The notes under the pieces: generated by a model
What the model was told of the DNA's origin: nothing
The model's input: the letters and a program-made list of their open reading frames with translations, nothing else
Database searches by the model: none
Source of the DNA: a virus
Taxonomy: Duplodnaviria > Caudoviricetes
Length of the DNA: 64,000 nt
Strand: one strand, 5' to 3'
Virus record (IMG/VR): IMGVR_UViG_2706795930_000001
Span: 1-64,000 of that record
Shown here: positions 1-64,000 of the stretch, one piece after another
Numbering within the stretch: position 1 is the stretch's first letter
How the letters are laid out: each line of letters starts with the position of its first letter
Program-made: the position numbers and the translations under genes

Positions 1-110
1 TGGTGATGCCTGTGCGCCAGGGTTTTGAGGGGCTCTTAGACAATAAATGATGTCAGCCTGAGAGTCCCAGGACGGGTCATGTTGCATGTCTCGTGCGATA
101 TAGTCGGCAC

Positions 111-677
111 ATGGCAGATGAGACAAGGGCATTCTTCGAGGGGCGAGATCCCGCGGGGCGGTTGCTCTTCACCCTGTACCCGCCGGCGGCCGGGGGAGTG
201 ACAGACATCCAGCTCCACATCGTCCCCGACGTGCCGGCGGACCGAAAGCACCTGTTCTCCGACGACTGCTGGTGCATCCCGCGGGTCGAGTTCAAGGGTG
301 CGGCCGCCGAAAGGGCTGCGTGGATCTACACCCACCAAGTGCCAGAGAAGCGTCACAGTGACGGAAGGAGTGAGCATGTCCGGCGGGAAGATGCTCGGCA
401 AGGAGGCCTGGTCGCGGGCATTCCGGCTGCCGACGAACTCGAACGACCAGACCGCGGCGAAGCGTCGCCGCCGCCGGCGCGAGGCCCGGACGTGGAAGAA
501 GGAGGAGGGCTGAGCTATCGGCCTACGGCTGCCGAGATCAAAGCCCTCCGCGACGACACGCGATCGCCAGGTCGAGACGGCTACTACTGCGCCCCGGTCT
601 CCCTATGCACAGAGGCTCTCACCTGGGCCCGGGGCGACCGACAACGGGCGATCGAATACATGCGCCTGAAGCGATGA
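111..677 (+). CDS. Hypothetical protein, probably leaderless; the C-terminal ~55 aa resemble the EF-Ts N-terminal (UBA-like) domain
   Basis: ATG at 111 lies 6 nt after TATAGT (99-104). C-terminus [12 protein letters not shown]...[20 protein letters not shown] resembles the EF-Ts N-terminus. May be two or three genes. Confidence 0.5.
376..513 (+). CDS. Small Arg-rich protein (MSGGKMLGK...[17 protein letters not shown])
   Basis: GGAAGGAG RBS before ATG 376; overlaps the 111-677 ORF in another frame. Confidence 0.5.
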
Positions 678-763
678 GGCCGCGACACGTCAGCCACGAC
701 TGGCGCAACTACCAAACCTGCCAATGCGGGGAGCCCGGGTGCCCCTCGTACCGAAGGAGATTC

Positions 764-1576
764 ATGCCATTCGCCCCCGAGACACCCTACGAAGACCTGT
801 TGCGCGACATCCTGGAGACTGGCAAGTCGAAGGATGATCGCACCGGCACCGGCACGCTGAGCAAGTTCGGCGCCCAGCTGCGGTACGACCTCACCGAGGG
901 CTTCCCGCTGGTCACCACGAAGCGCGTCCACTTCAAATCGGTTGCGTACGAACTTCTGTGGTTCCTCAGTGGCGACACGAACGTGAAGGCGCTCAACGAC
1001 AACGGCGTCACCATCTGGGACGAGTGGGCCGACGCCGGCGGAAACCTCGGTCCTGTCTACGGCGCGCAGTGGCGGCACTGGCATGTCGAGGACGGAGGAT
1101 CGTCGTGGATTGACCAGATCTCGGCCGCCGTGGAGCTGCTTCGCGAGGACCCTGACTCGCGCCGGAACGTGGTATCCGCATGGAACGTCGGTGACCTCAG
1201 CGACATGGCACTTCACCCGTGCCACATCATGTTCCAGCTGTACGTCGTCGACGGCCGGCTCTCGCTGCAGGTCTACCAGCGCAGCGCGGACATGTTCCTC
1301 GGTGTGCCGTTCAATATCGCCTCGTACGCGCTCCTCGCGCACATGTTCGCGCAGCAGGCCGGCCTGCGGGTGGGTGAGCTGATCTGGACCGGCGGCGACT
1401 GCCACATCTACAACAACCACGTCGACCAGGCGCTGATGCAGCTCCGCCGACGACCGCGGCCCTACCCGAGGCTCGTGCTACACCACGCGCCGTCGATCTT
1501 CGACTACCGGTACGAGCACATCCACCTCGTGAACTACGACCCGCACCCGTCGATCAAGGCGCCGGTGGCCGTCTGA
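764..1576 (+). CDS. thyA: Thymidylate synthase
   Basis: [27 protein letters not shown] catalytic motif, [14 protein letters not shown]; GAAGGAG RBS. Confidence 0.97.
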
Positions 1577-2418
1577 TGGGGGTTCGAGTATGGGCCCAGA
1601 GCCTCAACGACAACGAGCTGCATCCGCTCCACGTGTTCCGGTTCCCGGGCGGGGAGTGGCACATCGACGTGGATAAGTCGAACCTGGACGGCACGACCAA
1701 GTATCGGTGGATCGCAGAGGTAAGGGGCGCCAGCGCTGAAGACCTGGTTGTAGCCAACCTCATGGCAGACACCGCCCGACAGTTCCTGGAGGAGCGGTTC
1801 CTCCTGATTCCGTACCTGCCGGCGGCCAGGGCCGATCGGGGAGTCCCGTCCGGCCTCGGCGTGTACGGAGACATCATCAACGCGGGGAGCTGGGACCAGG
1901 TCATCTCTCTGGATGTCCACAATCCTGCTGCCGCGTATGGCGAAGTGAGCGGCCTGCTCAGCCTGTCGCCAACGCCGCTCCTCGCCGCCACGGTCGAGCA
2001 CCAGGACGCCTTCACTGGCGTCATCGCACCTGACGCCGGCGCCGAGCAGCGAGCCCAGGACGTCGCATCAACGCTGGGCGTCGAGCTGGTCGTCGCCGAC
2101 AAGAAGCGCGACTTCGCCACCGGCAAGATCCTCGGCATCACCTGCCCTCCTGTCGATCCGCGGGGCAACTACCTCGTGGTCGACGACATCTGCGACGGCG
2201 GGGGCACCTTCATGGGCCTCGCCGACGCAACCGGCCTGGATCGGGACCGCCTATCCCTCTGGGTCACCCACGGCATCTTCTCGGGCGCGAGCTCGCAGCT
2301 GTGGGAGAAGTTCAAGGCGATCTACACCACCGACAGCCATCCCGGCTCCGGACAGCTCGGCAAGTACACCGTCAAAACGCCCGTGTGGCCCTACATGATT
2401 CGGAGAATCGTCAAGTGA
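1576..2418 (+). CDS. Ribose-phosphate pyrophosphokinase-like protein (candidate NARP1 Adps)
   Basis: FPGGE, PYLPAARADR, APDAGA, VVDDICDGGGTF PRTase motif, THGIFS. Confidence 0.9.
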   Translation: MGVRVWAQSLNDNELHPLHVFRFPGGEWHIDVDKSNLDGTTKYRWIAEVRGASAEDLVVANLMADTARQFLEERFLLIPYLPAARADRGVPSGLGVYGDIINAGSWDQVISLDVHNPAAAYGEVSGLLSLSPTPLLAATVEHQDAFTGVIAPDAGAEQRAQDVASTLGVELVVADKKRDFATGKILGITCPPVDPRGNYLVVDDICDGGGTFMGLADATGLDRDRLSLWVTHGIFSGASSQLWEKFKAIYTTDSHPGSGQLGKYTVKTPVWPYMIRRIVK

Positions 2419-3905
2419 CCAAGTTCGCCCCCGTTGCGGCCCTGTTCCAGACCGACGCCTACAAGCTCGACCACCGCAACCAGTACCGACTCGCCGGTGA
2501 CGTCACCCGTGTGTACTCCAACTTCACGAACCGCAAGAGCCGTCTCCCTGGCATCGACGAGGTCGTCCACTTCGGGCTGCAGGCGTTCATCCAGAAGAAC
2601 CTCGTGGAGGCCTTCGAGCCGTTCTTCGCTGCGGACGAGGACCTGGTGGCCGATCTGTACGTGGAGCGCGTCACGCAGATCCTCGGGCCGAACACGATCG
2701 GTTCCGACCACGTCCGCGCCCTGCACCGGAAGGGCTACCTCCCGCTGCGGTTCTGCGCGGTCCCCGAGGGCACCCTGGTACCGATCCGCGTGCCGTCGTT
2801 CACGGTCGAGAACACCGATCCCGAGTTCTTCTGGCTGACCAACTACATCGAGACCGCGCTGTCGGCCGGCGTCTGGCAGGCGTCCACCTCCGCGACGATC
2901 GCCCACGAGTACCGCCTGATCCTCGACCAGGCGGCCGAGGCCACCGGTGGCGCACCCGAGGCCGTGGACTTCCAGTGCCACGACTTCTCCTACCGCGGGA
3001 TGTCGTCGCAGGAGTCGGCCCAGCTGTCCGGCGCGGCCCACCTCCTGTCGTTCAGCGGCACGGACTCCTTGGTCGCCCTGGACTGGATCGACCGGTACTA
3101 CGGCGGCGAGTACGTCGCTGGGTCGGTGCCGGCGACGGAGCACTCGGTGATGTGCACGGGCATCGAGAAGATCGGGGAGCAGCAGCTGTTCTCCCGGCTG
3201 CTCGACCTGTATCCGACTGGCATCTTCTCCGTCGTCTCGGACACCTTCGACCTGTGGCGAGTGCTCATCGAGTTCCTGCCGGTGCTCAGCGATAAGATCC
3301 TCCGGCGCGACGGCAAACTGGTCATCCGGCCGGACTCGGGTGACCCGGAAAAAATCATCTGCGGCGACCCCGCGAGCTCGGACTGGCGCGAGCGGATGGG
3401 CGTCGTGAAGCTGCTCGACCTTGAGTTCGGCTCCACGGTCAATGAGGCAGGGTTCCGCGAGCTCGACCCGCACGTGGGTGTGATCTACGGCGATTCGATC
3501 ACCCTGAATCGGGCGGCGTCGATCACCGGTCGGCTCGCTGAGATGGGTTACGCGTCCACGAACGTCGTTTTCGGCGTCGGCTCGTACACGTACCAGTACA
3601 ACACCCGGGACACGTTCGGCAGCGCCATGAAGGCCACGTGGGCCGAGGTGGACGGTGAGGGCGTGAACCTGCTCAAGGACCCGATCACCGACGACGGAAC
3701 GAAGCGCTCGGCCACAGGCCGCCTGGCGGTGCTCAGTGACGACGACGGGCGCATCGCACTGATGGAGAAGGCCCCGGCTGACATGGAGGCGCTGAGCCTG
3801 CTCCAGCCCGTCTGGGAGGACGGCAAGTTCGTGCGCCGGCAGACCTTCGCCGAGGTGCGCGAAGTCTTGGCCCAGTCGTCTCCGAGCGCCCTGACCTACG
3901 CCTGA
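2415..3905 (+). CDS. Nicotinamide phosphoribosyltransferase-like protein (candidate NARP1 Namat)
   Basis: TDAYK, HDFSYRG, VPATEHSVM, SVVSDTFD, VIRPDSGDP, IYGDSIT, FGVGS, KDPITDDGTKRSATG; GTGA overlap with the upstream gene. Confidence 0.93.
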   Translation: MTKFAPVAALFQTDAYKLDHRNQYRLAGDVTRVYSNFTNRKSRLPGIDEVVHFGLQAFIQKNLVEAFEPFFAADEDLVADLYVERVTQILGPNTIGSDHVRALHRKGYLPLRFCAVPEGTLVPIRVPSFTVENTDPEFFWLTNYIETALSAGVWQASTSATIAHEYRLILDQAAEATGGAPEAVDFQCHDFSYRGMSSQESAQLSGAAHLLSFSGTDSLVALDWIDRYYGGEYVAGSVPATEHSVMCTGIEKIGEQQLFSRLLDLYPTGIFSVVSDTFDLWRVLIEFLPVLSDKILRRDGKLVIRPDSGDPEKIICGDPASSDWRERMGVVKLLDLEFGSTVNEAGFRELDPHVGVIYGDSITLNRAASITGRLAEMGYASTNVVFGVGSYTYQYNTRDTFGSAMKATWAEVDGEGVNLLKDPITDDGTKRSATGRLAVLSDDDGRIALMEKAPADMEALSLLQPVWEDGKFVRRQTFAEVREVLAQSSPSALTYA

Positions 3906-4039
3906 TGTGGGTCGTCACCATCAACACCTGGGACAACGGGTCGATGTCCCCGCGCATGAGTTGGCCTGACGCCTTCGAGTTCATGGGCTGGCTTACCTCG
4001 ATCAACGTCCCCGCCTACGCACGAAAGGTAGCACCATGA
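3905..4039 (+). CDS. Hypothetical 44-aa protein
   Basis: TGATG/ATGA translational coupling on both sides. Confidence 0.55.
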   Translation: MWVVTINTWDNGSMSPRMSWPDAFEFMGWLTSINVPAYARKVAP

Positions 4040-4284
4040 TCCCCACCGCCGCGACGATGTACCGCCTCGTCGAGTTCGACGCCGACAGCATTCTTCTCGA
4101 CTTCGGCACCGTGGATCTGTTCAACGAGATCCAGGCCCGGCGCCCGGGACTGGACCCGTCGAGGATCGAGTTCCACAGTGAGGGCGCGTACTTCCGAAAC
4201 GGAGTCCTCACCACCGACCTCACCAAGCTGGACAAGGGCGAGCAGCCAGCGTTCGTGCTCATCCGGGCGGAGATCAGCGAGTGA
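4036..4284 (+). CDS. Hypothetical protein
   Basis: AAAGGT RBS, coupled ORF. Confidence 0.7.
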   Translation: MIPTAATMYRLVEFDADSILLDFGTVDLFNEIQARRPGLDPSRIEFHSEGAYFRNGVLTTDLTKLDKGEQPAFVLIRAEISE

Positions 4285-4574
4285 CGGTGGCCCTCCCACG
4301 CTTCGCGATGCTGTGCTTCGATCGCGAGACGAACGAGTTGATCATGCAGGCCGAGAACGTCGAGCTGGTGCCGCCAGGAATGGCCTACGAGGTCGACAAG
4401 CCCGAGGATCTTTATCCGTGGGATCTCGACCGGCATTGGACCATTCCGCCGCGCCGACGCATCGAGGCGACGTTCCGGTTTCTCGACGACGAGAAGCTCG
4501 GCTACGCCTACCGTCGCATCCTCACCCGCCGCGAGCGGGCTGTGGTTGAGGAGCTGCTCAGTGGCGTGGGCTGA
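4281..4574 (+). CDS. Hypothetical protein
   Basis: GTGA overlap, coupled ORF. Confidence 0.65.
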   Translation: MTVALPRFAMLCFDRETNELIMQAENVELVPPGMAYEVDKPEDLYPWDLDRHWTIPPRRRIEATFRFLDDEKLGYAYRRILTRRERAVVEELLSGVG

Positions 4575-4869
4575 TAAGGCCCCGCGGCCGAAGTCTCTGG
4601 AGTTCCAGGTCAATCGGCCGATTCGCCTGGAGATGGACGGGTACGTCTGTCAGATCCAGGGTCCGCAGTGCACCGTCTCGGCGACCGAGGTCGATCATGT
4701 GATCCCGGTCGCCGAGGGCGGGGGCGACAATCTGGAGAATCTCCAGTCCATCTGCTCCGAGTGTCACAAGCCGAAGACCCACGCGGAGTCTCGGCGGTCG
4801 TATCGGCGCAACCGGGAGAAGGCCAAGCACCCGTGGACGCGGATCAAGCACCCCGGATACGTCGACTGA
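4561..4869 (+). CDS. HNH endonuclease (terminase-associated type)
   Basis: CQ..GPQC...EVDHVIP...GGGDNLENLQSICSECHKPKT; upstream of the terminase genes. Confidence 0.9.
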   Translation: MAWADKAPRPKSLEFQVNRPIRLEMDGYVCQIQGPQCTVSATEVDHVIPVAEGGGDNLENLQSICSECHKPKTHAESRRSYRRNREKAKHPWTRIKHPGYVD

Positions 4870-4925
4870 GTCCCGAGATCCCGATTTAAGCCCCTGTGGG
4901 GCAGTATGATTGACAACAGAACGTC

Positions 4926-5064
4926 ACGATGAGGCGTCAAACCGCGAAAGTAGCATAAGCATAGCGGAAGGTCTCGGCGGCTTCGGGTGCGGCCAACACC
5001 CGCGGCCCGGCTGGGGGAGTTACCTCCTATCATCCCTGGAATCAGCCAACCTGCGCCTCATCGT
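4926..5064 (+). ncRNA. Putative structured RNA of unknown class
   Basis: Perfect 11-bp closing stem ACGATGAGGCG/CGCCTCATCGT with internal hairpins; follows TATGAT (4905-4910) and ends 7 nt before the tRNA. Confidence 0.35.
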
Positions 5065-5071
5065 ATCCCCT

Positions 5072-5143
5072 TGCCGCATAGCTCAATTGGCAGAGCTCCC
5101 GACTATTAACGGGTGGGTCCTGGTTCGAGTCCAGGTGCGGCAA
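5072..5143 (+). tRNA. tRNA-Asn-like gene with ATT anticodon and a 1-nt deletion in the anticodon stem (possibly a pseudo-tRNA); no encoded CCA
   Basis: Acceptor TGCCGCA/TGCGGCA, D arm GCTC/GAGC, T arm CCTGG-TTCGAGT-CCAGG; anticodon arm CCCGA-CTATTAA-CGGG. Confidence 0.75.
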
Positions 5144-5374
5144 CTGAGAGGCCCCAGCAGGGAGCTGGGGCATAACATCGCGGCATGCACTCCGCGCTCT
5201 CTTGAAAACCTCTCCCGCCCAAGAGGATAAGTCAGGTCGCGCCTGGCATGGGCACAGCCTCACGTGTTGATCGTACGAAGCTGCGTGGGGGGTCCGAGGG
5301 TCTAGCGGGACCTCGTAAATATCTCCCGCGAAACTTGCGCGCCAGTGCGGGAAGTTGGGTGGCGTCGAGAGCCC

Positions 5375-5402
5375 TTGAATCTCGTTGCCTGTCTCGTAAT
5401 CT
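5375..5402 (+). promoter_or_regulatory. Putative SigA-like promoter TTGAAT-16-TAATCT with an operator-motif copy in the spacer
   Basis: Hexamer match; motif copy at 5383-5397. Confidence 0.4.
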
Positions 5403-5623
5403 GAATGTAGCGGTGGGATGCGCCATCGTCGCCCGATATGAAACCGAAAGGGCCAAAACAACGCATCCCTTCTGGGTCCGGTTTCTCCGCAGCGACGTCA
5501 TGTCCGCGGGCCGTCGACCCGTTCTGATCCCGACATGGGAGTTCTGACAAATGAGTCATTCCATATTCGCCGCTCGCGCAACCGTTTTGACGGTGCGCGA
5601 TTTCGTTGTATCTGGGGCACGCT

Positions 5624-6089
5624 GATGGGCGCCCGCGGACCGGCCGCCAAGGACCCGTCCGAGCTGACCGGCCATCACTCGAAGTCTGTTCTCGCCGGCG
5701 ACGGCTGGGAAGAGATCGACCCCGACGCCGCGGTACCCGAGGCGCCCGAGCTGCCCGACTGGGTGGAAACCACCGACGTCGGCCGGGCTGTCTACGACTA
5801 CCTCACCTCGATTCCGCAGGCCCAGAAGTACGGCCCGGGCACTCACTGGGTGCTCTGGATGTCGATCCCGCTGATTGAGCGCTACTTGGCCAAGCCGGGA
5901 TCTGAGAACTACAAGGCCATCCTGTCCACCCTGGGCAGCGCCCTCCGCCTGACCGAAGACGACCTCGCACGCGCACGCATCCGCATGGTGAGTGCCGCCG
6001 AGGCTTCCGACGACCCGTCAGAAACCAGCCAGCAGAACGCGAAGGTCATCGCGATGCAGGAGCGGCGAAACCGACTCAAGGGGGGCTAA
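5624..6089 (+). CDS. Terminase small subunit
   Basis: MGARGPAAK start, LRLTEDDLARARI motif, directly coupled to terL. Confidence 0.8.
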
Positions 6090-7825
6090 TGCCCCACGAC
6101 GTCGTTCGCGCCCCGGGGCACGACCGCGACCTGAGCCTCGGGTGGCTCGCCACTGCCTGGATGGAGTACTTCTGCGTACACGGCCCAGGTGACATCCAGG
6201 GTGAACCGGTCGACCCGATGATCGATGAGTACGTCGCTTTCATCGTCGACACGTACACCCACGACAAGGATGGCAAGCGCCTCTACGACCACGTCTTCCT
6301 CTCCCGGCCAAAGGGTTGCGCGAAGTCTGAGGTCGCCGCACTGATAGCGATGTTCGAGGCGTTCGGGCCCTGCCGGTTCGACGGCTTCGCGCAGGGCGGC
6401 GAGGTCTTCCGCGATCCATGGGGCGCGGGATTCGAGTACGTCTACCAGCCCGGCGAGCCGATGGGCAAGAAGCTCCAGACGCCGTTCATTCGCTGCATGT
6501 CGACCACGGAGGACCAGTCCGGCCTGGTCTACGACACCATCTACCTCAATCTCACCGAGGGTCCGCTCCAGTGCGCTCTGCCGCGCAAGGACATGGCCGG
6601 CCTGACCCGCATCGTCATCCCCGGTGGCGGGGAGATCGTCCCGTCGTCCGCCGGCTCCGCATCGAAGGATGGCGGCAAGGACACCCTCGCGATCTTCGAC
6701 GAGACGCACCTCTACAACCTCCCGGGCCTGCGGTCGATGTACAAGACCGTCGCTCGAAACCTGGTGAAGCGCCGCAAGACTGCCGGCACCTTCGCCATCG
6801 AGACCACCACGATGTACGCACCGGGCGAAGACTCGGTCGCGGAGATGACGTACAACCTGGTCAAGGACATCAAGTCCGGCAAGGTCAAGCGCACCCGTCA
6901 GTTGTTCGATCACCGCTACGGCGACATCACACCCGAGGATCTCGGGGACCAGGAGAAGGTCCGCAAGGCGCTCATCGAGTCCTACGGCGACTGCACCTGG
7001 AACGACGTCGACGGCCTCATGGACGAGATCTACGGCGCCCGTGACCCCAACGACCTCACGTCGATGTTCCGCTACTGGTTCAACTCGCCCTTCTCCGCGG
7101 AGAACGCCTGGATCGCCTCGTGGGAGTGGAACGGTGCCGGCCTGGTCGACGACGAGGACCTGGACCCGGACGAGCCGAACCCCAACCCCGACCCGATCAA
7201 GGCCGGCGACACGATTGTCCTCGGATTCGACGGATCACGGAAGCGCCGCAAGGGCGTCACGGACTCCACGGCCCTCATCGGCTGCCGCGTCAAGGATGGC
7301 GCGATCTTCGAGATCGAGGTCTGGGAGCAGCCCTCGGAGTGGCGAAGCAGCGAGGGCTGGGAGGTCGACACCGGCGTCGTCGACCTGAAGATCCGCCAGA
7401 CCTTCAAGAAGTACCGCGTCGTCGGCTTCTACGCCGACCCCGCCCTCTGGGAGACCTGGGTCGCGAAGTGGGAAGCCCGCTACGGCGACCGGCTCAAACT
7501 CAAGGCAAGCGGCACCCACCCAATCGAGTGGTGGATGACCGGCGCCCGGGGATCGAAAACCGTTGCTGCGCTGGAAGAGTTCCGGAACGCCGTCCTCGAC
7601 CGCGAGCTCAGGCACTTCAACGAGGACATCCTCAGCGGCCACGTGCTCAATGCCCGCCGATCCGAGACGCCCCGCGGCGTCCAGATCCGCAAAGAGAACC
7701 CCGACTCACCCCGCAAGATCGACGCCGCGGTCGCCGCGGTGCTCGCCTGGCAAGCCCGCCTTGATGCCGTCGCCAAGGGCATCGGCGAGGCCCCGAAGAA
7801 GCGCATCGCTCGAAAGATCCGTTAG
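6089..7825 (+). CDS. Terminase large subunit
   Basis: SRPKGCAKSE Walker A variant, AIFDETH Walker B, LGFDGS nuclease motif, KIDAAVA. Confidence 0.95.
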   Translation: MPHDVVRAPGHDRDLSLGWLATAWMEYFCVHGPGDIQGEPVDPMIDEYVAFIVDTYTHDKDGKRLYDHVFLSRPKGCAKSEVAALIAMFEAFGPCRFDGFAQGGEVFRDPWGAGFEYVYQPGEPMGKKLQTPFIRCMSTTEDQSGLVYDTIYLNLTEGPLQCALPRKDMAGLTRIVIPGGGEIVPSSAGSASKDGGKDTLAIFDETHLYNLPGLRSMYKTVARNLVKRRKTAGTFAIETTTMYAPGEDSVAEMTYNLVKDIKSGKVKRTRQLFDHRYGDITPEDLGDQEKVRKALIESYGDCTWNDVDGLMDEIYGARDPNDLTSMFRYWFNSPFSAENAWIASWEWNGAGLVDDEDLDPDEPNPNPDPIKAGDTIVLGFDGSRKRRKGVTDSTALIGCRVKDGAIFEIEVWEQPSEWRSSEGWEVDTGVVDLKIRQTFKKYRVVGFYADPALWETWVAKWEARYGDRLKLKASGTHPIEWWMTGARGSKTVAALEEFRNAVLDRELRHFNEDILSGHVLNARRSETPRGVQIRKENPDSPRKIDAAVAAVLAWQARLDAVAKGIGEAPKKRIARKIR

Positions 7826-7833
7826 GACAACGC

Positions 7834-9393
7834 ATGCAGGAATCCGACGACGTTGAATCCCCAGAGTTCTGGTTCGACAAGACGTTTCAGCAGTTCACCC
7901 TCGAAACCGAGGAGAGTGACCGCACGGCGTCGTGGACCAACCGGCCGAAGGACCGCCGAGAGCGACTGACGCTGCTCTGGGACTTCGTCACGGGCAACCC
8001 GCCGCTGCCGTTCATCTCCGAGAAGTATCGGGAGATCTTCGAGCAGATCATGCGGAAGACCCGGACCAACTACGCGCTGCTCGCGGTCGAGTCCATGGTC
8101 GACCACAGCAAGGTCGCCTCGGTCACCACAGAGGCCGACGAGGACTTCGACGGCGACGAGTTCGCCGCGATCGTCCACGAGGCGTCCGGGTTCGAGGCGA
8201 TGCACTCCGACCTGCAGACCTTCCTGTTCGCGTTTGGCGAGGCCTACGCGCAGGTCGTCCCGCCGGCGGAGGGGCTCGACGCATCGGTCACCCCGCCGAT
8301 GATGGTCGCCGAGGACCCGCGGTTCTGTGTGGGCATCCCGAACCCGCTCCTGCCTGGCCGACTGAAGTCCTGGGTCAAGGTCTGGAACGACGACGTCATG
8401 GACCAGCAGGTCGCCACGTTCTGCTTCGCCGGCAAGCGGTGGACTGCTCGACGGACCCCTGAGACCTACTCCGAAACCTTCAACATCGAGGAGTGGGAGT
8501 GGTCGACACTGCCGGGGGAGGGCCCGGTCGACATGGCCTACCTGGAACCGTTCGGTGGCGTCCCGGTGGTGCGGTTCGACAACAAGTACGGCATGGGCGA
8601 GTTCGAGCCCCACATCGACGTCCTGGACCGCATCAATGACGCTGTCCTGCAGCGGGTCATCATCCAGTGGTACCAGAGCTTCCGTCAGCGTGCGGTCTCC
8701 GGCGACATCGATGGCGGCGAGGACTACACCGACGACGACGAGACCGACTCGCTGATCAAGTCGATGCACGAGGGGACCGACGAGCTCAAGAACCTCTTCG
8801 AGGCCGACCCGGGATCACTGTGGCTCCTCCCTGAGGGCGTGACGTTCTGGGAATCGGGCAACACCGACTTCGGCCCGCTTGCCAAGGCGATCCAGGACGA
8901 CGTGAAGGCGTTCGCATCGGTCTCTCGCACCCCGCTGACCATGTTCAACCCCGACGGCGCCAATCAGACCGCCGAGGGTGCGGCGACGATGAAGGAGTCG
9001 CATCTCGACAAGGTGCGGAACCGCCAGTCGCGCCAGACTCCGGGCCTGGTTCTGCTGCACCAGATCGCGTTCGCCATGGGTGGGCAGGAGAACCGAGCAA
9101 GCCGAGTCAAGATCCACTGGCAGAACCCCGAGCGTACGACCCTGCAGATGAAGGGCGACTTCATGGCCAAGGCCAAGGGCGTCCTGTCTCGCAAGCGCAT
9201 CCTCTCCAAGGTCCTCGACATGACCCCCGACGAGATCCGCCTCAACGAGAAGGAGCTCATGGAGGAGGCGATGATGGCCGCCACGCTCATGGCCACGATG
9301 ACTCCCGAGACGGATGCCGAGACCTCCGAGCCGACCCCGCCTGCTGACGAGGCCCCCGACGAGCAGGACGAGACCGCCGACGAGGCCGCCTGA
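7834..9393 (+). CDS. Portal protein (SPP1 gp6-like)
   Basis: Position and size; GVPVVRFDN...GEFEPHIDVLDRIN motif. Confidence 0.9.
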   Translation: MQESDDVESPEFWFDKTFQQFTLETEESDRTASWTNRPKDRRERLTLLWDFVTGNPPLPFISEKYREIFEQIMRKTRTNYALLAVESMVDHSKVASVTTEADEDFDGDEFAAIVHEASGFEAMHSDLQTFLFAFGEAYAQVVPPAEGLDASVTPPMMVAEDPRFCVGIPNPLLPGRLKSWVKVWNDDVMDQQVATFCFAGKRWTARRTPETYSETFNIEEWEWSTLPGEGPVDMAYLEPFGGVPVVRFDNKYGMGEFEPHIDVLDRINDAVLQRVIIQWYQSFRQRAVSGDIDGGEDYTDDDETDSLIKSMHEGTDELKNLFEADPGSLWLLPEGVTFWESGNTDFGPLAKAIQDDVKAFASVSRTPLTMFNPDGANQTAEGAATMKESHLDKVRNRQSRQTPGLVLLHQIAFAMGGQENRASRVKIHWQNPERTTLQMKGDFMAKAKGVLSRKRILSKVLDMTPDEIRLNEKELMEEAMMAATLMATMTPETDAETSEPTPPADEAPDEQDETADEAA

Positions 9394-10283
9394 TGGCCGA
9401 CGCGTTCCGCAGCCTGATCGACGTCTACGCGAACCGCCGCAACGCCCGCATCGCCCGCAGCCGGTCGCATCTCGACATGCTCTGGCGGAAGGTGGACCCG
9501 TACAACGGCCGCGAGGTCCAGGACTTCGCCGAGCAGGCATCCCTGCTCTCCGCGGCCAGCCAGCAGTACATCGCGATGCTGACGGCAACGAAGCAGACCA
9601 ACGCGCTCGACCTCCTCGGCGCCGGCAGACTCGACTTCGCGCCGAAGGTCCCGGACGAGGTCCGCCTGTACAACCCCGACCAGGAGTACCGGTACGCGAA
9701 ACCGGTTCGTACGCGCACGAATACGGGGTTCTCACAGCGACTTCCGTTGGAGGAAGTCTTCAATCGACCGGCGCGGCAGTACCGCCATCTGCGCTCGGTT
9801 GGAAAGTCGCATCAAGAAGCCCTTGATTCCTCGGCCGAGCGTGTGAAAATTGCTATAGAGACCAATGTGGTCCTTGCCGAACGCGAGGCCGAGAGCCAGA
9901 CTCTCGTCGCCGCGCAGAAGAGCAAGAAGATCCTTGGCTGGCGACGAATCCTTCACCCCGAGAAGTCCGAAGGCGGATGCTGCGGTCTTTGCATCGCGGC
10001 CGCCGACCGGACTTACGACGTCAGGGAACTGCGCGCAATTCACCATCGCTGCAAGTGCGACGTCCTCCCGATCACGCGGTCGAATGACCCTGGCCTGGAG
10101 CTGAACAGCGAGGATCTCCGATCCCTGTACAGCGAGGCCGGCTCGACCGCCGGAGCCGACCTGAAGAAGCTCCGATTCCTCGTCGAGAGCCACGGCGAAC
10201 TCGGCCCGGTACTGGTCTCACCCGCGGGACTCAAGATCCCCTTCTACTCCGCCACTGCACCGGATCTCGCTGCAGCAGCGTAA
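9393..10283 (+). CDS. Capsid maturation / MuF-like minor head protein
   Basis: GWRRILHPE...CGLC...IHHRCKCDVLP motif after the portal gene. Confidence 0.8.
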   Translation: MADAFRSLIDVYANRRNARIARSRSHLDMLWRKVDPYNGREVQDFAEQASLLSAASQQYIAMLTATKQTNALDLLGAGRLDFAPKVPDEVRLYNPDQEYRYAKPVRTRTNTGFSQRLPLEEVFNRPARQYRHLRSVGKSHQEALDSSAERVKIAIETNVVLAEREAESQTLVAAQKSKKILGWRRILHPEKSEGGCCGLCIAAADRTYDVRELRAIHHRCKCDVLPITRSNDPGLELNSEDLRSLYSEAGSTAGADLKKLRFLVESHGELGPVLVSPAGLKIPFYSATAPDLAAAA

Positions 10284-10287
10284 AGAC

Positions 10288-10337
10288 GTTCAGCCTTCGG
10301 CCTGTTCATTCTGCCTGAACACGAAGCGCCACTGAAC
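10288..10337 (+). promoter_or_regulatory. Long imperfect hairpin before the scaffold gene (processing or regulatory site)
   Basis: GTTCAG..CTTCG..TGTTCA/TGAACA-CGAAG..CTGAAC. Confidence 0.45.
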
Positions 10338-10394
10338 ATTCCGGCCCGTCATGGGCATTCACACATTTCATCCCGACAGGGGAGCAATACACGC

Positions 10395-11135
10395 ATGTCT
10401 GACACCACTCAGGTCACTGATACCACCAGCCCGGAAGCCCAGGCGGCAGCTGCCGCAGCAGAGGCCGAAGCGGCCGCCGCCAACGAAGCGGCGACGGCAG
10501 GACAGGAGCCCGGTGACAACGCGGGCGAGCCGACCGCCTCGAACGGAAAGCCGTTCGCCACGGCCAACGGCAAGTCCCTCGGTTTCCCGAAGGAGACCCC
10601 GTGGCGCGAGATGAGCGCCGACGAGCAGGCCGCCTACTGGATGCATCAGTCCAAGGGCTGGCAGCGCAAGGCCGAAAATGCCGGCGCACCCGAGGAATCG
10701 GAAGAGCTCAGGAACCTCCGCGCCGAGAATGAGCAGCTCAAGAACGCTCAGCTGTCAGACGAGCAGCGTGTACAGGCCGACGCACTCGATGCCGCCAAGC
10801 AGGCAGGCATCGACGAGGCCGAAGCGCACTACAAGCCCCTCCTTCGCAACCTCCTCCTGGAGAACATCGCCACCGGCGTGCTCGGCGAGGACAAGGCGAA
10901 GGAATGGGCCCCCACCGTTCGCGAGGACGCATTCCTCACGGACGAGGGCGACCTCGACGGCGCCGCGGTGCTCGCACACCTTCGCACGATCTACGGCGAA
11001 CCCGAAGGCGGCCAGAAGGCCCCCGTTCCGGGCACCTACCAGCAGGCCGGCCAGTTCCAGCCCGGTGGCAAGACCCGCCCGAACCATTCCGCTCAGGCGG
11101 AAGCGCAGATCGCAAAGCGGTTCGGCTCCAACTGA
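10395..11135 (+). CDS. Scaffolding protein
   Basis: GFPKETPWREMS..EQAAYW motif, coiled-coil character, position. Confidence 0.85.
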   Translation: MSDTTQVTDTTSPEAQAAAAAAEAEAAAANEAATAGQEPGDNAGEPTASNGKPFATANGKSLGFPKETPWREMSADEQAAYWMHQSKGWQRKAENAGAPEESEELRNLRAENEQLKNAQLSDEQRVQADALDAAKQAGIDEAEAHYKPLLRNLLLENIATGVLGEDKAKEWAPTVREDAFLTDEGDLDGAAVLAHLRTIYGEPEGGQKAPVPGTYQQAGQFQPGGKTRPNHSAQAEAQIAKRFGSN

Positions 11136-11160
11136 TCACCTCCCCTGAGAAGGAATCCTC

Positions 11161-11574
11161 ATGACTGACATTGCCCTCCGCGAAACCGCCCGCGTTGTCT
11201 CGGACAACAAGGCGTGGGTCTACGCCGACATCGGCAAGCAGGCCAGCCGCCGCACGGTGACCCTCGACATCACCAAGTTCACCAAGGCAACGCACTACCC
11301 CGACGGCTTCATCCGGTCGGGCGTCCCGCTGGGCAAGGTCACTGCGACGGGCAAGTACGGCCCGTTCGACCCCGCCGCCACCGACGGTCGTGAGGACTTC
11401 GACGGGTTCCTGTGGAACTTCGCCGATGTCGTTGCCGATCAGGAGATCTCGGTCAACGCGATCTGGGACGGCCCCGGCACCATCCGCGAGAACAAGCTGC
11501 CCCTCGCTGCCACCCCCGAGCTGAAGGCTGCTGCTGCTGCGGTGCCCGCCGGCTTCAAGTTCGTCACCGCCTGA
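11161..11574 (+). CDS. Head decoration protein
   Basis: SGVPLGKVTATGKYGPFDPAATDGRE motif. Confidence 0.85.
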   Translation: MTDIALRETARVVSDNKAWVYADIGKQASRRTVTLDITKFTKATHYPDGFIRSGVPLGKVTATGKYGPFDPAATDGREDFDGFLWNFADVVADQEISVNAIWDGPGTIRENKLPLAATPELKAAAAAVPAGFKFVTA

Positions 11575-11609
11575 TCCGGGCCCCCGAAACTACCTGAAGG
11601 ACAACGCCA

Positions 11610-12665
11610 ATGGCTGACAACATCCTCTACGATCCCGTCCACCCGGACGCGGCGACGAGCTTCGTTCGCAAGATCCCGGTCCCCTCGGACCACGTCCTCT
11701 CGAAGTACCTGCCCGATCGCGAGATCGTCGGCCAGCGAGTCGAGGTCACCGAAGCGGTTCTGATCTCGCGGACCGCGCAGTTCCGTGCGTTCGACGCCCA
11801 GCCCACCAAGCTGGAGCGAGATGGCTACAGCAAGCGGGAGCTCGGCCTCCTGCCGCTGACCGTCGAAGGCGGCTACGGCGAGCTGGAGCGCCTCAAGATC
11901 GACTCGATGCGCCTGAAGGGCACCAACGAGCAGCCGATCGTCGAGGCGATCTACGACGACCTCACCAACGGCGTCGAGGCGGTGCGAAACCGCATCGAGC
12001 TCGCCCGCGGCGAGCTGCTGTCCACCGGCAAGGTGCAGATCAACGAGAACGGCATCGTCGGCGCCATCGCCGACTTCAAGGTGCCGGCGAGCCACTTCCC
12101 GAGCGCTGCCGTCGAGTGGTCGGACGTCGAGACCTCGACCCCGATCGAAGACCTGACCGCGTGGGTCCTCGCGTACAAGCAGGCCAACGGCTTCGCGCCG
12201 GCCGGCATGATCGTCTCCCGCCAGACGCTGAGCTACCTGCAGCGCAACAAGGAGATCCGCGTCCACAACAACCTCCAGGCCAACGGCGGCCCGACCCTCG
12301 TGGGCCTGGACGTGGTGAGCAACACGCTCGCGAACTTCATGCTCCCTCCGATCGTCGAGGTCTACGACACGATCCTGAACGACCCGGTGAGCGGCGCCCC
12401 CGTGCGCGTGCTGCCGGAGAACCAGGTCATCTTCGTCACCCCGACCGCCAAGGACCTGGGCGAGACCATCTTCGGTGCAGCCACCGCGTCGCGTGCCCTC
12501 GCGGCCAGCTCGGCGACCGAGATGTCGATGGAGTCCGCACCCGGACTCGTCGGCATGGTCATCCAGGAGCCGGACTTCCCCTACCAGGAGAAGGTCATCG
12601 TCGATGGCATCGCGCTCCCGATCCTGAACAGCCCCAAGGCGCTGTTCGCCCCGACGGTCTACTGA
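11610..12665 (+). CDS. Major capsid protein (lambda gpE-like family)
   Basis: 351 aa, follows the decoration gene, followed by a terminator. Confidence 0.9.
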   Translation: MADNILYDPVHPDAATSFVRKIPVPSDHVLSKYLPDREIVGQRVEVTEAVLISRTAQFRAFDAQPTKLERDGYSKRELGLLPLTVEGGYGELERLKIDSMRLKGTNEQPIVEAIYDDLTNGVEAVRNRIELARGELLSTGKVQINENGIVGAIADFKVPASHFPSAAVEWSDVETSTPIEDLTAWVLAYKQANGFAPAGMIVSRQTLSYLQRNKEIRVHNNLQANGGPTLVGLDVVSNTLANFMLPPIVEVYDTILNDPVSGAPVRVLPENQVIFVTPTAKDLGETIFGAATASRALAASSATEMSMESAPGLVGMVIQEPDFPYQEKVIVDGIALPILNSPKALFAPTVY

Positions 12666-12680
12666 CCCTCGCACCCCACT

Positions 12681-12716
12681 GAAGCCGGGCGCCGGACATC
12701 CCCGGCGCCCGGCTTC
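12681..12716 (+). terminator. Hairpin terminator after the capsid gene
   Basis: GAAGCCGGGCGCCGG / CCGGCGCCCGGCTTC inverted repeat. Confidence 0.7.
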
Positions 12717-12758
12717 TCTCATCCCACGAACCCCTCACGCAAGGACTGAATCGCCGAC

Positions 12759-13229
12759 ATGGCTCGCCTCGTCACCTTCGTTCACACCAAAGACCCCAAG
12801 GGTCGCTCCGTTCTCCTGACTCCCGACACGGACCCGCTACCCGTCTGGGCTGCCGCGGCCATCCGCAACCCGAAGGCGTGGGACGAACTGCCCGACGTGC
12901 CGACGGAGGCGGCCCCCGACCTGCCGCCGATCACCATCGGCGAGATCAAGACAACCAGCTGGTCGGAAGCCGCGGCCGCAGTGGCTGCTTCCAAGCCCGC
13001 TGATGTCGAGCCGGCCGAACCTGTCGAGCCGGCCGAGGCCGACGTCGCGACCGGTGACGCAGACGCCACCGGTGACGAGGTCGAAGAGGCCGACACCCGC
13101 CCGGCAGAGTCCGCCTCGAAGGCTGAGTGGGTCGAGTACGCGACCTCCCGCGACATCGACGTGAAGGGCCTGACGAAGCCCGCCATCATCGCCAAGGTCG
13201 ACGCCTTCGATCTCGAGGTGGAGGGCTGA
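12759..13229 (+). CDS. Hypothetical virion-region protein
   Basis: PVWAAAAIRNPKAW and ASKAEWVEYA motifs, typical of the post-capsid gene in actinophages. Confidence 0.75.
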   Translation: MARLVTFVHTKDPKGRSVLLTPDTDPLPVWAAAAIRNPKAWDELPDVPTEAAPDLPPITIGEIKTTSWSEAAAAVAASKPADVEPAEPVEPAEADVATGDADATGDEVEEADTRPAESASKAEWVEYATSRDIDVKGLTKPAIIAKVDAFDLEVEG

Positions 13230-13232
13230 TCC

Positions 13233-13628
13233 ATGGCCCTGTTCGCCACGGCCCAGGACGTTTTCGACGGCTCCTACCTCCCCCTCGACCGGTCGCGTGA
13301 AGCCTGGATCACGACCCAGATCGAGAACGCCGAGGGGCTCCTTCGCACGGAGGTCCGTCGGCTGCGCAACGTCCAGTCCCTCGCCGACCTCTCCACCTTG
13401 GACGCCAGCAACGCCAAGGCCGTGATTGTCAACGCCGTCCTGCGGATGGCGCATAACCCCAAGGGCCTCAAGCGCGAGGGCGTCCAGGACCAGAGCTTCG
13501 AGCGCTTCGCCGAGGCGCGGGGCGGCGAGATCTATTTCACCGACAAGGAACTGTCCCGGTTCCGCACCACCGCCCGCCGGCGCATCGGAAACATCAGCGT
13601 CGCACCACCGAAATGGGGTCAGGTCTGA
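13233..13628 (+). CDS. Head-to-tail adaptor
   Basis: FATAQDV...AVLRMAHNPKG...EIYFTDKEL. Confidence 0.85.
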   Translation: MALFATAQDVFDGSYLPLDRSREAWITTQIENAEGLLRTEVRRLRNVQSLADLSTLDASNAKAVIVNAVLRMAHNPKGLKREGVQDQSFERFAEARGGEIYFTDKELSRFRTTARRRIGNISVAPPKWGQV

Positions 13629-13957
13629 TGGCCGTCGTCAACGTCCTCCGCGCACCGGCCGGCCGGGTCAAGCATGGCGAGAAGCACCGCGGCCTCGACT
13701 TCTCCCACACCCTCTACGACGTCATCGTCTCGCTCTACGACACCGACGACATCAAGGAAGCGGACGGCATGTCCCGCGCCGGCAAGAAGATCGATGGCGA
13801 GATGTCGATCAACCCGGGCGATGACCTGACAGCCTCCGACCGCGTCGAGATCGACGGCCTGATCTACAAGATCGAGGGCCGCATCATGCGTATGCGAAAC
13901 GACCTGACCGGCACGGAGTTTCGACCTCGGGTCCATCTCGTCTACATGGAGGGCTGA
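13628..13957 (+). CDS. Head-to-tail stopper
   Basis: DLTASDRVEIDGLIYKIEG; synteny. Confidence 0.75.
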   Translation: MAVVNVLRAPAGRVKHGEKHRGLDFSHTLYDVIVSLYDTDDIKEADGMSRAGKKIDGEMSINPGDDLTASDRVEIDGLIYKIEGRIMRMRNDLTGTEFRPRVHLVYMEG

Positions 13958-13958
13958 C

Positions 13959-14378
13959 GTGGCCCGCCTCGGCGACGGCGTCCGGTTCAGCATGAAGCGC
14001 GACTACGCCTCAAAGGCCTTGAAGTCGCCCGACATGCAGCAGATGATTATGAAGAAGGGCAGGCTCGCAGTAGCCCTGTACCGCTCGCGAGTCAAGAAGC
14101 GCAGCGGAGAGAACGCCCGGAAGATTCGCTCGACGATCACCATCGGCGGCGACAAGCTGGACCGCGTCGAGGCCCACGTAACGGCCTACGCGCCCCACGC
14201 CCTGGCCCGCGAGTTCGGCGCCATCCGCAAGCGCGGTGGCGAATACACCGACGAAGTGGCCAAACGATATGGCCGAGATGTGTTGGGTCGAGCAACATCC
14301 CGCGGAGCCCGCGAGGCCGTGCTCGGCGGCGACAACCGCAAGCGCCTGTCTGTCGTGAAGACCCTGGAGGAGAAGTGA
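13959..14378 (+). CDS. Neck / HK97 gp10-like protein
   Basis: KRSGENAR...HALAREFG; synteny. Confidence 0.7.
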   Translation: MARLGDGVRFSMKRDYASKALKSPDMQQMIMKKGRLAVALYRSRVKKRSGENARKIRSTITIGGDKLDRVEAHVTAYAPHALAREFGAIRKRGGEYTDEVAKRYGRDVLGRATSRGAREAVLGGDNRKRLSVVKTLEEK

Positions 14379-14773
14379 CCCTGCCCGACATCGAGCTGCT
14401 CATCGAGCAGCATCTGTCGGATGCGGTCTACACCGACACCGCGCTACCCGAGCCCCCCTGGGACGACATCTACCCCATGGCCGTCTACAACCGCCTGCCG
14501 GCCGGCGGTGTCGATCCAGACGGACTCGCCGACCGCGCCCTGGTCGGATTCCTGATCATCGGCGAAGACCGACACAAGGCCCAAGAGGCGGCCCGCGAGG
14601 TCGCCGATCTCATGCTCAACGACGGCTTCGCCTACGAGATCCACCACGACGGCCGCGACTGGCTAATCGAGAACGTGGAGCAGGTCAGCGGCGGTGCCAA
14701 CGAGCTGGACGTCAACCCCGACAACCGATTCGTCGAGCTGTCCTTCTGGGTCACCGTCTCCCTGCGGTTCTAA
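14375..14773 (+). CDS. Tail terminator
   Basis: LPDIE start, RLPAGG; synteny. Confidence 0.75.
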   Translation: MTLPDIELLIEQHLSDAVYTDTALPEPPWDDIYPMAVYNRLPAGGVDPDGLADRALVGFLIIGEDRHKAQEAAREVADLMLNDGFAYEIHHDGRDWLIENVEQVSGGANELDVNPDNRFVELSFWVTVSLRF

Positions 14774-14777
14774 TCGC

Positions 14778-15239
14778 TTGCCGGCCCCGAAATCGCGGTC
14801 CTGCAACCACTGTGGCGGCACGTGGACCCGATCGTCGCGCAGTGAACCTCTCCGCCTCTGCACCGAATGTCGGTCATCGCACCACTGGTGCACCGGCTGC
14901 CAGATAGCGCATCCCCACTCCGCATTCACCCGTCGCATCGGACAGCCCAGCGGCCTGAGCAAGTACTGCCGCAGCTGCGAACGGCAGCAGAAACTCCTCG
15001 CCCGGTACGGAATCACCACCGAACGGTTCAACACCCTCGTCGAGGAGCAGCGGTCGATCTGCCCGGTCTGCGACGAGAAGCAGGACCCCAAAGACTTCGT
15101 GGTCGACCACGATCACGCCACCGGAGAAATCCGCGGCCTTCTCTGCGGCAACTGCAACGTCGCCATTGGCCACCTGAAAGACAACCCCGCCAACGCATTG
15201 CGCGCCGGCCGGTACCTCGAACGTTCACGCGCCGCGTGA
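14778..15239 (+). CDS. Endonuclease VII-family nuclease
   Basis: RYGIT...CPVC...VDHDHATGEIRGLLCGNCNVAIG; start uncertain. Confidence 0.88.
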   Translation: MPAPKSRSCNHCGGTWTRSSRSEPLRLCTECRSSHHWCTGCQIAHPHSAFTRRIGQPSGLSKYCRSCERQQKLLARYGITTERFNTLVEEQRSICPVCDEKQDPKDFVVDHDHATGEIRGLLCGNCNVAIGHLKDNPANALRAGRYLERSRAA

Positions 15240-15332
15240 CTCTCGCGCTTCTCTGCGCACCCCCCTCAACTCGCTGTGGCTGACAGCGTTGATCCCTCAG
15301 CCGCGAAAACACCGCCATATCAAGGAGATTCA

Positions 15333-15989
15333 ATGGCTGACAACAAGCTGATCGTCAACGCGCAGAACAAGCTCGTCCGCAAGATGACCGCGGGTGCGGT
15401 GCTCCTGGGCGACCTCGACACCGACATCCCCACCCAGTTCACCACCGGTGCCACTGCGGAGTTCGCGATTCCGGCCGGCTTCGAGTCGCTGGGCCTGACT
15501 TCGCGGGACGGTTCGCCGACCTTCACGCCCGAGACCGAGTCGAGCGACGTCGAGTCCTGGGGCCTCCTGGAGCCGTCTCGGTCGGACATCATCCGCCGCA
15601 CAACCTCGGTCGCCTGGACCAACCAGGAGACCAAGAAGAAGGTCCTCGGCCTGTACCACAACGCCGACCTCACCGCGGTGACCTCGAACGCGACGACCGG
15701 TGAAACCCACATCACCGATCCGACCAGCCCGGACATCATCTACCACCGCGCCCTGTTCGTCGGCATCGACGGCACCGGCTCGAACCAGATCCTCATCATC
15801 AAGATCTGCCCGCGCTTCCACATCACCGAAGTCGGTGAGCAGCAGTGGGGCGCCGAGAACGCGGTCGAGTACCCGTTCACCGGCTCGGCCAAGGTCGACG
15901 AGGAGCTGGGCTACGCGGTCAAGACCGTCTTCGCCGGCCCCGGCTGGAAGAAGATCGCCGTCGCCGCAGGCTTCCAGGCTGCGCCGTAA
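15333..15989 (+). CDS. Major tail protein
   Basis: AAGGAG RBS; LGLTSRDG...DVESWG..EPSRSDI. Confidence 0.9.
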   Translation: MADNKLIVNAQNKLVRKMTAGAVLLGDLDTDIPTQFTTGATAEFAIPAGFESLGLTSRDGSPTFTPETESSDVESWGLLEPSRSDIIRRTTSVAWTNQETKKKVLGLYHNADLTAVTSNATTGETHITDPTSPDIIYHRALFVGIDGTGSNQILIIKICPRFHITEVGEQQWGAENAVEYPFTGSAKVDEELGYAVKTVFAGPGWKKIAVAAGFQAAP

Positions 15990-16021
15990 TTGACGGCCAC
16001 CAGGAGCGGCCGCCCCTACCT

Positions 16022-16060
16022 CGGCCCCGCCGCTGTTACCTCCCCGGCAGCGGCGGGGCC
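16022..16060 (+). terminator. Hairpin after the major tail gene
   Basis: CGGCCCCGCCGCTG / CAGCGGCGGGGCCG. Confidence 0.65.
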
Positions 16061-16106
16061 GTTCTCGTACCACCAACCGGGGAAGATCACCGAGGAGTAG
16101 CCAAAC

Positions 16107-16361
16107 ATGGCTGAGTTCACCCCCGTCCATCTCGTCCACCACAAGACCCGCGAAGAGGTCACGGCCTATTCCGCGGTCGGCCTGAATAACCTTGTGGCCG
16201 CCGGTTACGCCCGGAAGAATGAAGTCAGGCAACCAGATCCGGTCGTGACCAATCCGACCCCTGACGCCGATCCCAATCCCGATGAGCAGGCTGATGCCGC
16301 CTCGACGGATTCCACCGAGGGCCCTGACAAGCCCGCCAGCCGCGCCAGCAAGCGCCGCTGA
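16107..16361 (+). CDS. Hypothetical protein
   Basis: GAGGAG RBS; NNLVAAGY motif. Confidence 0.7.
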   Translation: MAEFTPVHLVHHKTREEVTAYSAVGLNNLVAAGYARKNEVRQPDPVVTNPTPDADPNPDEQADAASTDSTEGPDKPASRASKRR

Positions 16362-16392
16362 CCCATCCGAACTCAGGGGAGTTTGAATCATC

Positions 16393-16827
16393 ATGTCCAA
16401 GAAGGACTCCAAGGTCATCGAAGCCGCCACCACTGACGAGACCGCCGCCGAAGAGGCCGCCTTCCGCACCACTCGGTTCGCGAAGCTGTTCGACGAGGCG
16501 ATGGCCGACTACAAGCCGGCCAAGCCCTACCCGTTCGATGCCGACCCGGACAACATCGTCTACATCAGCCGGCCGGACACGACCGAACGGGCACTCGCGC
16601 TGGCGACGATCGTCGACGACCGCGGCAACTTCGACGTCGAGGGCCTCAAGCCGATGCTCGAACAGCTCTGCGGCGACCGGGCATTCCCGTACGTGTGGCG
16701 CGTCGTTCGTGATGCACCGATCGAGGTCACTATCGCCCTCGTGATGGACATCCAGAACTGGTTCTACGGCGACGCCGCGAAGGGAACGGCGGACCTCGTG
16801 GGGGGTTCGCAGGACTCATCCAGCTGA
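16393..16827 (+). CDS. Tail assembly chaperone (gpG-like)
   Basis: Position before the tape measure; G-run near the 3' end. Confidence 0.85.
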   Translation: MSKKDSKVIEAATTDETAAEEAAFRTTRFAKLFDEAMADYKPAKPYPFDADPDNIVYISRPDTTERALALATIVDDRGNFDVEGLKPMLEQLCGDRAFPYVWRVVRDAPIEVTIALVMDIQNWFYGDAAKGTADLVGGSQDSSS

Positions 16828-17321
16828 TCGAGGAGCACGGTGAGTCCATCGAGTGGGATCTCCACTCAGAACTGAACCTCGATCTGCTCGCATTCTTCCG
16901 CGGTGAACAACCGTGGCCGAAGCTGTACCGGCTCCTCAGGAAACTCCCGCAGGGGAGCCGGTACAAATCGGCGCTCGCCGAGAACATGGAGCTTGCGAAA
17001 GTGCTCCTGGAGCTCGAAGAGGCTGAGCAAGAAGAAGACTGGGTCAACGAACTCCTCGCCGACGAGGATGACGAGCCCCAAGAAGAAGAACTTTCGCCCA
17101 CGTCTGCCGTCGGGCACACCCAGGAGGTCGAACTCCTGATGAAGATCACCGACTGGCTACAGACGGTCAACTCAACCCTCGTCGGAGTCAACTCCGCGAA
17201 GGGCAAACGTCCCCGGGTGCGACCTCATCCTCGCCCCGTTTCTGCGATCCAAGTCCTCAGGCGAGAACGCGAGAAGGCAGCCGTTCGAGACGTGCTGTCC
17301 GACGCCGGCATCGATCCGTAG
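16393..17321 (+). CDS. Tail assembly chaperone -1 frameshift product (gpGT-like), slippery site G-GGG-GGT at 16800-16806
   Basis: The -1 frame is open from the G-run: GFAGLIQLIEEHGESIEWDL...DLLAFFRGEQPWPKLYRLLRKLPQGSRY... to 17321. Confidence 0.8.
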
Positions 17322-17348
17322 GGCGGCATCACACCCTAGGAGCATGTA

Positions 17349-20300
17349 GTGGCCCTCTCTCGCTACCAGGCTGGCACTGCATGGATTCGCGTCACCCCCG
17401 ACTTCACCGACTTCGGCAACAAGCTGGAGCGGCAGATCCAGGACAACTTCAACAAGACAGCAGCCCGAGTCAAGGTCGACGAGAAGTCAGTCGACCAGGC
17501 TCGGGCTCAACTGCGTGACCTGGGCCGGGAGCAGGTCTCTCCCGAGGTCAAGCCGCGGATCAGCAAGGCCCACGTGGCGAAGGCCGAGAAGCTCCTCGAC
17601 GGCCTGAGTGATCGTCACCGCCAGGCCATCATCGACGCCGAGATCAACTCGATCAAGGCCGAGCAGGAGCTGCGGACCCTCACCGGCCGCCGCCAGGTCG
17701 AGATCAAGGCCGAGCTCAACACCGACTCGTTCACCCGCGAGTTCGACAAGGCTCGTCGCGAGATCAGCAAGAAGCTGTCGACGGCGCAGAACCTCAGCCC
17801 CGTCGGCGAGAAGATGCTGCGCGACACCATGTCCCGGGCGCTGAAGATGGACGCATTCCGGGCCGACTTCCTGCCGGCAAAGGCCGACTGGGAGGACGCC
17901 AATCGCCGCGCCTCACAGCTGGCGAAGATCATCAAGAACGGCGGCACCCCGAATGAGGCTGCGGCCAAGGCCCAGTCGAAGCTCACCGACGGGTACCTCA
18001 AGTCGGCCAAGGCGCTGGAGGCGGCCGAGAAGAGCCTGAACCGAGAGCGCGGTCGTGCGGCCGAGCAGTCGGCTGAACTGGCGCGGCTGGAGGAACGCCA
18101 CGCCGCCGCGGTCGACAAGCTCACCAACGCCGAGGACCGCAAGAAGGCGACCGCGAAGGCCGCCGCATGGGCGAGTCGGGATCTGACTGCGGCCGAGACG
18201 GAGCGCGAGAAGATCCTGCGCCGCATCGACACTCTCGAAACCCGCCGACGCAACTGGGAGGCGAAACCCCAGCGCACCGAGAATCAACAGCTCACCCGCC
18301 GTGAAGCCCTCACCGGCATCCACCAGTCTCTCCGCGAAGCGCGCCAGCAGCTCGCCCAGAACGACGAGCGCATCAGCCTCGGCATCGACATCGACGCCCT
18401 GGCCACCCAGGAGGCCGCCGAAGCGCTGCGCGACTTCGCCGCGGCCGAAGATGAGGTCACGCGTTCAAAGGCCCTGCGTCGGCGCATGAACAGCCAGGTC
18501 CGTGACTCCGAGCGGGCCGTGCGTAGCGAGACCGAGAAGACCGAGCGCAAGCGCCAGAAGTTCGCAGCTGCGAAGACGGCGACCGAGGCCGCATATGCCG
18601 CCGAGGCGAACCGCCGGCGCGCCGAGGTCAAGGCCGCCCAGGAGGAGCTGGGGGACGCCGAGAAGGCCGCCACCGCATCCACTCACATCTACAACCGGCT
18701 CGTCGGCAAGCGCATCGGCCTGGTCAACCAGCTCACCAGCGCGATGGCCGGCCTGCGCCGAGTCGAGCTATCGATGCCGGAGCAGTCCGACGATCGCGCC
18801 CGCGCCGGCGCAGCGCTGAACGCCAACGCCACACGCACCAAGCTCACCATGGATGGCGCCGAGCGAGACACCGCGCTCACGACGATCAAGACCCGGCTCC
18901 CGGACAAGATCGCCAACTCGCAGATCGACAAGGACGTCGTCGCCCTCCAGGCAGCCATGAAGGCAGCCGCGTCGTACGACCGCCTACAGGGGCAGCTGGA
19001 GAAGCGCAGCTACTCAGTGGCCGTGGCTGAGCGCACGGAGGCCGCAGCCCAGGAGCGCGTCAATGCGATGCGCGAGCAGGGCACGATCGGTACCGAGCGT
19101 GGCGTCAAGGCGCTCGACGATCTCGCCGCGGCGACCCAGCGGGTCACACACCTCCGCCGCCAGGAGAAAGTCGCGAGCGAGGCTGCCGACATCGGCCGCC
19201 GCGACTACAACGCGGCCGCCCGAAACCTCGAAGACCGGGCGAACCTCAACCCGATCCGCCGCTCGATCGACCAGATCGACTCGCTGGCAGGGCGAGCAAT
19301 CGCCAAGGTCAACGACCGGCTCATCTTCGCTGGCCGCCTGCTGTCGGCAGTCACCTCGCTGGGCATGGCCAGCATCGTCGCGATCGGCGGGCTCGGCGCG
19401 ATCAACATGGCCCCGCTGGTGGGCTCGCTGACCCAGATGGTTGGCGTCCTGGGGCTCGTCCCCGCTCTCGCCGCGGCGGCCGCTACCGCCATCGGCGCCA
19501 TCGCCGTCGGCGCGAGCGGCCTGGGCAACGCGTTCAAGGCCGCCGGCAAGCTCGCCGAGGCGCAGGCCAAGCCCGCCCCGGACAACTCGAAGGCCGTTCG
19601 CAACGCGCAGCGCGGCCTCGCGCAGGCGCAGAAGGCACAGGCCCGCACCGCCACCCAGGGTGCTCGGCAGATCGCCGACGCCGAGGAGTCGGTCCAGCGC
19701 GCCCAGAAGGAGTCTCGCGACGCACAGCGCGATCTGACCAGGGCCCGCAAGGACGCTCGCCAAGAGATCGACGACATGAACCGGTCGCTCGCTGGACTCG
19801 GCCTCAGCGAAGAGGACGCCGCGCTGTCGGTCGAGGAGGCTCGCAAGAACCTCCGCGAGACCCTCGCCGATCCTGACGCAGACAGCACAGACCGCAAGCG
19901 CGCCAATCTCAGCTACCGCCAGGCGATCGACAACCTCAAGAACGTCCGTCACGAGAACGCCCGGACCCGCCAGGAGATCGCCGAAGCCAACCGCAAGGGC
20001 GTCGAGGGCTCGGACGAGGTCGTCTCCGCCCAAGAGCGCGCCGCTGACGCCCAGGCGAGCGTGACCAAGTCTCAGGAGAACCTCGCCCAGACGCAGCTCG
20101 ACGCCGCGGAGGCCAGTGCCGACGCCGCCGAGCGGGTCGCCGAGGCGCAGGAATCACTCGCCGAGGCTGCGAGCGGGGGAGCGACCGCGGTCGACAATGC
20201 GGCCGCCGAGTTCGAGGCTGCAATGGCCAAGCTCTCGCCGAATGGCCGCGGCATGGTCTCCGTCATCTTGGACCTCCGTGATGCCTGGGACCTCCTGCGT

Positions 20301-23300
20301 AAGCGTGTGCAGGACAACCTCTTCCAGGGCACCGCCGACGACATCGACCTGCTCGCCACCCGCGGACTCCCGGTCCTACAGCGCGGCCTGTCCGACACTG
20401 CGGACCAGCTCAACCGCGGACAACGCCACATCCTGACCTACCTCAGCAGCAGCCAGGGTCTGTCGAACCTGTCGTCGATCTTCGACAACACCGCAGGCTC
20501 GGCCGGCTCGTTCTCCATCGCGCTGTCCAACGGCGTCCAGGCACTGATCACGATGTCCGAGGTCGGCACTCAGTTCATGCCGTGGTTCGGCCGCAGCCTG
20601 GAGGACACCACCCGCAAGTGGCGCACCATGGCCGATCTGGCGCAGGCCGACGGCTCGATGGAGGCGTACTTCGCCCGGTCCATCGCTCGCACACGGCAGT
20701 TCGGCAGCATCCTCGCCTCCACCGGCGGGATCATCAGGGCCACCTTCGAGGCCACCTCGGTCATGGGCCTCAACTCACTGACCCACCTCGACGTGAAGCT
20801 CCGCCAGCTCCGCGAGGACATGAACGAGCCGATCCGCCAGGAGGGCATCCGCGACTTCTTCCAGGGGGTCCGCGGGGCGCTGGACCAGCTCTCCGACATC
20901 GGTGGCGCCATCGGCACGATCATCGTCAACGACATCCTGCCGGCCGTCCAGATGGTCAACGCCGTGATGTCGCCGATCATCGGCTTCATCGCGGGCATGT
21001 CTCAGGGCCTCAGCGAGCACCTCCCGCTGATCCGGACCGCCCTGCAGCTGTACCTCGGCTTCCGTCTGATCAAGGGCACCTTCGGTCTGATCGGCGCCGG
21101 CCTGGGCAAGCTCGGCGTGCAGGTCTCCGCGCAGACCGGTGCAGTCGGCGCACTGTCCCGCGGCTGGACGACCGCGACCGCCACGATGAACGGCTACATC
21201 GCTCGTGCAGGCGCCGCCACCGGTGCCACCGCCGCGGCGAGCCGCCTGGCCGGCGCCATCGGTGGGTGGACGACGCCGATCGCCAACGCGACCCAGAACA
21301 TGACCCGGCTGCAGACCGCCGCGGGCAAGCTGCGCACCTCGATGTCGAACATGCTCGCCTTCGTCGGCGGCCCGGCCGGTCTCGCCATCGGCGCTCTCGT
21401 GGCCGGTCTGATCTCGTGGTACACCGCGAGCCAGGAGGTCGAGCAGGCCAACAAGCGTCTCGAAGAGACCTCGATGAAGGCATACAAGGCCGTCGAGCGT
21501 CTCGACAAGGCCATCACTGCCGGCCGTGGTGACTCGACGCCCGAGGTTGTCACCGCGGCGACCGAGCAGGCCGAAGCGCTGCTGGAGCAGTGGCAGATCC
21601 TCGACGAATCCGCACCGGGCATGTTCTCGAAGATCGGTGGATTGGTCTCCGAGGCAGCAACTCTCGGCAAGTCCGACATCTTCAACAAGCAGCTGAAGCT
21701 GCAGCTCGACGCCGAAGACATCCGCCCGATGATGGGCGCGCTGAAGGACCTCAAGATCAACGCCGAGGACATCGGTTCTGCCCTGTCGGGTACCGATGAG
21801 AACTGGGCTGCGTTCGAGGACCGCCTCATGGCCGCCGGGGCTGGCGGTATCCAGCTGCGCGACAAGCTGTTCGCCGCACGCGAGGAGATCCAGTACCAGC
21901 GTCAGGCCGTGGCCGACCTGGAGCCGGGCTACCTCGACCTGCAGGATGCCCTCGGGGTGCTCGCCGACACGGCGTCGTCGACCACGGACAAGTTCGACGC
22001 GCTCTCGCAGGCATTCAAGTCGCTGCTCCCGGGCCAGGAGGACCGCGAGGCACTGAAGGCTTTCGGCGAGGTGCTCAAGGACCTCGACAGCCAGATCTCG
22101 TCCGTCACCGACAACGGCGGGTTCGGCAACCAGCTGCTGCTCGACAACGGCGACCTCGATACCTCCAAGTCCAACGCCATCATCCTCGACAACGCGATCG
22201 AGGCCGGTCGAGATGCCATCGGCCGCATGCAGCTTGAAGGCCGCGACACCACCGACGCATGGGCGCAGTGGACCGCCAAAATCGAGACCCTCGGCGCCGC
22301 GGTCGGCATCACCGGATCTGATCTCGATGAACTGTTGACGAAGCTCTACGCCACCCCGGACCGCGTCGAGTCGGTCGTCGCAATCCAGGGCGTGGACAAG
22401 GCCGGCCAGGACCTGGTCGCCCTTCGCGCCCAGTTCGCGGATCTCAAGCCCGGCGAGCGGATGACCAAGGAGGTCAAGCTCCTCGGCGGCGAAGAGACCA
22501 TCGCCGCGCTGCGTGACATGAACGCCGAGGTTGAGCCGCTGACCAACGGCAACACCCGGATCACGATCGACAAGGAAACCTTCGACCAGGACCTCGACGC
22601 CACCGTCGCCAAGATCCAGGCGTTCAGCCTGATCAGGGCGCAGGCGACCGTCGACCTGGACACCGAGTCCCTGCAGCTCAACGCCCAGCAGTCGGCGAAC
22701 ATCATCAACATCCTCGACCGCTACAAAGCGGACCCGGTGGCACGACTGCTCATCGACGAGCTCCAGACCAAGCAGGGCGTCGCCCTGACGAAGCTCCAGG
22801 AGCTGGAACAAGAAGAGACCGTCCCGGTCGTCGACGCCAACATCGACCCGCTGACGACGAAGATCGAAGAAGCCAAGCGCCAGATGGCCGAACTGGCAAG
22901 CCCGTTCGGCTACATCAACCGCCTCTACGGCAAGAACCCTGACGGCTCCGACCCCACGGCCGAGCAGATCAAGGAACGCGCCGCGGAGATCGAGAAGGAG
23001 GAGAAGGCCAACCAGATCCCGGCCGGAACCCCTGGCGTCCTCACTCCGGGCGACTTCGAGAAAAAGCCGGGCAACTACCACGGCGGCCGGATTCCCGGCT
23101 TCTACGGCGGCGGGCGCATGCCCCTGACCGGTCCCGGCACCGAGACCCGCGACGGGATCTACGCGGTGGGCCCCGACGGCATCCCGCGTGCGCGGGTCAA
23201 TGGCGGCGAGTGGGTCATCAACCCCGAGATGTCGGCGAAGTACCACCACCTCCTCGCGCTCGTCAACGCCGACCAGCTCGCAGGATTCGCGGCAGGCGGC

Positions 23301-26183
23301 CAACTGCCCGGCGGGGCCTCGGCCACCGGTGGGCTCCCCAGTCTGCAGCTCGGCGCGATCGGCAACCCGCTCGCACCGCTCACCGCTGGCGTGTCCGCCC
23401 TCGGCGCCATGTTCACCTCGGCCCTCGACGGCCAGGCGCTCCCGGCATGGGCCCAGTTCGCGACCCAGCTGCAGACCGGCGCGGCGACCCTCATCAACCC
23501 CGCGCTGACCGCGGTCTCCGGTCAGGTCACCCAGATCGGCCAGCAGTTCCCGGCGGTCAGCGGCACGGCACGCGCCGCGTGGTCAGCCATGGCGGCCGGA
23601 ATCCTGGAGGACAAGACCTCCTCGGTCGACCCCGCGTTCGACGGCATCACCGGCGGACTGTCGACCGTGCAGGCAGCGTTCGGCGCCAGCGTCAACAACA
23701 TCCGCACCCAGTGGGACGGAATCCGTTCAGCCACCGGCGATCCCGTCCGGTTCACCATCGACTCGGTCTTCAACGGCGGCCTCGTCGGCATGTGGAACTC
23801 CGTCGCGGAGCTGATCGGCGCCAAGCCGATGGCTCCGTACGTCGCGAAGTTCGCCACCGGCGGCGTCCTGCCCGGTTACACCCCGGGCCGCGACGTGCAC
23901 CGCTTCACCTCGCCCTCCGGTGGAGAACTGCACCTGTCCGGCGGCGAAGCGATCATGCGCCCCGAGTGGACACGCGCAGTCGGCGGCCCGGCCGCCGTCG
24001 AGCGGATGAACCGCGACGCCCGCCGCGGCGTGGCGGCAGTGAACGCGCAGGCCGCCGGGCACTACGCCGAAGGCGGCGTGGTCTCGATGGGCTACGGCCT
24101 GCCGCCGGGCACGAACATCAGCTACGGCAGCGGCGGATTCCCCGAGTGGGTCTACCGCCTCGGTAAGGCACACGGCGTGCAGGCGTCGACGTACGCCGGC
24201 CACCAGGAGTCCGACCGCGGCGAAGCTGGCTACGCGCCAAACCCGCAGGGCCTCAACCGTGGTATCGACTGGTCGGGCCCAGTGCCGAACATGCATCGAT
24301 TCGCCGAGTACCTCCTCGGCGTCGCTGCACGCACACCGACTCTGGAACAGATCATCTGGCAGAACCCGATGACGGGCCAGAAGATCGGTTGGGCCGGCCG
24401 CAGCCCGGACGTCAGCGGCAGCTACTTCGCGTCCGACTACGCCGGCCACCAGGACCACGTCCACACCCGGCACAGCGGACCGATGATCCCCGGACTGCCC
24501 GGTGGTTCGATCATGGGTCTCGTCGCCGGCCAGGCGATGGACATGGCCTCCATGATCCGCGAGATGCTAACCCCGAAGGCCGAAGAGGTCCGCAAGAACA
24601 TCGGGGCGAAGAAGTTCCCCGGCGCTGTCGGGCAGCTTCCCGGCCAGGTCTTCGAGACGGCATTCAAGTCGATGACGACCAAGGCCGCCGAATTGGCCGA
24701 GGCCGCCACCGCCTACACCGGACCCGCCATCGCCGCGGGCGGAGACGTCGAGCGTTGGCGCCCCATGGTCATCGCCGCCCTGCGCCGCAACGGATTCGAG
24801 CCGAACCGTCGCAACCAGGACCTCATGCTGGCCCAGATCAAGTCCGAGTCGGGCGGCAACCCCTCGGCGGTCCAGACGGTCGTCGACGTCAACACCGGCG
24901 GCAACGAAGCCGTTGGCCTGCTGCAGATCGCCAAGGGCACATGGCCCGGCGTGCGCGACCCCTCGCTGCCCGACGACCGCACCGATCCGTGGGCGAATCT
25001 GAATGCGGCCCTGCGCTATTACCGTGGCAAGTACGGCGAGGACCTCGGTAAGATGTGGGGCAAGGGCCACGGCTACGACCGCGGTGGCATCTTCGAGGAC
25101 GGCACTTTCGGGTTCAACACCAGCGGCAAGCCGGAAGCAGTCTTCACCAACCGACAGTTCACGATGCTCGACGAACTCGTCGAGGCGCTGCTCAACCCGA
25201 AGATGTTCGCACGCCTGACCGGCCAGACGCCGGTGTCGGCGACCGGTTCCACCCCGGCCCCGCGAGTCACTGAGGTCGACCCCGAGACCCTCGCGCTCGG
25301 AGAGACTGCAACCAGCGACGCTCTGCATCCCGAGGTGCTGGAGCTGTACAAGAAGTACGGCCTGACACCCCCCGGTGCTCCCGCGGACAACCAGGACGAC
25401 GCCACGGCGGCGCAGGCTCCGACCGCACCGCCGGCCGACACGTCGACGACGAATCCGTCGCTGCCGACGGATGGGGCGACGCCGCAGGACACGAACCCGC
25501 CCCTGCCGACGGACGGCTCTACGCCTCCGTCGACCACGAATCCGCAGCTGCCCACGGACTCGAACTACTCCTACACCCCGACGCAGCCCGACCCGGACGC
25601 TCCGGAAGATCCGCTCGACAGCTACAACGGCCCGTTCGCCGACATCCTGAAGAAGAGTCGGATCATCGGCCAGGCTGCGCAGGGCCTCGCCAGTCCGGAT
25701 GCGATGGCCCGACTGGGCGACATCGACCACGACTACAAGCGCGCCAAGGCCATTAAGCAGCGCCTCACCGTCGCGTCGAAGTACCGGGCCGATTCGCAGG
25801 CGCTGGCGGACACCCTCCGCGCCGAGGGCAAGGAGAAGGAAGCCGCAGCCATCGAGGCTGGCATCACCGCCCGCGAGCGCGAGATCGCCGGTGGTGACCC
25901 GCAGAAGCTCGCGGAGCTCGCGTCGCTGGCCGACGGGGACGCTCCGAGCGAGCAGCTCCGGGTGCAGGCCGAGGACCAGTTCAAGGCGTACCTCGCCGAG
26001 AACGCCTTGGGTATCACTGACTCGGTGTTCGCGGCTGGCGCTGGGGTAGTGGGCAACTCGGGCGCCGGCGACATCATCATCCACGGCGGCATTCGCACCA
26101 ACAGCTGGAACGAAGCTCAGCGCAAGATCGAGCGGACCCAAAAGCGAAAGTCCCGCCAGTCAGCACGGGCAGGATTCCGATGA
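17349..26183 (+). CDS. Tape measure protein with a C-terminal lytic transglycosylase domain and a His-rich putative peptidase motif
   Basis: 2944 aa, Ala-rich coiled-coil; QIKSESGGNP...GLLQ...AALRYYRGKYG; RGIDWSG...GHQDHVH. Confidence 0.95.
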   Translation: MALSRYQAGTAWIRVTPDFTDFGNKLERQIQDNFNKTAARVKVDEKSVDQARAQLRDLGREQVSPEVKPRISKAHVAKAEKLLDGLSDRHRQAIIDAEINSIKAEQELRTLTGRRQVEIKAELNTDSFTREFDKARREISKKLSTAQNLSPVGEKMLRDTMSRALKMDAFRADFLPAKADWEDANRRASQLAKIIKNGGTPNEAAAKAQSKLTDGYLKSAKALEAAEKSLNRERGRAAEQSAELARLEERHAAAVDKLTNAEDRKKATAKAAAWASRDLTAAETEREKILRRIDTLETRRRNWEAKPQRTENQQLTRREALTGIHQSLREARQQLAQNDERISLGIDIDALATQEAAEALRDFAAAEDEVTRSKALRRRMNSQVRDSERAVRSETEKTERKRQKFAAAKTATEAAYAAEANRRRAEVKAAQEELGDAEKAATASTHIYNRLVGKRIGLVNQLTSAMAGLRRVELSMPEQSDDRARAGAALNANATRTKLTMDGAERDTALTTIKTRLPDKIANSQIDKDVVALQAAMKAAASYDRLQGQLEKRSYSVAVAERTEAAAQERVNAMREQGTIGTERGVKALDDLAAATQRVTHLRRQEKVASEAADIGRRDYNAAARNLEDRANLNPIRRSIDQIDSLAGRAIAKVNDRLIFAGRLLSAVTSLGMASIVAIGGLGAINMAPLVGSLTQMVGVLGLVPALAAAAATAIGAIAVGASGLGNAFKAAGKLAEAQAKPAPDNSKAVRNAQRGLAQAQKAQARTATQGARQIADAEESVQRAQKESRDAQRDLTRARKDARQEIDDMNRSLAGLGLSEEDAALSVEEARKNLRETLADPDADSTDRKRANLSYRQAIDNLKNVRHENARTRQEIAEANRKGVEGSDEVVSAQERAADAQASVTKSQENLAQTQLDAAEASADAAERVAEAQESLAEAASGGATAVDNAAAEFEAAMAKLSPNGRGMVSVILDLRDAWDLLRKRVQDNLFQGTADDIDLLATRGLPVLQRGLSDTADQLNRGQRHILTYLSSSQGLSNLSSIFDNTAGSAGSFSIALSNGVQALITMSEVGTQFMPWFGRSLEDTTRKWRTMADLAQADGSMEAYFARSIARTRQFGSILASTGGIIRATFEATSVMGLNSLTHLDVKLRQLREDMNEPIRQEGIRDFFQGVRGALDQLSDIGGAIGTIIVNDILPAVQMVNAVMSPIIGFIAGMSQGLSEHLPLIRTALQLYLGFRLIKGTFGLIGAGLGKLGVQVSAQTGAVGALSRGWTTATATMNGYIARAGAATGATAAASRLAGAIGGWTTPIANATQNMTRLQTAAGKLRTSMSNMLAFVGGPAGLAIGALVAGLISWYTASQEVEQANKRLEETSMKAYKAVERLDKAITAGRGDSTPEVVTAATEQAEALLEQWQILDESAPGMFSKIGGLVSEAATLGKSDIFNKQLKLQLDAEDIRPMMGALKDLKINAEDIGSALSGTDENWAAFEDRLMAAGAGGIQLRDKLFAAREEIQYQRQAVADLEPGYLDLQDALGVLADTASSTTDKFDALSQAFKSLLPGQEDREALKAFGEVLKDLDSQISSVTDNGGFGNQLLLDNGDLDTSKSNAIILDNAIEAGRDAIGRMQLEGRDTTDAWAQWTAKIETLGAAVGITGSDLDELLTKLYATPDRVESVVAIQGVDKAGQDLVALRAQFADLKPGERMTKEVKLLGGEETIAALRDMNAEVEPLTNGNTRITIDKETFDQDLDATVAKIQAFSLIRAQATVDLDTESLQLNAQQSANIINILDRYKADPVARLLIDELQTKQGVALTKLQELEQEETVPVVDANIDPLTTKIEEAKRQMAELASPFGYINRLYGKNPDGSDPTAEQIKERAAEIEKEEKANQIPAGTPGVLTPGDFEKKPGNYHGGRIPGFYGGGRMPLTGPGTETRDGIYAVGPDGIPRARVNGGEWVINPEMSAKYHHLLALVNADQLAGFAAGGQLPGGASATGGLPSLQLGAIGNPLAPLTAGVSALGAMFTSALDGQALPAWAQFATQLQTGAATLINPALTAVSGQVTQIGQQFPAVSGTARAAWSAMAAGILEDKTSSVDPAFDGITGGLSTVQAAFGASVNNIRTQWDGIRSATGDPVRFTIDSVFNGGLVGMWNSVAELIGAKPMAPYVAKFATGGVLPGYTPGRDVHRFTSPSGGELHLSGGEAIMRPEWTRAVGGPAAVERMNRDARRGVAAVNAQAAGHYAEGGVVSMGYGLPPGTNISYGSGGFPEWVYRLGKAHGVQASTYAGHQESDRGEAGYAPNPQGLNRGIDWSGPVPNMHRFAEYLLGVAARTPTLEQIIWQNPMTGQKIGWAGRSPDVSGSYFASDYAGHQDHVHTRHSGPMIPGLPGGSIMGLVAGQAMDMASMIREMLTPKAEEVRKNIGAKKFPGAVGQLPGQVFETAFKSMTTKAAELAEAATAYTGPAIAAGGDVERWRPMVIAALRRNGFEPNRRNQDLMLAQIKSESGGNPSAVQTVVDVNTGGNEAVGLLQIAKGTWPGVRDPSLPDDRTDPWANLNAALRYYRGKYGEDLGKMWGKGHGYDRGGIFEDGTFGFNTSGKPEAVFTNRQFTMLDELVEALLNPKMFARLTGQTPVSATGSTPAPRVTEVDPETLALGETATSDALHPEVLELYKKYGLTPPGAPADNQDDATAAQAPTAPPADTSTTNPSLPTDGATPQDTNPPLPTDGSTPPSTTNPQLPTDSNYSYTPTQPDPDAPEDPLDSYNGPFADILKKSRIIGQAAQGLASPDAMARLGDIDHDYKRAKAIKQRLTVASKYRADSQALADTLRAEGKEKEAAAIEAGITAREREIAGGDPQKLAELASLADGDAPSEQLRVQAEDQFKAYLAENALGITDSVFAAGAGVVGNSGAGDIIIHGGIRTNSWNEAQRKIERTQKRKSRQSARAGFR

Positions 26184-27064
26184 TCATCAACAACCCCGCG
26201 ATGTTCCTCAAGGACCAGCGGACCAAGGTTATCTACTACGGCATCGACGGTTCCGTCTGGCATCTGTCGGGATACGGGCAAGGCGCCGAGGGGGCCACCC
26301 TCGGCGTCGAGCCCGACAAGTTCTACATGGCCGACATGGAGAACCTCTACGTCGAAGGCGCACGCCAGGATGGCGCCAGCTACCAGGGCACCAACCTGCC
26401 GCGCCGCGAGATCGACGTCGAGATCCAGATCGCGGGCAAGACCGTCCGGGAGTTCATGTCGCGCAACGACCGGTGGTGGCGAGCATGGTCGACGCGCAAG
26501 GCCGGCGTGCTCGCCGTGTTCACCCCGGCAACCGGTTGGCGCTGGATCAAGGTGCGCCTTGGCGGCAACGTCGATACGAAGTGGGGCAAGGACCCCTCGC
26601 TCATCAAGGCCTCCGACTACGACATGACCATGGCGGCCGACGATCCGCTGTGGCGCAGCTTCAAGCACAAGGCGCACTGGAAAAACAACGGCGGCACCGG
26701 ATCTGGGATCATCCAGCTCCGCAACTGGGCCGACCACGACGCCTACCCCGAGTACGTCATGCCCGGGCCCGGAATCTACTCGATCCAGGACGGCCCTGGT
26801 GGCGAGATGATCAAGCTCCCGTACATCGGCTTCGGCCAGACGCTGCGACTCGATACCCACCCGCTGCGGCTCATCCTCCGCATGTACGACAACACCACCG
26901 GGCCCGACGGCCGGTCGTTCTGGCGGCAGATGGATAACGCCCGACGGTTCCGCGGTTCATTCGAGCCCTGGAGTGAGGGCGATATTCGCGTCGCCGTCGA
27001 CGGGGGAACGACGGAGTCCCAGGTCTTCGGCATCCTCTCGCCGCGATTCCTGCGCCCATTCTGA
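26180..27064 (+). CDS. Minor tail protein (Dit-like)
   Basis: GIDGSVWHLSG, QDGASY, DPLWR; follows the tape measure. Confidence 0.85.
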   Translation: MIINNPAMFLKDQRTKVIYYGIDGSVWHLSGYGQGAEGATLGVEPDKFYMADMENLYVEGARQDGASYQGTNLPRREIDVEIQIAGKTVREFMSRNDRWWRAWSTRKAGVLAVFTPATGWRWIKVRLGGNVDTKWGKDPSLIKASDYDMTMAADDPLWRSFKHKAHWKNNGGTGSGIIQLRNWADHDAYPEYVMPGPGIYSIQDGPGGEMIKLPYIGFGQTLRLDTHPLRLILRMYDNTTGPDGRSFWRQMDNARRFRGSFEPWSEGDIRVAVDGGTTESQVFGILSPRFLRPF

Positions 27065-27104
27065 CCAACCTGTTGCGTATCTCGTACTACAGCAAGGAAT
27101 CCCG

Positions 27105-28868
27105 ATGACCACCGCTATCGGTGCCGGCGCGACCTGGAACCCCCAGGCCGCGGCCTCCTACATGCGCGAGCACGACGTCGAGGAGACTGCCGACCTTCTG
27201 GACCCCCGGGTCGAGGTCCGGATCTTCGACAAGGTCTACGACCTGGCCGAGTTCGCCCAGGACTACATCGAGCTGGAGTTCTCGTTCAAGCGCAACGGCA
27301 CCGGGGCGCTGTCGATGACCCTCCCCGGCGACTCGGCATGCCGCGACCACATCTTCAACAACCCCGACGGCGCCGACGCCATCATCCCGATGATCGTCGA
27401 CACCGCCGGCGCGCAATGGTCCGGCCAGATCGACACCGCGGCCATCGTTCTCGACGACGACGGTGTCGAGACGATCGAGATCACCGCCCTGCACGACTGG
27501 GAGTGGTGCAACCGAGTCGCCATGTGGCCCTCGCCTTTTGCGCCCCTGGAGGCACAGTTCCCCAAGCGGATGATCGGGATCGGCCCGGCATCCACCATCA
27601 TCAAGACGTTCTACCGGGCGAACCTGCTTCGCCTGCAACTCCCACTCTGGCGCATGCCGGCGCTCAACGAGATCTTCGACCCTGAGATCTTCAGCCTGCC
27701 GAGCACCGCGGAGTCCGACGCCGTTGGATCACTCGCCGGCGGGGTCATCGGCGGCGTTGTTGGCGGGGTCGCGGGGGCCTTCGGTATCGGTGCCGATCCG
27801 AACTTCCCGGTCGCCGTGGTGCCGTCCAATCCGCTCAAGGACACGACCAAGTGGTGCGCCGTGTCGGCACGTATGCAGATGGGCGGCGAGCTCTTCGAGC
27901 AGGTCCTGAAGGACTCGGGCCTCGCGCTCGTCGCCAAGGTGTGGATGCCGGGCGAGCACGAGCAACCCGCACCGGGCCACTACACGCTGACCCGACCCAC
28001 GATCCTGCTCGACGTCGAGGACCACACCGGAGTCACCGGTCCCACCGGAACCGTCATCGACGGCATGCTCTGGTGGTTCACCGAGCTGCTGGAGGACATG
28101 GTCACCGAGGTCCTCTCGCTCAGCGATCCTGAGCACGGCGGCCTGGTGGCAGATGACGACCTGGGGCAGATCTCCAAGTGGCTCGGCCTCCGCAAGGCTC
28201 GGCCGGACGTCGTCTGGCTCGACGGGCAGTACTCGGGCATCGTCTCCGGACAGGTCACCGTCCACAAGCCCATGGCCCGGGACATCATCGTCGGCGGCCG
28301 GTCGCCGGGCTGGGTCAACAGCCTCATCGACGTCGGAATGTCGCTGCTGCTCAACTACATCGGCATCCTCGCGGCCGCCCCCGGCCTGTCGTCCCTCTAC
28401 ACCGGCCAGTTCGACGACATCCTGCTCGCGTACCAGCGGTTCACCGACGCCGGCCGCGCCAAGCGCGCTGGGCCCTACCTCTACCACGAGCACGTCGTCG
28501 CCGACGCCTCCGCGGCTTACACCATGGACGGCACGATGTCCGGCCGGTCCGGCATCTGGGACACCCGCGGCTACGTCTCGAAGACAGTCAAGGTCCGGGA
28601 CGCCTCGCCCTACGTGTTCGGCACAGACTACGACATCGGCCACCTCGTCGGATACGAGCTCGACGGCGTGATCTGGACCGACTACGTCACCGAGGCTACG
28701 TTCCGCGACGACCGAGAAGAGCGGGCGTTCTGGGACATCACCATCGGGGACGGCTCCGACGAAGAGTCGGGAAGCGTTCGCGCACATCGAAAGATCTCGG
28801 GCCTGTTCTCGATCGCCAAGGATCTCGCGACCGATGTAGGCGCCGACCTGGGCCTGGGCGTGATCTGA
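27105..28868 (+). CDS. Minor tail protein (baseplate hub-like)
   Basis: WPSPFAPLEAQFP, VGGRSPGWVN, DILLAYQ motifs. Confidence 0.85.
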   Translation: MTTAIGAGATWNPQAAASYMREHDVEETADLLDPRVEVRIFDKVYDLAEFAQDYIELEFSFKRNGTGALSMTLPGDSACRDHIFNNPDGADAIIPMIVDTAGAQWSGQIDTAAIVLDDDGVETIEITALHDWEWCNRVAMWPSPFAPLEAQFPKRMIGIGPASTIIKTFYRANLLRLQLPLWRMPALNEIFDPEIFSLPSTAESDAVGSLAGGVIGGVVGGVAGAFGIGADPNFPVAVVPSNPLKDTTKWCAVSARMQMGGELFEQVLKDSGLALVAKVWMPGEHEQPAPGHYTLTRPTILLDVEDHTGVTGPTGTVIDGMLWWFTELLEDMVTEVLSLSDPEHGGLVADDDLGQISKWLGLRKARPDVVWLDGQYSGIVSGQVTVHKPMARDIIVGGRSPGWVNSLIDVGMSLLLNYIGILAAAPGLSSLYTGQFDDILLAYQRFTDAGRAKRAGPYLYHEHVVADASAAYTMDGTMSGRSGIWDTRGYVSKTVKVRDASPYVFGTDYDIGHLVGYELDGVIWTDYVTEATFRDDREERAFWDITIGDGSDEESGSVRAHRKISGLFSIAKDLATDVGADLGLGVI

Positions 28869-28883
28869 GAGGCCTGTTTCACC

Positions 28884-28931
28884 TGGCCGGACGGCGATAC
28901 GATCGTACTGAACGATCTGGCCGTTCGGCCA
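28884..28931 (+). promoter_or_regulatory. Hairpin upstream of the lysis genes
   Basis: TGGCCGGACGGC / GCCGTTCGGCCA with inner GATCGT/ACGATC. Confidence 0.5.
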
Positions 28932-28996
28932 TTCTCTGCGCTCACTCCATGCGAGTTCGACTGCGCACCCCTCATATTCACGATTGGCGGCTGCTT

Positions 28997-29641
28997 ATGG
29001 CTGACAGAGTCATTATCCTCCCGCATGTCTATCACGTTCAGCAGACCGGATGGACCTGCGGCCCTTCGGCTTTGAAGATGGTTCTCTCGACGTTCGGCAA
29101 GAACGTGCCCGAGGCGACCCTCGCTAAGCAGTGTGGCACCACCCAGGACGGCACCGGCGACATAAACAACATCCGGCCAGTCGCGAAGCGGCACACCGGA
29201 GTCGACTGGTCGCGACATGGTGCGCCATACGACCCTCCGACCCCGGCGCAGAAGGACCTGCTCTGGAAGACGTGCGTGGAGACGATCGCCAACTCGCGCC
29301 GCGGCATGGTGATCAACATCTGGGCGCCGGCGGACAATCACCCGCCGGGATACCCGAACTACATGATCATGCACTACATCTGCGCGGTAGGCATCGACCT
29401 CGACCGGCGGCTGATCTACATCGCCGACAGTGCGCGGTTCGGCGGCATCGAGCACTACTGGCTCGGCCTCGACAAGCTCGCCAGCCTCATCCCCCCGAAG
29501 GCATGGATGGCATTGGCCAACCCTGTCACCCCGCGGCCGGCCGCCGAGCCCGACTTCTTCGACGGGTTCACCGCCGACGAGTTGCGAATCATCATCGCCG
29601 CGGCACGTCAGGTCGGCGACCCCCAGGAGGCGTCCGCGTGA
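28997..29641 (+). CDS. Lysin A, C39-like cysteine peptidase domain
   Basis: QQTGWTCGPSA...HYICAVG...IYIADSA. Confidence 0.85.
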   Translation: MADRVIILPHVYHVQQTGWTCGPSALKMVLSTFGKNVPEATLAKQCGTTQDGTGDINNIRPVAKRHTGVDWSRHGAPYDPPTPAQKDLLWKTCVETIANSRRGMVINIWAPADNHPPGYPNYMIMHYICAVGIDLDRRLIYIADSARFGGIEHYWLGLDKLASLIPPKAWMALANPVTPRPAAEPDFFDGFTADELRIIIAAARQVGDPQEASA

Positions 29642-30573
29642 GCTTCCGCAGGGTCTACGGCAATGACTGGTCGGAAAACGGCTGGCGCATGTGCGATTCC
29701 AACGAGACCGTCGTCGTCACCGTCGCAGGGATGAAGCTGCGAGTGCGCGCCGGCTACGCCGCCACCGTCCTCGAAGCCTGGGCCCGTTGGTACCACGAGA
29801 ATGTCGAACCCATCGACCTCTATAAGCCCACCGACGACTGGGGCTGGTCGGCCACGAACGACGTCGCGACGAGCAACCACCTCAGCGGCACCGCGTTCGA
29901 CCTGAATGCAACCCAGTACCCGTGGGGCGAGGATGCTCGCGACATCATGCCGGCCTCGAAGATCGCCAAGATTCGCGAGGGCCTAAAGCTATTCGAGGGC
30001 AACATCTTCTGGGGTCAGGACTGGTCCTACAAGGACCCGATGCACTACCAGCTCAACCACGGCACATCCGCCGGCACGGGCGCCTCGGACCGCCTCATCC
30101 AGTTCTGCAATCGGCGCATCCGTGACGGGCGCCTCATCACCGATCAACCCACGAAGGAAGAGGAAGGCCTGATGGCTGCAATCTCCAAGGAAGACGCCAC
30201 GACCGTAGTCGGCGCGGCAATCCAGACCGGCTCCCCGCAAGAGGACAACGGCAAGCGCGGCGACGACGCCGTGTTCGGCCCCCGTGCCATGCGGCATCCC
30301 GATCTGTACAACGTCGCCGGCGGTGCGCGACTGGCGAAGGCCCGCAAGAAGCTTGCCTATCTGCGCGCCATGGTCATGGACATCTGGAACGAGGTGGTGT
30401 TCGACGGCTACGTCGCCGAGGTCGAAGATCCCCGGCTGGACGAGCGCAAGTTCGGCAGCCCGGTCGGCTTCATCCTGGCCGCACACGCGAACGCCCGCGA
30501 GGCCAACCTCGTCTCCCAGCGCGTCGCCGAGAACCTCGGCGTCGACATCTCCGACATCGTGAAGGAGGCCTGA
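29638..30573 (+). CDS. Lysin A, M15-family (L-Ala-D-Glu) peptidase domain
   Basis: SENGW, WGWS...SNHLSGTAFDLNA, DPMHYQL. Confidence 0.88.
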   Translation: MSFRRVYGNDWSENGWRMCDSNETVVVTVAGMKLRVRAGYAATVLEAWARWYHENVEPIDLYKPTDDWGWSATNDVATSNHLSGTAFDLNATQYPWGEDARDIMPASKIAKIREGLKLFEGNIFWGQDWSYKDPMHYQLNHGTSAGTGASDRLIQFCNRRIRDGRLITDQPTKEEEGLMAAISKEDATTVVGAAIQTGSPQEDNGKRGDDAVFGPRAMRHPDLYNVAGGARLAKARKKLAYLRAMVMDIWNEVVFDGYVAEVEDPRLDERKFGSPVGFILAAHANAREANLVSQRVAENLGVDISDIVKEA

Positions 30574-30575
30574 GC

Positions 30576-30989
30576 ATGGCCGAAATCAGCGTCCTCGACA
30601 TCCGCTCCTGGTCCGACGTCCGGGCCTTCATCCACGTCGCCGCACCCACTGTCGGCGCGACCCTCATGGGCTCGTCTGCGTTCATGGGCGAGCACGGAGC
30701 CGCACTCACCGCAGTCATCGGCCTGCTCGTCGCACTGACCAGCCCCGCCCTCTCGGTCGCCAACACCGCGAGCGGCTTCCGAGCCTGGTTCTACCCGGTC
30801 CTCGGAGCCGGCGGCGCGGCCCTGGGCACCTTCGGCATCGTCACCGACACGCAGTGGGGCCTGTACAGCGCGATCGCAGTGATCCTCCTCGGCGCCGGCA
30901 CCGCGAGCGCGAACACACCCACCACGTCCTCGTGGTCGATCAAGGCTGATCCGGCAGTCGTCGCCGCACGAGCCCCGATCTCCGAATGA
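30576..30989 (+). CDS. Holin
   Basis: Multiple TM segments, FRAWFYPV...ANTPT, directly after the lysins. Confidence 0.8.
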   Translation: MAEISVLDIRSWSDVRAFIHVAAPTVGATLMGSSAFMGEHGAALTAVIGLLVALTSPALSVANTASGFRAWFYPVLGAGGAALGTFGIVTDTQWGLYSAIAVILLGAGTASANTPTTSSWSIKADPAVVAARAPISE

Positions 30990-30998
30990 TCGCGCCAC

Positions 30999-31454
30999 AT
31001 GCTTATCACGAAGTTCCTCAAATGGGTTGACAGCGAGAGTCTTCGGCTGCCGCAGGCAATCATCTACTCCGCCTTCTGGCTGGCCGGGATCTACATGCTG
31101 ACCCTCAACCGGACCCCATCGGTCGTCACCGAATCGATGGGGCCCGGTTGGCACTTTGCCTGGACCGCCATGCTCGCTCTCTGCCCGGTCGTCGTGCTCG
31201 TCGGCTACCGAATGACCGACCAATACACAGGCCTGTCGCTGCAGCTCGGCAACAACGCTGCGATCACCCTCTGCCTCCTGGGCTACGGCGGCGCACTGAT
31301 CGAACAGGGCCAGCTCGGCAAGGGCACGTTCGCGCTGTTCACCACTCTCGCCCTGGTTCTCGTCACAGCCATCATCACCCTTCGCGACTGGCGCCGACTC
31401 CAGTTCATCGAGGCCGTCGCAAAGGAATTGGACGAAACCCCCCATGAGCTCTGA
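30999..31454 (+). CDS. Membrane protein (lysis cassette)
   Basis: About 4 hydrophobic helices. Confidence 0.7.
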   Translation: MLITKFLKWVDSESLRLPQAIIYSAFWLAGIYMLTLNRTPSVVTESMGPGWHFAWTAMLALCPVVVLVGYRMTDQYTGLSLQLGNNAAITLCLLGYGGALIEQGQLGKGTFALFTTLALVLVTAIITLRDWRRLQFIEAVAKELDETPHEL

Positions 31455-31824
31455 ACTCGTCAACCTCTTCATCGGCCTCGGTGTCGGGTCGATCATCGTC
31501 GCCGTGATCAACGGCCTCTTCAACCGCGGCAGCAACAAAGCCGCGGCGGCCAAGCTGGTGACGGACACAGCCAAGGTCGCAAACGACATGGTCCGCGAGA
31601 TCGCCGACGACATCCGCGAGGACAACGAGTTCCTCCGCACCGCGCTCGCTCAGCTCAACACCCGCTTCGAGGAAACCGACCGCCGACTGGGGATCATCAG
31701 CGCCCAACTCGCTCTCGTTGTGCGCGAACTCGAAGCCTCGATCCCACTCCTCGATCAGGCCGGGCACCTCCAGCACGCCGACCACCTCCGCCAAGTCGTT
31801 CACGACGTCCGCGACGAGAACTGA
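31444..31824 (+). CDS. Membrane-anchored coiled-coil protein (lysis cassette)
   Basis: N-terminal TM segment plus coiled coil. Confidence 0.7.
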   Translation: MSSELVNLFIGLGVGSIIVAVINGLFNRGSNKAAAAKLVTDTAKVANDMVREIADDIREDNEFLRTALAQLNTRFEETDRRLGIISAQLALVVRELEASIPLLDQAGHLQHADHLRQVVHDVRDEN

Positions 31825-31838
31825 AGGACCTGTCACCG

Positions 31839-32912
31839 ATGACCACCTACGACGAACTGTATGGCCCGCCCGTCGATGTGCTGCACCCGACGATCAACGT
31901 CTACGCAGTCGACGACGGCGAGGGCCTGCCGATCAGGCACCTCGCGATCATGCTGACACCCGGCGAAGGCCGCATGGAGCTGCCCCGCGGTCGCAAGGGC
32001 GACAAAGGCGACCAGGGCGAACCAGCGCGGCCGTGGACGATCATGGGCGACAAGACCACCGAGGGAATCGCTGCACTGAACCTCGGCCCGACCGACGCCG
32101 GCCTCGCATGGCGCAACTCCGACACGAACGCACTGCACTACTGGTCGGGTGGGGCCTGGGTCGTGCTCAGCGAAGCGTTCGGCACCGAAGGTCCCGTCGG
32201 GCCCGCAGGCTCGCTCCAAGGTGTGAGCATCGTGATGAAGGCCGCCGGCACCGAGCCCGAGGCATACGTGTCCGGGCCATCCGGCAACCAGACCCTGAAT
32301 CTGCGCATCCCGGAGAAGCCGGGCCCGAAGGGCGACACCGGACCGGCGGCCGCCATCTCGGTGGCCAGCGACTACGACAACACGATCCCCGCCGCAACCG
32401 GCGACGTCCTGACTCGACAGACCAACGGCAAGTGGGCCCCTGGCAGTTCGCCGAAGATGCGCTACTACAGCATCCCCGAGGGCTCATTCACCGACACCGG
32501 TGAGATCTGGAGCGGCACCCGCCAGACGCTGACCAGCTTCTCCCTCGACCAGCTGTCCTACGCCTCGTGGCTGGAGATCACAGGCCACCTGCGCGGCGCG
32601 TCGGGCATCCCGGCATCCAGCCTCGCGGTCGAGGTCCGGGTAGGCGACGCAGCCACCGGCGAGCTGATCGCCCGCGGCATCACCACGACCCGCAACGGCG
32701 AGCACATCATCAACGTCCGGCCGCACTACTCGACGAACGCCCAGCCCAATCGCATCGCATCGCCCGGCACGGCCGTGGGTGTCATCCCCGCCAACCACAC
32801 GGGCAACGCGGGCACGATCTACGTCACCGCCATCCGCACCAGCGGACTGGGTTCCATTCGCGTCACTGCCGACGACGCCCAGCTACTGATCAAGCGCTTC
32901 CCGGCGGCCTGA
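31839..32912 (+). CDS. Minor tail protein with short collagen-like repeats
   Basis: GRKGDKGDQGEP, GPVGPAG, GPKGDTGPA. Confidence 0.8.
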   Translation: MTTYDELYGPPVDVLHPTINVYAVDDGEGLPIRHLAIMLTPGEGRMELPRGRKGDKGDQGEPARPWTIMGDKTTEGIAALNLGPTDAGLAWRNSDTNALHYWSGGAWVVLSEAFGTEGPVGPAGSLQGVSIVMKAAGTEPEAYVSGPSGNQTLNLRIPEKPGPKGDTGPAAAISVASDYDNTIPAATGDVLTRQTNGKWAPGSSPKMRYYSIPEGSFTDTGEIWSGTRQTLTSFSLDQLSYASWLEITGHLRGASGIPASSLAVEVRVGDAATGELIARGITTTRNGEHIINVRPHYSTNAQPNRIASPGTAVGVIPANHTGNAGTIYVTAIRTSGLGSIRVTADDAQLLIKRFPAA

Positions 32913-32916
32913 TCCC

Positions 32917-34665
32917 ATGAACGACAACTCCCAGCGGTCCGCTGAAATGCTGCTCCGGCACTTCAGCGGACTCATGGACTCCCAGGCCGCCGACACCCAG
33001 GAGCTGTTCGACTCCTTCCTGCCCATCCAGGACTTCGTCAAGGCGGTCGTCGACACCCTGGGTGGCGACAGTGGGGCCCTCGGCCGGTTCCTGAGCACCT
33101 GGCTCGATTCGATCGACTGGCTGAACGTCGAGAACTGGGCCTTCGAGGTCCCCGGCCTCGACATGCTCCAGCGCGTCGTCAACCAGGTCATGGACATCCT
33201 GAACGGCCTGATCGTCACCCCGATCAACAACGCGGTGGCTGGAATCAAGGACTGGTTCGCCGGCCTGCTGGGGTGGCGCAACAACACCGACACGGCGATC
33301 GCTGCGACCGACGGCAAGGCGGGCGATGCCAAGTCCCTCGCCGAGGCCGCGCAGGCGATCAGCAGCCAGATCGCGTCCAACATCAACGCACTGGGCAAGG
33401 GCTCGGCCGTAGGCGAAGGCCCGGTGGCCGACATCTGGGGCACCATCGCCGACCTCATCTTCCGTGCATCCGACGCACAACAGCGCGCATCTGACGCCCA
33501 GTCAACGCTCCAGGGACTACTCAACCGGGACGAGGCTGAGCAGTCGGGCGGAAACAGCGGCGGCGACGACTTCAACCGCGACAACGCCGCATCCCTTGGG
33601 AGCAACTGGGCGCAAACGATATTCGGCCACGCCAGCGCCAACGTCATCGTCGAGGGCAACGCCGCGGTCGCCGCGCATGGCGGCGGCAACGTCCCCGACA
33701 CCTGGATCTACAACCGATGGGTGGGGTCGGTGCGCCCCGCCACCGACTTCCATCAGGTGACGTTCATCGGCACCGGACGCTTCGGCAACCTGGGAGACCC
33801 GCACAACAGCGTTCTCGGACGGTGGGACGGCGCGTTCGTCGGCAACTCTCCGCGCAACGCGGTCATGCTCACCTACTCGAAGAGCCAGAACCTCACGCTC
33901 ACCAAGTTCATCAACGGCGTGCAGACCGTGATCGCCCAGCGAAAGATCACCATCAACTCCGGCGATCGACTCCAATTGCGCTGCGGCACAATGTCCTCAG
34001 ACAAGCAGTTCCAGGCGCTCGTGAACGGTTCCGCGGTACTGACGGTAACCGACAACACCACGCTGATGGGGGAGGGCTACCGCGAGACCGGGATGGTCCA
34101 CTTCATCTCGAACTCGTTCGGTATCGGCCACCTCCCGGCAGCCATCGCCGATTGGTCTTTCTCGGACATCCCCGGCGCGGGTAGCATCAGTGGCAACGGA
34201 TTTCGGGTCTACCGGACATCCGCCACGGCAGTATCCGTCTCGGCAGCCTCGCAGGTCCCGAGCGGGTTCTTCGACAACGCCGACATCGCTCCCAACCTGA
34301 ACGCCAACCTGTCCGACCGCGGCCGCGGAGTCTTCACCATCCCCAAGTCCGGCTGGTGGGACATCGAGTTCAAAGTCGATGGCCAGAAGACCTCAACAAC
34401 ACAGGGCACCTGGGTCGTGGACATGCGCCTCTACTACGGCGCGAACCTTGAGTTCAACACGCTCATCGGCAAGCCGGCGTACGTCAAGACCGCCGACAAC
34501 AGCTCGACCTACCAGATCCCCGGTGGGCTCGAATCGCGCTGCCGCCGATACTTCCCGGCTGGCTACAAGATCGCCCCCGGCTTCGGCGTCGACTGTGACA
34601 TCACCCAGGTGATCGCCGAAGCCAGCGGGTCGATGGTCAGCTTCTCAGCAGTTCTCCTCTCCTAA
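32917..34665 (+). CDS. Minor tail protein
   Basis: DDFNRDNAASLGSNW lectin-like module; position. Confidence 0.8.
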   Translation: MNDNSQRSAEMLLRHFSGLMDSQAADTQELFDSFLPIQDFVKAVVDTLGGDSGALGRFLSTWLDSIDWLNVENWAFEVPGLDMLQRVVNQVMDILNGLIVTPINNAVAGIKDWFAGLLGWRNNTDTAIAATDGKAGDAKSLAEAAQAISSQIASNINALGKGSAVGEGPVADIWGTIADLIFRASDAQQRASDAQSTLQGLLNRDEAEQSGGNSGGDDFNRDNAASLGSNWAQTIFGHASANVIVEGNAAVAAHGGGNVPDTWIYNRWVGSVRPATDFHQVTFIGTGRFGNLGDPHNSVLGRWDGAFVGNSPRNAVMLTYSKSQNLTLTKFINGVQTVIAQRKITINSGDRLQLRCGTMSSDKQFQALVNGSAVLTVTDNTTLMGEGYRETGMVHFISNSFGIGHLPAAIADWSFSDIPGAGSISGNGFRVYRTSATAVSVSAASQVPSGFFDNADIAPNLNANLSDRGRGVFTIPKSGWWDIEFKVDGQKTSTTQGTWVVDMRLYYGANLEFNTLIGKPAYVKTADNSSTYQIPGGLESRCRRYFPAGYKIAPGFGVDCDITQVIAEASGSMVSFSAVLLS

Positions 34666-34679
34666 CCCGAAGGGTCACA

Positions 34680-34850
34680 GTGGAATCCGTCCAGTTCACT
34701 TTCGACAGCCTCCCTGGTGTCACGTTCACGGCGACTCGGGGTGGCGACAACGGCGACCAGTGGATCGACATCGTCTTCCATTCTGATGCGGACGGCGAGT
34801 TCCTTGGGCAGGTCGGCACCACCGGCCCTGGCCTGCAGCCGAATCAGTAA
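34680..34850 (+). CDS. Hypothetical 56-aa protein
   Basis: GAAGGG RBS, GTG start; fills the gap between tail genes. Confidence 0.55.
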   Translation: MESVQFTFDSLPGVTFTATRGGDNGDQWIDIVFHSDADGEFLGQVGTTGPGLQPNQ

Positions 34851-34862
34851 GGGAGCCAGACC

Positions 34863-35567
34863 ATGGCCGACATCACGTTCATGCACGTCACGGGGCAGTG
34901 GGGTCACGTCATTGACGACACCACGCTCGACCCCGACTCCGACCCCGACGAGGTGCGCCCGACCGGGTCGATTCGATTCACCCCGCAGGTCGACTGGCTC
35001 CCAACCGGGACGCCCACCCGCTCGGTCTCGGCCAGTCCCGTCTCGGCCACGATCGAACAGGGCGAGATCCGGGACCTGCAGGGCCGTAACGGCGTCCGCC
35101 TCGTCGCGACGATCGGCGGACAGCGCCTCCGATGGAAGGCCGAGATCTCCATCAAATACAAGGGCACCGCCCTCATGACGCAGACCGTCACCTTCCGAGC
35201 TCCTGCCGACGGGTCAACCACGCTGCGACTCAACGACGTCGCAGCCGACAACGCCCCAGTTGACGACGGCCGCCAGCCCACCCCGGTCGCCGATCTCAAC
35301 CTCCCCACGATCGGCGACTACGTCTACAGCTACAGGCTCAGCTCCGGCGAGTTCCCCGCCGGCTCGGAGCTGTACTACGCCATCGGTGCCGCCCCCACCC
35401 CGGATGTTCGCTGGGACTTCACGATATCCGGTGGTGAAGCAACCATCCGCGTTCCGGGCGCCGACATCGCGGAGGTTACAAGCGCCGAGTCCTACTGGCT
35501 CATGTTCCGGCAGTCGGCCACCGGGCCGGTCATCGAGCTGCTCACTGGAAAGGTCCGCAAGAAGTGA
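34863..35567 (+). CDS. Minor tail protein
   Basis: DPDSDPDE..TGSIRFTP...GRNGVRLVA plus a C-terminal module. Confidence 0.75.
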   Translation: MADITFMHVTGQWGHVIDDTTLDPDSDPDEVRPTGSIRFTPQVDWLPTGTPTRSVSASPVSATIEQGEIRDLQGRNGVRLVATIGGQRLRWKAEISIKYKGTALMTQTVTFRAPADGSTTLRLNDVAADNAPVDDGRQPTPVADLNLPTIGDYVYSYRLSSGEFPAGSELYYAIGAAPTPDVRWDFTISGGEATIRVPGADIAEVTSAESYWLMFRQSATGPVIELLTGKVRKK

Positions 35568-38500
35568 TCCTCATCGGCGCCGACGGCGCGAATGTCGCAG
35601 TAGCCGACGACACTTCAGGAGTCGTGCGGCCGCCGAGCACACCCCGCACCATCCTGATCCCGGTGCCGGGAACGAAGGGCGACACGGGTGAGCGGGGAGC
35701 GAAGGGCGACAAGGGCGACCGCGGCGACAAAGGCGACCTGGGCCCCAAGGGCGACAAGGGCGACAAGGGCGACCAGGGAATCCAGGGCCCGGCGGGGCCC
35801 GCGGTCTCCGAGGCTGACCAGGTCGCTATCGCACTGCGCCCCGAGGGCGTCTACGCCTGGCACGACCACCTCGCATTCGGCAAGTTCGTGCCCTACCCGA
35901 CCTACGAGCGCCGCACGGGGTCTACCTGGGCAGCGGTAGCCATGAACGATGTGCTGAAGCAGGCGTTCGACTCGCGGGAGCTGACCTCCGCCGAGTATAT
36001 GGCGGCAGACTCGGCATACGACGCAATCAGATTCACCTGGAACAGCTCGAACCTGGCCTATGCCGGAATCAAGTACTTTCTGATCGCACTGGCGCACAGC
36101 GCCGTGGCCCGCACGATCAAATTCTCGGTAGAGGATTCCGTAGACGGCGTCACGTGGGTCGCGAGAGGCACGCTCACCACTAGCGCCAATGCGTCCACGG
36201 TGTTCGTCCCCTGCACTCAGGGCGGGTCCGGACAGACCTGGCTCAGGCTCATCGCGGAACGCATCGCCGGCACCGGCAATGTCAACTTCGCGTCGATCCA
36301 GACCATGACACAGCGCAAGGGCAACCAGGGTGGCGGCAAGGAGAATGAACTCCCGTTCTCCTGGGATGTCAACCGCACCGTTGCATTCGACGGAATCAAG
36401 ATTGCCCGGGCTGATGCCGCCGCGGGTCGGTATCTCCGTGCCACAGGTACGGATGGGTCGGTGGAGTGGAGCGACGCCCCCGTCGTCACCTCGGGCAACC
36501 AGAGCATTGCGGGCGAGAAGACATTCACTGGCCTACTTCGGGCATCGGGCGGCGCCAACCGAAGCCTGATTATCGACGGGGTCAACGGCAACCACTCGAT
36601 CGAGATCGGACGCCAGGACGGCGCCGCCTCCACTCCGTTCATCGATTTCCATTCAGGCGCAACTGCGGTCGACCACGACGCCCGCATTATCGCATCAGAC
36701 GGAAACGGCACACAGGCCGGCGGAAACCTCCAAGTCAACGCCAACCGATTCCGAACGCTGGCGTACTTCGAGCCGCTTCGCCCCACGATCCTGAGCCCCG
36801 ACACCCGGTCGATCACCGGCGAGATGACGACAATCAGTCGCCCCCTCACGGTGTGCAGCCCGTCCACGGCCGACATCACCATCACCCCGCCGAGCACCGC
36901 CGCCGAGGGCCTAGTGTTCACGCTCATCAAGAACCTCGACAACCCGCACAAGGTGACCATCCCCGGGGTGTTCATCGGCTACGGCAGCGAGGTTGTTCTT
37001 CGGGCTCAGGGTGACACGGTCACGTTCATGACCACAGGTGTAGCGGGGACATTCCGCATCCTCAGTCGCACCATCGCCGCCGACGTGGCCGGGTTCGAGG
37101 TCAAGTCCGCGAAGGGCGCAGCCAATGGCTATGCTGCCCTCGACGCCGGCGGTAAGGTGCCGATCGGTCAGCTGCCGTCGTCGATCATGGAGTACAAGGG
37201 CGTCTGGAACGCCTCGACGAACTCGCCCACACTGGCCAACGGGACCGGCGACGCGGGCGATGTCTACCGCGTAACCACCGCGGGTACACGCAACCTCGGC
37301 GCCGGGAATATCGAGTTCACCGTCGGCGACTACGTGGTGTACAACAGCTCCGGCCAGTGGGAGAAGTCCGACACCACCGACTCGGTCGCGAGCGTGGCCG
37401 GGCTCGTCGGCGTCATCACTGTGGCCGGCCTGAAGACCGCCCTCGCGCTCAGCAACGTCGACAACACCCGCGACGTCGACAAGCCAATCAGCACCGCGGT
37501 GCAGGGCGCGCTCGACGCCAAGGTCGACCGCCTCACTGAACCCTGGAAGATCTACTCCACCAGCGACACCGGGCTGCACGGACTGGACTTCGCCGGGAAT
37601 GCCGCGACGCCGTGGACGATCGCGCAGCGCGGCGAAGGTGGGCGTACGAAGGTCGGCGACCCGCTCGTGGCCGATGACGCGGCACCCAAGGGATACGTCG
37701 ACACCGCGGCCGCCTCGAAGCTGGACAGGGCCAGCGCGGGCGTGTTCAGCGTGCGGGACTACGGTGCCGTCGGCGACGGCGCAGCGAACGACCAGCCAGC
37801 GATCATGGCGGCCATCGCCGCGGCCCAGGCCGCCGGCGGAGGTGAGGTGTTCTTCCCCGCAGGTGCATACAAGGTCGCGAGCACGGTCGGCACCGGCTCG
37901 ACGGCGATCACGAACGTGGTTCTGCGCGGAGCCGGGAACTCGGCGTCGAAGATCGTCGCGGGCGGCAACTTCCCGCCCATCTCGGGGTCCTTCTACCGGT
38001 CGACGATCAAGGACCTCACCGTCGACGCCGCCGGTCTCGGCGGCCCGGGGATGAACCTGCACATGGTCGAGTCCCGGGTGTCTGGCGTACTGATCGATCG
38101 CTGGACCACGTACGGGATGGTCCTGAACGACGGCAGCTTCGGCGACGTCGGGCTTCTCAACGTCATCGACAACTGCCACATCGTGCAGGGCACCGGCATC
38201 GGCATCTTCCAGACCTACCGCTGGGTCGACTCGTGGATCTTGAACAACAACATCGGTTCCACCGACGCGAACCTGTCGCTGGAAGGTGGCCCCATCCGCG
38301 TCATCGGGAACCACCTGGACGGCTCCCCGCTGCGGAACATCGACCTTCGCGGAAACAAGCGCATCACGATCACGGACAACATCCTGGAAGGCGCTCGGCG
38401 TGAGGCGATCCGATACGTCATGCCGTCGTGGCTGACCTCGGACTCACCGCAGATTCAGATCACCGCCAACAACTTCTCGAACGGCGGCAAGGAGGCAGCG

Positions 38501-38815
38501 GGCAGCTTCCCGGCCATCGCCTTCACCGGCGTGAGCTCGACGGCGCGGCTGTCCGGGCTGTCGGTGACCGGCAACATCTTCGCCTGCGAGGATGCGGGCT
38601 CAGGATGGTCGCACTGCGTCAAGGCCGAGTACGCCGACGGCATTGCGGTTTCGAGCAACCAGTGGGAGCTGGGGTACACCGTCAGTCCGGTGAGCTACGG
38701 CGACGGACAGCACATCTCACTGGCCGGCAATACGACCGACGCCTCGGTCGTGATCGGAGCCCTGCCCACCGTTGGCCGCCCCGGCGTGCTGTACGTCGTC
38801 CCGGCGGTGGCCTGA
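35564..38815 (+). CDS. Tail fibre/spike with a collagen stretch and a C-terminal pectate-lyase-like beta-helix (putative depolymerase)
   Basis: (GDK)n; FSVRDYGAVGDGAANDQPAIMAAI...VFFPAGAYKV; Asn-ladder repeats. Confidence 0.85.
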   Translation: MILIGADGANVAVADDTSGVVRPPSTPRTILIPVPGTKGDTGERGAKGDKGDRGDKGDLGPKGDKGDKGDQGIQGPAGPAVSEADQVAIALRPEGVYAWHDHLAFGKFVPYPTYERRTGSTWAAVAMNDVLKQAFDSRELTSAEYMAADSAYDAIRFTWNSSNLAYAGIKYFLIALAHSAVARTIKFSVEDSVDGVTWVARGTLTTSANASTVFVPCTQGGSGQTWLRLIAERIAGTGNVNFASIQTMTQRKGNQGGGKENELPFSWDVNRTVAFDGIKIARADAAAGRYLRATGTDGSVEWSDAPVVTSGNQSIAGEKTFTGLLRASGGANRSLIIDGVNGNHSIEIGRQDGAASTPFIDFHSGATAVDHDARIIASDGNGTQAGGNLQVNANRFRTLAYFEPLRPTILSPDTRSITGEMTTISRPLTVCSPSTADITITPPSTAAEGLVFTLIKNLDNPHKVTIPGVFIGYGSEVVLRAQGDTVTFMTTGVAGTFRILSRTIAADVAGFEVKSAKGAANGYAALDAGGKVPIGQLPSSIMEYKGVWNASTNSPTLANGTGDAGDVYRVTTAGTRNLGAGNIEFTVGDYVVYNSSGQWEKSDTTDSVASVAGLVGVITVAGLKTALALSNVDNTRDVDKPISTAVQGALDAKVDRLTEPWKIYSTSDTGLHGLDFAGNAATPWTIAQRGEGGRTKVGDPLVADDAAPKGYVDTAAASKLDRASAGVFSVRDYGAVGDGAANDQPAIMAAIAAAQAAGGGEVFFPAGAYKVASTVGTGSTAITNVVLRGAGNSASKIVAGGNFPPISGSFYRSTIKDLTVDAAGLGGPGMNLHMVESRVSGVLIDRWTTYGMVLNDGSFGDVGLLNVIDNCHIVQGTGIGIFQTYRWVDSWILNNNIGSTDANLSLEGGPIRVIGNHLDGSPLRNIDLRGNKRITITDNILEGARREAIRYVMPSWLTSDSPQIQITANNFSNGGKEAAGSFPAIAFTGVSSTARLSGLSVTGNIFACEDAGSGWSHCVKAEYADGIAVSSNQWELGYTVSPVSYGDGQHISLAGNTTDASVVIGALPTVGRPGVLYVVPAVA

Positions 38816-39519
38816 TGCCTCTGAACCTCATGGTCGGCGGGCAGATGACCGAGCACGTCCCCAAGATCGTGAACCCCAACACCGGCCAGCTCGTCGACCC
38901 AGAGCAGCTCGCGATCTGGGACGGCACGAAGTTTGTGCGTGTGTGGCCGCCGGCGCAGCAGGGGGTCGCATACACCGACCCCCTCGATTCGCTCGCGGCG
39001 TTCACGCAGACCAGCACTGGATCTGGCGTCGTCATCAGCAACGGCGAGGCGGCCTGGACCGGAAGCAACAACGGCGAGGCCACCGTTCTCTACAACCAGG
39101 CGGCGCAGACCGACGACCAGTATGTGCGCGGCACGGTCGGCAGCAATACCCGGAACGACCGAGCCTCCGGCCTGATCATGCACTGTGGGGCCACGCTCGA
39201 CTCCTGGTACGGCGTACTCGTCGAGAGTGATCGGCTCACCCTGGTCAGCGGGTACGGCCGGTGGCTACAGGACACCTTGCCGACCTACGGCCAGTACACC
39301 GGCTCCGTATCCACCGGCGACGTCATCGAGCTCTGGAACAAGGGCACTACGTTCTACGTGACCCAGAACGGCACCACTCGACTGAGCGTGCCCATTCCGG
39401 GAATCGCATTCTCCGCCGACCGCCGGCGCCAGGGCTTCGGCATGTACCGGACCGCCTTTTTCAGTTCGGGCCGGTGGGCGGACTGGGCCGGCGGAGACGC
39501 GAAGGCCTTCGGCAAGTAG
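38815..39519 (+). CDS. Minor tail protein (lectin-like)
   Basis: WDGTKFVRVWP, TDDQYV; coupled to the spike gene. Confidence 0.75.
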   Translation: MPLNLMVGGQMTEHVPKIVNPNTGQLVDPEQLAIWDGTKFVRVWPPAQQGVAYTDPLDSLAAFTQTSTGSGVVISNGEAAWTGSNNGEATVLYNQAAQTDDQYVRGTVGSNTRNDRASGLIMHCGATLDSWYGVLVESDRLTLVSGYGRWLQDTLPTYGQYTGSVSTGDVIELWNKGTTFYVTQNGTTRLSVPIPGIAFSADRRRQGFGMYRTAFFSSGRWADWAGGDAKAFGK

Positions 39520-39532
39520 GTCCCGCGGGCAG

Positions 39533-39895
39533 CTACCCGGCCGCCGCCTCATACTGCTCGATGATGGCATCGGGGACTCGACCCTTCGGGTTGACCTCGA
39601 TGTCATTGTTCTTTGCCCACTCGCGGACATCCTTCATGGTGTACGAGCCATTGCTGACCGCCCCGCCGCCTCCGTTTGTCGGGGCGCCTGTGGCGGGCTG
39701 TCGCTTCCGTCCGCCGACACGGGTTGCGGTCTCGGTCATCTTCTTGAACTGCTTCTCTAGCTTTGCGAAATTACTCGGGCTGACCTGGAGTTCGTAGTCG
39801 ATCCCGAGCCATGAAACCGGCACGCGCACCATGGTTTCCTCGTCGAGCAGCTTGCCGTCCATGTCGTCGTAGTATTCGATTCGGTCGCGACGCAC
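39533..39895 (-). CDS. lsr2: Lsr2-like nucleoid-associated protein
   Basis: DDMDG...IDYEL..S..N N-domain; VREWAKNNDIEVNPKGRVP C-domain (KGR in place of the RGR AT-hook); AAAGGA RBS. Confidence 0.92.
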   Translation of the reverse strand: MRRDRIEYYDDMDGKLLDEETMVRVPVSWLGIDYELQVSPSNFAKLEKQFKKMTETATRVGGRKRQPATGAPTNGGGGAVSNGSYTMKDVREWAKNNDIEVNPKGRVPDAIIEQYEAAAG

Positions 39896-39922
39896 GTCTA
39901 TATCCTTTCGGTAAGTTTCATT

Positions 39923-39988
39923 AGCCACCCTACAAATCGGCCCCGGACGGATCTCACTGGGTGATCCGGCCGGGGCACTATGGTGGCT
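39923..39988 (-). promoter_or_regulatory. Long hairpin in the lsr2 leader overlapping uORF4
   Basis: On the minus strand AGCCACC/GGTGGCT, GCCCCGG/CCGGGGC and CGGATC/GATCCG form nested stems. Confidence 0.65.
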
Positions 39989-39998
39989 CTTCCTGCAC
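39978..39998 (-). CDS. uORF4, MQEEPP*
   Basis: GAGGA-6nt-GTG; ends CCA CCA TAG. Confidence 0.5.
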   Translation of the reverse strand: MQEEPP

Positions 39999-40007
39999 TT
40001 GCGGTCC

Positions 40008-40061
40008 TCACGTTGCACGGCGATTGTCGAGTGCTCGTGATGGTGGGTCTCGGGCGTTCAT
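40008..40061 (-). CDS. uORF3, MNARDPPSRALDNRRAT*
   Basis: GAGAGGAG RBS, ATG start; CCA CCA. Confidence 0.6.
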   Translation of the reverse strand: MNARDPPSRALDNRRAT

Positions 40062-40070
40062 ATTCTCCTC

Positions 40071-40118
40071 TCACTGTCGGGCCGGCGATTCGTTTCCTGG
40101 TGGGTCTCGTGCGTTCAA
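40071..40118 (-). CDS. uORF2, MNARDPPGNESPARQ*
   Basis: AAGGAG-5nt-TTG; CCA CCA. Confidence 0.6.
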   Translation of the reverse strand: MNARDPPGNESPARQ

Positions 40119-40136
40119 TCCGTCTCCTTCCTCTCG

Positions 40137-40184
40137 TCATCTCTGTCGGGGCGGGTGGGCTGGTGGGCCTCTCGGGTTGAACAT
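40137..40184 (-). CDS. uORF1, MFNPRGPPAHPPRQR* (alternative in-frame ATG at 40193)
   Basis: GAGG before ATG; CCA CCA. Confidence 0.55.
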   Translation of the reverse strand: MFNPRGPPAHPPRQR

Positions 40185-40228
40185 GAACCTCATCTCTAAG
40201 TGACTGTGTTGCGTAACTTGTGAGACAG

Positions 40229-40257
40229 ACATTAGACGAGGTTTCCGAGACATGCAA
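40229..40257 (-). promoter_or_regulatory. SigA-like promoter TTGCAT-17-TAATGT for the uORF-lsr2 transcript
   Basis: Exact 17-bp spacing; the -35 lies inside an operator-motif copy. Confidence 0.65.
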
Positions 40258-40313
40258 CAGGTGGGCCAGTGTTTGCTGCGTCACTATCCGAAGAAGGGGT
40301 CCGACTGGCACTG

Positions 40314-40343
40314 TTGCGTGTCTCATGCGTGCTAGGTTAGAGT
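40314..40343 (+). promoter_or_regulatory. Divergent promoter TTGCGT-18-TAGAGT for the accessory operon
   Basis: Hexamer match; overlaps motif copy 40312-40326. Confidence 0.5.
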
Positions 40344-40383
40344 CGCCAACGACGCCAGATCACGTACACGAGGAGGCACACAC

Positions 40384-40695
40384 TTGCCAGAAGCGCAGCG
40401 CAGGAACATCGAAGACCTCAGCGCCCCAGAGATTTACGCGGGGTTCGAGGCGGTCCTCACATGGATGGACGCCGCCGGCCGTATCGTCAGCATGCTCGAC
40501 GGCTTCGGCGAGAACCAGCCCGCAGAACGCATCGAGGCGGTGCTCGATCGACTCAACACCGTCATCAACAACGCGGTCGAGGGGGTTCCCAATAGCACCC
40601 CGATCAAGGACGCGAAGGCCCCGGTTCTGGTCAGCGATGGCCGCGAGCACGACATCGTGGTCGACCTGATGGCGCGCAGGGGGCCCAGTGCCTGA
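40384..40695 (+). CDS. Hypothetical protein
   Basis: GAGGAGG RBS, TTG start. Confidence 0.7.
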   Translation: MPEAQRRNIEDLSAPEIYAGFEAVLTWMDAAGRIVSMLDGFGENQPAERIEAVLDRLNTVINNAVEGVPNSTPIKDAKAPVLVSDGREHDIVVDLMARRGPSA

Positions 40696-40948
40696 GATGC
40701 CTGCGCTTCCAGACGGGATGCGCTGGGAGATAAAGCGGTCCAACTCGCGTGCGTTCACCCATGCGCTTTGCCTGCAGTCCGCCGACCCCGGCTATTGGTT
40801 CACCCTAGAGTCGCGCCACTTCGATGTCGGCGCCGACGAACGCGAGAACGCCGAGGAGATCTTGAGCCTGGCGGAAGAGATCCTCGCACACCTGACACCA
40901 AACTTCGGCGGCCTCACCGGATTCCACATGGACGGCAAGAAGTATTGA
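40688..40948 (+). CDS. Hypothetical protein
   Basis: MPALPDGMRW motif, coupled. Confidence 0.7.
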   Translation: MPEMPALPDGMRWEIKRSNSRAFTHALCLQSADPGYWFTLESRHFDVGADERENAEEILSLAEEILAHLTPNFGGLTGFHMDGKKY

Positions 40949-41127
40949 GCCCGTCGCTCGGTCCGATCACTCAGATCTTCACCCACGACGAGAAGCGACG
41001 CCTGGGTCGATGCCAGGACTGTGAGTGGCACCTGCGCACCCAGGGCCACCACCCGCACTGCACGCAACGCAAGCCGAAACCGAGGAAAGGAGGAGGACGC
41101 CAATGGCCACGATCGCAGAAGCGGTAG
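40945..41127 (+). CDS. Small Zn-finger-like protein
   Basis: RCQDCEWH..TQGHHPHC; TTGA overlap. Confidence 0.6.
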   Translation: MSPSLGPITQIFTHDEKRRLGRCQDCEWHLRTQGHHPHCTQRKPKPRKGGGRQWPRSQKR

Positions 41128-42488
41128 CCGCCCAGTCATCCTCGTCGCCATCACAGGGCGGGGGACCACGACCAACGGTCACCACGCCCGACAATCCGAT
41201 TCGCGTCAAGGAGCTGAACGCGAAACTCGGCTCCTGGATCTCGCGACTGGGGCACATCCACGTCGAGGGCCAGGTCACCCAGATCAACAAGAAGCCCGGA
41301 CAGCGCACCGCGTACCTCACGCTGCGTGACCCCCAGGCGACCGCGTCCATCAACATCACCACCGACCCGGGCAAGATCCCTGCCGGACTCACCGACGGCG
41401 ACCGGGTCATCATCTTCGGCAAGCCCAACCTCTGGCAGGGCCGCGCCAGCCTGTCGCTCCGGGCCCAGTCCATCGACCAGGTCGGCGAAGGTGATCTCCT
41501 CCAGCGCATCGAGAAGTTCCGCCAGGTCCTCCGCGCCGAGGGGGCAACACGCCCCGAGCTCAAACGCCTTCTGCCACTTCTTCCGCGGCGGGTTGGCCTC
41601 ATCACCGGCTCGGACTCCGCGGCCCAACGCGATGTCATCGCCATGGCCTCCGAGCGCTGGCCGTCGGTCGACTTCCACGTCATCAACACTCCCGTCCAGG
41701 GACCGGCCACCGAGCGCGAAGTCGTTAAGGCTCTGGCCGCGCTCGACCGCATGCCCGACATCGACGTCATCATCGTCGCCCGCGGCGGCGGCAGCGTCGA
41801 AGATCTCCTGCCGTTCAGCGGCGAGAAGATCGTGCGCGCCGCGATCTCCTGCACCACGCCTGTCGTCTCGGCCATCGGCCACGAGCCTGACAATCCCGTC
41901 CTGGACGACGTCGCCGACTTCCGAGCCGCAACACCGACCGACGCCGCGAAGAACGTCGTGCCCGACATGGTCGCCGAGCTGTCCGAGATCCTGGTCAAAG
42001 AGGAGAACATCGGGAAGGCGATCGCCCGGAACATCGCAGCCGAGCGGACCGAGCTGAGCATCAAGCACACGCACGTCGACAGCCTCGGCGTCGCGATCGT
42101 CGGCCGAGAGCGGGATTCCCTGGCCACCAGTCGATCCAGCCTGCAGTGGATCATGGAGCGCAACGTCACGGCCGAGCGCAACAGCCTCGTCCGTCTCATC
42201 CAGCAGGCGCGCTACTGCAACCCCGGCAACCGCATCGAGAACGAGTACGCCTCACTCGCCGGCATCCGCGAGCACCTCGACGCCGTATCCCCGCGGTCCG
42301 TCATGGAACGCGGATTCTCCATCGTCGCCGACGCCAAGACCGGCTCGGTCATCACCGCCGGCGACCAGGTGTCCGGCGGCGCACGACTCACCATCACCTT
42401 CGCCGACGGCTCATCCAGAGACGTCATGGTGATGGCCGCTGCCCACGCAATCGTGGGCGTCACAACCGAAGGGAGCGAACAGCAATGA
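41103..42488 (+). CDS. xseA: Exodeoxyribonuclease VII large subunit
   Basis: OB fold (VEGQVTQ...YLTLRD), RVGLITG...AAQRDV, DVIIVARGGGSVEDLLPFS, VVSAIGHEPD, RAATPTDAA, RGFSIV. Confidence 0.95.
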   Translation: MATIAEAVAAQSSSSPSQGGGPRPTVTTPDNPIRVKELNAKLGSWISRLGHIHVEGQVTQINKKPGQRTAYLTLRDPQATASINITTDPGKIPAGLTDGDRVIIFGKPNLWQGRASLSLRAQSIDQVGEGDLLQRIEKFRQVLRAEGATRPELKRLLPLLPRRVGLITGSDSAAQRDVIAMASERWPSVDFHVINTPVQGPATEREVVKALAALDRMPDIDVIIVARGGGSVEDLLPFSGEKIVRAAISCTTPVVSAIGHEPDNPVLDDVADFRAATPTDAAKNVVPDMVAELSEILVKEENIGKAIARNIAAERTELSIKHTHVDSLGVAIVGRERDSLATSRSSLQWIMERNVTAERNSLVRLIQQARYCNPGNRIENEYASLAGIREHLDAVSPRSVMERGFSIVADAKTGSVITAGDQVSGGARLTITFADGSSRDVMVMAAAHAIVGVTTEGSEQQ

Positions 42489-42661
42489 CGTACGAAGAGG
42501 GCAAGGCCAAGCTCACCGCCATCGTCCAGGAGATCGAGCGTGGGGGACTCTCCCTCGACGACCAGCTCGCGAAGTGGAAAGAGGCCGGCGAGTTGATCGA
42601 CGAGCTGGAGAAGATGCTCGGCACGTACGAGACCCGCGTCAAGGAAGGGGCTGCAGCGTGA
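42485..42661 (+). CDS. xseB: Exodeoxyribonuclease VII small subunit
   Basis: MTYEE...L..IVQEIERGGLSLDD.L..W..A..L; directly after xseA. Confidence 0.88.
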   Translation: MTYEEGKAKLTAIVQEIERGGLSLDDQLAKWKEAGELIDELEKMLGTYETRVKEGAAA

Positions 42662-42870
42662 ACCCACGTAGCTACACCCGGTTCATCGTCGTCCCCGGCC
42701 TGGCCTTTTGTGCCGTCCTGGGTCTCATCGGCTACACCCAGGCGTCAAGCGGCGGAGGTCAGGTCGCTCTCGCGACCGTGACGCTGCTCCTCCTCGTCAC
42801 ATTGCTGGCCGTCAGCTTCATCGTCAGTGGAGTGTTGCGTGTCTCGTACAGAAGGGTCGGCCGCCGATGA
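42658..42870 (+). CDS. Small 2-TM membrane protein
   Basis: Two hydrophobic helices; GTGA overlap. Confidence 0.65.
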   Translation: MNPRSYTRFIVVPGLAFCAVLGLIGYTQASSGGGQVALATVTLLLLVTLLAVSFIVSGVLRVSYRRVGRR

Positions 42871-43088
42871 GCACCATCTTCACCGCGGCCAATCCGCTCG
42901 GCGACTCGATCACCGTGTCGAAGAACTCCGACGGCGAGTTTGAGTTCCTCACCGCGCTCGCGGGGGAGTGGAGTGCTGCGGTCTACGCGCTCCCGCAGGT
43001 CGAAGCCGCCCGCCTGTTCGCCACCGTCTTCGCCGAGATGGATGGCTCCACACAAGCACTGACCCGTACATGGATGGGGGACCGATGA
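42867..43088 (+). CDS. Hypothetical protein
   Basis: ATGA coupling. Confidence 0.7.
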   Translation: MSTIFTAANPLGDSITVSKNSDGEFEFLTALAGEWSAAVYALPQVEAARLFATVFAEMDGSTQALTRTWMGDR

Positions 43089-43486
43089 AGTACCTGCACA
43101 CCCGCTGGCGTCGCAACAGGGACGACGTGGTCATCACGATCGTCGGCGACTCGGAGGCGGGCTTCGACCGCACCAACCGATCCCTCCTCGCCCAGAATGT
43201 GGACACCCGGCGCAACTTCTGGATCACGCCCGAGGGCCTCTGGAAGAAGTACGAGCAGATCGCCGACACGTCCGACGAAGAGGTCTTCGCGATCCGCGAC
43301 GACGACGGCGGACTGGTCATCAATAGGGACGGCGACGAGTTCGAGTTCTACATCGACTTCGACGACATGCCCGCGGTCGCCTACCTCCTCGACGAGGTCG
43401 AGACCACCTACCTCATGTCCTCGCTGTTCGAGCACCTGACCGAGGATGCCCAATCGTCCTTCCTCGGTCTGATCGGAGAACGATGA
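43085..43486 (+). CDS. Hypothetical acidic protein
   Basis: ATGA coupling. Confidence 0.7.
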   Translation: MKYLHTRWRRNRDDVVITIVGDSEAGFDRTNRSLLAQNVDTRRNFWITPEGLWKKYEQIADTSDEEVFAIRDDDGGLVINRDGDEFEFYIDFDDMPAVAYLLDEVETTYLMSSLFEHLTEDAQSSFLGLIGER

Positions 43487-43737
43487 CCGACACCACCGCC
43501 GGCCTAATCGAAGGCTGGGCCCCGATGCACAGCACACAGCGGAGATTCCACTACTACCGCCAGAAGAACGCCAGCGAGAAGTTCACCCGGGCGCTATGTG
43601 GGAACTGGCGCGCACACCATACCCAGCTCGAATCATTCGAGCTGCAGCCGTACATCCCCGGTGCCCTACACATCTCGCCGGATGACTGTCTGCGCTGCTC
43701 GCGCAAGCTCCGCGCCAACGAGAAGAAGGAATCATGA
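43483..43737 (+). CDS. Hypothetical protein (Cys/His motifs)
   Basis: FHYY...ALCG...DCLRC. Confidence 0.7.
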
Positions 43738-44000
43738 CCGCCCCGAAGAAGTACCGCAAGAAGCCAGTCGAGATCGAGGCGTTGGTGTTCGACGGCACCA
43801 ACGCCCAGCAGATCGCCGAGTGGACGGGACAGTGGCGCCCCGGCGACATCAAGTGGGGGACTGACTCGGACTTCTTCGTGATCGAAACACTCGAAGGCGC
43901 GATGTACGCCAACGTCGGCGACTACATCATCCGCGGCGTCCAGGGCGAGTTCTACCCATGCAAGCCGCACATCTTCGCTGCGACATACGAGGAGGTCTGA
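43734..44000 (+). CDS. Widespread small phage protein (YRKKPV...TLEG...[17 protein letters not shown] family)
   Basis: Recognisable conserved motif set. Confidence 0.85.
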
Positions 44001-44365
44001 TGCTCTACCGAGTCACGAGCGTGAACGTCACCGACTGGACCGAAGAAGTCGAGGCCGACTCGGTCGAGGATGCCATGTTCCAGATCGAAGGCGGCGGCTA
44101 CCTCTGCCATCAGTGCGCGCATGAGCGGAACGACGGCGAGTGGGAGCCGGAGATCGTTTCCGACGTGAACGGCAACGTGCTGTTCGACAAGGCCGCCGAG
44201 GATCAGGCCGAGCTCCGCAACGCCCTCGAAGTCATTCGTGGCGTGCGCGAGTATGCCGAGAAGCTGGCATCGGCGAAGACCTGGGATGGGCGAGAGGCTG
44301 TCGTCGAACGGGCTCTCGGCCGGAGCATCCTGGAGAAGCTGGAACATCCCGGCGGTGGCGAGTGA
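44000..44365 (+). CDS. Hypothetical protein
   Basis: EVEADS.EDA, LCHQC; GGAGGT RBS. Confidence 0.7.
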   Translation: MLYRVTSVNVTDWTEEVEADSVEDAMFQIEGGGYLCHQCAHERNDGEWEPEIVSDVNGNVLFDKAAEDQAELRNALEVIRGVREYAEKLASAKTWDGREAVVERALGRSILEKLEHPGGGE

Positions 44366-44757
44366 TGACCAGCCGGCCGAAGCGCATCCTCGTCACCGGC
44401 GGCCGCGACTGGACCGACAAGTTTGTCATCGAGCGGGCCCTTCATGAGGTCTGGATCGAATCGGGTCGACCACGCGACGCCATCCTCGTCGAAGGTGAAT
44501 GCCCCGACGGTGGCGCCGACATCATCGCCCGGGACATCTGGCTCGGACAGAGGTTCCCCGTCGAGAAGGTCCCGGCCAACTGGAAGTGGCTCGGGGCCCA
44601 GGCGGGCAACGTCCGCAACCAGGTGATGGTTGACCGCGGCGCCGACATCTGCCTCGCCTTTCCGACCACCAAGTCCCGCGGCACCTGGGACTGCGTTCGT
44701 CGCGCCCGGGAGGCCGGGATTCCCGTTCGAGTCTTCCATGAGAGGAGCGCGGCGTGA
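44365..44757 (+). CDS. SLOG-family (YspA/DUF2493-like) protein
   Basis: RILVTGGRDW...GECPDGGAD...AGNVRNQVMVD.GAD.CLAF...SRGTWDC...AREAGIPV. Confidence 0.85.
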   Translation: MTSRPKRILVTGGRDWTDKFVIERALHEVWIESGRPRDAILVEGECPDGGADIIARDIWLGQRFPVEKVPANWKWLGAQAGNVRNQVMVDRGADICLAFPTTKSRGTWDCVRRAREAGIPVRVFHERSAA

Positions 44758-44954
44758 GCGCACGATCGATCGAGGTCGCCAGCACTACCGCCGGAGTCAT
44801 CGTGGCCATCATCGGCGCACTGAACGCGGCCGCATGGGTGGGGGGCCACGAGTCGATGTACCTCTTCATCGCGGTCTTCGACATGGTCGCAGCGAACATC
44901 CTCTTCGCCGTCGGTCACTGCCTCAGTGAGAAGTCGACGGGGGACGTCCAGTGA
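44754..44954 (+). CDS. Small 2-TM membrane protein
   Basis: GAGGAG RBS, hydrophobic. Confidence 0.6.
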   Translation: MSARSIEVASTTAGVIVAIIGALNAAAWVGGHESMYLFIAVFDMVAANILFAVGHCLSEKSTGDVQ

Positions 44955-45334
44955 CCGGCCTCTGGGTGGTCTTGCTGATCGCTGGAGCCGTCGTCGCATT
45001 CACCATCTGGTGGGTCATCGACCGACGGGAGCAGCGGTGACATGGGAGGGGCGGCACGACCGCGTTGAGGGGTTGTACCAGTTCATCCGCAGCTCATGGC
45101 CGGAGTACCACTATGTGTCGCCGCACATGGTCTGGGACAACCCGATCTTCCCGCCGCGGAACCGCCCGGTCGAAGTGCCGTACGTCCCGGGCGCCCTGCA
45201 CACGGCGTCCGGCAGAGCGATGGTCGGCGTCGACAAACCGTGGTGGCTGGAGCAGATGGACGAGGTGCGCAAGCTGATCCCCGATCGAGCACAGTTCGAG
45301 CGCGTGCTTCAGGAGGCGAAGAGGAGGTGGGTCG

Positions 45335-45901
45335 GTGGCCGACGAAGCGACGATTGCTGAAGTCGGCCGACGCCTCATCGAGAAGCCCATCGTCGGGGCG
45401 ATGATGACGGCGCCGGCGGCCCATTCTGAACACGTTGGGTGGACGGCCGAGAGGGATCTGTTGGCGCAAGTGGTTGCGGCCATGGAGTCGCTTCGCGACA
45501 TAGGGGTTGCGCTCGACGAAGACCCGACAGCAATCTGGCCGCCGCCCATCGCGAAGATCCCCCTCACCCCCGACACGTCGACATATCGGAAGGCGACAAT
45601 GGAAGCACTCGGCATGCCGGTCGACGCCTACGAGTGGAGCAACTCGTCGCGCAAGATCGGCGACTCGGAGATCTCGACGTGGGGCGGCATGGAACGCACT
45701 CTCACCGAGAAGTACCGGACGCTCCATGAGCCCCTTCGGGACTTCTACGCCCACAACACGTGTCCCCACTGCGACAACTGGGACTGCCACTGGATCAACC
45801 TCATTCCGGTACCCGAGGGGCAGCGCGACGAATGGGGGGCTGATGAAGTGCTCGCCCGCATCTGTAGAGCGTGTCACCTGAGCTGGCGAGAAGCGCCGTG
45901 A
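45335..45901 (+). CDS. Hypothetical protein with a C-terminal Zn ribbon
   Basis: CPHC...HW...RICRAC..SWRE. Confidence 0.65.
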   Translation: MADEATIAEVGRRLIEKPIVGAMMTAPAAHSEHVGWTAERDLLAQVVAAMESLRDIGVALDEDPTAIWPPPIAKIPLTPDTSTYRKATMEALGMPVDAYEWSNSSRKIGDSEISTWGGMERTLTEKYRTLHEPLRDFYAHNTCPHCDNWDCHWINLIPVPEGQRDEWGADEVLARICRACHLSWREAP

Positions 45902-46073
45902 TCAATTACGCGCTTTTCTTCCCCGAGAGTAGGTCGATTTGTCAGGAATGATGCACCGCAATTGTTCCCGCGGATGCTGCCTCACAGGATCTCGCGCCGG
46001 CGACCGCCGAGACGCCCGCCGGGAAATCGACCAGGAATTGTCAGATACCCCTGATTACATGAAAGGCCAGTCG

Positions 46074-46343
46074 ATGGGAATCAAGACCCAGCTACTCCTC
46101 GACGAGGAGGCAAAGACCTACTCGATCGCAGTGGACCCCAGTTCGACGACCGACGTCGCGATGGACACAATGCCGGGGCGGAGCACCGCACAAAGCATTG
46201 TGCGACAGGAACTCTCACGCCACCTCGCGTTGAGGACCAAGGTCGCCGAGGACGCCGCCGCCGTGGCCGTCACTGGGCTCATGGAGTGCTTCCACCTCAC
46301 ACCGAAGACCATCGAAGAGTTCGAGAAGGGGCGGCAGCGATGA
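46074..46343 (+). CDS. Hypothetical protein (may extend upstream to TTG 45939)
   Basis: GAAAGG RBS. Confidence 0.6.
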   Translation: MGIKTQLLLDEEAKTYSIAVDPSSTTDVAMDTMPGRSTAQSIVRQELSRHLALRTKVAEDAAAVAVTGLMECFHLTPKTIEEFEKGRQR

Positions 46344-46564
46344 CGACCCGGCAAGGACGTTGGGTGCGGTGCGCCTGCGGGAAGCGCGGGTACGAAACTC
46401 GCAAGCAGGCCAAGGAATCTCGCAGCACCATGGGCGGAGCGAAGGGCACGAAGATGAACGCCTACCGCTGCCCCCGGGCCCCGGAGTCGAACCCCTGGCA
46501 CCTCGGGCACCTCAACAAGCAGTCGAAGATCTACGGCCGACCACACTGGCTCGCCGACCGCTGA
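46340..46564 (+). CDS. Small Zn-finger protein
   Basis: CACGKRGY.TRK.A...AYRCP...WHLGH. Confidence 0.7.
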   Translation: MTTRQGRWVRCACGKRGYETRKQAKESRSTMGGAKGTKMNAYRCPRAPESNPWHLGHLNKQSKIYGRPHWLADR

Positions 46565-46576
46565 CCCACAGACCAC

Positions 46577-46609
46577 GAAGGCCCCCTGTCATCGCGACAG
46601 GGGGCCTTC
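46577..46609. terminator. Bidirectional hairpin terminator between the accessory operon and the tRNA
   Basis: Perfect 14-bp stem GAAGGCCCCCTGTC / GACAGGGGGCCTTC. Confidence 0.8.
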
Positions 46610-46613
46610 TGCG

Positions 46614-46687
46614 TGCCCCGGGCAGGGCTCGAACCTGCGACCTAGTCATTATGAGTGACCGGCTCTAACCGACTGAGCTACCGGGGC
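46614..46687 (-). tRNA. tRNA with CAT anticodon, most likely tRNA-Ile2 (lysidine type), alternatively elongator Met; no encoded CCA
   Basis: GCCCCGG-TA-GCTC-AGTCGGTTA-GAGC-C-GGTCA-CTCATAA-TGACT-AGGTC-GCAGG-TTCGAGC-CCTGC-CCGGGGC-A; G1-C72 paired (not an initiator), C4-G69 and C5-G68. Confidence 0.92.
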
Positions 46688-46710
46688 GCCGGACTACCGT
46701 ACCGCGAGCG

Positions 46711-46985
46711 TGCCCGCAGTTGCCCGCAGCCCCGCCCTCATTTTGCAGCCCGCCCTCATTCGAGATTGCGGCAACATTGCGGGCAGGAGGCCCTCGGGAG
46801 CCCCGGAAAGCTCGTCTACCAGGCCAGACTGTGCGCCGAGGTTTCTTCTAGCGAAGGATTATGAGTTCGTGGCATAATGAATGCATACGCTGCATCTTCC
46901 TGTCAAACGTGCAGGTCAAGAGGCATATTGTATGATCTAGGTATGACAAAGAGTGCCTTGAGATTGCGGGCAACATTGCGGGCAG
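46711..46985. mobile_element. Putative attP: paired arm-type repeats (TGCGGGCA) flanking a short core GGATTATGAGT (46856-46866)
   Basis: TGCCCGCAG x2 (46711-46729), TTGCGGCAACATTGCGGGCA (46766-46785), TTGCGGGCAACATTGCGGGCA (46965-46985), just upstream of the integrase. Confidence 0.65.
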
Positions 46986-46996
46986 AGGAGATAGCC

Positions 46997-47212
46997 GTGG
47001 GGATGCTGGGGGCGAAGGTCTACCGCGGGCAGCTCGACGAGCCCACGAGCCGCGGCGAGCGGCGGTCCCTCAAGCGGCGGTGGCGGCGCGTCGAGAGCGC
47101 CCAGGCCCGGGACTGGGAGGCCGAATACATCGAGCGGGAGCCTCCGCCATGCCCCTTCGATTCGCCGGCCCTCGACGTAGATAACCCCCCTTTCACTTTT
47201 TGTACTCATTAG
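46997..47212 (+). CDS. Small Arg-rich protein upstream of the integrase
   Basis: AGAGGAG RBS, GTG start; MGMLGAK...KRRWRRVE..QARDW. Confidence 0.6.
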   Translation: MGMLGAKVYRGQLDEPTSRGERRSLKRRWRRVESAQARDWEAEYIEREPPPCPFDSPALDVDNPPFTFCTH

Positions 47213-47223
47213 GAGACTTACAA

Positions 47224-48609
47224 ATGGACGAGAATGGCAATCGCTCCGAATACGGCACCGGTGGCGTTCGATACCGAGCTGATCGGGATGTGTGGATCGC
47301 GGCGAAATCTGTCGAGGACGGCCGTGGCCGAAAGAAGCGGATCGAGGGCCAGGGCCCGACGAAGACTCAGGCGATCGCTGAACGTGACAAGAAGATCCGC
47401 GACTTCATCCGCGGCAAGCAGAAGACAAAAGGCAAGGGCACTGTCGCCGAGTGGCTAGAGAAGTGGATGAACGAGATCGCGGTCGACAACGTCCGCCCGA
47501 CAACACTGAAGAGCTACGCGTCGGCGATCAAGTATCAGATCGTCCCGACCATCGGGCACATGAAGCTGAAGGACCTGGAGCCGGCCGACGTTCGCTTCAT
47601 GCGCAAAGAGGTTGTCAACTCGTACCTAGACAAGAAGAAGGGCGTGAAAGGAGTGAAGCCTCGCGACGAGGGGACCGGTGCTCGCCGAGCGCGCTACGCG
47701 CAGGTGGTGTTGAGCAAGGCCCTCGCCGACGCGGTGACTGAAGAGATCCTCGACCGCAACGTGGCGGACAGCGCGTACGTGAAGAAGACCGCGGTGGTGG
47801 CCAAGCCGCAGAAGGCTCTGAATGCCGAGCAGGCGAAGCATCTGCTCCGCACTTCAATCGAGAACCGTGACCGGTACGCATCGCGTTGGGCAACCGCTCT
47901 CATCACCGGCACGCGCCAAGGAGAGGTTCTCGGACTGACGTGGGACCGCGTGGACTTCACTCGCAAGGAGATCCACTTCACCCGCCAGCTTCAGGTGCTA
48001 GAGAACGAGCACGGCTGCGGAGAACAGATTGGTGACCGCGTGTACCCGTGTGGCATGAAAGTCCCGCGTGCATGCCCTGAGCGCAAGTTCAAGGTGACCG
48101 AGGAGTGGCGCGACCAGATCGATGTTCTCGAAGGGTCGCTCGCGATGACGCCGACAAAGACGAAGATGTCCGCCCGGGCGCTGCCGATGCCCGCGCCGCT
48201 CGAACAGATCCTACGGGCGCATCAGTTGGATACCGCCGGCGAGCCGAACCCGCACAACCTTGTCTGGCACCAGGAGAACGGAAAGCCGATTCAACCGCGT
48301 GCCGACTACGAGGCGTGGGTAGAAGCGCTCGACAAGGCCGGGCTGGATCGAATCAAGCTCCACTCCACGCGTCACTCAGCGGCGAGCATCATGAGCGACA
48401 TGGGTATCGACCGACAGGTGATCATGCAGATCCTCGGGCACACGAATCTGAACACCACGGCCGGTTACGCCGCGGTCGGCGACAGCTTCCGTCGCGAAGC
48501 ACTCGGTCGCATGGGCGGCCTGCTGGATTTGTTCAGCGCAGCGCCGCGGGAAGTCGAAGGTGATGTGATCACCGACGACAGCCGCCAGCAGAACGTCATC
48601 GGAGCGTGA
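47224..48609 (+). CDS. int: Tyrosine integrase
   Basis: GTRQGEVLGLTW (R), HSTRH, ILGH...Y; N-terminal arm-binding domain; AGGAG RBS. Confidence 0.96.
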   Translation: MDENGNRSEYGTGGVRYRADRDVWIAAKSVEDGRGRKKRIEGQGPTKTQAIAERDKKIRDFIRGKQKTKGKGTVAEWLEKWMNEIAVDNVRPTTLKSYASAIKYQIVPTIGHMKLKDLEPADVRFMRKEVVNSYLDKKKGVKGVKPRDEGTGARRARYAQVVLSKALADAVTEEILDRNVADSAYVKKTAVVAKPQKALNAEQAKHLLRTSIENRDRYASRWATALITGTRQGEVLGLTWDRVDFTRKEIHFTRQLQVLENEHGCGEQIGDRVYPCGMKVPRACPERKFKVTEEWRDQIDVLEGSLAMTPTKTKMSARALPMPAPLEQILRAHQLDTAGEPNPHNLVWHQENGKPIQPRADYEAWVEALDKAGLDRIKLHSTRHSAASIMSDMGIDRQVIMQILGHTNLNTTAGYAAVGDSFRREALGRMGGLLDLFSAAPREVEGDVITDDSRQQNVIGA

Positions 48610-49363
48610 CGGCGCGATGACGCTTGAACTCTCGGGGGCGCACCTCTCGCCGGCGGATGATGATGGTCATGATGAGCGCGATCGCGAGCATCGCACCCAC
48701 TCCGAACCACAGGTAGCGTCCGGTGAGCTTGAACGCCTCAGGGGGCGGCATCGTGTTGTAGACGAAGCCCAGGGTGATGAACTGCTGGCCGACGAGCGTC
48801 ATGATCCCACCGAAGCAGAAGTAGGCGGCGAGAGTGAGCCGCTCCGGGAGGTTGTCGGTCTTGGTGGTGATGCTCGCGTAGATGAAGAAGATGCCGGCCA
48901 TCACGCCGTAGATCCCGAGGGTGACGAAGTAGAGGTTGAGTGCGGCGTCGGATGGAACGAGCCGGTAACTGGGGATCTGTCGATTGCTCGCAATCGGCGA
49001 GATCGCGTAGCAGAGGCTCATCAACCCGATGCCGGCCGCGCCGGACGCAATGATGGACGTGAGCAGATCCTCGCGGTCGAGGGAGACAGCTACGTGACAG
49101 AGCAGCAGGATGCACATCGCGACCGAAATGAGGTCGGACAGCAACTCGGGGAGGTTGGGAAGTCCAGTGAGGGACTGCAAGGCGGGATCGAGAATGCCTT
49201 CGCCGAGTCCGGGACTGAGAAGGATCGAAATGATCGGCACCGTGAATGCCACGGCGGTCATATACCAGGTAGTCCGGTCGCGCCAGTAGAGCACGGCGCG
49301 GGTCGTAGCGATCGTGATCAGAGCCAACAGCACGACCCAGCGAACTGGGTCCTCAGGATTCAA
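48596..49363 (-). CDS. Multi-pass (about 7 TM) membrane protein coupled to the repressor gene
   Basis: Hydrophobic helices, LTGLPNLPELL motif; TTGA overlap with the repressor stop. Confidence 0.75.
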   Translation of the reverse strand: MNPEDPVRWVVLLALITIATTRAVLYWRDRTTWYMTAVAFTVPIISILLSPGLGEGILDPALQSLTGLPNLPELLSDLISVAMCILLLCHVAVSLDREDLLTSIIASGAAGIGLMSLCYAISPIASNRQIPSYRLVPSDAALNLYFVTLGIYGVMAGIFFIYASITTKTDNLPERLTLAAYFCFGGIMTLVGQQFITLGFVYNTMPPPEAFKLTGRYLWFGVGAMLAIALIMTIIIRRREVRPREFKRHRAVTLR

Positions 49364-49743
49364 CTCAAGAACCTCTTTCCTCGTGACCTCTTACGTCCGG
49401 CCGGCTGCTCACCTCGCTCTCGGTCTACAGCGCGGGCAGTCAGCTCCCTGAGCAATGCAACGTCAGGCAGGGATTCAATAGGCTGTTCATTCACCCCCGC
49501 AGTAGCAACTACGTCGTCCATCTCAAGGTGCCCGAGCTCGATGAGCATGAAGCACCGAGAGACATGGAAGTAGTCACACATCACCAGGACCTCTTCGATC
49601 CTGAATCCCTCCCGGCCGGTGATCCTGCGCGAGATCGTCGAGACGTGAACATCCAACGCGTCGGCGATCTCGTTGCGGGTGACCTCCCGGCCCAGCGATC
49701 TAGCAAACACTTCTAGGGATTGCATCGCACCACTCCAATCCAT
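49360..49743 (-). CDS. HTH (XRE-like) immunity repressor candidate
   Basis: VTRNEIADALDVHVSTISRRI; near the integrase; start uncertain. Confidence 0.75.
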   Translation of the reverse strand: MDWSGAMQSLEVFARSLGREVTRNEIADALDVHVSTISRRITGREGFRIEEVLVMCDYFHVSRCFMLIELGHLEMDDVVATAGVNEQPIESLPDVALLRELTARAVDRERGEQPAGRKRSRGKRFLS

Positions 49744-49861
49744 CGTTACATGTGGGTTAAATCTGGAACTCGCCCCACCGGGGCTGTGCGCAAAATCTGT
49801 GACCAGATGTGCACACCTGCACCCGCGAAGGCGCTCCATTATTGCAGGTCAGTGCCACATC

Positions 49862-49890
49862 TTGACACTCGGGTTAACGCAGTGTTCACT
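49862..49890 (+). promoter_or_regulatory. Putative promoter TTGACA-17-TTCACT divergent from the repressor
   Basis: Perfect -35, weak -10. Confidence 0.4.
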
Positions 49891-49968
49891 CTGTGTGCGG
49901 ACCTGCACACCCCCGGCAGGTCGTGCGAGCCCCCTCGCTTGAGCCTTGCCAGAAAGAAGCACAGTTCG

Positions 49969-50184
49969 ATGTCGATCCACCCCCATCTCGCGCCAGAGAC
50001 CCCCGTCACCACGCTGGGCGAGCCCATCCTGCAGAGCACAGAAAACGTAGACGGCGAACTCCTCTTCGTGTTGGAGGTTGGAGACTTGCTTATCGACATG
50101 GATCGTCCCCAGGCCGAATTGCTGTGGTCGCAGATGGGCGCCCTACTCGGCCTTGCGCCGACAGCCGCTCCCGAGGCGGCCTAG
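49969..50184 (+). CDS. Hypothetical protein
   Basis: Isolated rightward ORF followed by a hairpin. Confidence 0.6.
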   Translation: MSIHPHLAPETPVTTLGEPILQSTENVDGELLFVLEVGDLLIDMDRPQAELLWSQMGALLGLAPTAAPEAA

Positions 50185-50200
50185 TAGCGCACACTACAAA

Positions 50201-50258
50201 GCCGGCGGCCAGTTCTGAACCATCCCCGCTTATCGGAGAGTCGGAACCGGCCGCCGGC
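50201..50258. terminator. Hairpin between convergent genes
   Basis: GCCGGCGGCCAGTTC / GAACCGGCCGCCGGC. Confidence 0.55.
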
Positions 50259-50290
50259 CTATTGTGCAGGAAGCTGATGTTAGTTACTTG

Positions 50291-50872
50291 TCAGGACACT
50301 GTGTCTTGGCCCGCATTTGCTGCATCCTCGATGGCCTCAAGCTCTTCAAGGAGTGCGCGCTGAGCCTTGAGTCGGGACTTGCCCAAGGCGAAGAGTCCGG
50401 TGGGAGTGTGCGTAGCGCGGAACTTCGTTCGATCCTCTTCGTCCTTCGCAATGACTATGTCATCAGGATCGACATAGTCGACCGCGTCGAGAGAAGGCCA
50501 TGTTCCATCCTCGTTGCGGGTGATGTAGACACCTTGGTCATACTCGCTCACCCGACCACCCATGCCGGCCGATGGAATCCAGCGAACAACCTCGTGCTCG
50601 GGAAGGCGTCGGTAGCCGGCGTCCCAAAGGGCATCAGCAAGCCGAAGCCACCCGCCATCGGCGAGAAATACTTCAAGGCTCGGCAAGCGGCCACGCGCAG
50701 GTGCCCGCATGTTCTTGAGGCGCTCGTAGAAGAACTCGCGCCCTTCGACCGGCTGAAGAAACGACCCGCCGTCGATGGCCTCGGACTTCGCTTTGGCGAT
50801 CTTCTCCGCGGCGTTGAACTCGATCCTTTTCACCACGCGGCGGTTGGGGTGGCCTTCTACTGGATCGGTCAT
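50291..50872 (-). CDS. Hypothetical protein (weak resemblance to the DUF2744 / mycobacteriophage gp29 family)
   Basis: LWDAGYRRLPEHEVVRWIP. Confidence 0.65.
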   Translation of the reverse strand: MTDPVEGHPNRRVVKRIEFNAAEKIAKAKSEAIDGGSFLQPVEGREFFYERLKNMRAPARGRLPSLEVFLADGGWLRLADALWDAGYRRLPEHEVVRWIPSAGMGGRVSEYDQGVYITRNEDGTWPSLDAVDYVDPDDIVIAKDEEDRTKFRATHTPTGLFALGKSRLKAQRALLEELEAIEDAANAGQDTVS

Positions 50873-51126
50873 CGCCTGCCTCGGCGCGTTTCCATGGCCC
50901 GGTTCACTTGGCGACGCTGCATTGCCTTGAATCGTGCTTCAGCCTCGTCGCGGACCGTGATGTCCACGAGGGTAACCGGGGCACCGGGAGGGTTCTCACT
51001 GCCCCGCACCTCACCGAGGACGTGGCGCTGAGGGAAGCGGAGCGCCTCTTCGATCTGCCCGAGCCTCTCGGCGACAACCGTCAGGAGCGCCAGCACTTCC
51101 CGCTGAAACTCGACATCGGCACCCAT
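50869..51126 (-). CDS. Hypothetical protein
   Basis: Coupled ORF. Confidence 0.65.
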   Translation of the reverse strand: MGADVEFQREVLALLTVVAERLGQIEEALRFPQRHVLGEVRGSENPPGAPVTLVDITVRDEAEARFKAMQRRQVNRAMETRRGRR

Positions 51127-51497
51127 CAGTAGATCTCCAGGGTGGTCAGTGAGACGCCTTGCTGAAGCTCTTCAGCGAGACGGTTCCCCCGCTGGAGTGC
51201 GGCCTCCTGTGTCGTGAATGCCTCACACGGAGTTCCGCCGATGGAGAGGATGTGAACCTTCGGGGAGTCGTAGCTCACCGGAGTGGACGCGTCGACGGCC
51301 TTGTCCATCTCGCGGGAGGCGGACATGATGTCGGCAATGGCCTCGTCGACCGTCCGAGCCCGCGGCTCGACCGGGCCAAGCAGTATGTCGAGATCGTCCA
51401 GGCTATAGGCCGGTGCATGGGTGCCCGGCTGCCGGAAGTAGCCGTCTGGCCACTCCTCCCAGACGCCCCCGAGGCTGTCATCGACAGTGAACGGCAT
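51126..51497 (-). CDS. Hypothetical protein
   Basis: GAAAGG RBS, coupled. Confidence 0.65.
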   Translation of the reverse strand: MPFTVDDSLGGVWEEWPDGYFRQPGTHAPAYSLDDLDILLGPVEPRARTVDEAIADIMSASREMDKAVDASTPVSYDSPKVHILSIGGTPCEAFTTQEAALQRGNRLAEELQQGVSLTTLEIY

Positions 51498-52128
51498 CGC
51501 GCTCGCCTTTCTGAAGAAATGGGTTGGCGCCGATGAGGGGCGGCGCGAGCTGAAGGAATGGTTCGCGGCCGTCGAGCCCGCACGAACTGACGCTGGCCGC
51601 CGTCGCCTGAATGCAGTCGATGAGCACCCGGGCCGGCGACACTGTTGGTCGGATCACCCCGGTTGTGGCGTAGAGGAATCCGAGTGCGAAATCGTCACCG
51701 CTGCCGATCGCGGCGTATTGGCGGTTGGGCTCCATGGCCCCGTGGTCGAGGAGGACGAAGATCCGGCTGCCGACAACCATCAGGAACTCGCCGTTGATGC
51801 CGCTGCTTTCGCCCTCGTACGTCATCATGGGCGGGTTCGTCGTTGCCATGATCGTCTCGGTCACCAGCTGGCCGACGCTTTCGGCCCACTCGATGGTGGG
51901 TTCGCCGTCGTCGGGCAGCGCGGGCAAGACCATTCCGGACAGCCTTGCCGATATGGATGCCTCGCCGGCGATTCCAAGCAGCGCGGGCGTCTCGCTGCCG
52001 AAGATCGGGAACTCGCGGACCTTCGGCGTGCGGTCATAGAACACCACGTCGGTCTCTTCGTATGAGCATGCCCAGTCCGCGGCGATGTACGCCTTCCGGC
52101 CGTCGGTGTAGGCGGCGATGATTGTCAC
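51478..52128 (-). CDS. HslV/proteasome-like Ntn hydrolase
   Basis: M-TIIAA N-terminal Thr, YIAAD, LGIAG, AAIGSGDDFALGFL. Confidence 0.8.
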   Translation of the reverse strand: MTIIAAYTDGRKAYIAADWACSYEETDVVFYDRTPKVREFPIFGSETPALLGIAGEASISARLSGMVLPALPDDGEPTIEWAESVGQLVTETIMATTNPPMMTYEGESSGINGEFLMVVGSRIFVLLDHGAMEPNRQYAAIGSGDDFALGFLYATTGVIRPTVSPARVLIDCIQATAASVSSCGLDGREPFLQLAPPLIGANPFLQKGERDAVHCR

Positions 52129-52490
52129 CAGAGGTCCTCTTCCATGGTGCGAAGCCGGCGGATCAGTCGGAGGTAGTCGTCGAGGTGCAGCACGGCGAGG
52201 TGGAGCGCCGGCCGCCCGCCGACGCCGCGGCGCTTGACAACCAGGGCCGCGGTCTCGGCTTGCGCTCGGTCCTTCTGGTCAGCGAGGCCGTCGAGGAACT
52301 CGCGCCAGTTCGGGCTGGCGACGTCTTTGGTCTGCAGGATGTCCAGGGCCGCCCTCTGGAGATGGATGTCGCCCTGGTCCTCGACGCGACCAGGCCGGGT
52401 CCGACGGGCTTCGTCGAACCCGGCCTCGATCGCTACGGCAAGGACGTCACGTTCATAACGATCCCCCTTGGCCTTGTTGGGGTTGGCCAT
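52125..52490 (-). CDS. Holliday junction resolvase (Hjc-like PD-(D/E)xK)
   Basis: MANPNKAKGDRYERDV...DQGDI...QTK...LVVKRRG. Confidence 0.8.
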   Translation of the reverse strand: MANPNKAKGDRYERDVLAVAIEAGFDEARRTRPGRVEDQGDIHLQRAALDILQTKDVASPNWREFLDGLADQKDRAQAETAALVVKRRGVGGRPALHLAVLHLDDYLRLIRRLRTMEEDLW

Positions 52491-52801
52491 CAGAACGCTT
52501 GCGACGGCGGGAGGCGCCAACCCTCTGGTCGCCAGTCGTCGCTGGGCCCGATCCAGTTCGGTGCGTCCACGGCGGGCGACTCGGGCACGACCATCCAGTA
52601 GGCGCCTCGATCGGCGTCATGGAGAATCTTCGCGAGGACCTCCGGTTTCGGAAAGCCATCGGGGATTCGCGTGTAGCGGTACGGCCGGCCGGCGGACAGA
52701 TCCTCGTCCCGCGTCGCGAGCACGTGCCGAACGAAGTCCCGGAAGATCAGGACGCCTGGGTCGACGACCTCGTCGGGAACGCCGGTCTTGAAGACGTTCA
52801 C
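52490..52801 (-). CDS. Hypothetical protein
   Basis: GGAA-GTG start, coupled. Confidence 0.6.
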   Translation of the reverse strand: MNVFKTGVPDEVVDPGVLIFRDFVRHVLATRDEDLSAGRPYRYTRIPDGFPKPEVLAKILHDADRGAYWMVVPESPAVDAPNWIGPSDDWRPEGWRLPPSQAF

Positions 52802-53232
52802 TTCCGGAGCTCCGCGATCTTCTCGGCCACCGCGCACCAGTCGCCGCCGCGCCTGGCTTCGGCGTACGCCGGGATCTCCTTCGGGTATCCGCCCGGGGCG
52901 ACGATCTTGGCCTCGAAGATGTTGGCCATGCGCCGGTTGTAGTCGGTGCGGATGTTGAAGTACGTCGCGGCGTAGGCGAGCGCGGGGTCCTCGACGAGGA
53001 GCGGACCACCGTTGCCGGAGTTCGTCTGCCCGGCTGCGCACGCGTTGTTCGCGGCGTCCTGCAATGCGCTGAACCGCTCGTGGATCTGCGTGTGCTGCAT
53101 CTCGACGTTGTCGGCGCCGACGACCTGGCCCGCCTTGTCGGCGTATCCGCCGATGATGCCGCAGCCGATCACGAGGGGGAGGAGGCCCGCCGCACCGATG
53201 GATGCGACGGCGACCTTAACGCGGTTCTTCAC
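52798..53232 (-). CDS. Membrane-anchored/secreted protein
   Basis: N-terminal signal or TM segment; AGGAG RBS. Confidence 0.7.
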   Translation of the reverse strand: MKNRVKVAVASIGAAGLLPLVIGCGIIGGYADKAGQVVGADNVEMQHTQIHERFSALQDAANNACAAGQTNSGNGGPLLVEDPALAYAATYFNIRTDYNRRMANIFEAKIVAPGGYPKEIPAYAEARRGGDWCAVAEKIAELRK

Positions 53233-53471
53233 TGGCTCTCCTGGTTCCTGGCGATGGCGGCGTTGCCCCAGAACATCGCCTCTTCGAGATGAGTAATGGC
53301 GAGGGACTTCTCGCGGCCGGGCGGCACGTTCGCGTCGATGAAGTGCGCGACGTGCTTGAGTGTTTCGCGAATGCTCGCGTGGTCGTTGCGCTTCTCGATC
53401 GTGGTGGCCGGGTGGAAGTCGAACCGATGATCGATGTCCTTGGTGCTCACCGAGCTGGCGAAGGTGCTCAT
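53229..53471 (-). CDS. Acb2/Tad1-hairpin family protein (putative immune-signal sponge)
   Basis: RFDFHP...IR....VA..ID..VPPGREKSLAITHLEEAMFWGNAAIAR. Confidence 0.75.
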   Translation of the reverse strand: MSTFASSVSTKDIDHRFDFHPATTIEKRNDHASIRETLKHVAHFIDANVPPGREKSLAITHLEEAMFWGNAAIARNQESQ

Positions 53472-54088
53472 CGAGGCGTTGCCCCTTCGAGGATCTTCTG
53501 AGCACCGTCGACGTCACCCTTGGCGAGCGCTTCCTGTGCGCGCTTCTGGGCGTCGGCGAGGCCCGGGTCGACCGACAGTGAGATCTCGGTCTTCTCGCGT
53601 TGGAACTTGGTCGGCTGGGTCGTGCAGAAGGTCTCCAGGCCGAAGAAGTCGACGTACTCACCGCCCGGGGTGAAGCCGTACCGGTACGGCGGCGGGGAAC
53701 CGTGGTACATGCCGTCGACGGAGCGCGACTCAGCGGTCCAGGGATCGGTGTTGCGGTCGAGGCGCTCCTGGCCGCGGAAGTAGCTCACCGACGAGCTGGT
53801 CAGCTTGCCGCGGATGGGCACAGTGAACAGCGGCGAGCTGTCGTTGGGGAACGAGGCGGAGCACCAGATGATGGTGTTGGGGCTGTCGTACAGCTCCTGC
53901 GCCTGGTTGTAGTTGTTGAACTCGACGTTGTTCTTGGGGATGTAGGCCCCACCGCGCTGGTCGACCTGCTTGTTGACCTTGTCCTGGTCGGACTGCACGG
54001 CTGGGTCACTCGCGCCGGCGCAGGCAGTCATGGTGCCGGCGAGTCCGAGGGCCATCACGCTTGCGATGACCTTGTGCTTCAACTTCAC
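53468..54088 (-). CDS. Lipoprotein
   Basis: Signal peptide ending LAGTMTAC; AAGGAG RBS. Confidence 0.75.
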   Translation of the reverse strand: MKLKHKVIASVMALGLAGTMTACAGASDPAVQSDQDKVNKQVDQRGGAYIPKNNVEFNNYNQAQELYDSPNTIIWCSASFPNDSSPLFTVPIRGKLTSSSVSYFRGQERLDRNTDPWTAESRSVDGMYHGSPPPYRYGFTPGGEYVDFFGLETFCTTQPTKFQREKTEISLSVDPGLADAQKRAQEALAKGDVDGAQKILEGATPR

Positions 54089-54098
54089 TCAGATCTCC

Positions 54099-54620
54099 TT
54101 ATCTGATAACCACGTGGGTTCTGGGCGACAGGACGATCGTCTTCAATCCATGCGGGGTGTTGATGACGATGTGCATGTCGACGTACTTGCGATGCCCAGC
54201 GCTTGGTCGAATCCGCGGGCGGGCTTCGTGAATCACTCCACCGATCTGGCCGACGCGAATCGTCTTGCCGAGGTGCGACTCGTTGAGTTCGCCGGCGGTC
54301 ATGTCGGCGGTGTCCTCGGGTGGACCTTCATCTGGGGCGTCTCCCTCTGCGATTGCGCGGACCCGTTGGAGTGCGCGCTGATACGAGTTCTCGGATGTGT
54401 CTTCGCCGAGTGAAACCCCGGCGATGACAACTCCGATCGGGAGATCGTTGAAGCTCAATGCGTATGCGGCGCAGGGCTGGTGCATGGCGCAGGGCGCGCA
54501 CAGCTTCCTCGCGTAGTTCTGCATCGGGCCCCGGCGAGAGTCGGTGAACCAGCGGTTTCGATCCTCGGCGTCCCGACAGAACGCTCTGGTCATCCAGTCG
54601 GGGTCGTGTGGCTTCGGCAT
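54099..54620 (-). CDS. whiB: WhiB-family transcription factor with a C-terminal extension
   Basis: DWMTRAFC...ARKLCAPCAMHQPCAAYAL (4 Cys). Confidence 0.8.
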   Translation of the reverse strand: MPKPHDPDWMTRAFCRDAEDRNRWFTDSRRGPMQNYARKLCAPCAMHQPCAAYALSFNDLPIGVVIAGVSLGEDTSENSYQRALQRVRAIAEGDAPDEGPPEDTADMTAGELNESHLGKTIRVGQIGGVIHEARPRIRPSAGHRKYVDMHIVINTPHGLKTIVLSPRTHVVIR

Positions 54621-54691
54621 CGTGCGTTCAGCCTATCTCATGAGACACGCAACGCACCGGATCTTGGGAACCGGTGCGCTGCGTAGTTGTC

Positions 54692-55117
54692 TCAGAAGTC
54701 CCAGGGGTCACTGACGACCGTCTGGGTCTGCGCGATGGCGTCCTCATGCTCGATGTCGATGACCAGCGGCGGCCCGGCGGCGCCCTCGAACAGCGACCGA
54801 GACTCCACGACCTTCGCGTTGATCCACAACGTGATCCGGCCGCCCTTGCGCGACTTCGCCGACGACCGGAGGTCTCCGATGCGACGGATGCGGCCTTCCG
54901 CGTTGAGCTGGGCGAACTTCTGGCCGATGGCGTTGCGGCCGGCGGCCGGGACCATGTCGTGCACGTCGTCGGCCGAGAACGGGTAGCCGTAGCCGATGAG
55001 CGACTCCAGTGCGGCGTCGAGGGTCTTCGGCCGGAGCTTGAGCGTGGGATCGATCCAGACGCTCTTGTTCTCTGGCTGGTACTCGATCTTGTCCGGGGCG
55101 GTGAGGGTGGCGGTCAC
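54692..55117 (-). CDS. Hypothetical protein (winged-helix-like)
   Basis: PFSADDV...NAIG..F...IRRIG...S..KSR...LW. Confidence 0.65.
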   Translation of the reverse strand: MTATLTAPDKIEYQPENKSVWIDPTLKLRPKTLDAALESLIGYGYPFSADDVHDMVPAAGRNAIGQKFAQLNAEGRIRRIGDLRSSAKSRKGGRITLWINAKVVESRSLFEGAAGPPLVIDIEHEDAIAQTQTVVSDPWDF

Positions 55118-55407
55118 TGTTCGGCCTTTCGGTCTTGTGCTTCAATCTCCGTGAGTTCGGTGGCGAAGTCCTTGAGCAGCTTGCGAGCGTGCGCATGCGC
55201 ATCGACCAGCCGCTGGCGAGCACGTTCGACCCGGACCTGCTCGATGCGAACGCGGGCGTGCGCCTGGGTGAGGTCGGCGCCGGCTTCGCCGAGCTCGGCC
55301 GCGGCCTCGTCAATGTCGATCTTCGCGTGCGCTTGCTGCGATTTCACCCGCTCCAGATGGTCGGGATCGAGGTTCGGCTGCTTGCGGGCGAGGGGTTTGT
55401 CGCTCAT
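55114..55407 (-). CDS. Hypothetical coiled-coil protein
   Basis: Coupled ORF. Confidence 0.65.
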   Translation of the reverse strand: MSDKPLARKQPNLDPDHLERVKSQQAHAKIDIDEAAAELGEAGADLTQAHARVRIEQVRVERARQRLVDAHAHARKLLKDFATELTEIEAQDRKAEQ

Positions 55408-55715
55408 GGGGTTCCTGTTCGGTCAAGGGATGGGGTTTCACGATCCGGAACACAGCACCCGCAGCATCCGTGGACCTTCTGCCACTCGTTGCCGGTGCGG
55501 TCCCAATACGCGAACTGGTCGGGATCTGGATGGCCCACGCCATGGGCGGGGCATAGGCGCTCGAAGATCGCCCGGTCGTCACGCCAGTGCAGGGGCCAGA
55601 GCCGCATGTGGTGGTCAGACGGGCTATGGATGACGCACCCGCTGGCGCAATCGGGGGCCTCGTCATGGACATTGGCCAAGGTGATCCACCGGGTTGCGAG
55701 TGTCACTTCATTCAC
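55404..55715 (-). CDS. Cys/His-rich conserved phage protein
   Basis: CVIHSPSDHHM..WP..WRDDR.IFER.C..HGVGHPDPD. Confidence 0.75.
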   Translation of the reverse strand: MNEVTLATRWITLANVHDEAPDCASGCVIHSPSDHHMRLWPLHWRDDRAIFERLCPAHGVGHPDPDQFAYWDRTGNEWQKVHGCCGCCVPDRETPSLDRTGTP

Positions 55716-55890
55716 TGGGGACCTCGATCTTCGAGAAGATGGTTCGCAGAGCCTGCTCGATCTCGTCGCGCATGCCGGTGGGTAGGTCGACGCCGATGTT
55801 CATCCAGGCCCAGGTGTCAATGTCATCGGCGACGTCGGAGGCGTACCTGATCGCGTTCCGCCGGATCTCGACCCGGCGCGCCATGTTCAC
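55708..55890 (-). CDS. Hypothetical protein
   Basis: GGAG RBS, coupled. Confidence 0.55.
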   Translation of the reverse strand: MNMARRVEIRRNAIRYASDVADDIDTWAWMNIGVDLPTGMRDEIEQALRTIFSKIEVPSE

Positions 55891-56153
55891 GGGCGCTCCA
55901 TTCGTTCCCAGGCTGCCGGCTCGTCGAGGAGCCGCTTCTGCTCGCCCTGGATCGCGAGGAGTCCTTGCATGAGCGCGGCGGCCGCGGGATTGCCCTGCCG
56001 CGCTTGCTGACCGGCGAGACCCATCATCTTGTTGAAAGCGATGGTCACCGCCAGGTACCGCTCGCGGACCTGTGCGTCGGAGAGGGCGTCCGTGCGGGAG
56101 TGGATGTTCGCGAGGATGTCTGCGCGGATCTCGACCTGGGCGAGGGTAGACAT
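55887..56153 (-). CDS. Hypothetical protein
   Basis: GAGG RBS, coupled. Confidence 0.65.
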   Translation of the reverse strand: MSTLAQVEIRADILANIHSRTDALSDAQVRERYLAVTIAFNKMMGLAGQQARQGNPAAAALMQGLLAIQGEQKRLLDEPAAWERMERP

Positions 56154-56410
56154 CAGGCCTCGCCCCGTGAGGCCATGAAGTGCGCCTCGCTGTAGTTGAC
56201 CACGGTACGGATCGCCCGTGCGGCAGCGTCACGCTCGGGGCCATCCGGGAGCTGCGCGGCGATGGCTGCCACGGTGGACTTCAGGTAGACCAGGAGCAGG
56301 AAGAGCTTCGTGGACTTGACGTCCGGCGGAAGCTGCTCAACGGTCGTCGCGAGCTTCTCGGTATCTTCCCGGCTCAGCCCATGCTCGGTGAGGTCGAAGA
56401 TGTCGGCCAT
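56153..56410 (-). CDS. Hypothetical helical protein
   Basis: AGGAG RBS; LPDGPERDAA. Confidence 0.65.
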   Translation of the reverse strand: MADIFDLTEHGLSREDTEKLATTVEQLPPDVKSTKLFLLLVYLKSTVAAIAAQLPDGPERDAAARAIRTVVNYSEAHFMASRGEA

Positions 56411-56430
56411 GAAAACTCCTGCGGGATATG

Positions 56431-56476
56431 GAAAAGCGCACGCCCGATGCACGCGTTGTGCATCAGGCGTGCGCTT
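56431..56476 (-). terminator. Intrinsic terminator after ssb
   Basis: AAGCGCACGCCCGATGCAC/GTGCATCAGGCGTGCGCTT with a T-tract on the minus strand. Confidence 0.7.
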
Positions 56477-56535
56477 CACTGGTTGGCCTGGCGGGAGGTG
56501 AAAGGAGGAAAGCCCTCCCGCCGCTGGGCCTGGTC

Positions 56536-57099
56536 TCAGAAGGGTGGCTCGTCGGAGCCGCCGCCGAAGCCGCCGCCACCGAACCCGCCGCCGTTGCCGC
56601 CGAAGCCGCCCTGGCTGGCGCCGCCCCACGGGTCGTCTGCGCCCTGCTGCCGGTTCTGCTGGCCGCCGAATCCCTGTTGCGACGCGGCATTCGACACCGA
56701 CTGCTGGCCGAATCCGCCGCCGTTGCCGCCATTCTGGCGGTCGCGCTTCTTCCAGATCTGGAACATGCGAATGGTGATGACGTCCTTCGACCGCTTCCCG
56801 CCGCCGTTCTTGTCTTCCCATTCCTGGGTCTCGATCTCGCCGACGATCTCGATCTGGTCCCCGACGTCGAGGCCCTGGTTGTAGATCGCCTCGGCGGTCT
56901 CGCTCCATGCCTGCAGATTGGCCCACTGGGTGGCCACGGTCTTGTAGTCGCTCCCGTTGTCGCCGGTGCCGGGGTCGACCTTCTTGTTCTTGTTCGACGC
57001 GGCGCGGATCTCCAGGAGGGGAGTGCCGTTCTGGCCGACGTTCTTCGCCTCGGGGTTGCTGACGACGCGGTACGTGTGGTGAATGACGGGCAGAGCCAT
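56536..57099 (-). CDS. ssb: Single-stranded DNA-binding protein
   Basis: OB fold, Gly/Gln-rich linker, DDPW...DEPPF tail. Confidence 0.9.
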   Translation of the reverse strand: MALPVIHHTYRVVSNPEAKNVGQNGTPLLEIRAASNKNKKVDPGTGDNGSDYKTVATQWANLQAWSETAEAIYNQGLDVGDQIEIVGEIETQEWEDKNGGGKRSKDVITIRMFQIWKKRDRQNGGNGGGFGQQSVSNAASQQGFGGQQNRQQGADDPWGGASQGGFGGNGGGFGGGGFGGGSDEPPF

Positions 57100-57114
57100 A
57101 GGTGTTGTCTCCCT

Positions 57115-57381
57115 TTACTTCTTGAAGTGCTGACTGAGCTTGGTGTCCTTGTGGCCGGACCAGACATCGATCTGCGCGCCACTGGCGTCTTTCAGTTCGA
57201 CGACCGGGGCCTGAAGGTGGCCGAGGGCCTTGAGTTTTTCCAGGGCCCCTTCGTCGACCGTGATGTCGATGTACTCGAACTCGATGTTGCGCTTGCGGAG
57301 CCAGTACTTCGTGGCTCTGCATTGCGGACACATCTCGTCCGGTTTGGAGAAAACGGTGACGGTGACTGCTGGGCTGGACAA
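57115..57381 (-). CDS. nrdH: NrdH-like glutaredoxin
   Basis: TVFSKP..CPQCRAT...GHLQAPVV...WSG. Confidence 0.9.
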   Translation of the reverse strand: MSSPAVTVTVFSKPDEMCPQCRATKYWLRKRNIEFEYIDITVDEGALEKLKALGHLQAPVVELKDASGAQIDVWSGHKDTKLSQHFKK

Positions 57382-57462
57382 TTCGCTCCTCGAAACTCTC
57401 TGGGTCCATACCCTAACACGTATGAGACACGCAACAGTGAATCTCGGGAAGCGGTTGAGGGT

Positions 57463-59076
57463 CTATCTGATCGAGGCGCGGTACGGGCGCCAGTCGAGGC
57501 TGTGGGTGGTGAGGGGTCCGGTGCGGTTCTTGCCCAGGATGAAGTTGACCTCACCGGTGGGCTTGCCCTCAAACTTCTCGTGATGGATCAGGAAGATCAC
57601 GTCAGCGTCTTGCTCGATCGAGCCTGATCCGCGCAGGTCGGAGATCTCCGGCGGTCGACTGTCGGTCGCGGTGTTGCGGTTGAGCTGGACGGCGGAGACT
57701 GAGGCGGCGTTGCACTCCTTGGCGACCTGGCGGATGCCCTGGCTGATCTCTTCGAGCTGCTCGTGCCGATCCTTCTTGCCGCCGGTCTTCATGAGCTGCA
57801 TGTAGTCGAACATGAAGAGGTCGATGCCCTCCTGCTCGTGGATGCGTCGGCATTCGGCCATGACCTTTTCGATCTTCAGGCCGGTGCGATCGGAGATGAA
57901 CAGGTGCTTGCCTTCGACCTCGCCGATGAACTCTCCAGCCCGGACGACGTTGTGGTCGTCCATCTCGCGGCGGGTGATCTGCCCATACTCGACGTCGCCA
58001 CCGGCCGCGACGACGCGGGAGACGATCTCGTTGCTGTCCATCTCTAGGGAGTAGATGACCGACTTGAAGTCATTGCGCATCGCCTCGACAGCGATGTTGG
58101 TGAGAGACAGAGACTTTCCCTCGCCCGGACGGCCCGCGAACAGGTACGAGCGCTTGCGGTGGAACCCTCCGGAGATGGAGGAGTTGATGAAGTCCCAGGG
58201 CGTCGGGATCACATCGGCGGGATCGGCATTCTCATACCAGTCCCACCACGCGCCGGACGCCTCATCCCAGGTGACGAATGGTCGCTTCTCCTCGCGCACG
58301 ACCTTGACCGTGGCGCGGTCGAGGGCACGCTGGAGGTGGGCGACCATCTCCTCGGGTGGCAGCTCGGAGGCGACCTTGAACTCACCCCAGATCTCGCTCA
58401 GGACAGCCCGCTTCGAGAGCTCCTGGTCGGCGACAAACTCCGCGGGGTCTCGGCCCGCGGCGATGTGATCAGCCGCATCCTTACCGACCGCCGCCTGCAC
58501 GACCTCGACCTCGCAGTGTGGGGCAAGGAGATCGACGATGTCCTTCGCGTGCTGCTCGCCCTTGAGGTCGTTGTCGCGGACGATCACCACCCGGCGGCCG
58601 AAGAGGGGGGACCAGTCGAACATCTTCGCCTTGCCGGCGCCCATTGCGGTCGACACCGCGGTGACGCCGCTGGCCTCCAGGGCGTGCACGTCCTTCTCGC
58701 CCTCGACCACGTAGACCGTATCCGCGTCGCCGAGGCGTTCTACCCGGTAGAGCTGGTCGCCCTTGGTGTTTCCGGACTGGCGGAAGTCCTTGCCGGGTGA
58801 GCGGTGCACCCGCCGGCCGTCGGAGTACTTGTACTCGACCCCACGGTCCGAGTCGAAGAGATCCTTCATCTCCAGGCCGAGGCGTTCGAGGACGACCTCG
58901 GTCTCGTCGGAGTGTGAGTGGATCAGGACCTGGCCGCCGATGTCGGTGATCGTTACCGATCGGTCCTGGGTCGAGTGGCCGGGGGCCTGTGCGGCGTAGC
59001 GGTTCGCGGACTTCTGATCGAGGATCAATCCCTCGTCCCGGAACCGGTCGACGACGCGGTCGAATGCGACACCCAA
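57463..59076 (-). CDS. Primase (TOPRIM)-DnaB helicase fusion
   Basis: VYVVEGEKDV, RDND, GKDAADH; AGRPGEGKS, SLEM, DYMQL, QLNR, SDLRGSGSIEQDAD, KNRTG. Confidence 0.93.
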   Translation of the reverse strand: MGVAFDRVVDRFRDEGLILDQKSANRYAAQAPGHSTQDRSVTITDIGGQVLIHSHSDETEVVLERLGLEMKDLFDSDRGVEYKYSDGRRVHRSPGKDFRQSGNTKGDQLYRVERLGDADTVYVVEGEKDVHALEASGVTAVSTAMGAGKAKMFDWSPLFGRRVVIVRDNDLKGEQHAKDIVDLLAPHCEVEVVQAAVGKDAADHIAAGRDPAEFVADQELSKRAVLSEIWGEFKVASELPPEEMVAHLQRALDRATVKVVREEKRPFVTWDEASGAWWDWYENADPADVIPTPWDFINSSISGGFHRKRSYLFAGRPGEGKSLSLTNIAVEAMRNDFKSVIYSLEMDSNEIVSRVVAAGGDVEYGQITRREMDDHNVVRAGEFIGEVEGKHLFISDRTGLKIEKVMAECRRIHEQEGIDLFMFDYMQLMKTGGKKDRHEQLEEISQGIRQVAKECNAASVSAVQLNRNTATDSRPPEISDLRGSGSIEQDADVIFLIHHEKFEGKPTGEVNFILGKNRTGPLTTHSLDWRPYRASIR

Positions 59077-59081
59077 AGTGC

Positions 59082-59627
59082 TTATCCCTCCAGGGATTTG
59101 ACGCTAACTGAACCGAGCGAACGAGAGTCGCCGGCGGAGGCAAGAACGCGACCTTCGATCTCGATGAGATTCTGGCCGATCCATGCCTGGAATTGCCCCC
59201 GGTGGAACTGGCGAACTGCCTGAGTGCCCGCGGCCGCGACCTCAGCGGGCGGCTCGGGGGGAGCCCAGTGTAGCCCACACTTTTCCTGAATCACGGTCGA
59301 GTAGGGAAAGTAACTCCACTTCCGCAGCCAATGACGAACTCGCTCAGGGGAACTCGTGACGGGGAGCCGGTTCACATATCCGATCACGTCGCCCGGCATG
59401 ATCGGGAATGCGTTCGGCTTGCGATAGTGTGCTGCAACGGCATCCAGCCCCTCCTGGAGGAAAACATCGCTATCCCGGAGGAGCTCGGCCCAGGCGGCGA
59501 CCTGCGCTGCGATGCCGCCGAGTTCGTCCGAGACGCGCACCCGGGGGTCGACGATCGCGGCCTTGGTGAGGATCGCCTGAGCGATCGGCGTGACCTCGGC
59601 CATGGTGCGGGGCTTCGGGGTCGTCAT
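59082..59627 (-). CDS. Putative helicase loader
   Basis: AAW...AVAAHY....PIMPGDV; lies between the Rep initiator and helicase genes. Confidence 0.6.
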   Translation of the reverse strand: MTTPKPRTMAEVTPIAQAILTKAAIVDPRVRVSDELGGIAAQVAAWAELLRDSDVFLQEGLDAVAAHYRKPNAFPIMPGDVIGYVNRLPVTSSPERVRHWLRKWSYFPYSTVIQEKCGLHWAPPEPPAEVAAAGTQAVRQFHRGQFQAWIGQNLIEIEGRVLASAGDSRSLGSVSVKSLEG

Positions 59628-60544
59628 CAGAACGGCCTCTCATTTTCGATCTGACGGTCGCTTTCGGCGAATTGGTCCGCGAGTGCGCGAACGTCCACAT
59701 TCATCACCGCACGGGCCGCCTGGGCCCCGCGAACGGTGCCGTCCGCTCGGCCGCCGCGGTTGTGCATCTGAAGTTTCAGGGTGTCGAACTTCTTGCGGAG
59801 CTTCGGGACGCTGAGGATGTTCGACTTCCAGAAGCTGTCGTTCTGGCACCAATCGATGACCGCGTGGATGTCCGACTCGGGGATCTTGTCGTTGTCGAGC
59901 AGGCGCCGGGCTTCGTCTCGCCACGACTTGGTGATGGCTGGTTTGCGGGTGCCGTTGTCGAGCATCCGCTGCGCCAGGTGACCGCAGACGCGCTCGACGT
60001 CGGGCCGATCTTCCTCGACACCACGAAGCTCGATCTCCTTGGATTCTGCCGGTGTCGGGCTCGACTCCGACGAAGGAGGAGGCGAGGGACTCTTCTGTTC
60101 CCCTGTTCCCCTGTTCCCCTGTTCCCCTGTTCCGGGCAATGAATCCTCGCGAGTATTCGTGTAAGACTCGCGATCGACGTCCTCAGAGAACTCCAAAGTG
60201 CCGTCTGGCCTGGGGAAACGCCCCTTGTTGGGTCGGTCGATGCGCTGCCACGTCTTCCAGCGGTCGACATAGATCAGATGTTCGCCTGCGGCCTCGTATC
60301 GGATGAGGATTCCGGCGGCCGCGAGCTGCAAAAAACCGTCCTCAACCCTCGCGAGGGTGTCGCGAGAGTCTCGCGCAAGGTCGTGCGGGAAGACGTCTGC
60401 GGCGAACAGGACCGGTGAATCCTTGCCGACTCCGTTGTCGTCAACGTAGGACTCGATGCCCTTGAGAACGAGCCTCGTGGACCAGTCGAGTCGGCTGATT
60501 GTCTCGGACCGCCAGAACTCCGGCTTGGTGCTTCGGATGCGCAT
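59627..60544 (-). CDS. RepA-like replication initiator
   Basis: RIRSTKPEFW, YVDDNG, FWKSNILSVPKLRKKFDTL. Confidence 0.85.
   Translation of the reverse strand: MRIRSTKPEFWRSETISRLDWSTRLVLKGIESYVDDNGVGKDSPVLFAADVFPHDLARDSRDTLARVEDGFLQLAAAGILIRYEAAGEHLIYVDRWKTWQRIDRPNKGRFPRPDGTLEFSEDVDRESYTNTREDSLPGTGEQGNRGTGEQKSPSPPPSSESSPTPAESKEIELRGVEEDRPDVERVCGHLAQRMLDNGTRKPAITKSWRDEARRLLDNDKIPESDIHAVIDWCQNDSFWKSNILSVPKLRKKFDTLKLQMHNRGGRADGTVRGAQAARAVMNVDVRALADQFAESDRQIENERPF
60095..60133 (+). repeat. Tandem 8-bp repeat (CTGTTCCC)x4.9 inside the rep gene; candidate origin iterons
   Basis: Copies start at 60095, 60103, 60111, 60119 and 60127. Confidence 0.7.
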
Positions 60545-60553
60545 TGTGTCCCC

Positions 60554-61381
60554 TCAGGCCGCGGCGGTGAGCAGTTCGGCGAGCTGTTCGACTTCGCGGT
60601 TCCAGACGTCCTGGTGCCGTTCGGGATCGACCTCGTGACGCGGTGGTCGGTACTCCTTGCTCACCGCGGTCCTGAGGCGGTCGATGGTGTATTCGTCGTA
60701 CTGCAGGGGGAGCAGCCAGCCGGCCGCCTTCGCCATGTCTCGCGCTTCGTCGGACGGCCCGGGGATCTGCTCCAGTCGGCTGAAGAGCGGATGGATTGCC
60801 CGGGCCACGGATGGCAGAACCTCGTCGGCGCCGACGAGCATTTCGTCGACGACCGACTCGGAGACACCGAGTTCGTCGGCGAGCATCGCGGGGGTGTATC
60901 CCCAGCGAACGAGTGCCTGTAGTCGGCGCGTGGTCCCGAGTGGCGTGGCGATCTTGCGGCGGAGGTCGGCGGGGATCGCTTCGAGGCGGTCGGCGATCAC
61001 CTCGCGCATCGTCCGTCCGAGTCGCCCGTCACGGATGTGCCGGATGAGGCAGCGATCGGCGCCGGACAGGTCGCACAGCTGAGTCAGGTCATAGCCGCAG
61101 TCGTCGAGCAGCGTCCGAATGTGTTGAGAGATGGCGGCCTTGCGGTCATCGTCGATGTCACCACGGCCCTCGTCGTCGCCGTGGTAGACCATCCAGCGAG
61201 CGCACGCATCCTCGATGCGGTCGGCCACGGCGTCGTCGACGTCACCGATCCTTCCGTCGTAGATGCGTTCGATGGACGCGACACTCAAGCCACTGAGGGT
61301 GGCGATGTCGGTGATCATGGCGGTGTGGTTGAGGGCGGTGTCGATGGCGGTCACGGCCACTCGGGTGGTGAGGGTGATCAA
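60554..61381 (-). CDS. Multi-HTH DNA-binding protein
   Basis: Three HTH-like segments; GTTRRLQALVRWGY. Confidence 0.75.
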   Translation of the reverse strand: MITLTTRVAVTAIDTALNHTAMITDIATLSGLSVASIERIYDGRIGDVDDAVADRIEDACARWMVYHGDDEGRGDIDDDRKAAISQHIRTLLDDCGYDLTQLCDLSGADRCLIRHIRDGRLGRTMREVIADRLEAIPADLRRKIATPLGTTRRLQALVRWGYTPAMLADELGVSESVVDEMLVGADEVLPSVARAIHPLFSRLEQIPGPSDEARDMAKAAGWLLPLQYDEYTIDRLRTAVSKEYRPPRHEVDPERHQDVWNREVEQLAELLTAAA

Positions 61382-61545
61382 GCTGCACGCTCCTTTGCGA
61401 TGTGTCGGGCAAGTTCGTCGCGGTGGTCGGCGCAGAGCCATTGCTCTCCGCCCCAGCGCTTTTCGTGTCTAACAAGCTCCGACGCCTGCTCTCCGCACTC
61501 GGAGAACAGGTCGCGGAACTCGCAGACTGGGTTGGGGTCAGGCAT
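61378..61545 (-). CDS. Small Zn-binding protein
   Basis: CEF...ECGE.A...WLCADH. Confidence 0.55.
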   Translation of the reverse strand: MPDPNPVCEFRDLFSECGEQASELVRHEKRWGGEQWLCADHRDELARHIAKERAA

Positions 61546-61669
61546 CGCGTTCGTCGAGGTAGGCCGGCGCATAGTCCTCGACGTACTCGCTGAGGGGTTG
61601 CCAGTCCTCGTCGTCGTAGCCGCTGTTGTCGTCGTAGTCATCCGCGGTGCTGTCGTAGATGATCGCCAC
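61538..61669 (-). CDS. Very acidic 43-aa peptide
   Basis: MAIIYDSTADDYDDNSGYDDEDWQPLSEYVEDYAPAYLDERDA. Confidence 0.5.
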   Translation of the reverse strand: MAIIYDSTADDYDDNSGYDDEDWQPLSEYVEDYAPAYLDERDA

Positions 61670-61671
61670 GG

Positions 61672-61995
61672 TCAGATCACTTCCGGCTGCCCGTACGAGA
61701 CATGCATCACCCGGCGCACGAGAGAAGGTGCGTAGCCCTGAATCCCAAACCTCTGCGCGTCGGCGATCAAGTCTCGGAGCAGGTCGAAAGCAGCATTCCG
61801 GTCGGAGGTCCACCACTCGTCGCTCCAGCGGTCGGCGCCGGATGGTCGCTCGTCGGCATTGACGATCTGGCCGGATGGCAGGCGAACGGAGTACTGCGAA
61901 GAGGTTGCTACGACCGGTGGCTCCGTCGCCGGGGGAACCTTGCCCGGCGCCTTGTATGGGTGGGTGGTCAGAAGCATCGTCTTGCTGGCGTCCAT
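61672..61995 (-). CDS. Hypothetical protein
   Basis: AAGGGG RBS. Confidence 0.65.
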   Translation of the reverse strand: MDASKTMLLTTHPYKAPGKVPPATEPPVVATSSQYSVRLPSGQIVNADERPSGADRWSDEWWTSDRNAAFDLLRDLIADAQRFGIQGYAPSLVRRVMHVSYGQPEVI

Positions 61996-62005
61996 GAAGT
62001 GCCCC

Positions 62006-62206
62006 TTACTCTTCGTTGGCAACTGCGGATGGGAGGGCCTCGAACCAGGCCTTGAGTTCGACGTCGGGGATGATCGTCCGGCCGCGGACCTTCACGGCCC
62101 CGAGCTCGCCGTCGTCGATCAGACGCTGGATGGTCTGCTCGCTCACGCCGACGATGGCGCCGGCTTCCTTCTTGGTGTGGCCGAGCTTCATGCTTGCCGG
62201 GGTCAC
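62006..62206 (-). CDS. Excisionase-like HTH (HTH_17) protein
   Basis: TKKEAGAIVGVSEQTIQRLIDDGELGAVKVRGRTII. Confidence 0.8.
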   Translation of the reverse strand: MTPASMKLGHTKKEAGAIVGVSEQTIQRLIDDGELGAVKVRGRTIIPDVELKAWFEALPSAVANEE

Positions 62207-63033
62207 GCCTCGATCTCCCCTGCAACGATCTCGCCGTCGATGACGTTGGACTGGTCGAGCACGACCGTCGGGTCATCCGGGGGAGAGATGGTGGCGGTGG
62301 TGAAGGGTTCGGTGGCCGCGGCGATGTTGCCGAGCTGGTTGCGCAGATCCTCGGTCGAGGTGTCGACGAACTCGATGAGTCGGCGGATCGCGGTCTTGAG
62401 GACCATGGTCTCGTCCCAGTCCTGCCAGACCTTGCCCTTGGACAGAGCCCGGGCCTTGCCGACGGCGCGGGGGTCAGCGATGGCGACCGCGGTGGTGGTG
62501 CCGTCGAAGCGCACGGCGTACGCGTAGGACATGATCGGCTTGGCGTCGCGAGTGCGTGCGGCCCAGTCGATCTCGTGTCGCGGACGGTCGTCGGTGTTGC
62601 GGTCGTACTGGAACTTGCCGGCGGCGTATTCGGTGTCGTAGACGACCTCGGCGACGACGCGGCTGTACTGGCCGGAGCGCAGGATGCGCTGGATCATGCC
62701 CTTGTAGGACTCGGCGCCCTGGATCTTCCCGGAGCGGATGGTGAGGTAGTAGTCCTCGGTGCCGGGGATGTGGCCGAGTCGGGCGCATTCGAGGAGTGCG
62801 CGCATGAGGGCCGCGTAGTCGTTCGAGGCGGCGCGCTCGATCTCGGGCTTGGCCTTGACGGCGGCCTGGGCCATACGGAGCCAGGTGCGGTGATCGACCT
62901 GGGATGGCATGACCTTGAAGAAGTCGTCCGAGCGACTCTCGATGAGGCTGAATGGGGAGTTCTGCTGCTGTGCGGGTGCGTTACCCGATGGCTCGCCCTG
63001 TTGCTGGGCGATGGCATTGCCGATGAGGGACAA
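62203..63033 (-). CDS. recT: RecT-like single-strand annealing protein
   Basis: ALLECARLG..PG, SYKGMI, WDETMVLKTAIRRL. Confidence 0.9.
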   Translation of the reverse strand: MSLIGNAIAQQQGEPSGNAPAQQQNSPFSLIESRSDDFFKVMPSQVDHRTWLRMAQAAVKAKPEIERAASNDYAALMRALLECARLGHIPGTEDYYLTIRSGKIQGAESYKGMIQRILRSGQYSRVVAEVVYDTEYAAGKFQYDRNTDDRPRHEIDWAARTRDAKPIMSYAYAVRFDGTTTAVAIADPRAVGKARALSKGKVWQDWDETMVLKTAIRRLIEFVDTSTEDLRNQLGNIAAATEPFTTATISPPDDPTVVLDQSNVIDGEIVAGEIEA

Positions 63034-63072
63034 CGTGTTTGATCCTTTGCTGGTGAACGAGGAGCGATTGGG

Positions 63073-63101
63073 ACTCTAGTGTCGCACGTCTCGTAAGTCA
63101 A
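63073..63101 (-). promoter_or_regulatory. SigA-like promoter TTGACT-17-TAGAGT bracketed by two inverted operator motifs
   Basis: Exact spacing; motif copies at 63080-63094 and 63103-63117. Confidence 0.7.
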
Positions 63102-63123
63102 CACGAGACATGCAACACAGAAA

Positions 63124-64000
63124 TCATGCGGCGGCGAGCGCCTCGCGGATGGACTCGGGGTAGGGCTCTTCGAGGCCGAGATACCGGAGGTAGAGCTTGT
63201 TCCCGCGGGCTGGTCGTTGACGCCGAGCGATCTTCTCGACCGACACGTCGAACTCGCTCTCACCCTCGCGCTCGACGTAGACGTACTGCGCCCGGCCGGC
63301 GAGGTGGAGCACGGTGGACTCCATGAAGGTGCGCTCTTCCTTGGCCTCGTCGTACGCCTTCATGGCGGCCATGTAGCGCGCCGCGGTGTCCGGATCGAGA
63401 GTGATCCCTTCGCCGGGGTCCATGTCGGGGTGGATCTCGCGGAGGATCTCGTACGTCGCCATGTGGCGGTCGAGGTTTGGCTCGATGCCGGCTGCCAGGT
63501 TGTCCATGAACTGCTGGCCGGCGTCGATGAGCATCTGTGCATCCTCGGCCGAGTAGTCGAACTCGTACACGCGGTAGTCCCAGCCGCTGATGAGCACCGC
63601 GACGTAGATCTTCGGCACCCGCATCACCGCGGCGTAGTACATGACCTGGCACAGGTAATAGATCGGGATCTGCTTGGACCCCTTCGGTCCCCACCCTGTG
63701 CCCTGCATGGAGGTCTTGATCTCCAGCAGCGCGACACAGTTGCCTTGTTCGTCCCAGATCAAGCCGTCGGGGTTGACGTTCATCCATGGTCGATTCAGGT
63801 CACGGAAGGTGTCGCCGGTCGTCATGGTGTGACCGGCAGGGAAGAGCGTCTTGAGGGTGGGGCCGAATCTTCCATCACCCTCGGCGAACTCGCGGTAGAT
63901 CGTCGGCTCGTGCGCGGTGCCCCAGTGCATGACATCGCTCTCCTCGACGGGCGCGATGTTCGCACCGTCGCGCTTCCGGTAATAAAGCGAGAAGTAGCTC
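63124..64000 (-). CDS. YqaJ/RecE-like exonuclease (5' end outside the window)
   Basis: WGTAHEP, NPDG, LEIKT, IPIYYLCQVMYY, YVAVLISG. Confidence 0.9.
   Translation of the reverse strand, partial: SYFSLYYRKRDGANIAPVEESDVMHWGTAHEPTIYREFAEGDGRFGPTLKTLFPAGHTMTTGDTFRDLNRPWMNVNPDGLIWDEQGNCVALLEIKTSMQGTGWGPKGSKQIPIYYLCQVMYYAAVMRVPKIYVAVLISGWDYRVYEFDYSAEDAQMLIDAGQQFMDNLAAGIEPNLDRHMATYEILREIHPDMDPGEGITLDPDTAARYMAAMKAYDEAKEERTFMESTVLHLAGRAQYVYVEREGESEFDVSVEKIARRQRPARGNKLYLRYLGLEEPYPESIREALAAA

Follow-up and report, generated by a model that had tools for sequence, protein, structure and literature searches.

Bacterial arrest peptides built around an Arg-x-Pro-Pro core (ApdA, ApdP, ApcA, the Streptomyces lividans uORFs, CruR, and SecM with its RAGP) are among the systems closest to the element described here. 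Known members of this RAPP/RGPP type are tens to hundreds of residues long, mostly carry export or membrane signals, place the motif close to the C-terminal end, and escape arrest when the nascent chain is pulled. According to two studies (PMC12992588; PMC10951233), ribosomes arrest robustly at RAPP and RGPP cores without relief by EF-P, RDPP and RSPP cores are partly permissive and underrepresented in proteomes, and uORFs with such cores act in Streptomyces. The first study also reports that RAPP-type arrests require some residues N-terminal to the core (PMC12992588). The trp, his, pyrBI, and whiB7 attenuators form another group, in which the position of the ribosome on a short translated leader ORF determines whether a hairpin downstream forms. 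In mycobacteria, a terminator is under the control of the whiB7 uORF, and whiB7 becomes constitutive when a mutation creates a di-prolyl motif (PMC10274678). Finally, in Salmonella mgtP (mgtCBR) and in the engineered HisL-PPP reporters, consecutive proline codons of a leader ORF link the speed of translation to transcription further downstream (PMC5299641; PMC5021804; PMC8129111); polyproline stalls alter the formation of intrinsic terminators (PMC5021804), and in E. coli the CCA codon tunes pausing at Pro-Pro owing to the limiting supply of its tRNA (PMC8129111). We describe an array of Pro-Pro mini-ORFs in the leader of a phage lsr2 gene, and found no published description of such a phage array in the literature.

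The stretch of DNA analyzed here (hereafter the window; 64,000 nucleotides) is the left 64 kb of the 92,580-bp genome of a temperate, Bantam-type Gordonia phage. Nearby exonuclease VII genes had prompted a reading of the region as a prophage end with an att site in host DNA, which was dropped because the 92.6-kb record contains the phage in full and its relatives have the same exonuclease VII genes. The lsr2 gene lies on the minus strand at 39533–39907 (SD AAGGA at 39907–39903, GTG start at 39895, CDS 39895–39533) and encodes a protein of 120 aa in which Pfam detects both an N-terminal dimerization domain and a C-terminal DNA-binding domain (PF11774, 38.7 bits against a cut-off of 29.6; PF23359, 45.7 bits against 26.9), with a match to PHROG 1223 (E = 7e-32). 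The homologous gene is labeled Lsr2-like in SpeedDemon, DatBoi, Mollymur, and Daredevil. Lsr2 is a xenogeneic silencer implicated in actinobacterial lysogeny and phage–host conflict, and lsr2 is most likely the gene that the array regulates.

A promoter for lsr2 can be read from the sequence at 40229–40257 on the minus strand (-35 TTGCAT at 40257–40252, 17-nt spacer, -10 TAATGT at 40234–40229), although a strict sigma-70 scan does not call it. Its -35 hexamer is part of a motif, TGTTGC[ACG]TGTCTC, found in about 25 copies genome-wide, of which an inverted copy (40311–40324, plus strand), forming an inverted repeat, points toward a divergent gene of the right arm with its start at 40384. The layout of -35, spacer, and -10 is retained in Mollymur (TTGCGT-17-TAGTGT) and Daredevil (TTGCGC-17-TATTGT). 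Transcription would start near 40222, giving a leader of about 327 nt (39896–40222, minus strand) that contains four SD-led mini-ORFs and a 66-nt GC-rich hairpin. The promoter with its 17-nt spacer and the leader of about 330 nt claimed in the preliminary description are thus real features of the sequence, and the coordinates of promoter, mini-ORFs, CCACCA sites, hairpin, and lsr2 were all verified on the minus strand. The leader matches no Rfam family at gathering or relaxed thresholds. Outside the hairpin it folds no more than shuffled sequence does (z = -0.78), which fits a translated region. A 142-aa ORF in another frame (39898–40326, minus strand) was considered and rejected as a gene: its substitutions relative to DatBoi look neutral, its frame is broken in Daredevil, and it has no similarity to the OneUp gene upstream of lsr2.

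The four mini-ORFs of the window share one frame on the minus strand at spacings of 63, 57, and 60 nt, and encode peptides of 6–17 residues with the Pro-Pro motif within codons 4–8. Mini-ORF 1 (40137–40184) begins with ATG, reads MFNPRGPP... with the RGPP core at codons 5–8, and ends in TGA (SD -6.3 kcal/mol); mini-ORF 2 (40071–40118) begins with TTG, reads (M)NARDPP... with its RDPP core at codons 4–7, and also ends in TGA (-9.4 kcal/mol); mini-ORF 3 (40008–40061) has ATG, MNARDPP... with the same RDPP core, and TGA (-9.1 kcal/mol). Mini-ORF 4 (39978–39998) starts 9 nt after the stop of mini-ORF 3 with GTG and reads (M)QEEPP, lacking Arg, before an immediate TAG (-5.7 kcal/mol). The SDs of mini-ORFs 1 and 4 are therefore weaker than those of 2 and 3. 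Each Pro-Pro is encoded by CCACCA, at 40161–40166, 40098–40103, 40041–40046, and 39981–39986 (minus strand). Four SD-led Pro-Pro uORFs with CCA-CCA throughout had been proposed before and are indeed present, with the correction that the second starts with TTG and the fourth with GTG (VQEEPP), not with ATG. The arrest-type units have only three or four residues before the Arg, leaving no room for a signal peptide. Gating of the units by a phage suppressor tRNA was rejected: no in-frame stop lies between start and motif, and the two phage tRNAs are a Met(CAT) tRNA and an odd one without a stop-reading anticodon.

Related phages support the view that these units are translated. In the leaders of Mollymur, Daredevil, OneUp, BrutonGaster, and Smoothie, the DNA is not alignable and the design of the unit is kept: an SD, a start codon, any residue, Ala or Thr, Arg, one of Asp, Glu, Gly, or Ser, and CCA-CCA. 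Six non-redundant phages from five genera contribute 13 standard units, or 21 when first and last units are included. The standard units start with ATG (10), GTG (2), or TTG (1); codon 3 is Ala in 11, using all four GCN codons, and Thr in two; codon 4 is Arg in 13 of 13 (CGA 6, AGA 4, CGG 2, CGC 1), followed at codon 5 by Asp, Glu, Gly, or Ser; and Pro-Pro is CCA-CCA in 13 of 13, as in 21 of 21 overall. The resulting cores are RGPP, RSPP, RDPP, and, in OneUp and Smoothie, REPP. First units of the form M-x-x-[P/S]-R-G-P-P are common to the window phage, Mollymur, and Daredevil, whereas last units have no Arg and a weak SD (VEEPPG in Mollymur, VKHPPST in Daredevil, LTPAPPEKD/T in OneUp and BrutonGaster). 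Predicted SD duplex energies are -6.3 to -12 kcal/mol in all 16 Arg-bearing units and -4.8 to -5.7 kcal/mol in last units, against a mean of -2.9 and a 5th percentile of -7.2 kcal/mol for random start-like triplets. Arrays comprise one to five units, 56–69 nt apart, and in all five genera they precede, in the same orientation, either lsr2 itself or a PHROG-13269 gene together with lsr2. None of the units is annotated in the six related GenBank records inspected. Frame, start, and RBS are hence kept at the peptide level across five phage genera in the comparison of homologous leaders to which the preliminary description had pointed.

Could the repeats instead be untranslated DNA or RNA sites for a protein, such as an operator or iteron with the core CCCACCA? 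The direct repeats in the leader, a 20-nt core recurring about 60 nt apart, and the invariance of CCACCA itself are what such sites would look like. We consider this very improbable, since every unit has an SD and a valid start codon exactly 15 or 18 nt upstream of CCACCA, on the lsr2 strand only, the Arg and Ala codons differ in their wobble bases, and the remainder of the 20-nt repeat changes from genus to genus. Units in different frames also remain intact: those of Daredevil are spaced at 56, 60, 61, and 68 nt, each with its own SD, start, and motif, so every unit is self-contained. Judged by the conservation of their SDs, starts, and codons, the mini-ORFs act like translated units, with selection on both the peptide and the codons.

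That selection appears to end with the motif. Relative to DatBoi, divergence is 5–12% in the SD-plus-core segments, 9–29% in the tails, and 28–37% in the flanks. Neither the sequence nor the length of the tails after Pro-Pro is conserved, stop codons come and go, and every DatBoi change within a tail alters a residue. This bears on the suggestion that the mini-ORFs encode active peptides, for example proline-rich ribosome inhibitors of the apidaecin type, which had been raised for the proline-rich tail of mini-ORF 1. With tails this variable and constraint confined to the first seven or eight codons, the idea is contradicted, and we regard it as scarcely tenable.

The codon choice is equally specific. 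As had been claimed, this phage rarely uses CCA, which accounts for 8.3% of proline codons in its likely genes, where CCA-CCA is one of 51 Pro-Pro dicodons. The pattern start-N6/9-Arg-N3-CCACCA has four matches in the 92.6-kb genome, three of them within the lsr2 leader, against about 0.6 expected per genome; the whole genomes of five relatives contain 12 matches, 11 of them in the lsr2-operon leader. Wider pattern scans of viral, genome, and metagenome collections took in arrays of at least three units, and after filtering the matches listed came down to tandem repeats arising by chance, a CRISPR array, and Daredevil in its IMG/VR copy. A search of viral contigs seeded with the Lsr2 protein found nothing. 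Arg-x-Pro-Pro itself occurs three times in the phage proteome against 3.7 expected, a proteome too small to judge avoidance.

With both prolines encoded by the rare CCA, each unit requires two tRNA-Pro(UGG) consecutively. The earlier proposal that this tRNA is involved fits both the absolute conservation of CCA-CCA and the tuning of Pro-Pro pausing by CCA in E. coli (PMC8129111). Such a requirement could also act in trans. An abundant short transcript of array and hairpin might lock up ribosomes and tRNA-Pro(UGG) and deplete CCA decoding, with lsr2 expressed by read-through only. There is a phage precedent for tRNA sequestration in the lambda bar minigenes, which likewise are very short SD-led ORFs acting through the fate of ribosome and tRNA and not through their peptide; however, they have two or three codons and no Pro-Pro, act in trans by peptidyl-tRNA drop-off, and do not lie in a gene leader. 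A sponge of this kind would account for CCA-CCA in 21 of 21 units while neighboring codons vary, and for the terminator-like hairpin that closes the array. A promoter-like sequence possibly follows the hairpin, ahead of the next gene, in OneUp, BrutonGaster, and Smoothie, where the array could be a separate transcription unit. Nevertheless, we judge the sponge quite unlikely: depletion would harm the phage, whose own genes use CCA at the frequency given above, and in each of the five genera the array goes with the lsr2 operon, which points to control in cis. Bantam-type phages, moreover, have no room for a separate lsr2 promoter; no promoter-like hexamers are seen in the 28 nt between hairpin and lsr2 start, so lsr2 transcripts there must traverse the hairpin. 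We judge similarly improbable the related view of the array as a trap, a short and abundant RNA closed by the hairpin in which each tandem arrest unit immobilizes one ribosome and two tRNA-Pro(UGG). Were it true, the stall would lie so near the start that no second ribosome collides and triggers rescue, and starved CCA decoding, for example of AT-richer foreign or defense genes, would complement the Lsr2 silencer.

The hairpin (39923–39988, minus strand) has a 14-bp inner stem (39940–39953 with 39963–39976) and an outer stem of 7–10 bp (39923–39932 with 39979–39988), is followed by CGATTTGTAG, and resembles a terminator. Its segment 39923–39977 has no substitutions in 55 positions (0% divergence) relative to DatBoi. 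Bantam-type phages, Mollymur, Daredevil, OneUp, BrutonGaster, and Smoothie all have a hairpin at this position, though the sequences of the stems differ, and the consensus fold has compensatory changes in seven of 15 pairs, so that the long hairpin first noticed in the window proves to be a conserved structure. The Pro-Pro codons of mini-ORF 4 are its outer 5' arm, and the stop of the last unit falls inside or between the stems in all four lineages that have a last unit; in Smoothie, a single unit stops about 25 nt before the hairpin. In the window the tail has too few T and no canonical U-tract, failing the T-run rule for terminators; the tails of OneUp and Mollymur are T-richer.

This weak tail is among the features that suit another role, in which arrested ribosomes and hairpin shield the leader and lsr2 mRNA from RNases or Rho and so set its half-life. 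Stalled ribosomes near the 5' end do stabilize mRNA, as in ermC, and with units 56–69 nt apart and one stalled ribosome on each, only short stretches would be naked. We think this armor unlikely, as it leaves unexplained why the last unit stops within the hairpin; nor has the leader the C-over-G excess that would suggest a Rho-loading site, and such a site was rejected for lack of that skew.

We instead favor the leader as a cis-acting, ribosome-occupancy-dependent attenuator, a translation-sensing switch of lsr2, to which we assign a probability of roughly 0.55 from the sequence evidence. The conserved promoter would yield the leader, on which three strongly initiating mini-ORFs would each lead a ribosome onto an Arg-x-Pro-Pro arrest core within codons 4–8. 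Stalling 15–18 nt from the start codon, that ribosome would cover its own start site, so that a unit would be occupied by a single ribosome without a queue behind it. The last mini-ORF, with its weak SD and no Arg, ends in the 5' arm of the strong hairpin before the lsr2 RBS, and a ribosome on it would have to melt the hairpin, which most likely terminates or otherwise limits transcripts entering lsr2. How long ribosomes dwell at the arrest units and at the final Pro-Pro would then set the amount of Lsr2. We infer stalling, termination at the hairpin, and a direction of control, for which there are two logics: lsr2 would be turned on if a ribosome stalled on the last unit keeps the hairpin from forming, or it would stay off if arrests upstream uncouple ribosomes from RNA polymerase and the hairpin forms. 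The role of the serial units is unexplained by the attenuator reading, and the possible promoter past the hairpin in OneUp, BrutonGaster, and Smoothie, the lone unit of Smoothie, the T-poor tail in the window, and the few residues ahead of Arg also count against it.

How does this proposed attenuator compare with the systems above? Like the trp, his, pyrBI, and whiB7 leaders, the array has a short ORF overlapping a hairpin upstream of a gene, and the whiB7 attenuator, in which the di-prolyl mutation gives read-through, works in the order of the Gordonia host (PMC10274678). Unlike the classic attenuators, it has several ORFs and a weak U-tract, its sensing codons are an arrest motif and not a run of codons for one amino acid, and we found no conserved antiterminator alternative, folding of the whole leader giving the hairpin alone. 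If the ribosome itself occludes the hairpin, as in pyrBI, no antiterminator would be needed. The link to RGPP/RAPP arrest motifs drawn in the preliminary description agrees with the literature (PMC12992588; PMC10951233): the mini-ORFs precede the controlled gene and share its strand, as in RAPP-type peptides, a family present in Actinomycetota (PMC12992588; PMC10951233; PMC7897499), and RGPP, RDPP, and RSPP appear among the active or permissive forms in the accessible text of PMC12992588, which does not mention REPP. Its units differ in being 6–17 residues long in the window, tandem, phage-encoded, and always CCA-CCA; the N-terminal support region, localization signal, and C-terminal motif of RAPP-type peptides are absent, and peptides this short allow no pulling force. 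As to EF-P, the single enterobacterial ORFs of mgtP and HisL-PPP respond to it, whereas the Arg-x-Pro-Pro class is reported to be resistant. The sensing of EF-P proposed earlier is thus unlikely for the Arg-bearing units, RAPP/RGPP arrests being reported as EF-P-refractory, and plausible for the last, Arg-less unit only, which alone resembles the EF-P type.

The array points to an unrecognized layer of control over phage-encoded Lsr2. It would show that RAPP/RGPP arrest, recognized only recently and in bacterial proteins that are exported, also operates in phages and in minimal peptides of six to eight residues. Its tandem, rare-codon design offers a test case for the minimal length of an arrest peptide, the effect of tRNA identity, and release without pulling. 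If they work as inferred, such units would be compact expression-control parts for Mycobacteriales.

The window covers the first 64 kb of a virus record that is 92,580 bp long and has a GC content of 64.7%; the nearest records to it are Bantamvirus phages (SpeedDemon, 97.8% identity, and DatBoi, 88.6%, over the leader). Bantam and Bantamvirus phages are temperate (PMC5559632, PMC10865867). The lsr2 gene (39895-39533, minus strand, GTG start), whose product scores over the Pfam cut-offs for both Lsr2 domains, is a single leftward gene with rightward tail genes on one side and rightward right-arm genes on the other. As the right-arm genes begin at 40384, the stretch 39896-40383 forms a divergent control region. 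Elsewhere in the window, 41025-42661 (plus strand) holds an xseA-like and an xseB-like gene for the two subunits of an exonuclease VII-like enzyme, annotated in SpeedDemon just as "exonuclease". The anticodon arm of a tRNA gene at 5072-5144 (plus strand; Rfam score 54 bits) is irregular: its stem has 4 bp and its loop 8 nt (ACTATTAA), or 6 nt according to ARAGORN. The gene could not be matched to an amino acid and is not an obvious stop-codon suppressor.

The preliminary description had placed four Pro-Pro mini-ORFs in the lsr2 leader (uORF1 40184-40137, uORF2 40118-40071, uORF3 40061-40008 and uORF4 39998-39978, minus strand). Its coordinates were all borne out on re-reading, with the starts corrected to TTG for uORF2 and GTG for uORF4, and we add that the four share one frame. 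Gating by stop codons is absent from these units. The Arg-x-Pro-Pro unit pattern matches four times in the genome, against 0.6 expected, and three of these matches lie in this leader. DatBoi differs from the window by 5-12% in the cores, 9-29% in the tails, 0% in a 55-nt hairpin segment and 28-37% in the flanks. Its changes within the uORFs are all non-synonymous and all in the tails, and the uORF1 stop is lost, which limits constraint to the first seven or eight codons. Set beside a kept core and such changing tails, the idea that the mini-ORFs encode active peptides appears extremely unlikely.

A tblastn search with Lsr2 recovered syntenic lsr2 genes in further Gordonia phage genera, whose leaders gave no blastn match to the window leader; the same Arg-x-Pro-Pro units are nonetheless present in them. 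Mollymur carries five in a single frame with no stops between, each with its own Shine-Dalgarno sequence (SD) and start, Daredevil five in differing frames, OneUp and BrutonGaster three each, and Smoothie one. In the 13 standard units, drawn from six non-redundant phages and with first and last units kept apart, the start is ATG (10), GTG (2) or TTG (1), codon 2 is variable, codon 3 is Ala (11, using all four GCN codons) or Thr (2), codon 4 is Arg in 13/13 (CGA 6, AGA 4, CGG 2, CGC 1), codon 5 is Asp (4), Glu (4), Gly (3) or Ser (2), and codons 6-7 are invariably CCA-CCA (13/13). The first-unit form is M-x-x-[P/S]-R-G-P-P, the Arg is missing from last units, and variation is mostly at wobble positions. 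SD strength also tells the types apart, being strong in the 16 Arg-bearing units (-6.3 to -12 kcal/mol, versus a background mean of -2.9) and uniformly weak in the five last units (-4.8 to -5.7 kcal/mol). In five whole relative genomes, 11 of 12 pattern matches fall in the lsr2-operon leader, to which the pattern is almost exclusively confined. A DNA repeat kept without frame, start or ribosome-binding site, named beforehand as evidence against translation, was not seen; frame, start and ribosome-binding site are conserved, and we consider it very improbable that the repeats are untranslated binding sites.

In the phage's likely genes, 8.3% of Pro codons are CCA and one of 51 Pro-Pro dicodons is CCA-CCA, versus 21 of 21 in the leaders. 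We read this constancy as selection acting on the nucleotides or through the tRNA, additional to that on the peptide. Among the Pro codons of E. coli, CCA has the limiting tRNA and serves to tune Pro-Pro pausing (PMC8129111); by analogy, the same may apply in Gordonia. The earlier suggestion of a response to tRNA-Pro(UGG) is compatible with all units. We give little credence to an array acting in trans as a tRNA or ribosome sponge.

The Arg-x-Pro-Pro core is shared with RAPP-like arrest peptides. PMC12992588 describes RAPP and RGPP as robust arrest motifs on which EF-P has no relieving effect, RDPP and RSPP as partly permissive and underrepresented in proteomes, and Arg-x-Pro-Pro uORFs as functional in Streptomyces. 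On the first point, the EF-P sensor proposed earlier is unlikely for the Arg-bearing units and plausible for the last one alone. Known RAPP-like peptides are far longer, usually have export signals and depend on N-terminal residues before the core, whereas the leader units have only three or four residues ahead of Arg and so lack this feature; their arrest is predicted from the core. In the host's order, a whiB7 uORF controls a terminator, and a di-prolyl-creating mutation results in constitutive expression (PMC10274678); polyproline stalls alter intrinsic terminator use (PMC5021804). None of the six related records inspected annotates the units, we found no published description of phage Arg-x-Pro-Pro arrays in the literature, the units go unmentioned in a survey of phage Lsr2 genes, and pattern scans of three large collections gave no further arrays of three or more units among the matches listed.

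The hairpin at 39923-39988 (minus strand) is the sole strong structure in the leader, which as a whole has no more structure than shuffled sequence (z = -0.78). In each lineage a strong GC-rich hairpin lies directly 3' of the last unit, with lineage-specific stem sequences and compensatory changes in 7 of 15 pairs of the consensus fold. The last Pro-Pro lies 0-6 nt 5' of the stem and the last stop within or between stems, except in Smoothie, which is without the Arg-less last unit and whose single uORF stops ~25 nt upstream of the hairpin. In the window, the hairpin stops 28 nt short of the lsr2 GTG, leaving the SD uncovered, and no promoter-like hexamers were seen in this 28-nt gap, so that lsr2 transcripts must traverse the hairpin. 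A terminator scan did not call it as a terminator, and its post-stem tail is T-poor; those of OneUp and Mollymur are richer in T.

Our analysis favors, with a probability of roughly 0.55, an lsr2 leader that is a cis-acting switch reading ribosome occupancy. Each arrest unit would load one ribosome, and the last, weakly initiating unit would determine hairpin formation. Stop-to-next-start gaps in the window (39978-40184) are 18, 9, and 9 nt, so a ribosome leaving one unit could begin again at the next; the gaps of Daredevil, where frames allow, are 17, 21, and 11 nt. Such spacing would suit termination-reinitiation, and the units may work in relay instead of singly. In the fused frame of Mollymur, ribosomes would just continue reading into the next unit. 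Because ribosomes could restart or read on, two logics remain: a ribosome paused at the last Pro-Pro or stop would block the hairpin and turn lsr2 on, or upstream arrests would delay ribosomes, letting the hairpin form and turning lsr2 off. The arrested ribosomes might instead protect the mRNA, which we regard as unlikely.

The lsr2 promoter (TTGCAT, 17 nt, TAATGT) is credible, and Mollymur and Daredevil share its layout. Its -35 belongs to a 14-nt motif, TGTTGC[ACG]TGTCTC, with ~25 copies genome-wide on both strands (sequence matches in the window at 79-92, 5385-5395, 27070-27083, 40247-40260, 40311-40324, 42832-42845, 54642-54655, 57424-57437, 61697-61710, and 63105-63118); an inverted copy 64 bp from the promoter copy is directed at the divergent gene. 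A TAnnnT -10-like hexamer often follows the motif, and one perfect palindromic pair lies outside the window (genome 78083-78119). The motif may represent a family of phage promoters or a stoperator-like operator for a repressor.

In the temperate Nevillevirus phages Rabbitrun and Neville, where Pro-Pro mini-ORFs are absent from the lsr2 loci, the genes for the immunity repressor and a membrane protein precede lsr2 on its own strand, which suggests that lsr2 is expressed in lysogeny in some Gordonia phages. The CQ-cluster phages have a candidate promoter between the hairpin and the PHROG-13269 gene (TTGCCT-18-TAACAT in OneUp, locus ~945-975, and BrutonGaster, ~950-980; TTGTGG-17-TAGTAT in Smoothie, ~945-975). 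Smoothie gene 63 (locus 888-1478) matches PHROG 13269 at residues 44-196 only, and its annotated N-terminus crosses the terminator-like hairpin (~911-940); its annotated start is probably set too far upstream. If the candidate promoter is real, the array in these phages would be a separate transcription unit.

Follow-up and report, generated by a model that had tools for sequence, protein, structure and literature searches.

tRNA-dependent lysogeny was defined and proven for Fionnbharth and the Cluster L phages, in which a phage tRNA of the target's isotype is required for viable integration (Guerrero-Bustamante and Hatfull, mBio 2024, PMC10865867). In Fionnbharth (K4) and Cluster L, a core of about 10 bp lies in the anticodon loop of a single-copy tRNA gene, which for Fionnbharth is the tRNA-Lys-TTT of M. 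smegmatis. The tRNA of Fionnbharth is encoded at a distance from attP, overlapping gene 37 on the opposite strand, and its own promoter has been demonstrated. The same study mentions pairs of arm-type sites flanking the cores and lists Cluster DL, with Mollymur, as a case of tRNA-dependent lysogeny at the tRNA-Ile2-CAT gene of G. terrae with no reconstruction of the tRNA (PMC10865867, Table 2 and Fig. 6); its Gordonia cases are bioinformatic predictions. It also reports that the DL phage Daredevil, which is without the tRNA, forms clear plaques (PMC10865867). The F2 phage Yoshi, assigned to tRNA-Ile2-CAT (attB-13) in that study, has an attP core of 43/45 bp that rebuilds the tRNA's 3' half, and it encodes no tRNA itself.

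Here we analyze an integration module in a 64-kb stretch of viral DNA (the window), which belongs to a virus genome record of 92,580 bp. Like Fionnbharth and the Cluster L phages, the window phage combines an integrase of the same family with a short, here predicted, core in the anticodon loop of a single-copy tRNA. Unlike that of Fionnbharth, its tRNA lies close to attP, at a distance of 168 nt to the core and in the orientation of the host gene that integration would break, and the predicted target is tRNA-Ile2 instead of tRNA-Lys-TTT. With Yoshi it has in common a related integrase family and an orthologous predicted target, of which it shares only 11 bp. We estimate at roughly 85% the probability that the module belongs to a Cluster DL Gordonia phage and serves tRNA-dependent lysogeny at the host tRNA-Ile2(CAT) gene.

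RESULTS

Layout of the integration module

The window phage is a Cluster DL Gordonia phage, a relative of Bantamvirus, with approximately 97% identity to SpeedDemon and approximately 80% to Mollymur and DatBoi, all three of which were isolated on G. terrae 3612. These three relatives have a gene order in common, namely, a minus-strand tRNA-Met(cat) followed by a small ORF and by the genes for a tyrosine integrase, a membrane protein, and an immunity repressor. The features of the window are listed below.

46577 to 46609, unstranded: strong hairpin separating the tRNA from the convergent gene upstream (14-bp perfect arms; RNA fold, -34 kcal/mol, z = -5.1)
46613/46614 to 46687, minus strand: intact phage tRNA(CAT), tRNA-Ile2-like, proposed replacement (ARAGORN; Rfam RF00005, 68.4 bits, E = 1.4e-14)
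46696 to 46701, minus strand: candidate tRNA promoter, marked by the -10-like hexamer TACGGT (TANNNT), which begins 14 nt upstream of the tRNA 5' end
46711 to 46729, minus strand: arm-type repeat pair, CTGCGGGCA twice, inverted relative to the other pairs; tRNA-side arm of attP (repeat search)
46731 to 46760, plus strand: two direct copies of CCCGCCCTCATT between arm-type repeat pairs; a single copy is conserved in relatives
46763 to 46786, plus strand: arm-type repeat pair, ATTGCGGCA and ATTGCGGGCA; tRNA-side arm of attP (invariant in the four-phage alignment)
46847 to 46879, unstranded: 33-bp island around the core, without variation between the window, SpeedDemon, Mollymur, and DatBoi (alignment)
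46856 to 46866, minus strand: predicted common core ACTCATAATCC, equal to positions 31 to 41 of G. terrae tRNA-Ile2(CAT), i.e., the anticodon loop plus A31 and T39-C41
46961 to 46986, plus strand: arm-type repeat pair, ATTGCGGGCA twice; integrase-side arm of attP (invariant in the four-phage alignment)
46997 to 47212, plus strand: 71-aa ORF between attP and int, with GAGGAG just before it
47224 to 48609, plus strand: tyrosine integrase of the Fionnbharth/LeBron family (PF00589, E = 2.8e-23; PF14659, E = 6.3e-12)
49360 to 49839, minus strand: immunity repressor-like HTH protein (phrog_19097 transcriptional repressor, E = 4e-12)

The ORF at 47224 to 48609 contains a Phage_integrase and a SAM-like domain, and its product is 79% identical to the integrase of Mollymur, 61% to that of OneUp, and 53% to that of BrutonGaster. 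Its homology to the Fionnbharth integrase (35.7% identity, E = 7e-66) assigns it to the integrase family for which tRNA-dependent lysogeny was first found. The gene adjoins an attP of roughly 280 bp, in which arm-type sites are located on both sides of the core. The 71-aa ORF between attP and int gave no Pfam or PHROG match; judged by its position it could encode an excision factor, and at this position DatBoi has an annotated excise of unrelated sequence. The repressor-like gene, whose homologues in SpeedDemon and Mollymur are annotated as immunity repressors, is by homology the context of a temperate phage.

On the plus strand, the core reads GGATTATGAGT, and its reverse complement occurs once in the 64-kb window. 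The sequence on both sides of the 33-bp island diverges in Mollymur and DatBoi. Five of the six copies of the arm-type repeat TGCGGGCA fall within 46711 to 46984, in pairs that are inverted at 46711 to 46729 and direct at 46763 to 46786 and 46961 to 46986, while the exact TTGCGGGCA has three copies in 64 kb, all within 46777 to 46984. All elements of the initial annotation were recovered here: it had described arm-type repeats flanking a core whose reverse complement is a CAT anticodon loop without a following tRNA 3' half, and an intact tRNA(CAT) with a GGTCA/TGACT stem some 170 bp along the same strand. Indeed, the clustered TGCGGGCA pairs lie on either side of 46856 to 46866, the core is accompanied by no partial tRNA and has flanks that match the host tRNA at chance level only (see below), and ARAGORN and Rfam both identify the tRNA, which starts 168 nt past the core end, downstream and on the same strand.

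A further conserved block, CTGACCTGC-N-C-N-TTTGAC...GC-N-GCGT-N-TGCA, is located at 46880 to 46925 (minus strand), on the integrase side and 10 to 60 nt upstream of the core in the sense of the tRNA. The block is also found in the phage sequences L002, L194, L010, and L011 and hence in five of five phages, with Ile2-type and Lys-type cores alike. It may represent a promoter or the site at which an accessory protein binds.

Two tRNA-like genes in total are present in the phage genome, the CAT tRNA and a decayed tRNA-Asn. The latter (5072 to 5143, plus strand) scores 54.3 bits with Rfam and has an abnormal anticodon according to ARAGORN. Measured against the tRNA-Asn(GTT) that SpeedDemon and Mollymur carry, it shows a G34->A change, a deletion of T39, and three further changes within about 40 nt, and so it looks like a tRNA-Asn in decay. 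The intact tRNA-Asn of SpeedDemon and Mollymur resembles a G. terrae tRNA-Asn gene that lies about 220 bp from the tRNA-Ile2 attB in the host.

The core matches a single-copy tRNA gene of G. terrae

The host genome used was the complete sequence of G. terrae B62, which was reached with the 3' half of the BearBQ tRNA-Gly, read by eye, as a pattern; an Rfam scan of the BearBQ and Cucurbita attP regions as a route to the host genome gave no clear result. B62 has 45 tRNA matches, among them three CAT tRNAs: the initiator, one in a Tyr-Thr-Met cluster, and a lone gene adjoining tRNA-Asn. The initial annotation had pointed to a host tRNA(CAT) containing the core, and exactly one such gene exists in G. 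terrae, the lone one, with the anticodon arm GCGGA-CTCATAA-TCCGT that includes the exact ACTCATAATCC. The CAT tRNA of the Tyr-Thr-Met cluster (arm CACGA-CTCATAA-TCGTG) shares the whole 7-nt loop but only ACTCATAATC, 10 of the 11 core bases. By our own arithmetic, the chance expectation for an 11-mer identity between a region of the size of the intergenic one (about 540 bp, both strands) and any of the three host CAT tRNAs is about 8e-4. Since tRNA-Met has the full loop and all but one of the core bases, the choice of target must depend on stem positions, and the core alone does not prove the target.

The host CAT tRNAs were labelled by searching the phage collection with the 3' half of each. 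For the lone gene, the matches lie in unannotated attP regions of two F2 phages, Yoshi and Che9d, and for the gene in the Met cluster, in the attP of the Arthrobacter phage Kumotta, which has been assigned to tRNA-Met-CAT (PMC10865867). From these matches it follows that the 11-bp identity is to the single-copy tRNA-Ile2; by orthology, and by the tRNAscan-SE calls of the cited paper, the lone CAT gene is the tRNA-Ile2 ortholog. Single-copy among the 45 tRNAs of B62, this tRNA would be essential, given the general need to decode AUA. Simple identity rules from E. coli (C4:G69 and C29:G41) failed to separate the two host CAT tRNAs, and orthology to the attP sequences of Yoshi and Kumotta was used instead.

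The exact Ile2 anticodon arm with the core is present in 62 of 92 Gordonia species genomes, and the Met arm is invariant in 90 of the 92. One of the Gordonia chromosomes (L195; G009:C77, 9826 to 9850) has in addition the hairpin GCGGACTCATAATCCGC, which copies the anticodon arm of tRNA-Ile2 perfectly, is located between genes, after the end of a gene, and has no surrounding tRNA. As a chromosomal intergenic hairpin, this second arm copy of G009 (C77:9830) was ruled out as an attP or a junction. Probably, it is a chance or a terminator hairpin, and it could act as a secondary attB for these phages.

Integration would not reconstitute the host tRNA

When anchored on the core, the attP flanks are identical to the host tRNA-Ile2 at 8 of 31 positions on the 5' side and 10 of 34 on the 3' side, which is chance level, and the same holds for SpeedDemon, Mollymur, DatBoi, and OneUp. 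An Rfam tRNA scan found no partial tRNA beside the core. Likewise, BLAST of 46560 to 47240 against the whole G. terrae genome returned no other meaningful attP match, the significant matches being solely those of the phage tRNA to host tRNAs. With a core of 11 bp, no longer match between attP and the host, and flanks at chance level, integration cannot rebuild the tRNA but would leave two non-functional fragments of the host gene.

Searches of several collections returned no integrated copy of such a phage. Close relatives of the integrase, sought for prophage junctions, were not found in a species-representative genome collection, and the integrase homologues in a large protein collection were confined to phages or short metagenome contigs (L011 to L013), with no integrated prophages. 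Among the 92 Gordonia genomes and in the species-representative collection there was neither a split tRNA-Ile2 nor a DL-like prophage, with tRNA-Ile2 intact in all 62 carriers of the arm.

The phage tRNA resembles host tRNA-Ile2 except in its stems

The phage tRNA, with the anticodon arm GGTCA-CTCATAA-TGACT, is identical to that of Mollymur and DatBoi. Its best match in the G. terrae genome by BLAST is tRNA-Ile2 (86% over 59 nt, E = 1e-12), ahead of all other tRNAs. Compared position by position, 56 of 74 nucleotides are identical to host tRNA-Ile2, and every one of the 18 differences falls at a paired stem position with pairing kept; they affect five pairs of the acceptor stem, three of the anticodon stem, and one of the T stem. 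Both tRNAs have the same D arm and variable region and agree in all loops. By this comparison, and by the tRNAscan-SE call of the earlier study, which treats the identical tRNA of Mollymur as tRNA-Ile2-CAT (PMC10865867), the isotype of the phage tRNA is probably Ile2, matching the predicted host target. A ranking of all host tRNAs by global identity to the phage tRNA was misleading, because with the replaced acceptor stem, Arg, Lys, and Thr tRNAs scored level with Ile2; local BLAST and the position-wise comparison resolved this tie. AUA is so rare in the phage (1.3 per 1,000 codons, 24 of about 18,500) that codon supply is unlikely to be the reason for keeping the tRNA.

Candidate expression signals

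The initial annotation had placed a terminator after the tRNA, and the strong hairpin at 46577 to 46609 agrees with this, although it lacks a U-tract on the strand of the tRNA (minus) and was thus missed by a simple scan for intrinsic terminators, which called nothing in 46300 to 47300. The hairpin is likely a bidirectional, I-shaped terminator.

A scan for consensus sigma-70 promoters in the same region (46300 to 47300) found none. A TANNNT hexamer precedes the tRNA by 12 to 21 nt in each of the five independent upstream sequences (those of the window type, SpeedDemon, OneUp, BrutonGaster, and L011), as against a background in the phage genome of 7.8e-4 per position. Together with the active promoter of the Fionnbharth tRNA, these conserved hexamers favor expression of the phage tRNA mainly from a promoter of its own, most likely the one marked by TACGGT (46701 to 46696), with read-through from the host as a possible but not a needed contribution.

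The arrangement is conserved across clusters

The CQ2 phages OneUp and BrutonGaster resemble the window phage in having a core, arm-type sites, and a co-oriented cognate tRNA 138 to 173 nt downstream, as well as in the conserved block upstream of the core. The core of OneUp is that of the window phage and lies within an 18-bp stretch, GAACTCATAATCCTTCGC, that the two have in common, and BrutonGaster and the metagenomic L011 have the tRNA-Lys-TTT equivalent of this core. Apart from belonging to another cluster, they differ from the window phage in the target of BrutonGaster, tRNA-Lys-TTT, and in the tRNA(CAT) of OneUp, which is of the SpeedDemon type. The spacer between the core and the co-oriented tRNA is 168 nt in the window, 173 nt in OneUp, 177 nt in SpeedDemon, 138 nt in BrutonGaster (Lys), and 162 nt in L011 (Lys). 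In all seven phages compared, the isotype of the neighboring tRNA tracks that of the attP core, with CAT tRNAs accompanying the five Ile2 cores and TTT tRNAs the two Lys-TTT cores.

Despite 97% identity in the surrounding sequence, SpeedDemon has a different tRNA(CAT) at the same place, of the OneUp type, which argues that function, i.e., position and anticodon, is conserved rather than sequence. In the corresponding segment of SpeedDemon (L001, 3273 to 3862, against window 46286 to 46687), an HNH endonuclease gene is found together with a tRNA(CAT) that is about 90% like that of the CQ2 phage OneUp. From this comparison, the slot for the replacement tRNA beside attP appears to be exchanged between phage clusters.

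L011 itself is a 56-kb contig (Logan SRR8946420) of an undescribed phage, with an integrase that is 55% identical, a core consisting of a 21-bp tRNA-Lys-TTT anticodon arm, and a tRNA-Lys of its own; by these features it is a further candidate for tRNA-dependent lysogeny, outside the named phages. In BearBQ (L008, 1 to 790), a Ro-like RNA-binding protein is encoded, and beside its gene are weak Rfam matches to YrlA (Y RNA-like) and to a nematode sRNA family, which cover a region with a tRNA-like segment. This suggests a phage Ro/Y-RNA module.

Possible recoding of the anticodon stem

The stretch common to the phage tRNA and the core is limited to ACTCATAAT (9 bp), as compared with 10 bp for the tRNA of the SpeedDemon/OneUp type. 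A comparable pattern is seen in L011, whose attP includes the anticodon arm of Gordonia tRNA-Lys-TTT in full (21 bp). Its tRNA-Lys is identical to G. terrae tRNA-Lys-TTT at 67 of 73 positions, with all six differences in the anticodon arm and the junction of the variable loop, and the host arm is kept in each of the 32 Gordonia genomes that carry the tRNA-Lys body of L011. The anticodon arm of the window type was found in no CAT tRNA of the 92 Gordonia genomes or of 401 sampled genomes of the family; its nearest matches in the 92 Gordonia genomes are arms of tRNA-Thr(CGT), with three mismatches, in seven genomes.

The suggestion of the initial annotation that a recoded stem would spare the substitute from being an integration target gains some support from these comparisons. 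Such stem changes would fit selection to differ from attB, escape from nucleases that act on the anticodon arm, or descent from a host outside the sampled ones, and we put these forward as hypotheses. Functional cores in this integrase family are only 8 to 11 bp long (PMC10865867), so that losing one or two matching bases is not obviously protective. Tentatively, and with more doubt than confidence, the sequences could be read as follows: replacement tRNAs would be copies of the host target with a changed but still pairing anticodon stem (in the window also a changed acceptor stem), which might block recombination with the phage's own tRNA 210 bp away or evade a nuclease, and the conserved, co-oriented placement at 138 to 177 nt might add expression from the host promoter. 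In its discussion and its passages on promoters, the earlier study makes no mention of host-promoter co-orientation or of differences restricted to stems (PMC10865867).

DISCUSSION

In the mechanism that we propose, the tyrosine integrase would bind the TGCGGGCA arm-type repeats on either side of the core, and the crossover would occur between the 11-bp core ACTCATAATCC and its identical counterpart within the anticodon arm encoded by the tRNA-Ile2 gene, which is single-copy in G. terrae, as suggested by their match in silico. The host gene would be split, with attP carrying neither half of the tRNA. One junction would then consist of the host promoter and tRNA-Ile2 positions 1 to 41, followed by 168 nt of phage arm, the phage tRNA, and the hairpin, and at the other, phage DNA would be fused to tRNA positions 31 to 76. 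The phage tRNA(CAT), presumably lysidinylated and charged with Ile, would make good the lost tRNA-Ile2 and be required for the survival of the lysogen. The initial annotation had likewise proposed that integration breaks the host's tRNA-Ile2/Met gene and that the phage supplies a substitute, and the core match, the chance-level flanks, and the co-oriented CAT tRNA support this in silico.

Two other readings of the locus have to be weighed. The target might be the elongator tRNA-Met(CAT), or both CAT tRNAs, with the phage tRNA acting as a Met tRNA. The tRNA-Met of the Tyr-Thr-Met cluster does share ACTCATAATC and a complete anticodon loop with attP, 10 bp is also the core length counted for OneUp (PMC10865867), and ARAGORN as well as the GenBank records call the phage tRNA "Met." The identity to tRNA-Ile2 is, however, one base longer and includes C41, which is kept in every attP of the integrase group, whether of the Ile2 or the Lys-TTT type, and only two anticodon bases set the Ile2 arm (GGA...TCC) apart from the Lys-TTT arm that the sister integrases use. 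Moreover, the phage tRNA has the D arm, loops, and variable region of tRNA-Ile2 and a T arm one base pair off, while tRNA-Met is not among its closest matches, and the published assignment is to Ile2 (PMC10865867). Taken together, this makes a Met target very improbable. We regard it as equally improbable that the tRNA lies beside attP by chance or serves another purpose, such as codon supply in lytic growth or as a decoy or replacement in the face of host anticodon nucleases, with integration elsewhere or the short match not being the crossover site. Phage tRNAs often serve in codon supply or against nucleases. The stem changes would also be compatible with escape from a nuclease reading the anticodon arm, and anti-defence has been raised as a possible selective force (PMC10865867). 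Against these possibilities stand the extreme rarity of AUA in the phage, the isotype of the tRNA following the attP core in seven of seven phages, the clear plaques of the DL phage that is without the tRNA (PMC10865867), the position of the core, between arm-type repeats and beside int, and the lack of any other match between attP and the G. terrae genome.

How the phage tRNA would be expressed in a lysogen is a separate matter within our preferred reading of tRNA-dependent lysogeny at tRNA-Ile2. The initial annotation had the tRNA placed to be read from the host tRNA promoter, and its geometry is right: after integration, the host promoter and positions 1 to 41 of the split gene would lie 168 nt upstream on the same strand with no strong hairpin in between, a layout that is conserved in OneUp, BrutonGaster, and L011. 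Such read-through is not required, given the -10-like hexamers in all five upstream sequences and their low background frequency. In addition, the tRNA of Fionnbharth has an experimentally active promoter of its own far from attP, and the tRNA would be needed already at the moment when integration inactivates the host gene. We therefore consider it rather unlikely, if conceivable, that read-through from the tRNA-Ile2 promoter is the main source of the phage tRNA in lysogens.

That the locus fits tRNA-dependent lysogeny, as first suggested from the sequence of the window, agrees with the published reading for Cluster DL, as represented by Mollymur (PMC10865867). Mollymur belongs to the same cluster as the window phage and has an integrase that is 79% identical, an identical 33-bp island, an identical tRNA(CAT), and the same predicted target. 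The window phage differs from it as a separate isolate that is closest to SpeedDemon, which itself has another tRNA(CAT) and an HNH gene. The core length also differs, being given as 9 bp for Mollymur (PMC10865867) as opposed to the 11 bp that we count against G. terrae B62, a discrepancy that may stem from the strain or from the way of counting. With an identical core island and an identical tRNA in another DL member, the mechanism is already known; the tRNA-dependent lysogeny of the window phage is that published for a fellow member of its cluster, and it adds little new biology.

In summary, our analysis provides a concrete candidate attB for DL and OneUp-type phages, the single tRNA-Ile2 gene beside tRNA-Asn in G. 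terrae, which is useful for Gordonia integration vectors and for predicting which hosts are open to lysogeny. What is new is small, namely, the way in which the stems are altered and the conservation of a -10-like element, which bear on the avoidance of self-targeting and on the expression of replacement tRNAs, respectively.
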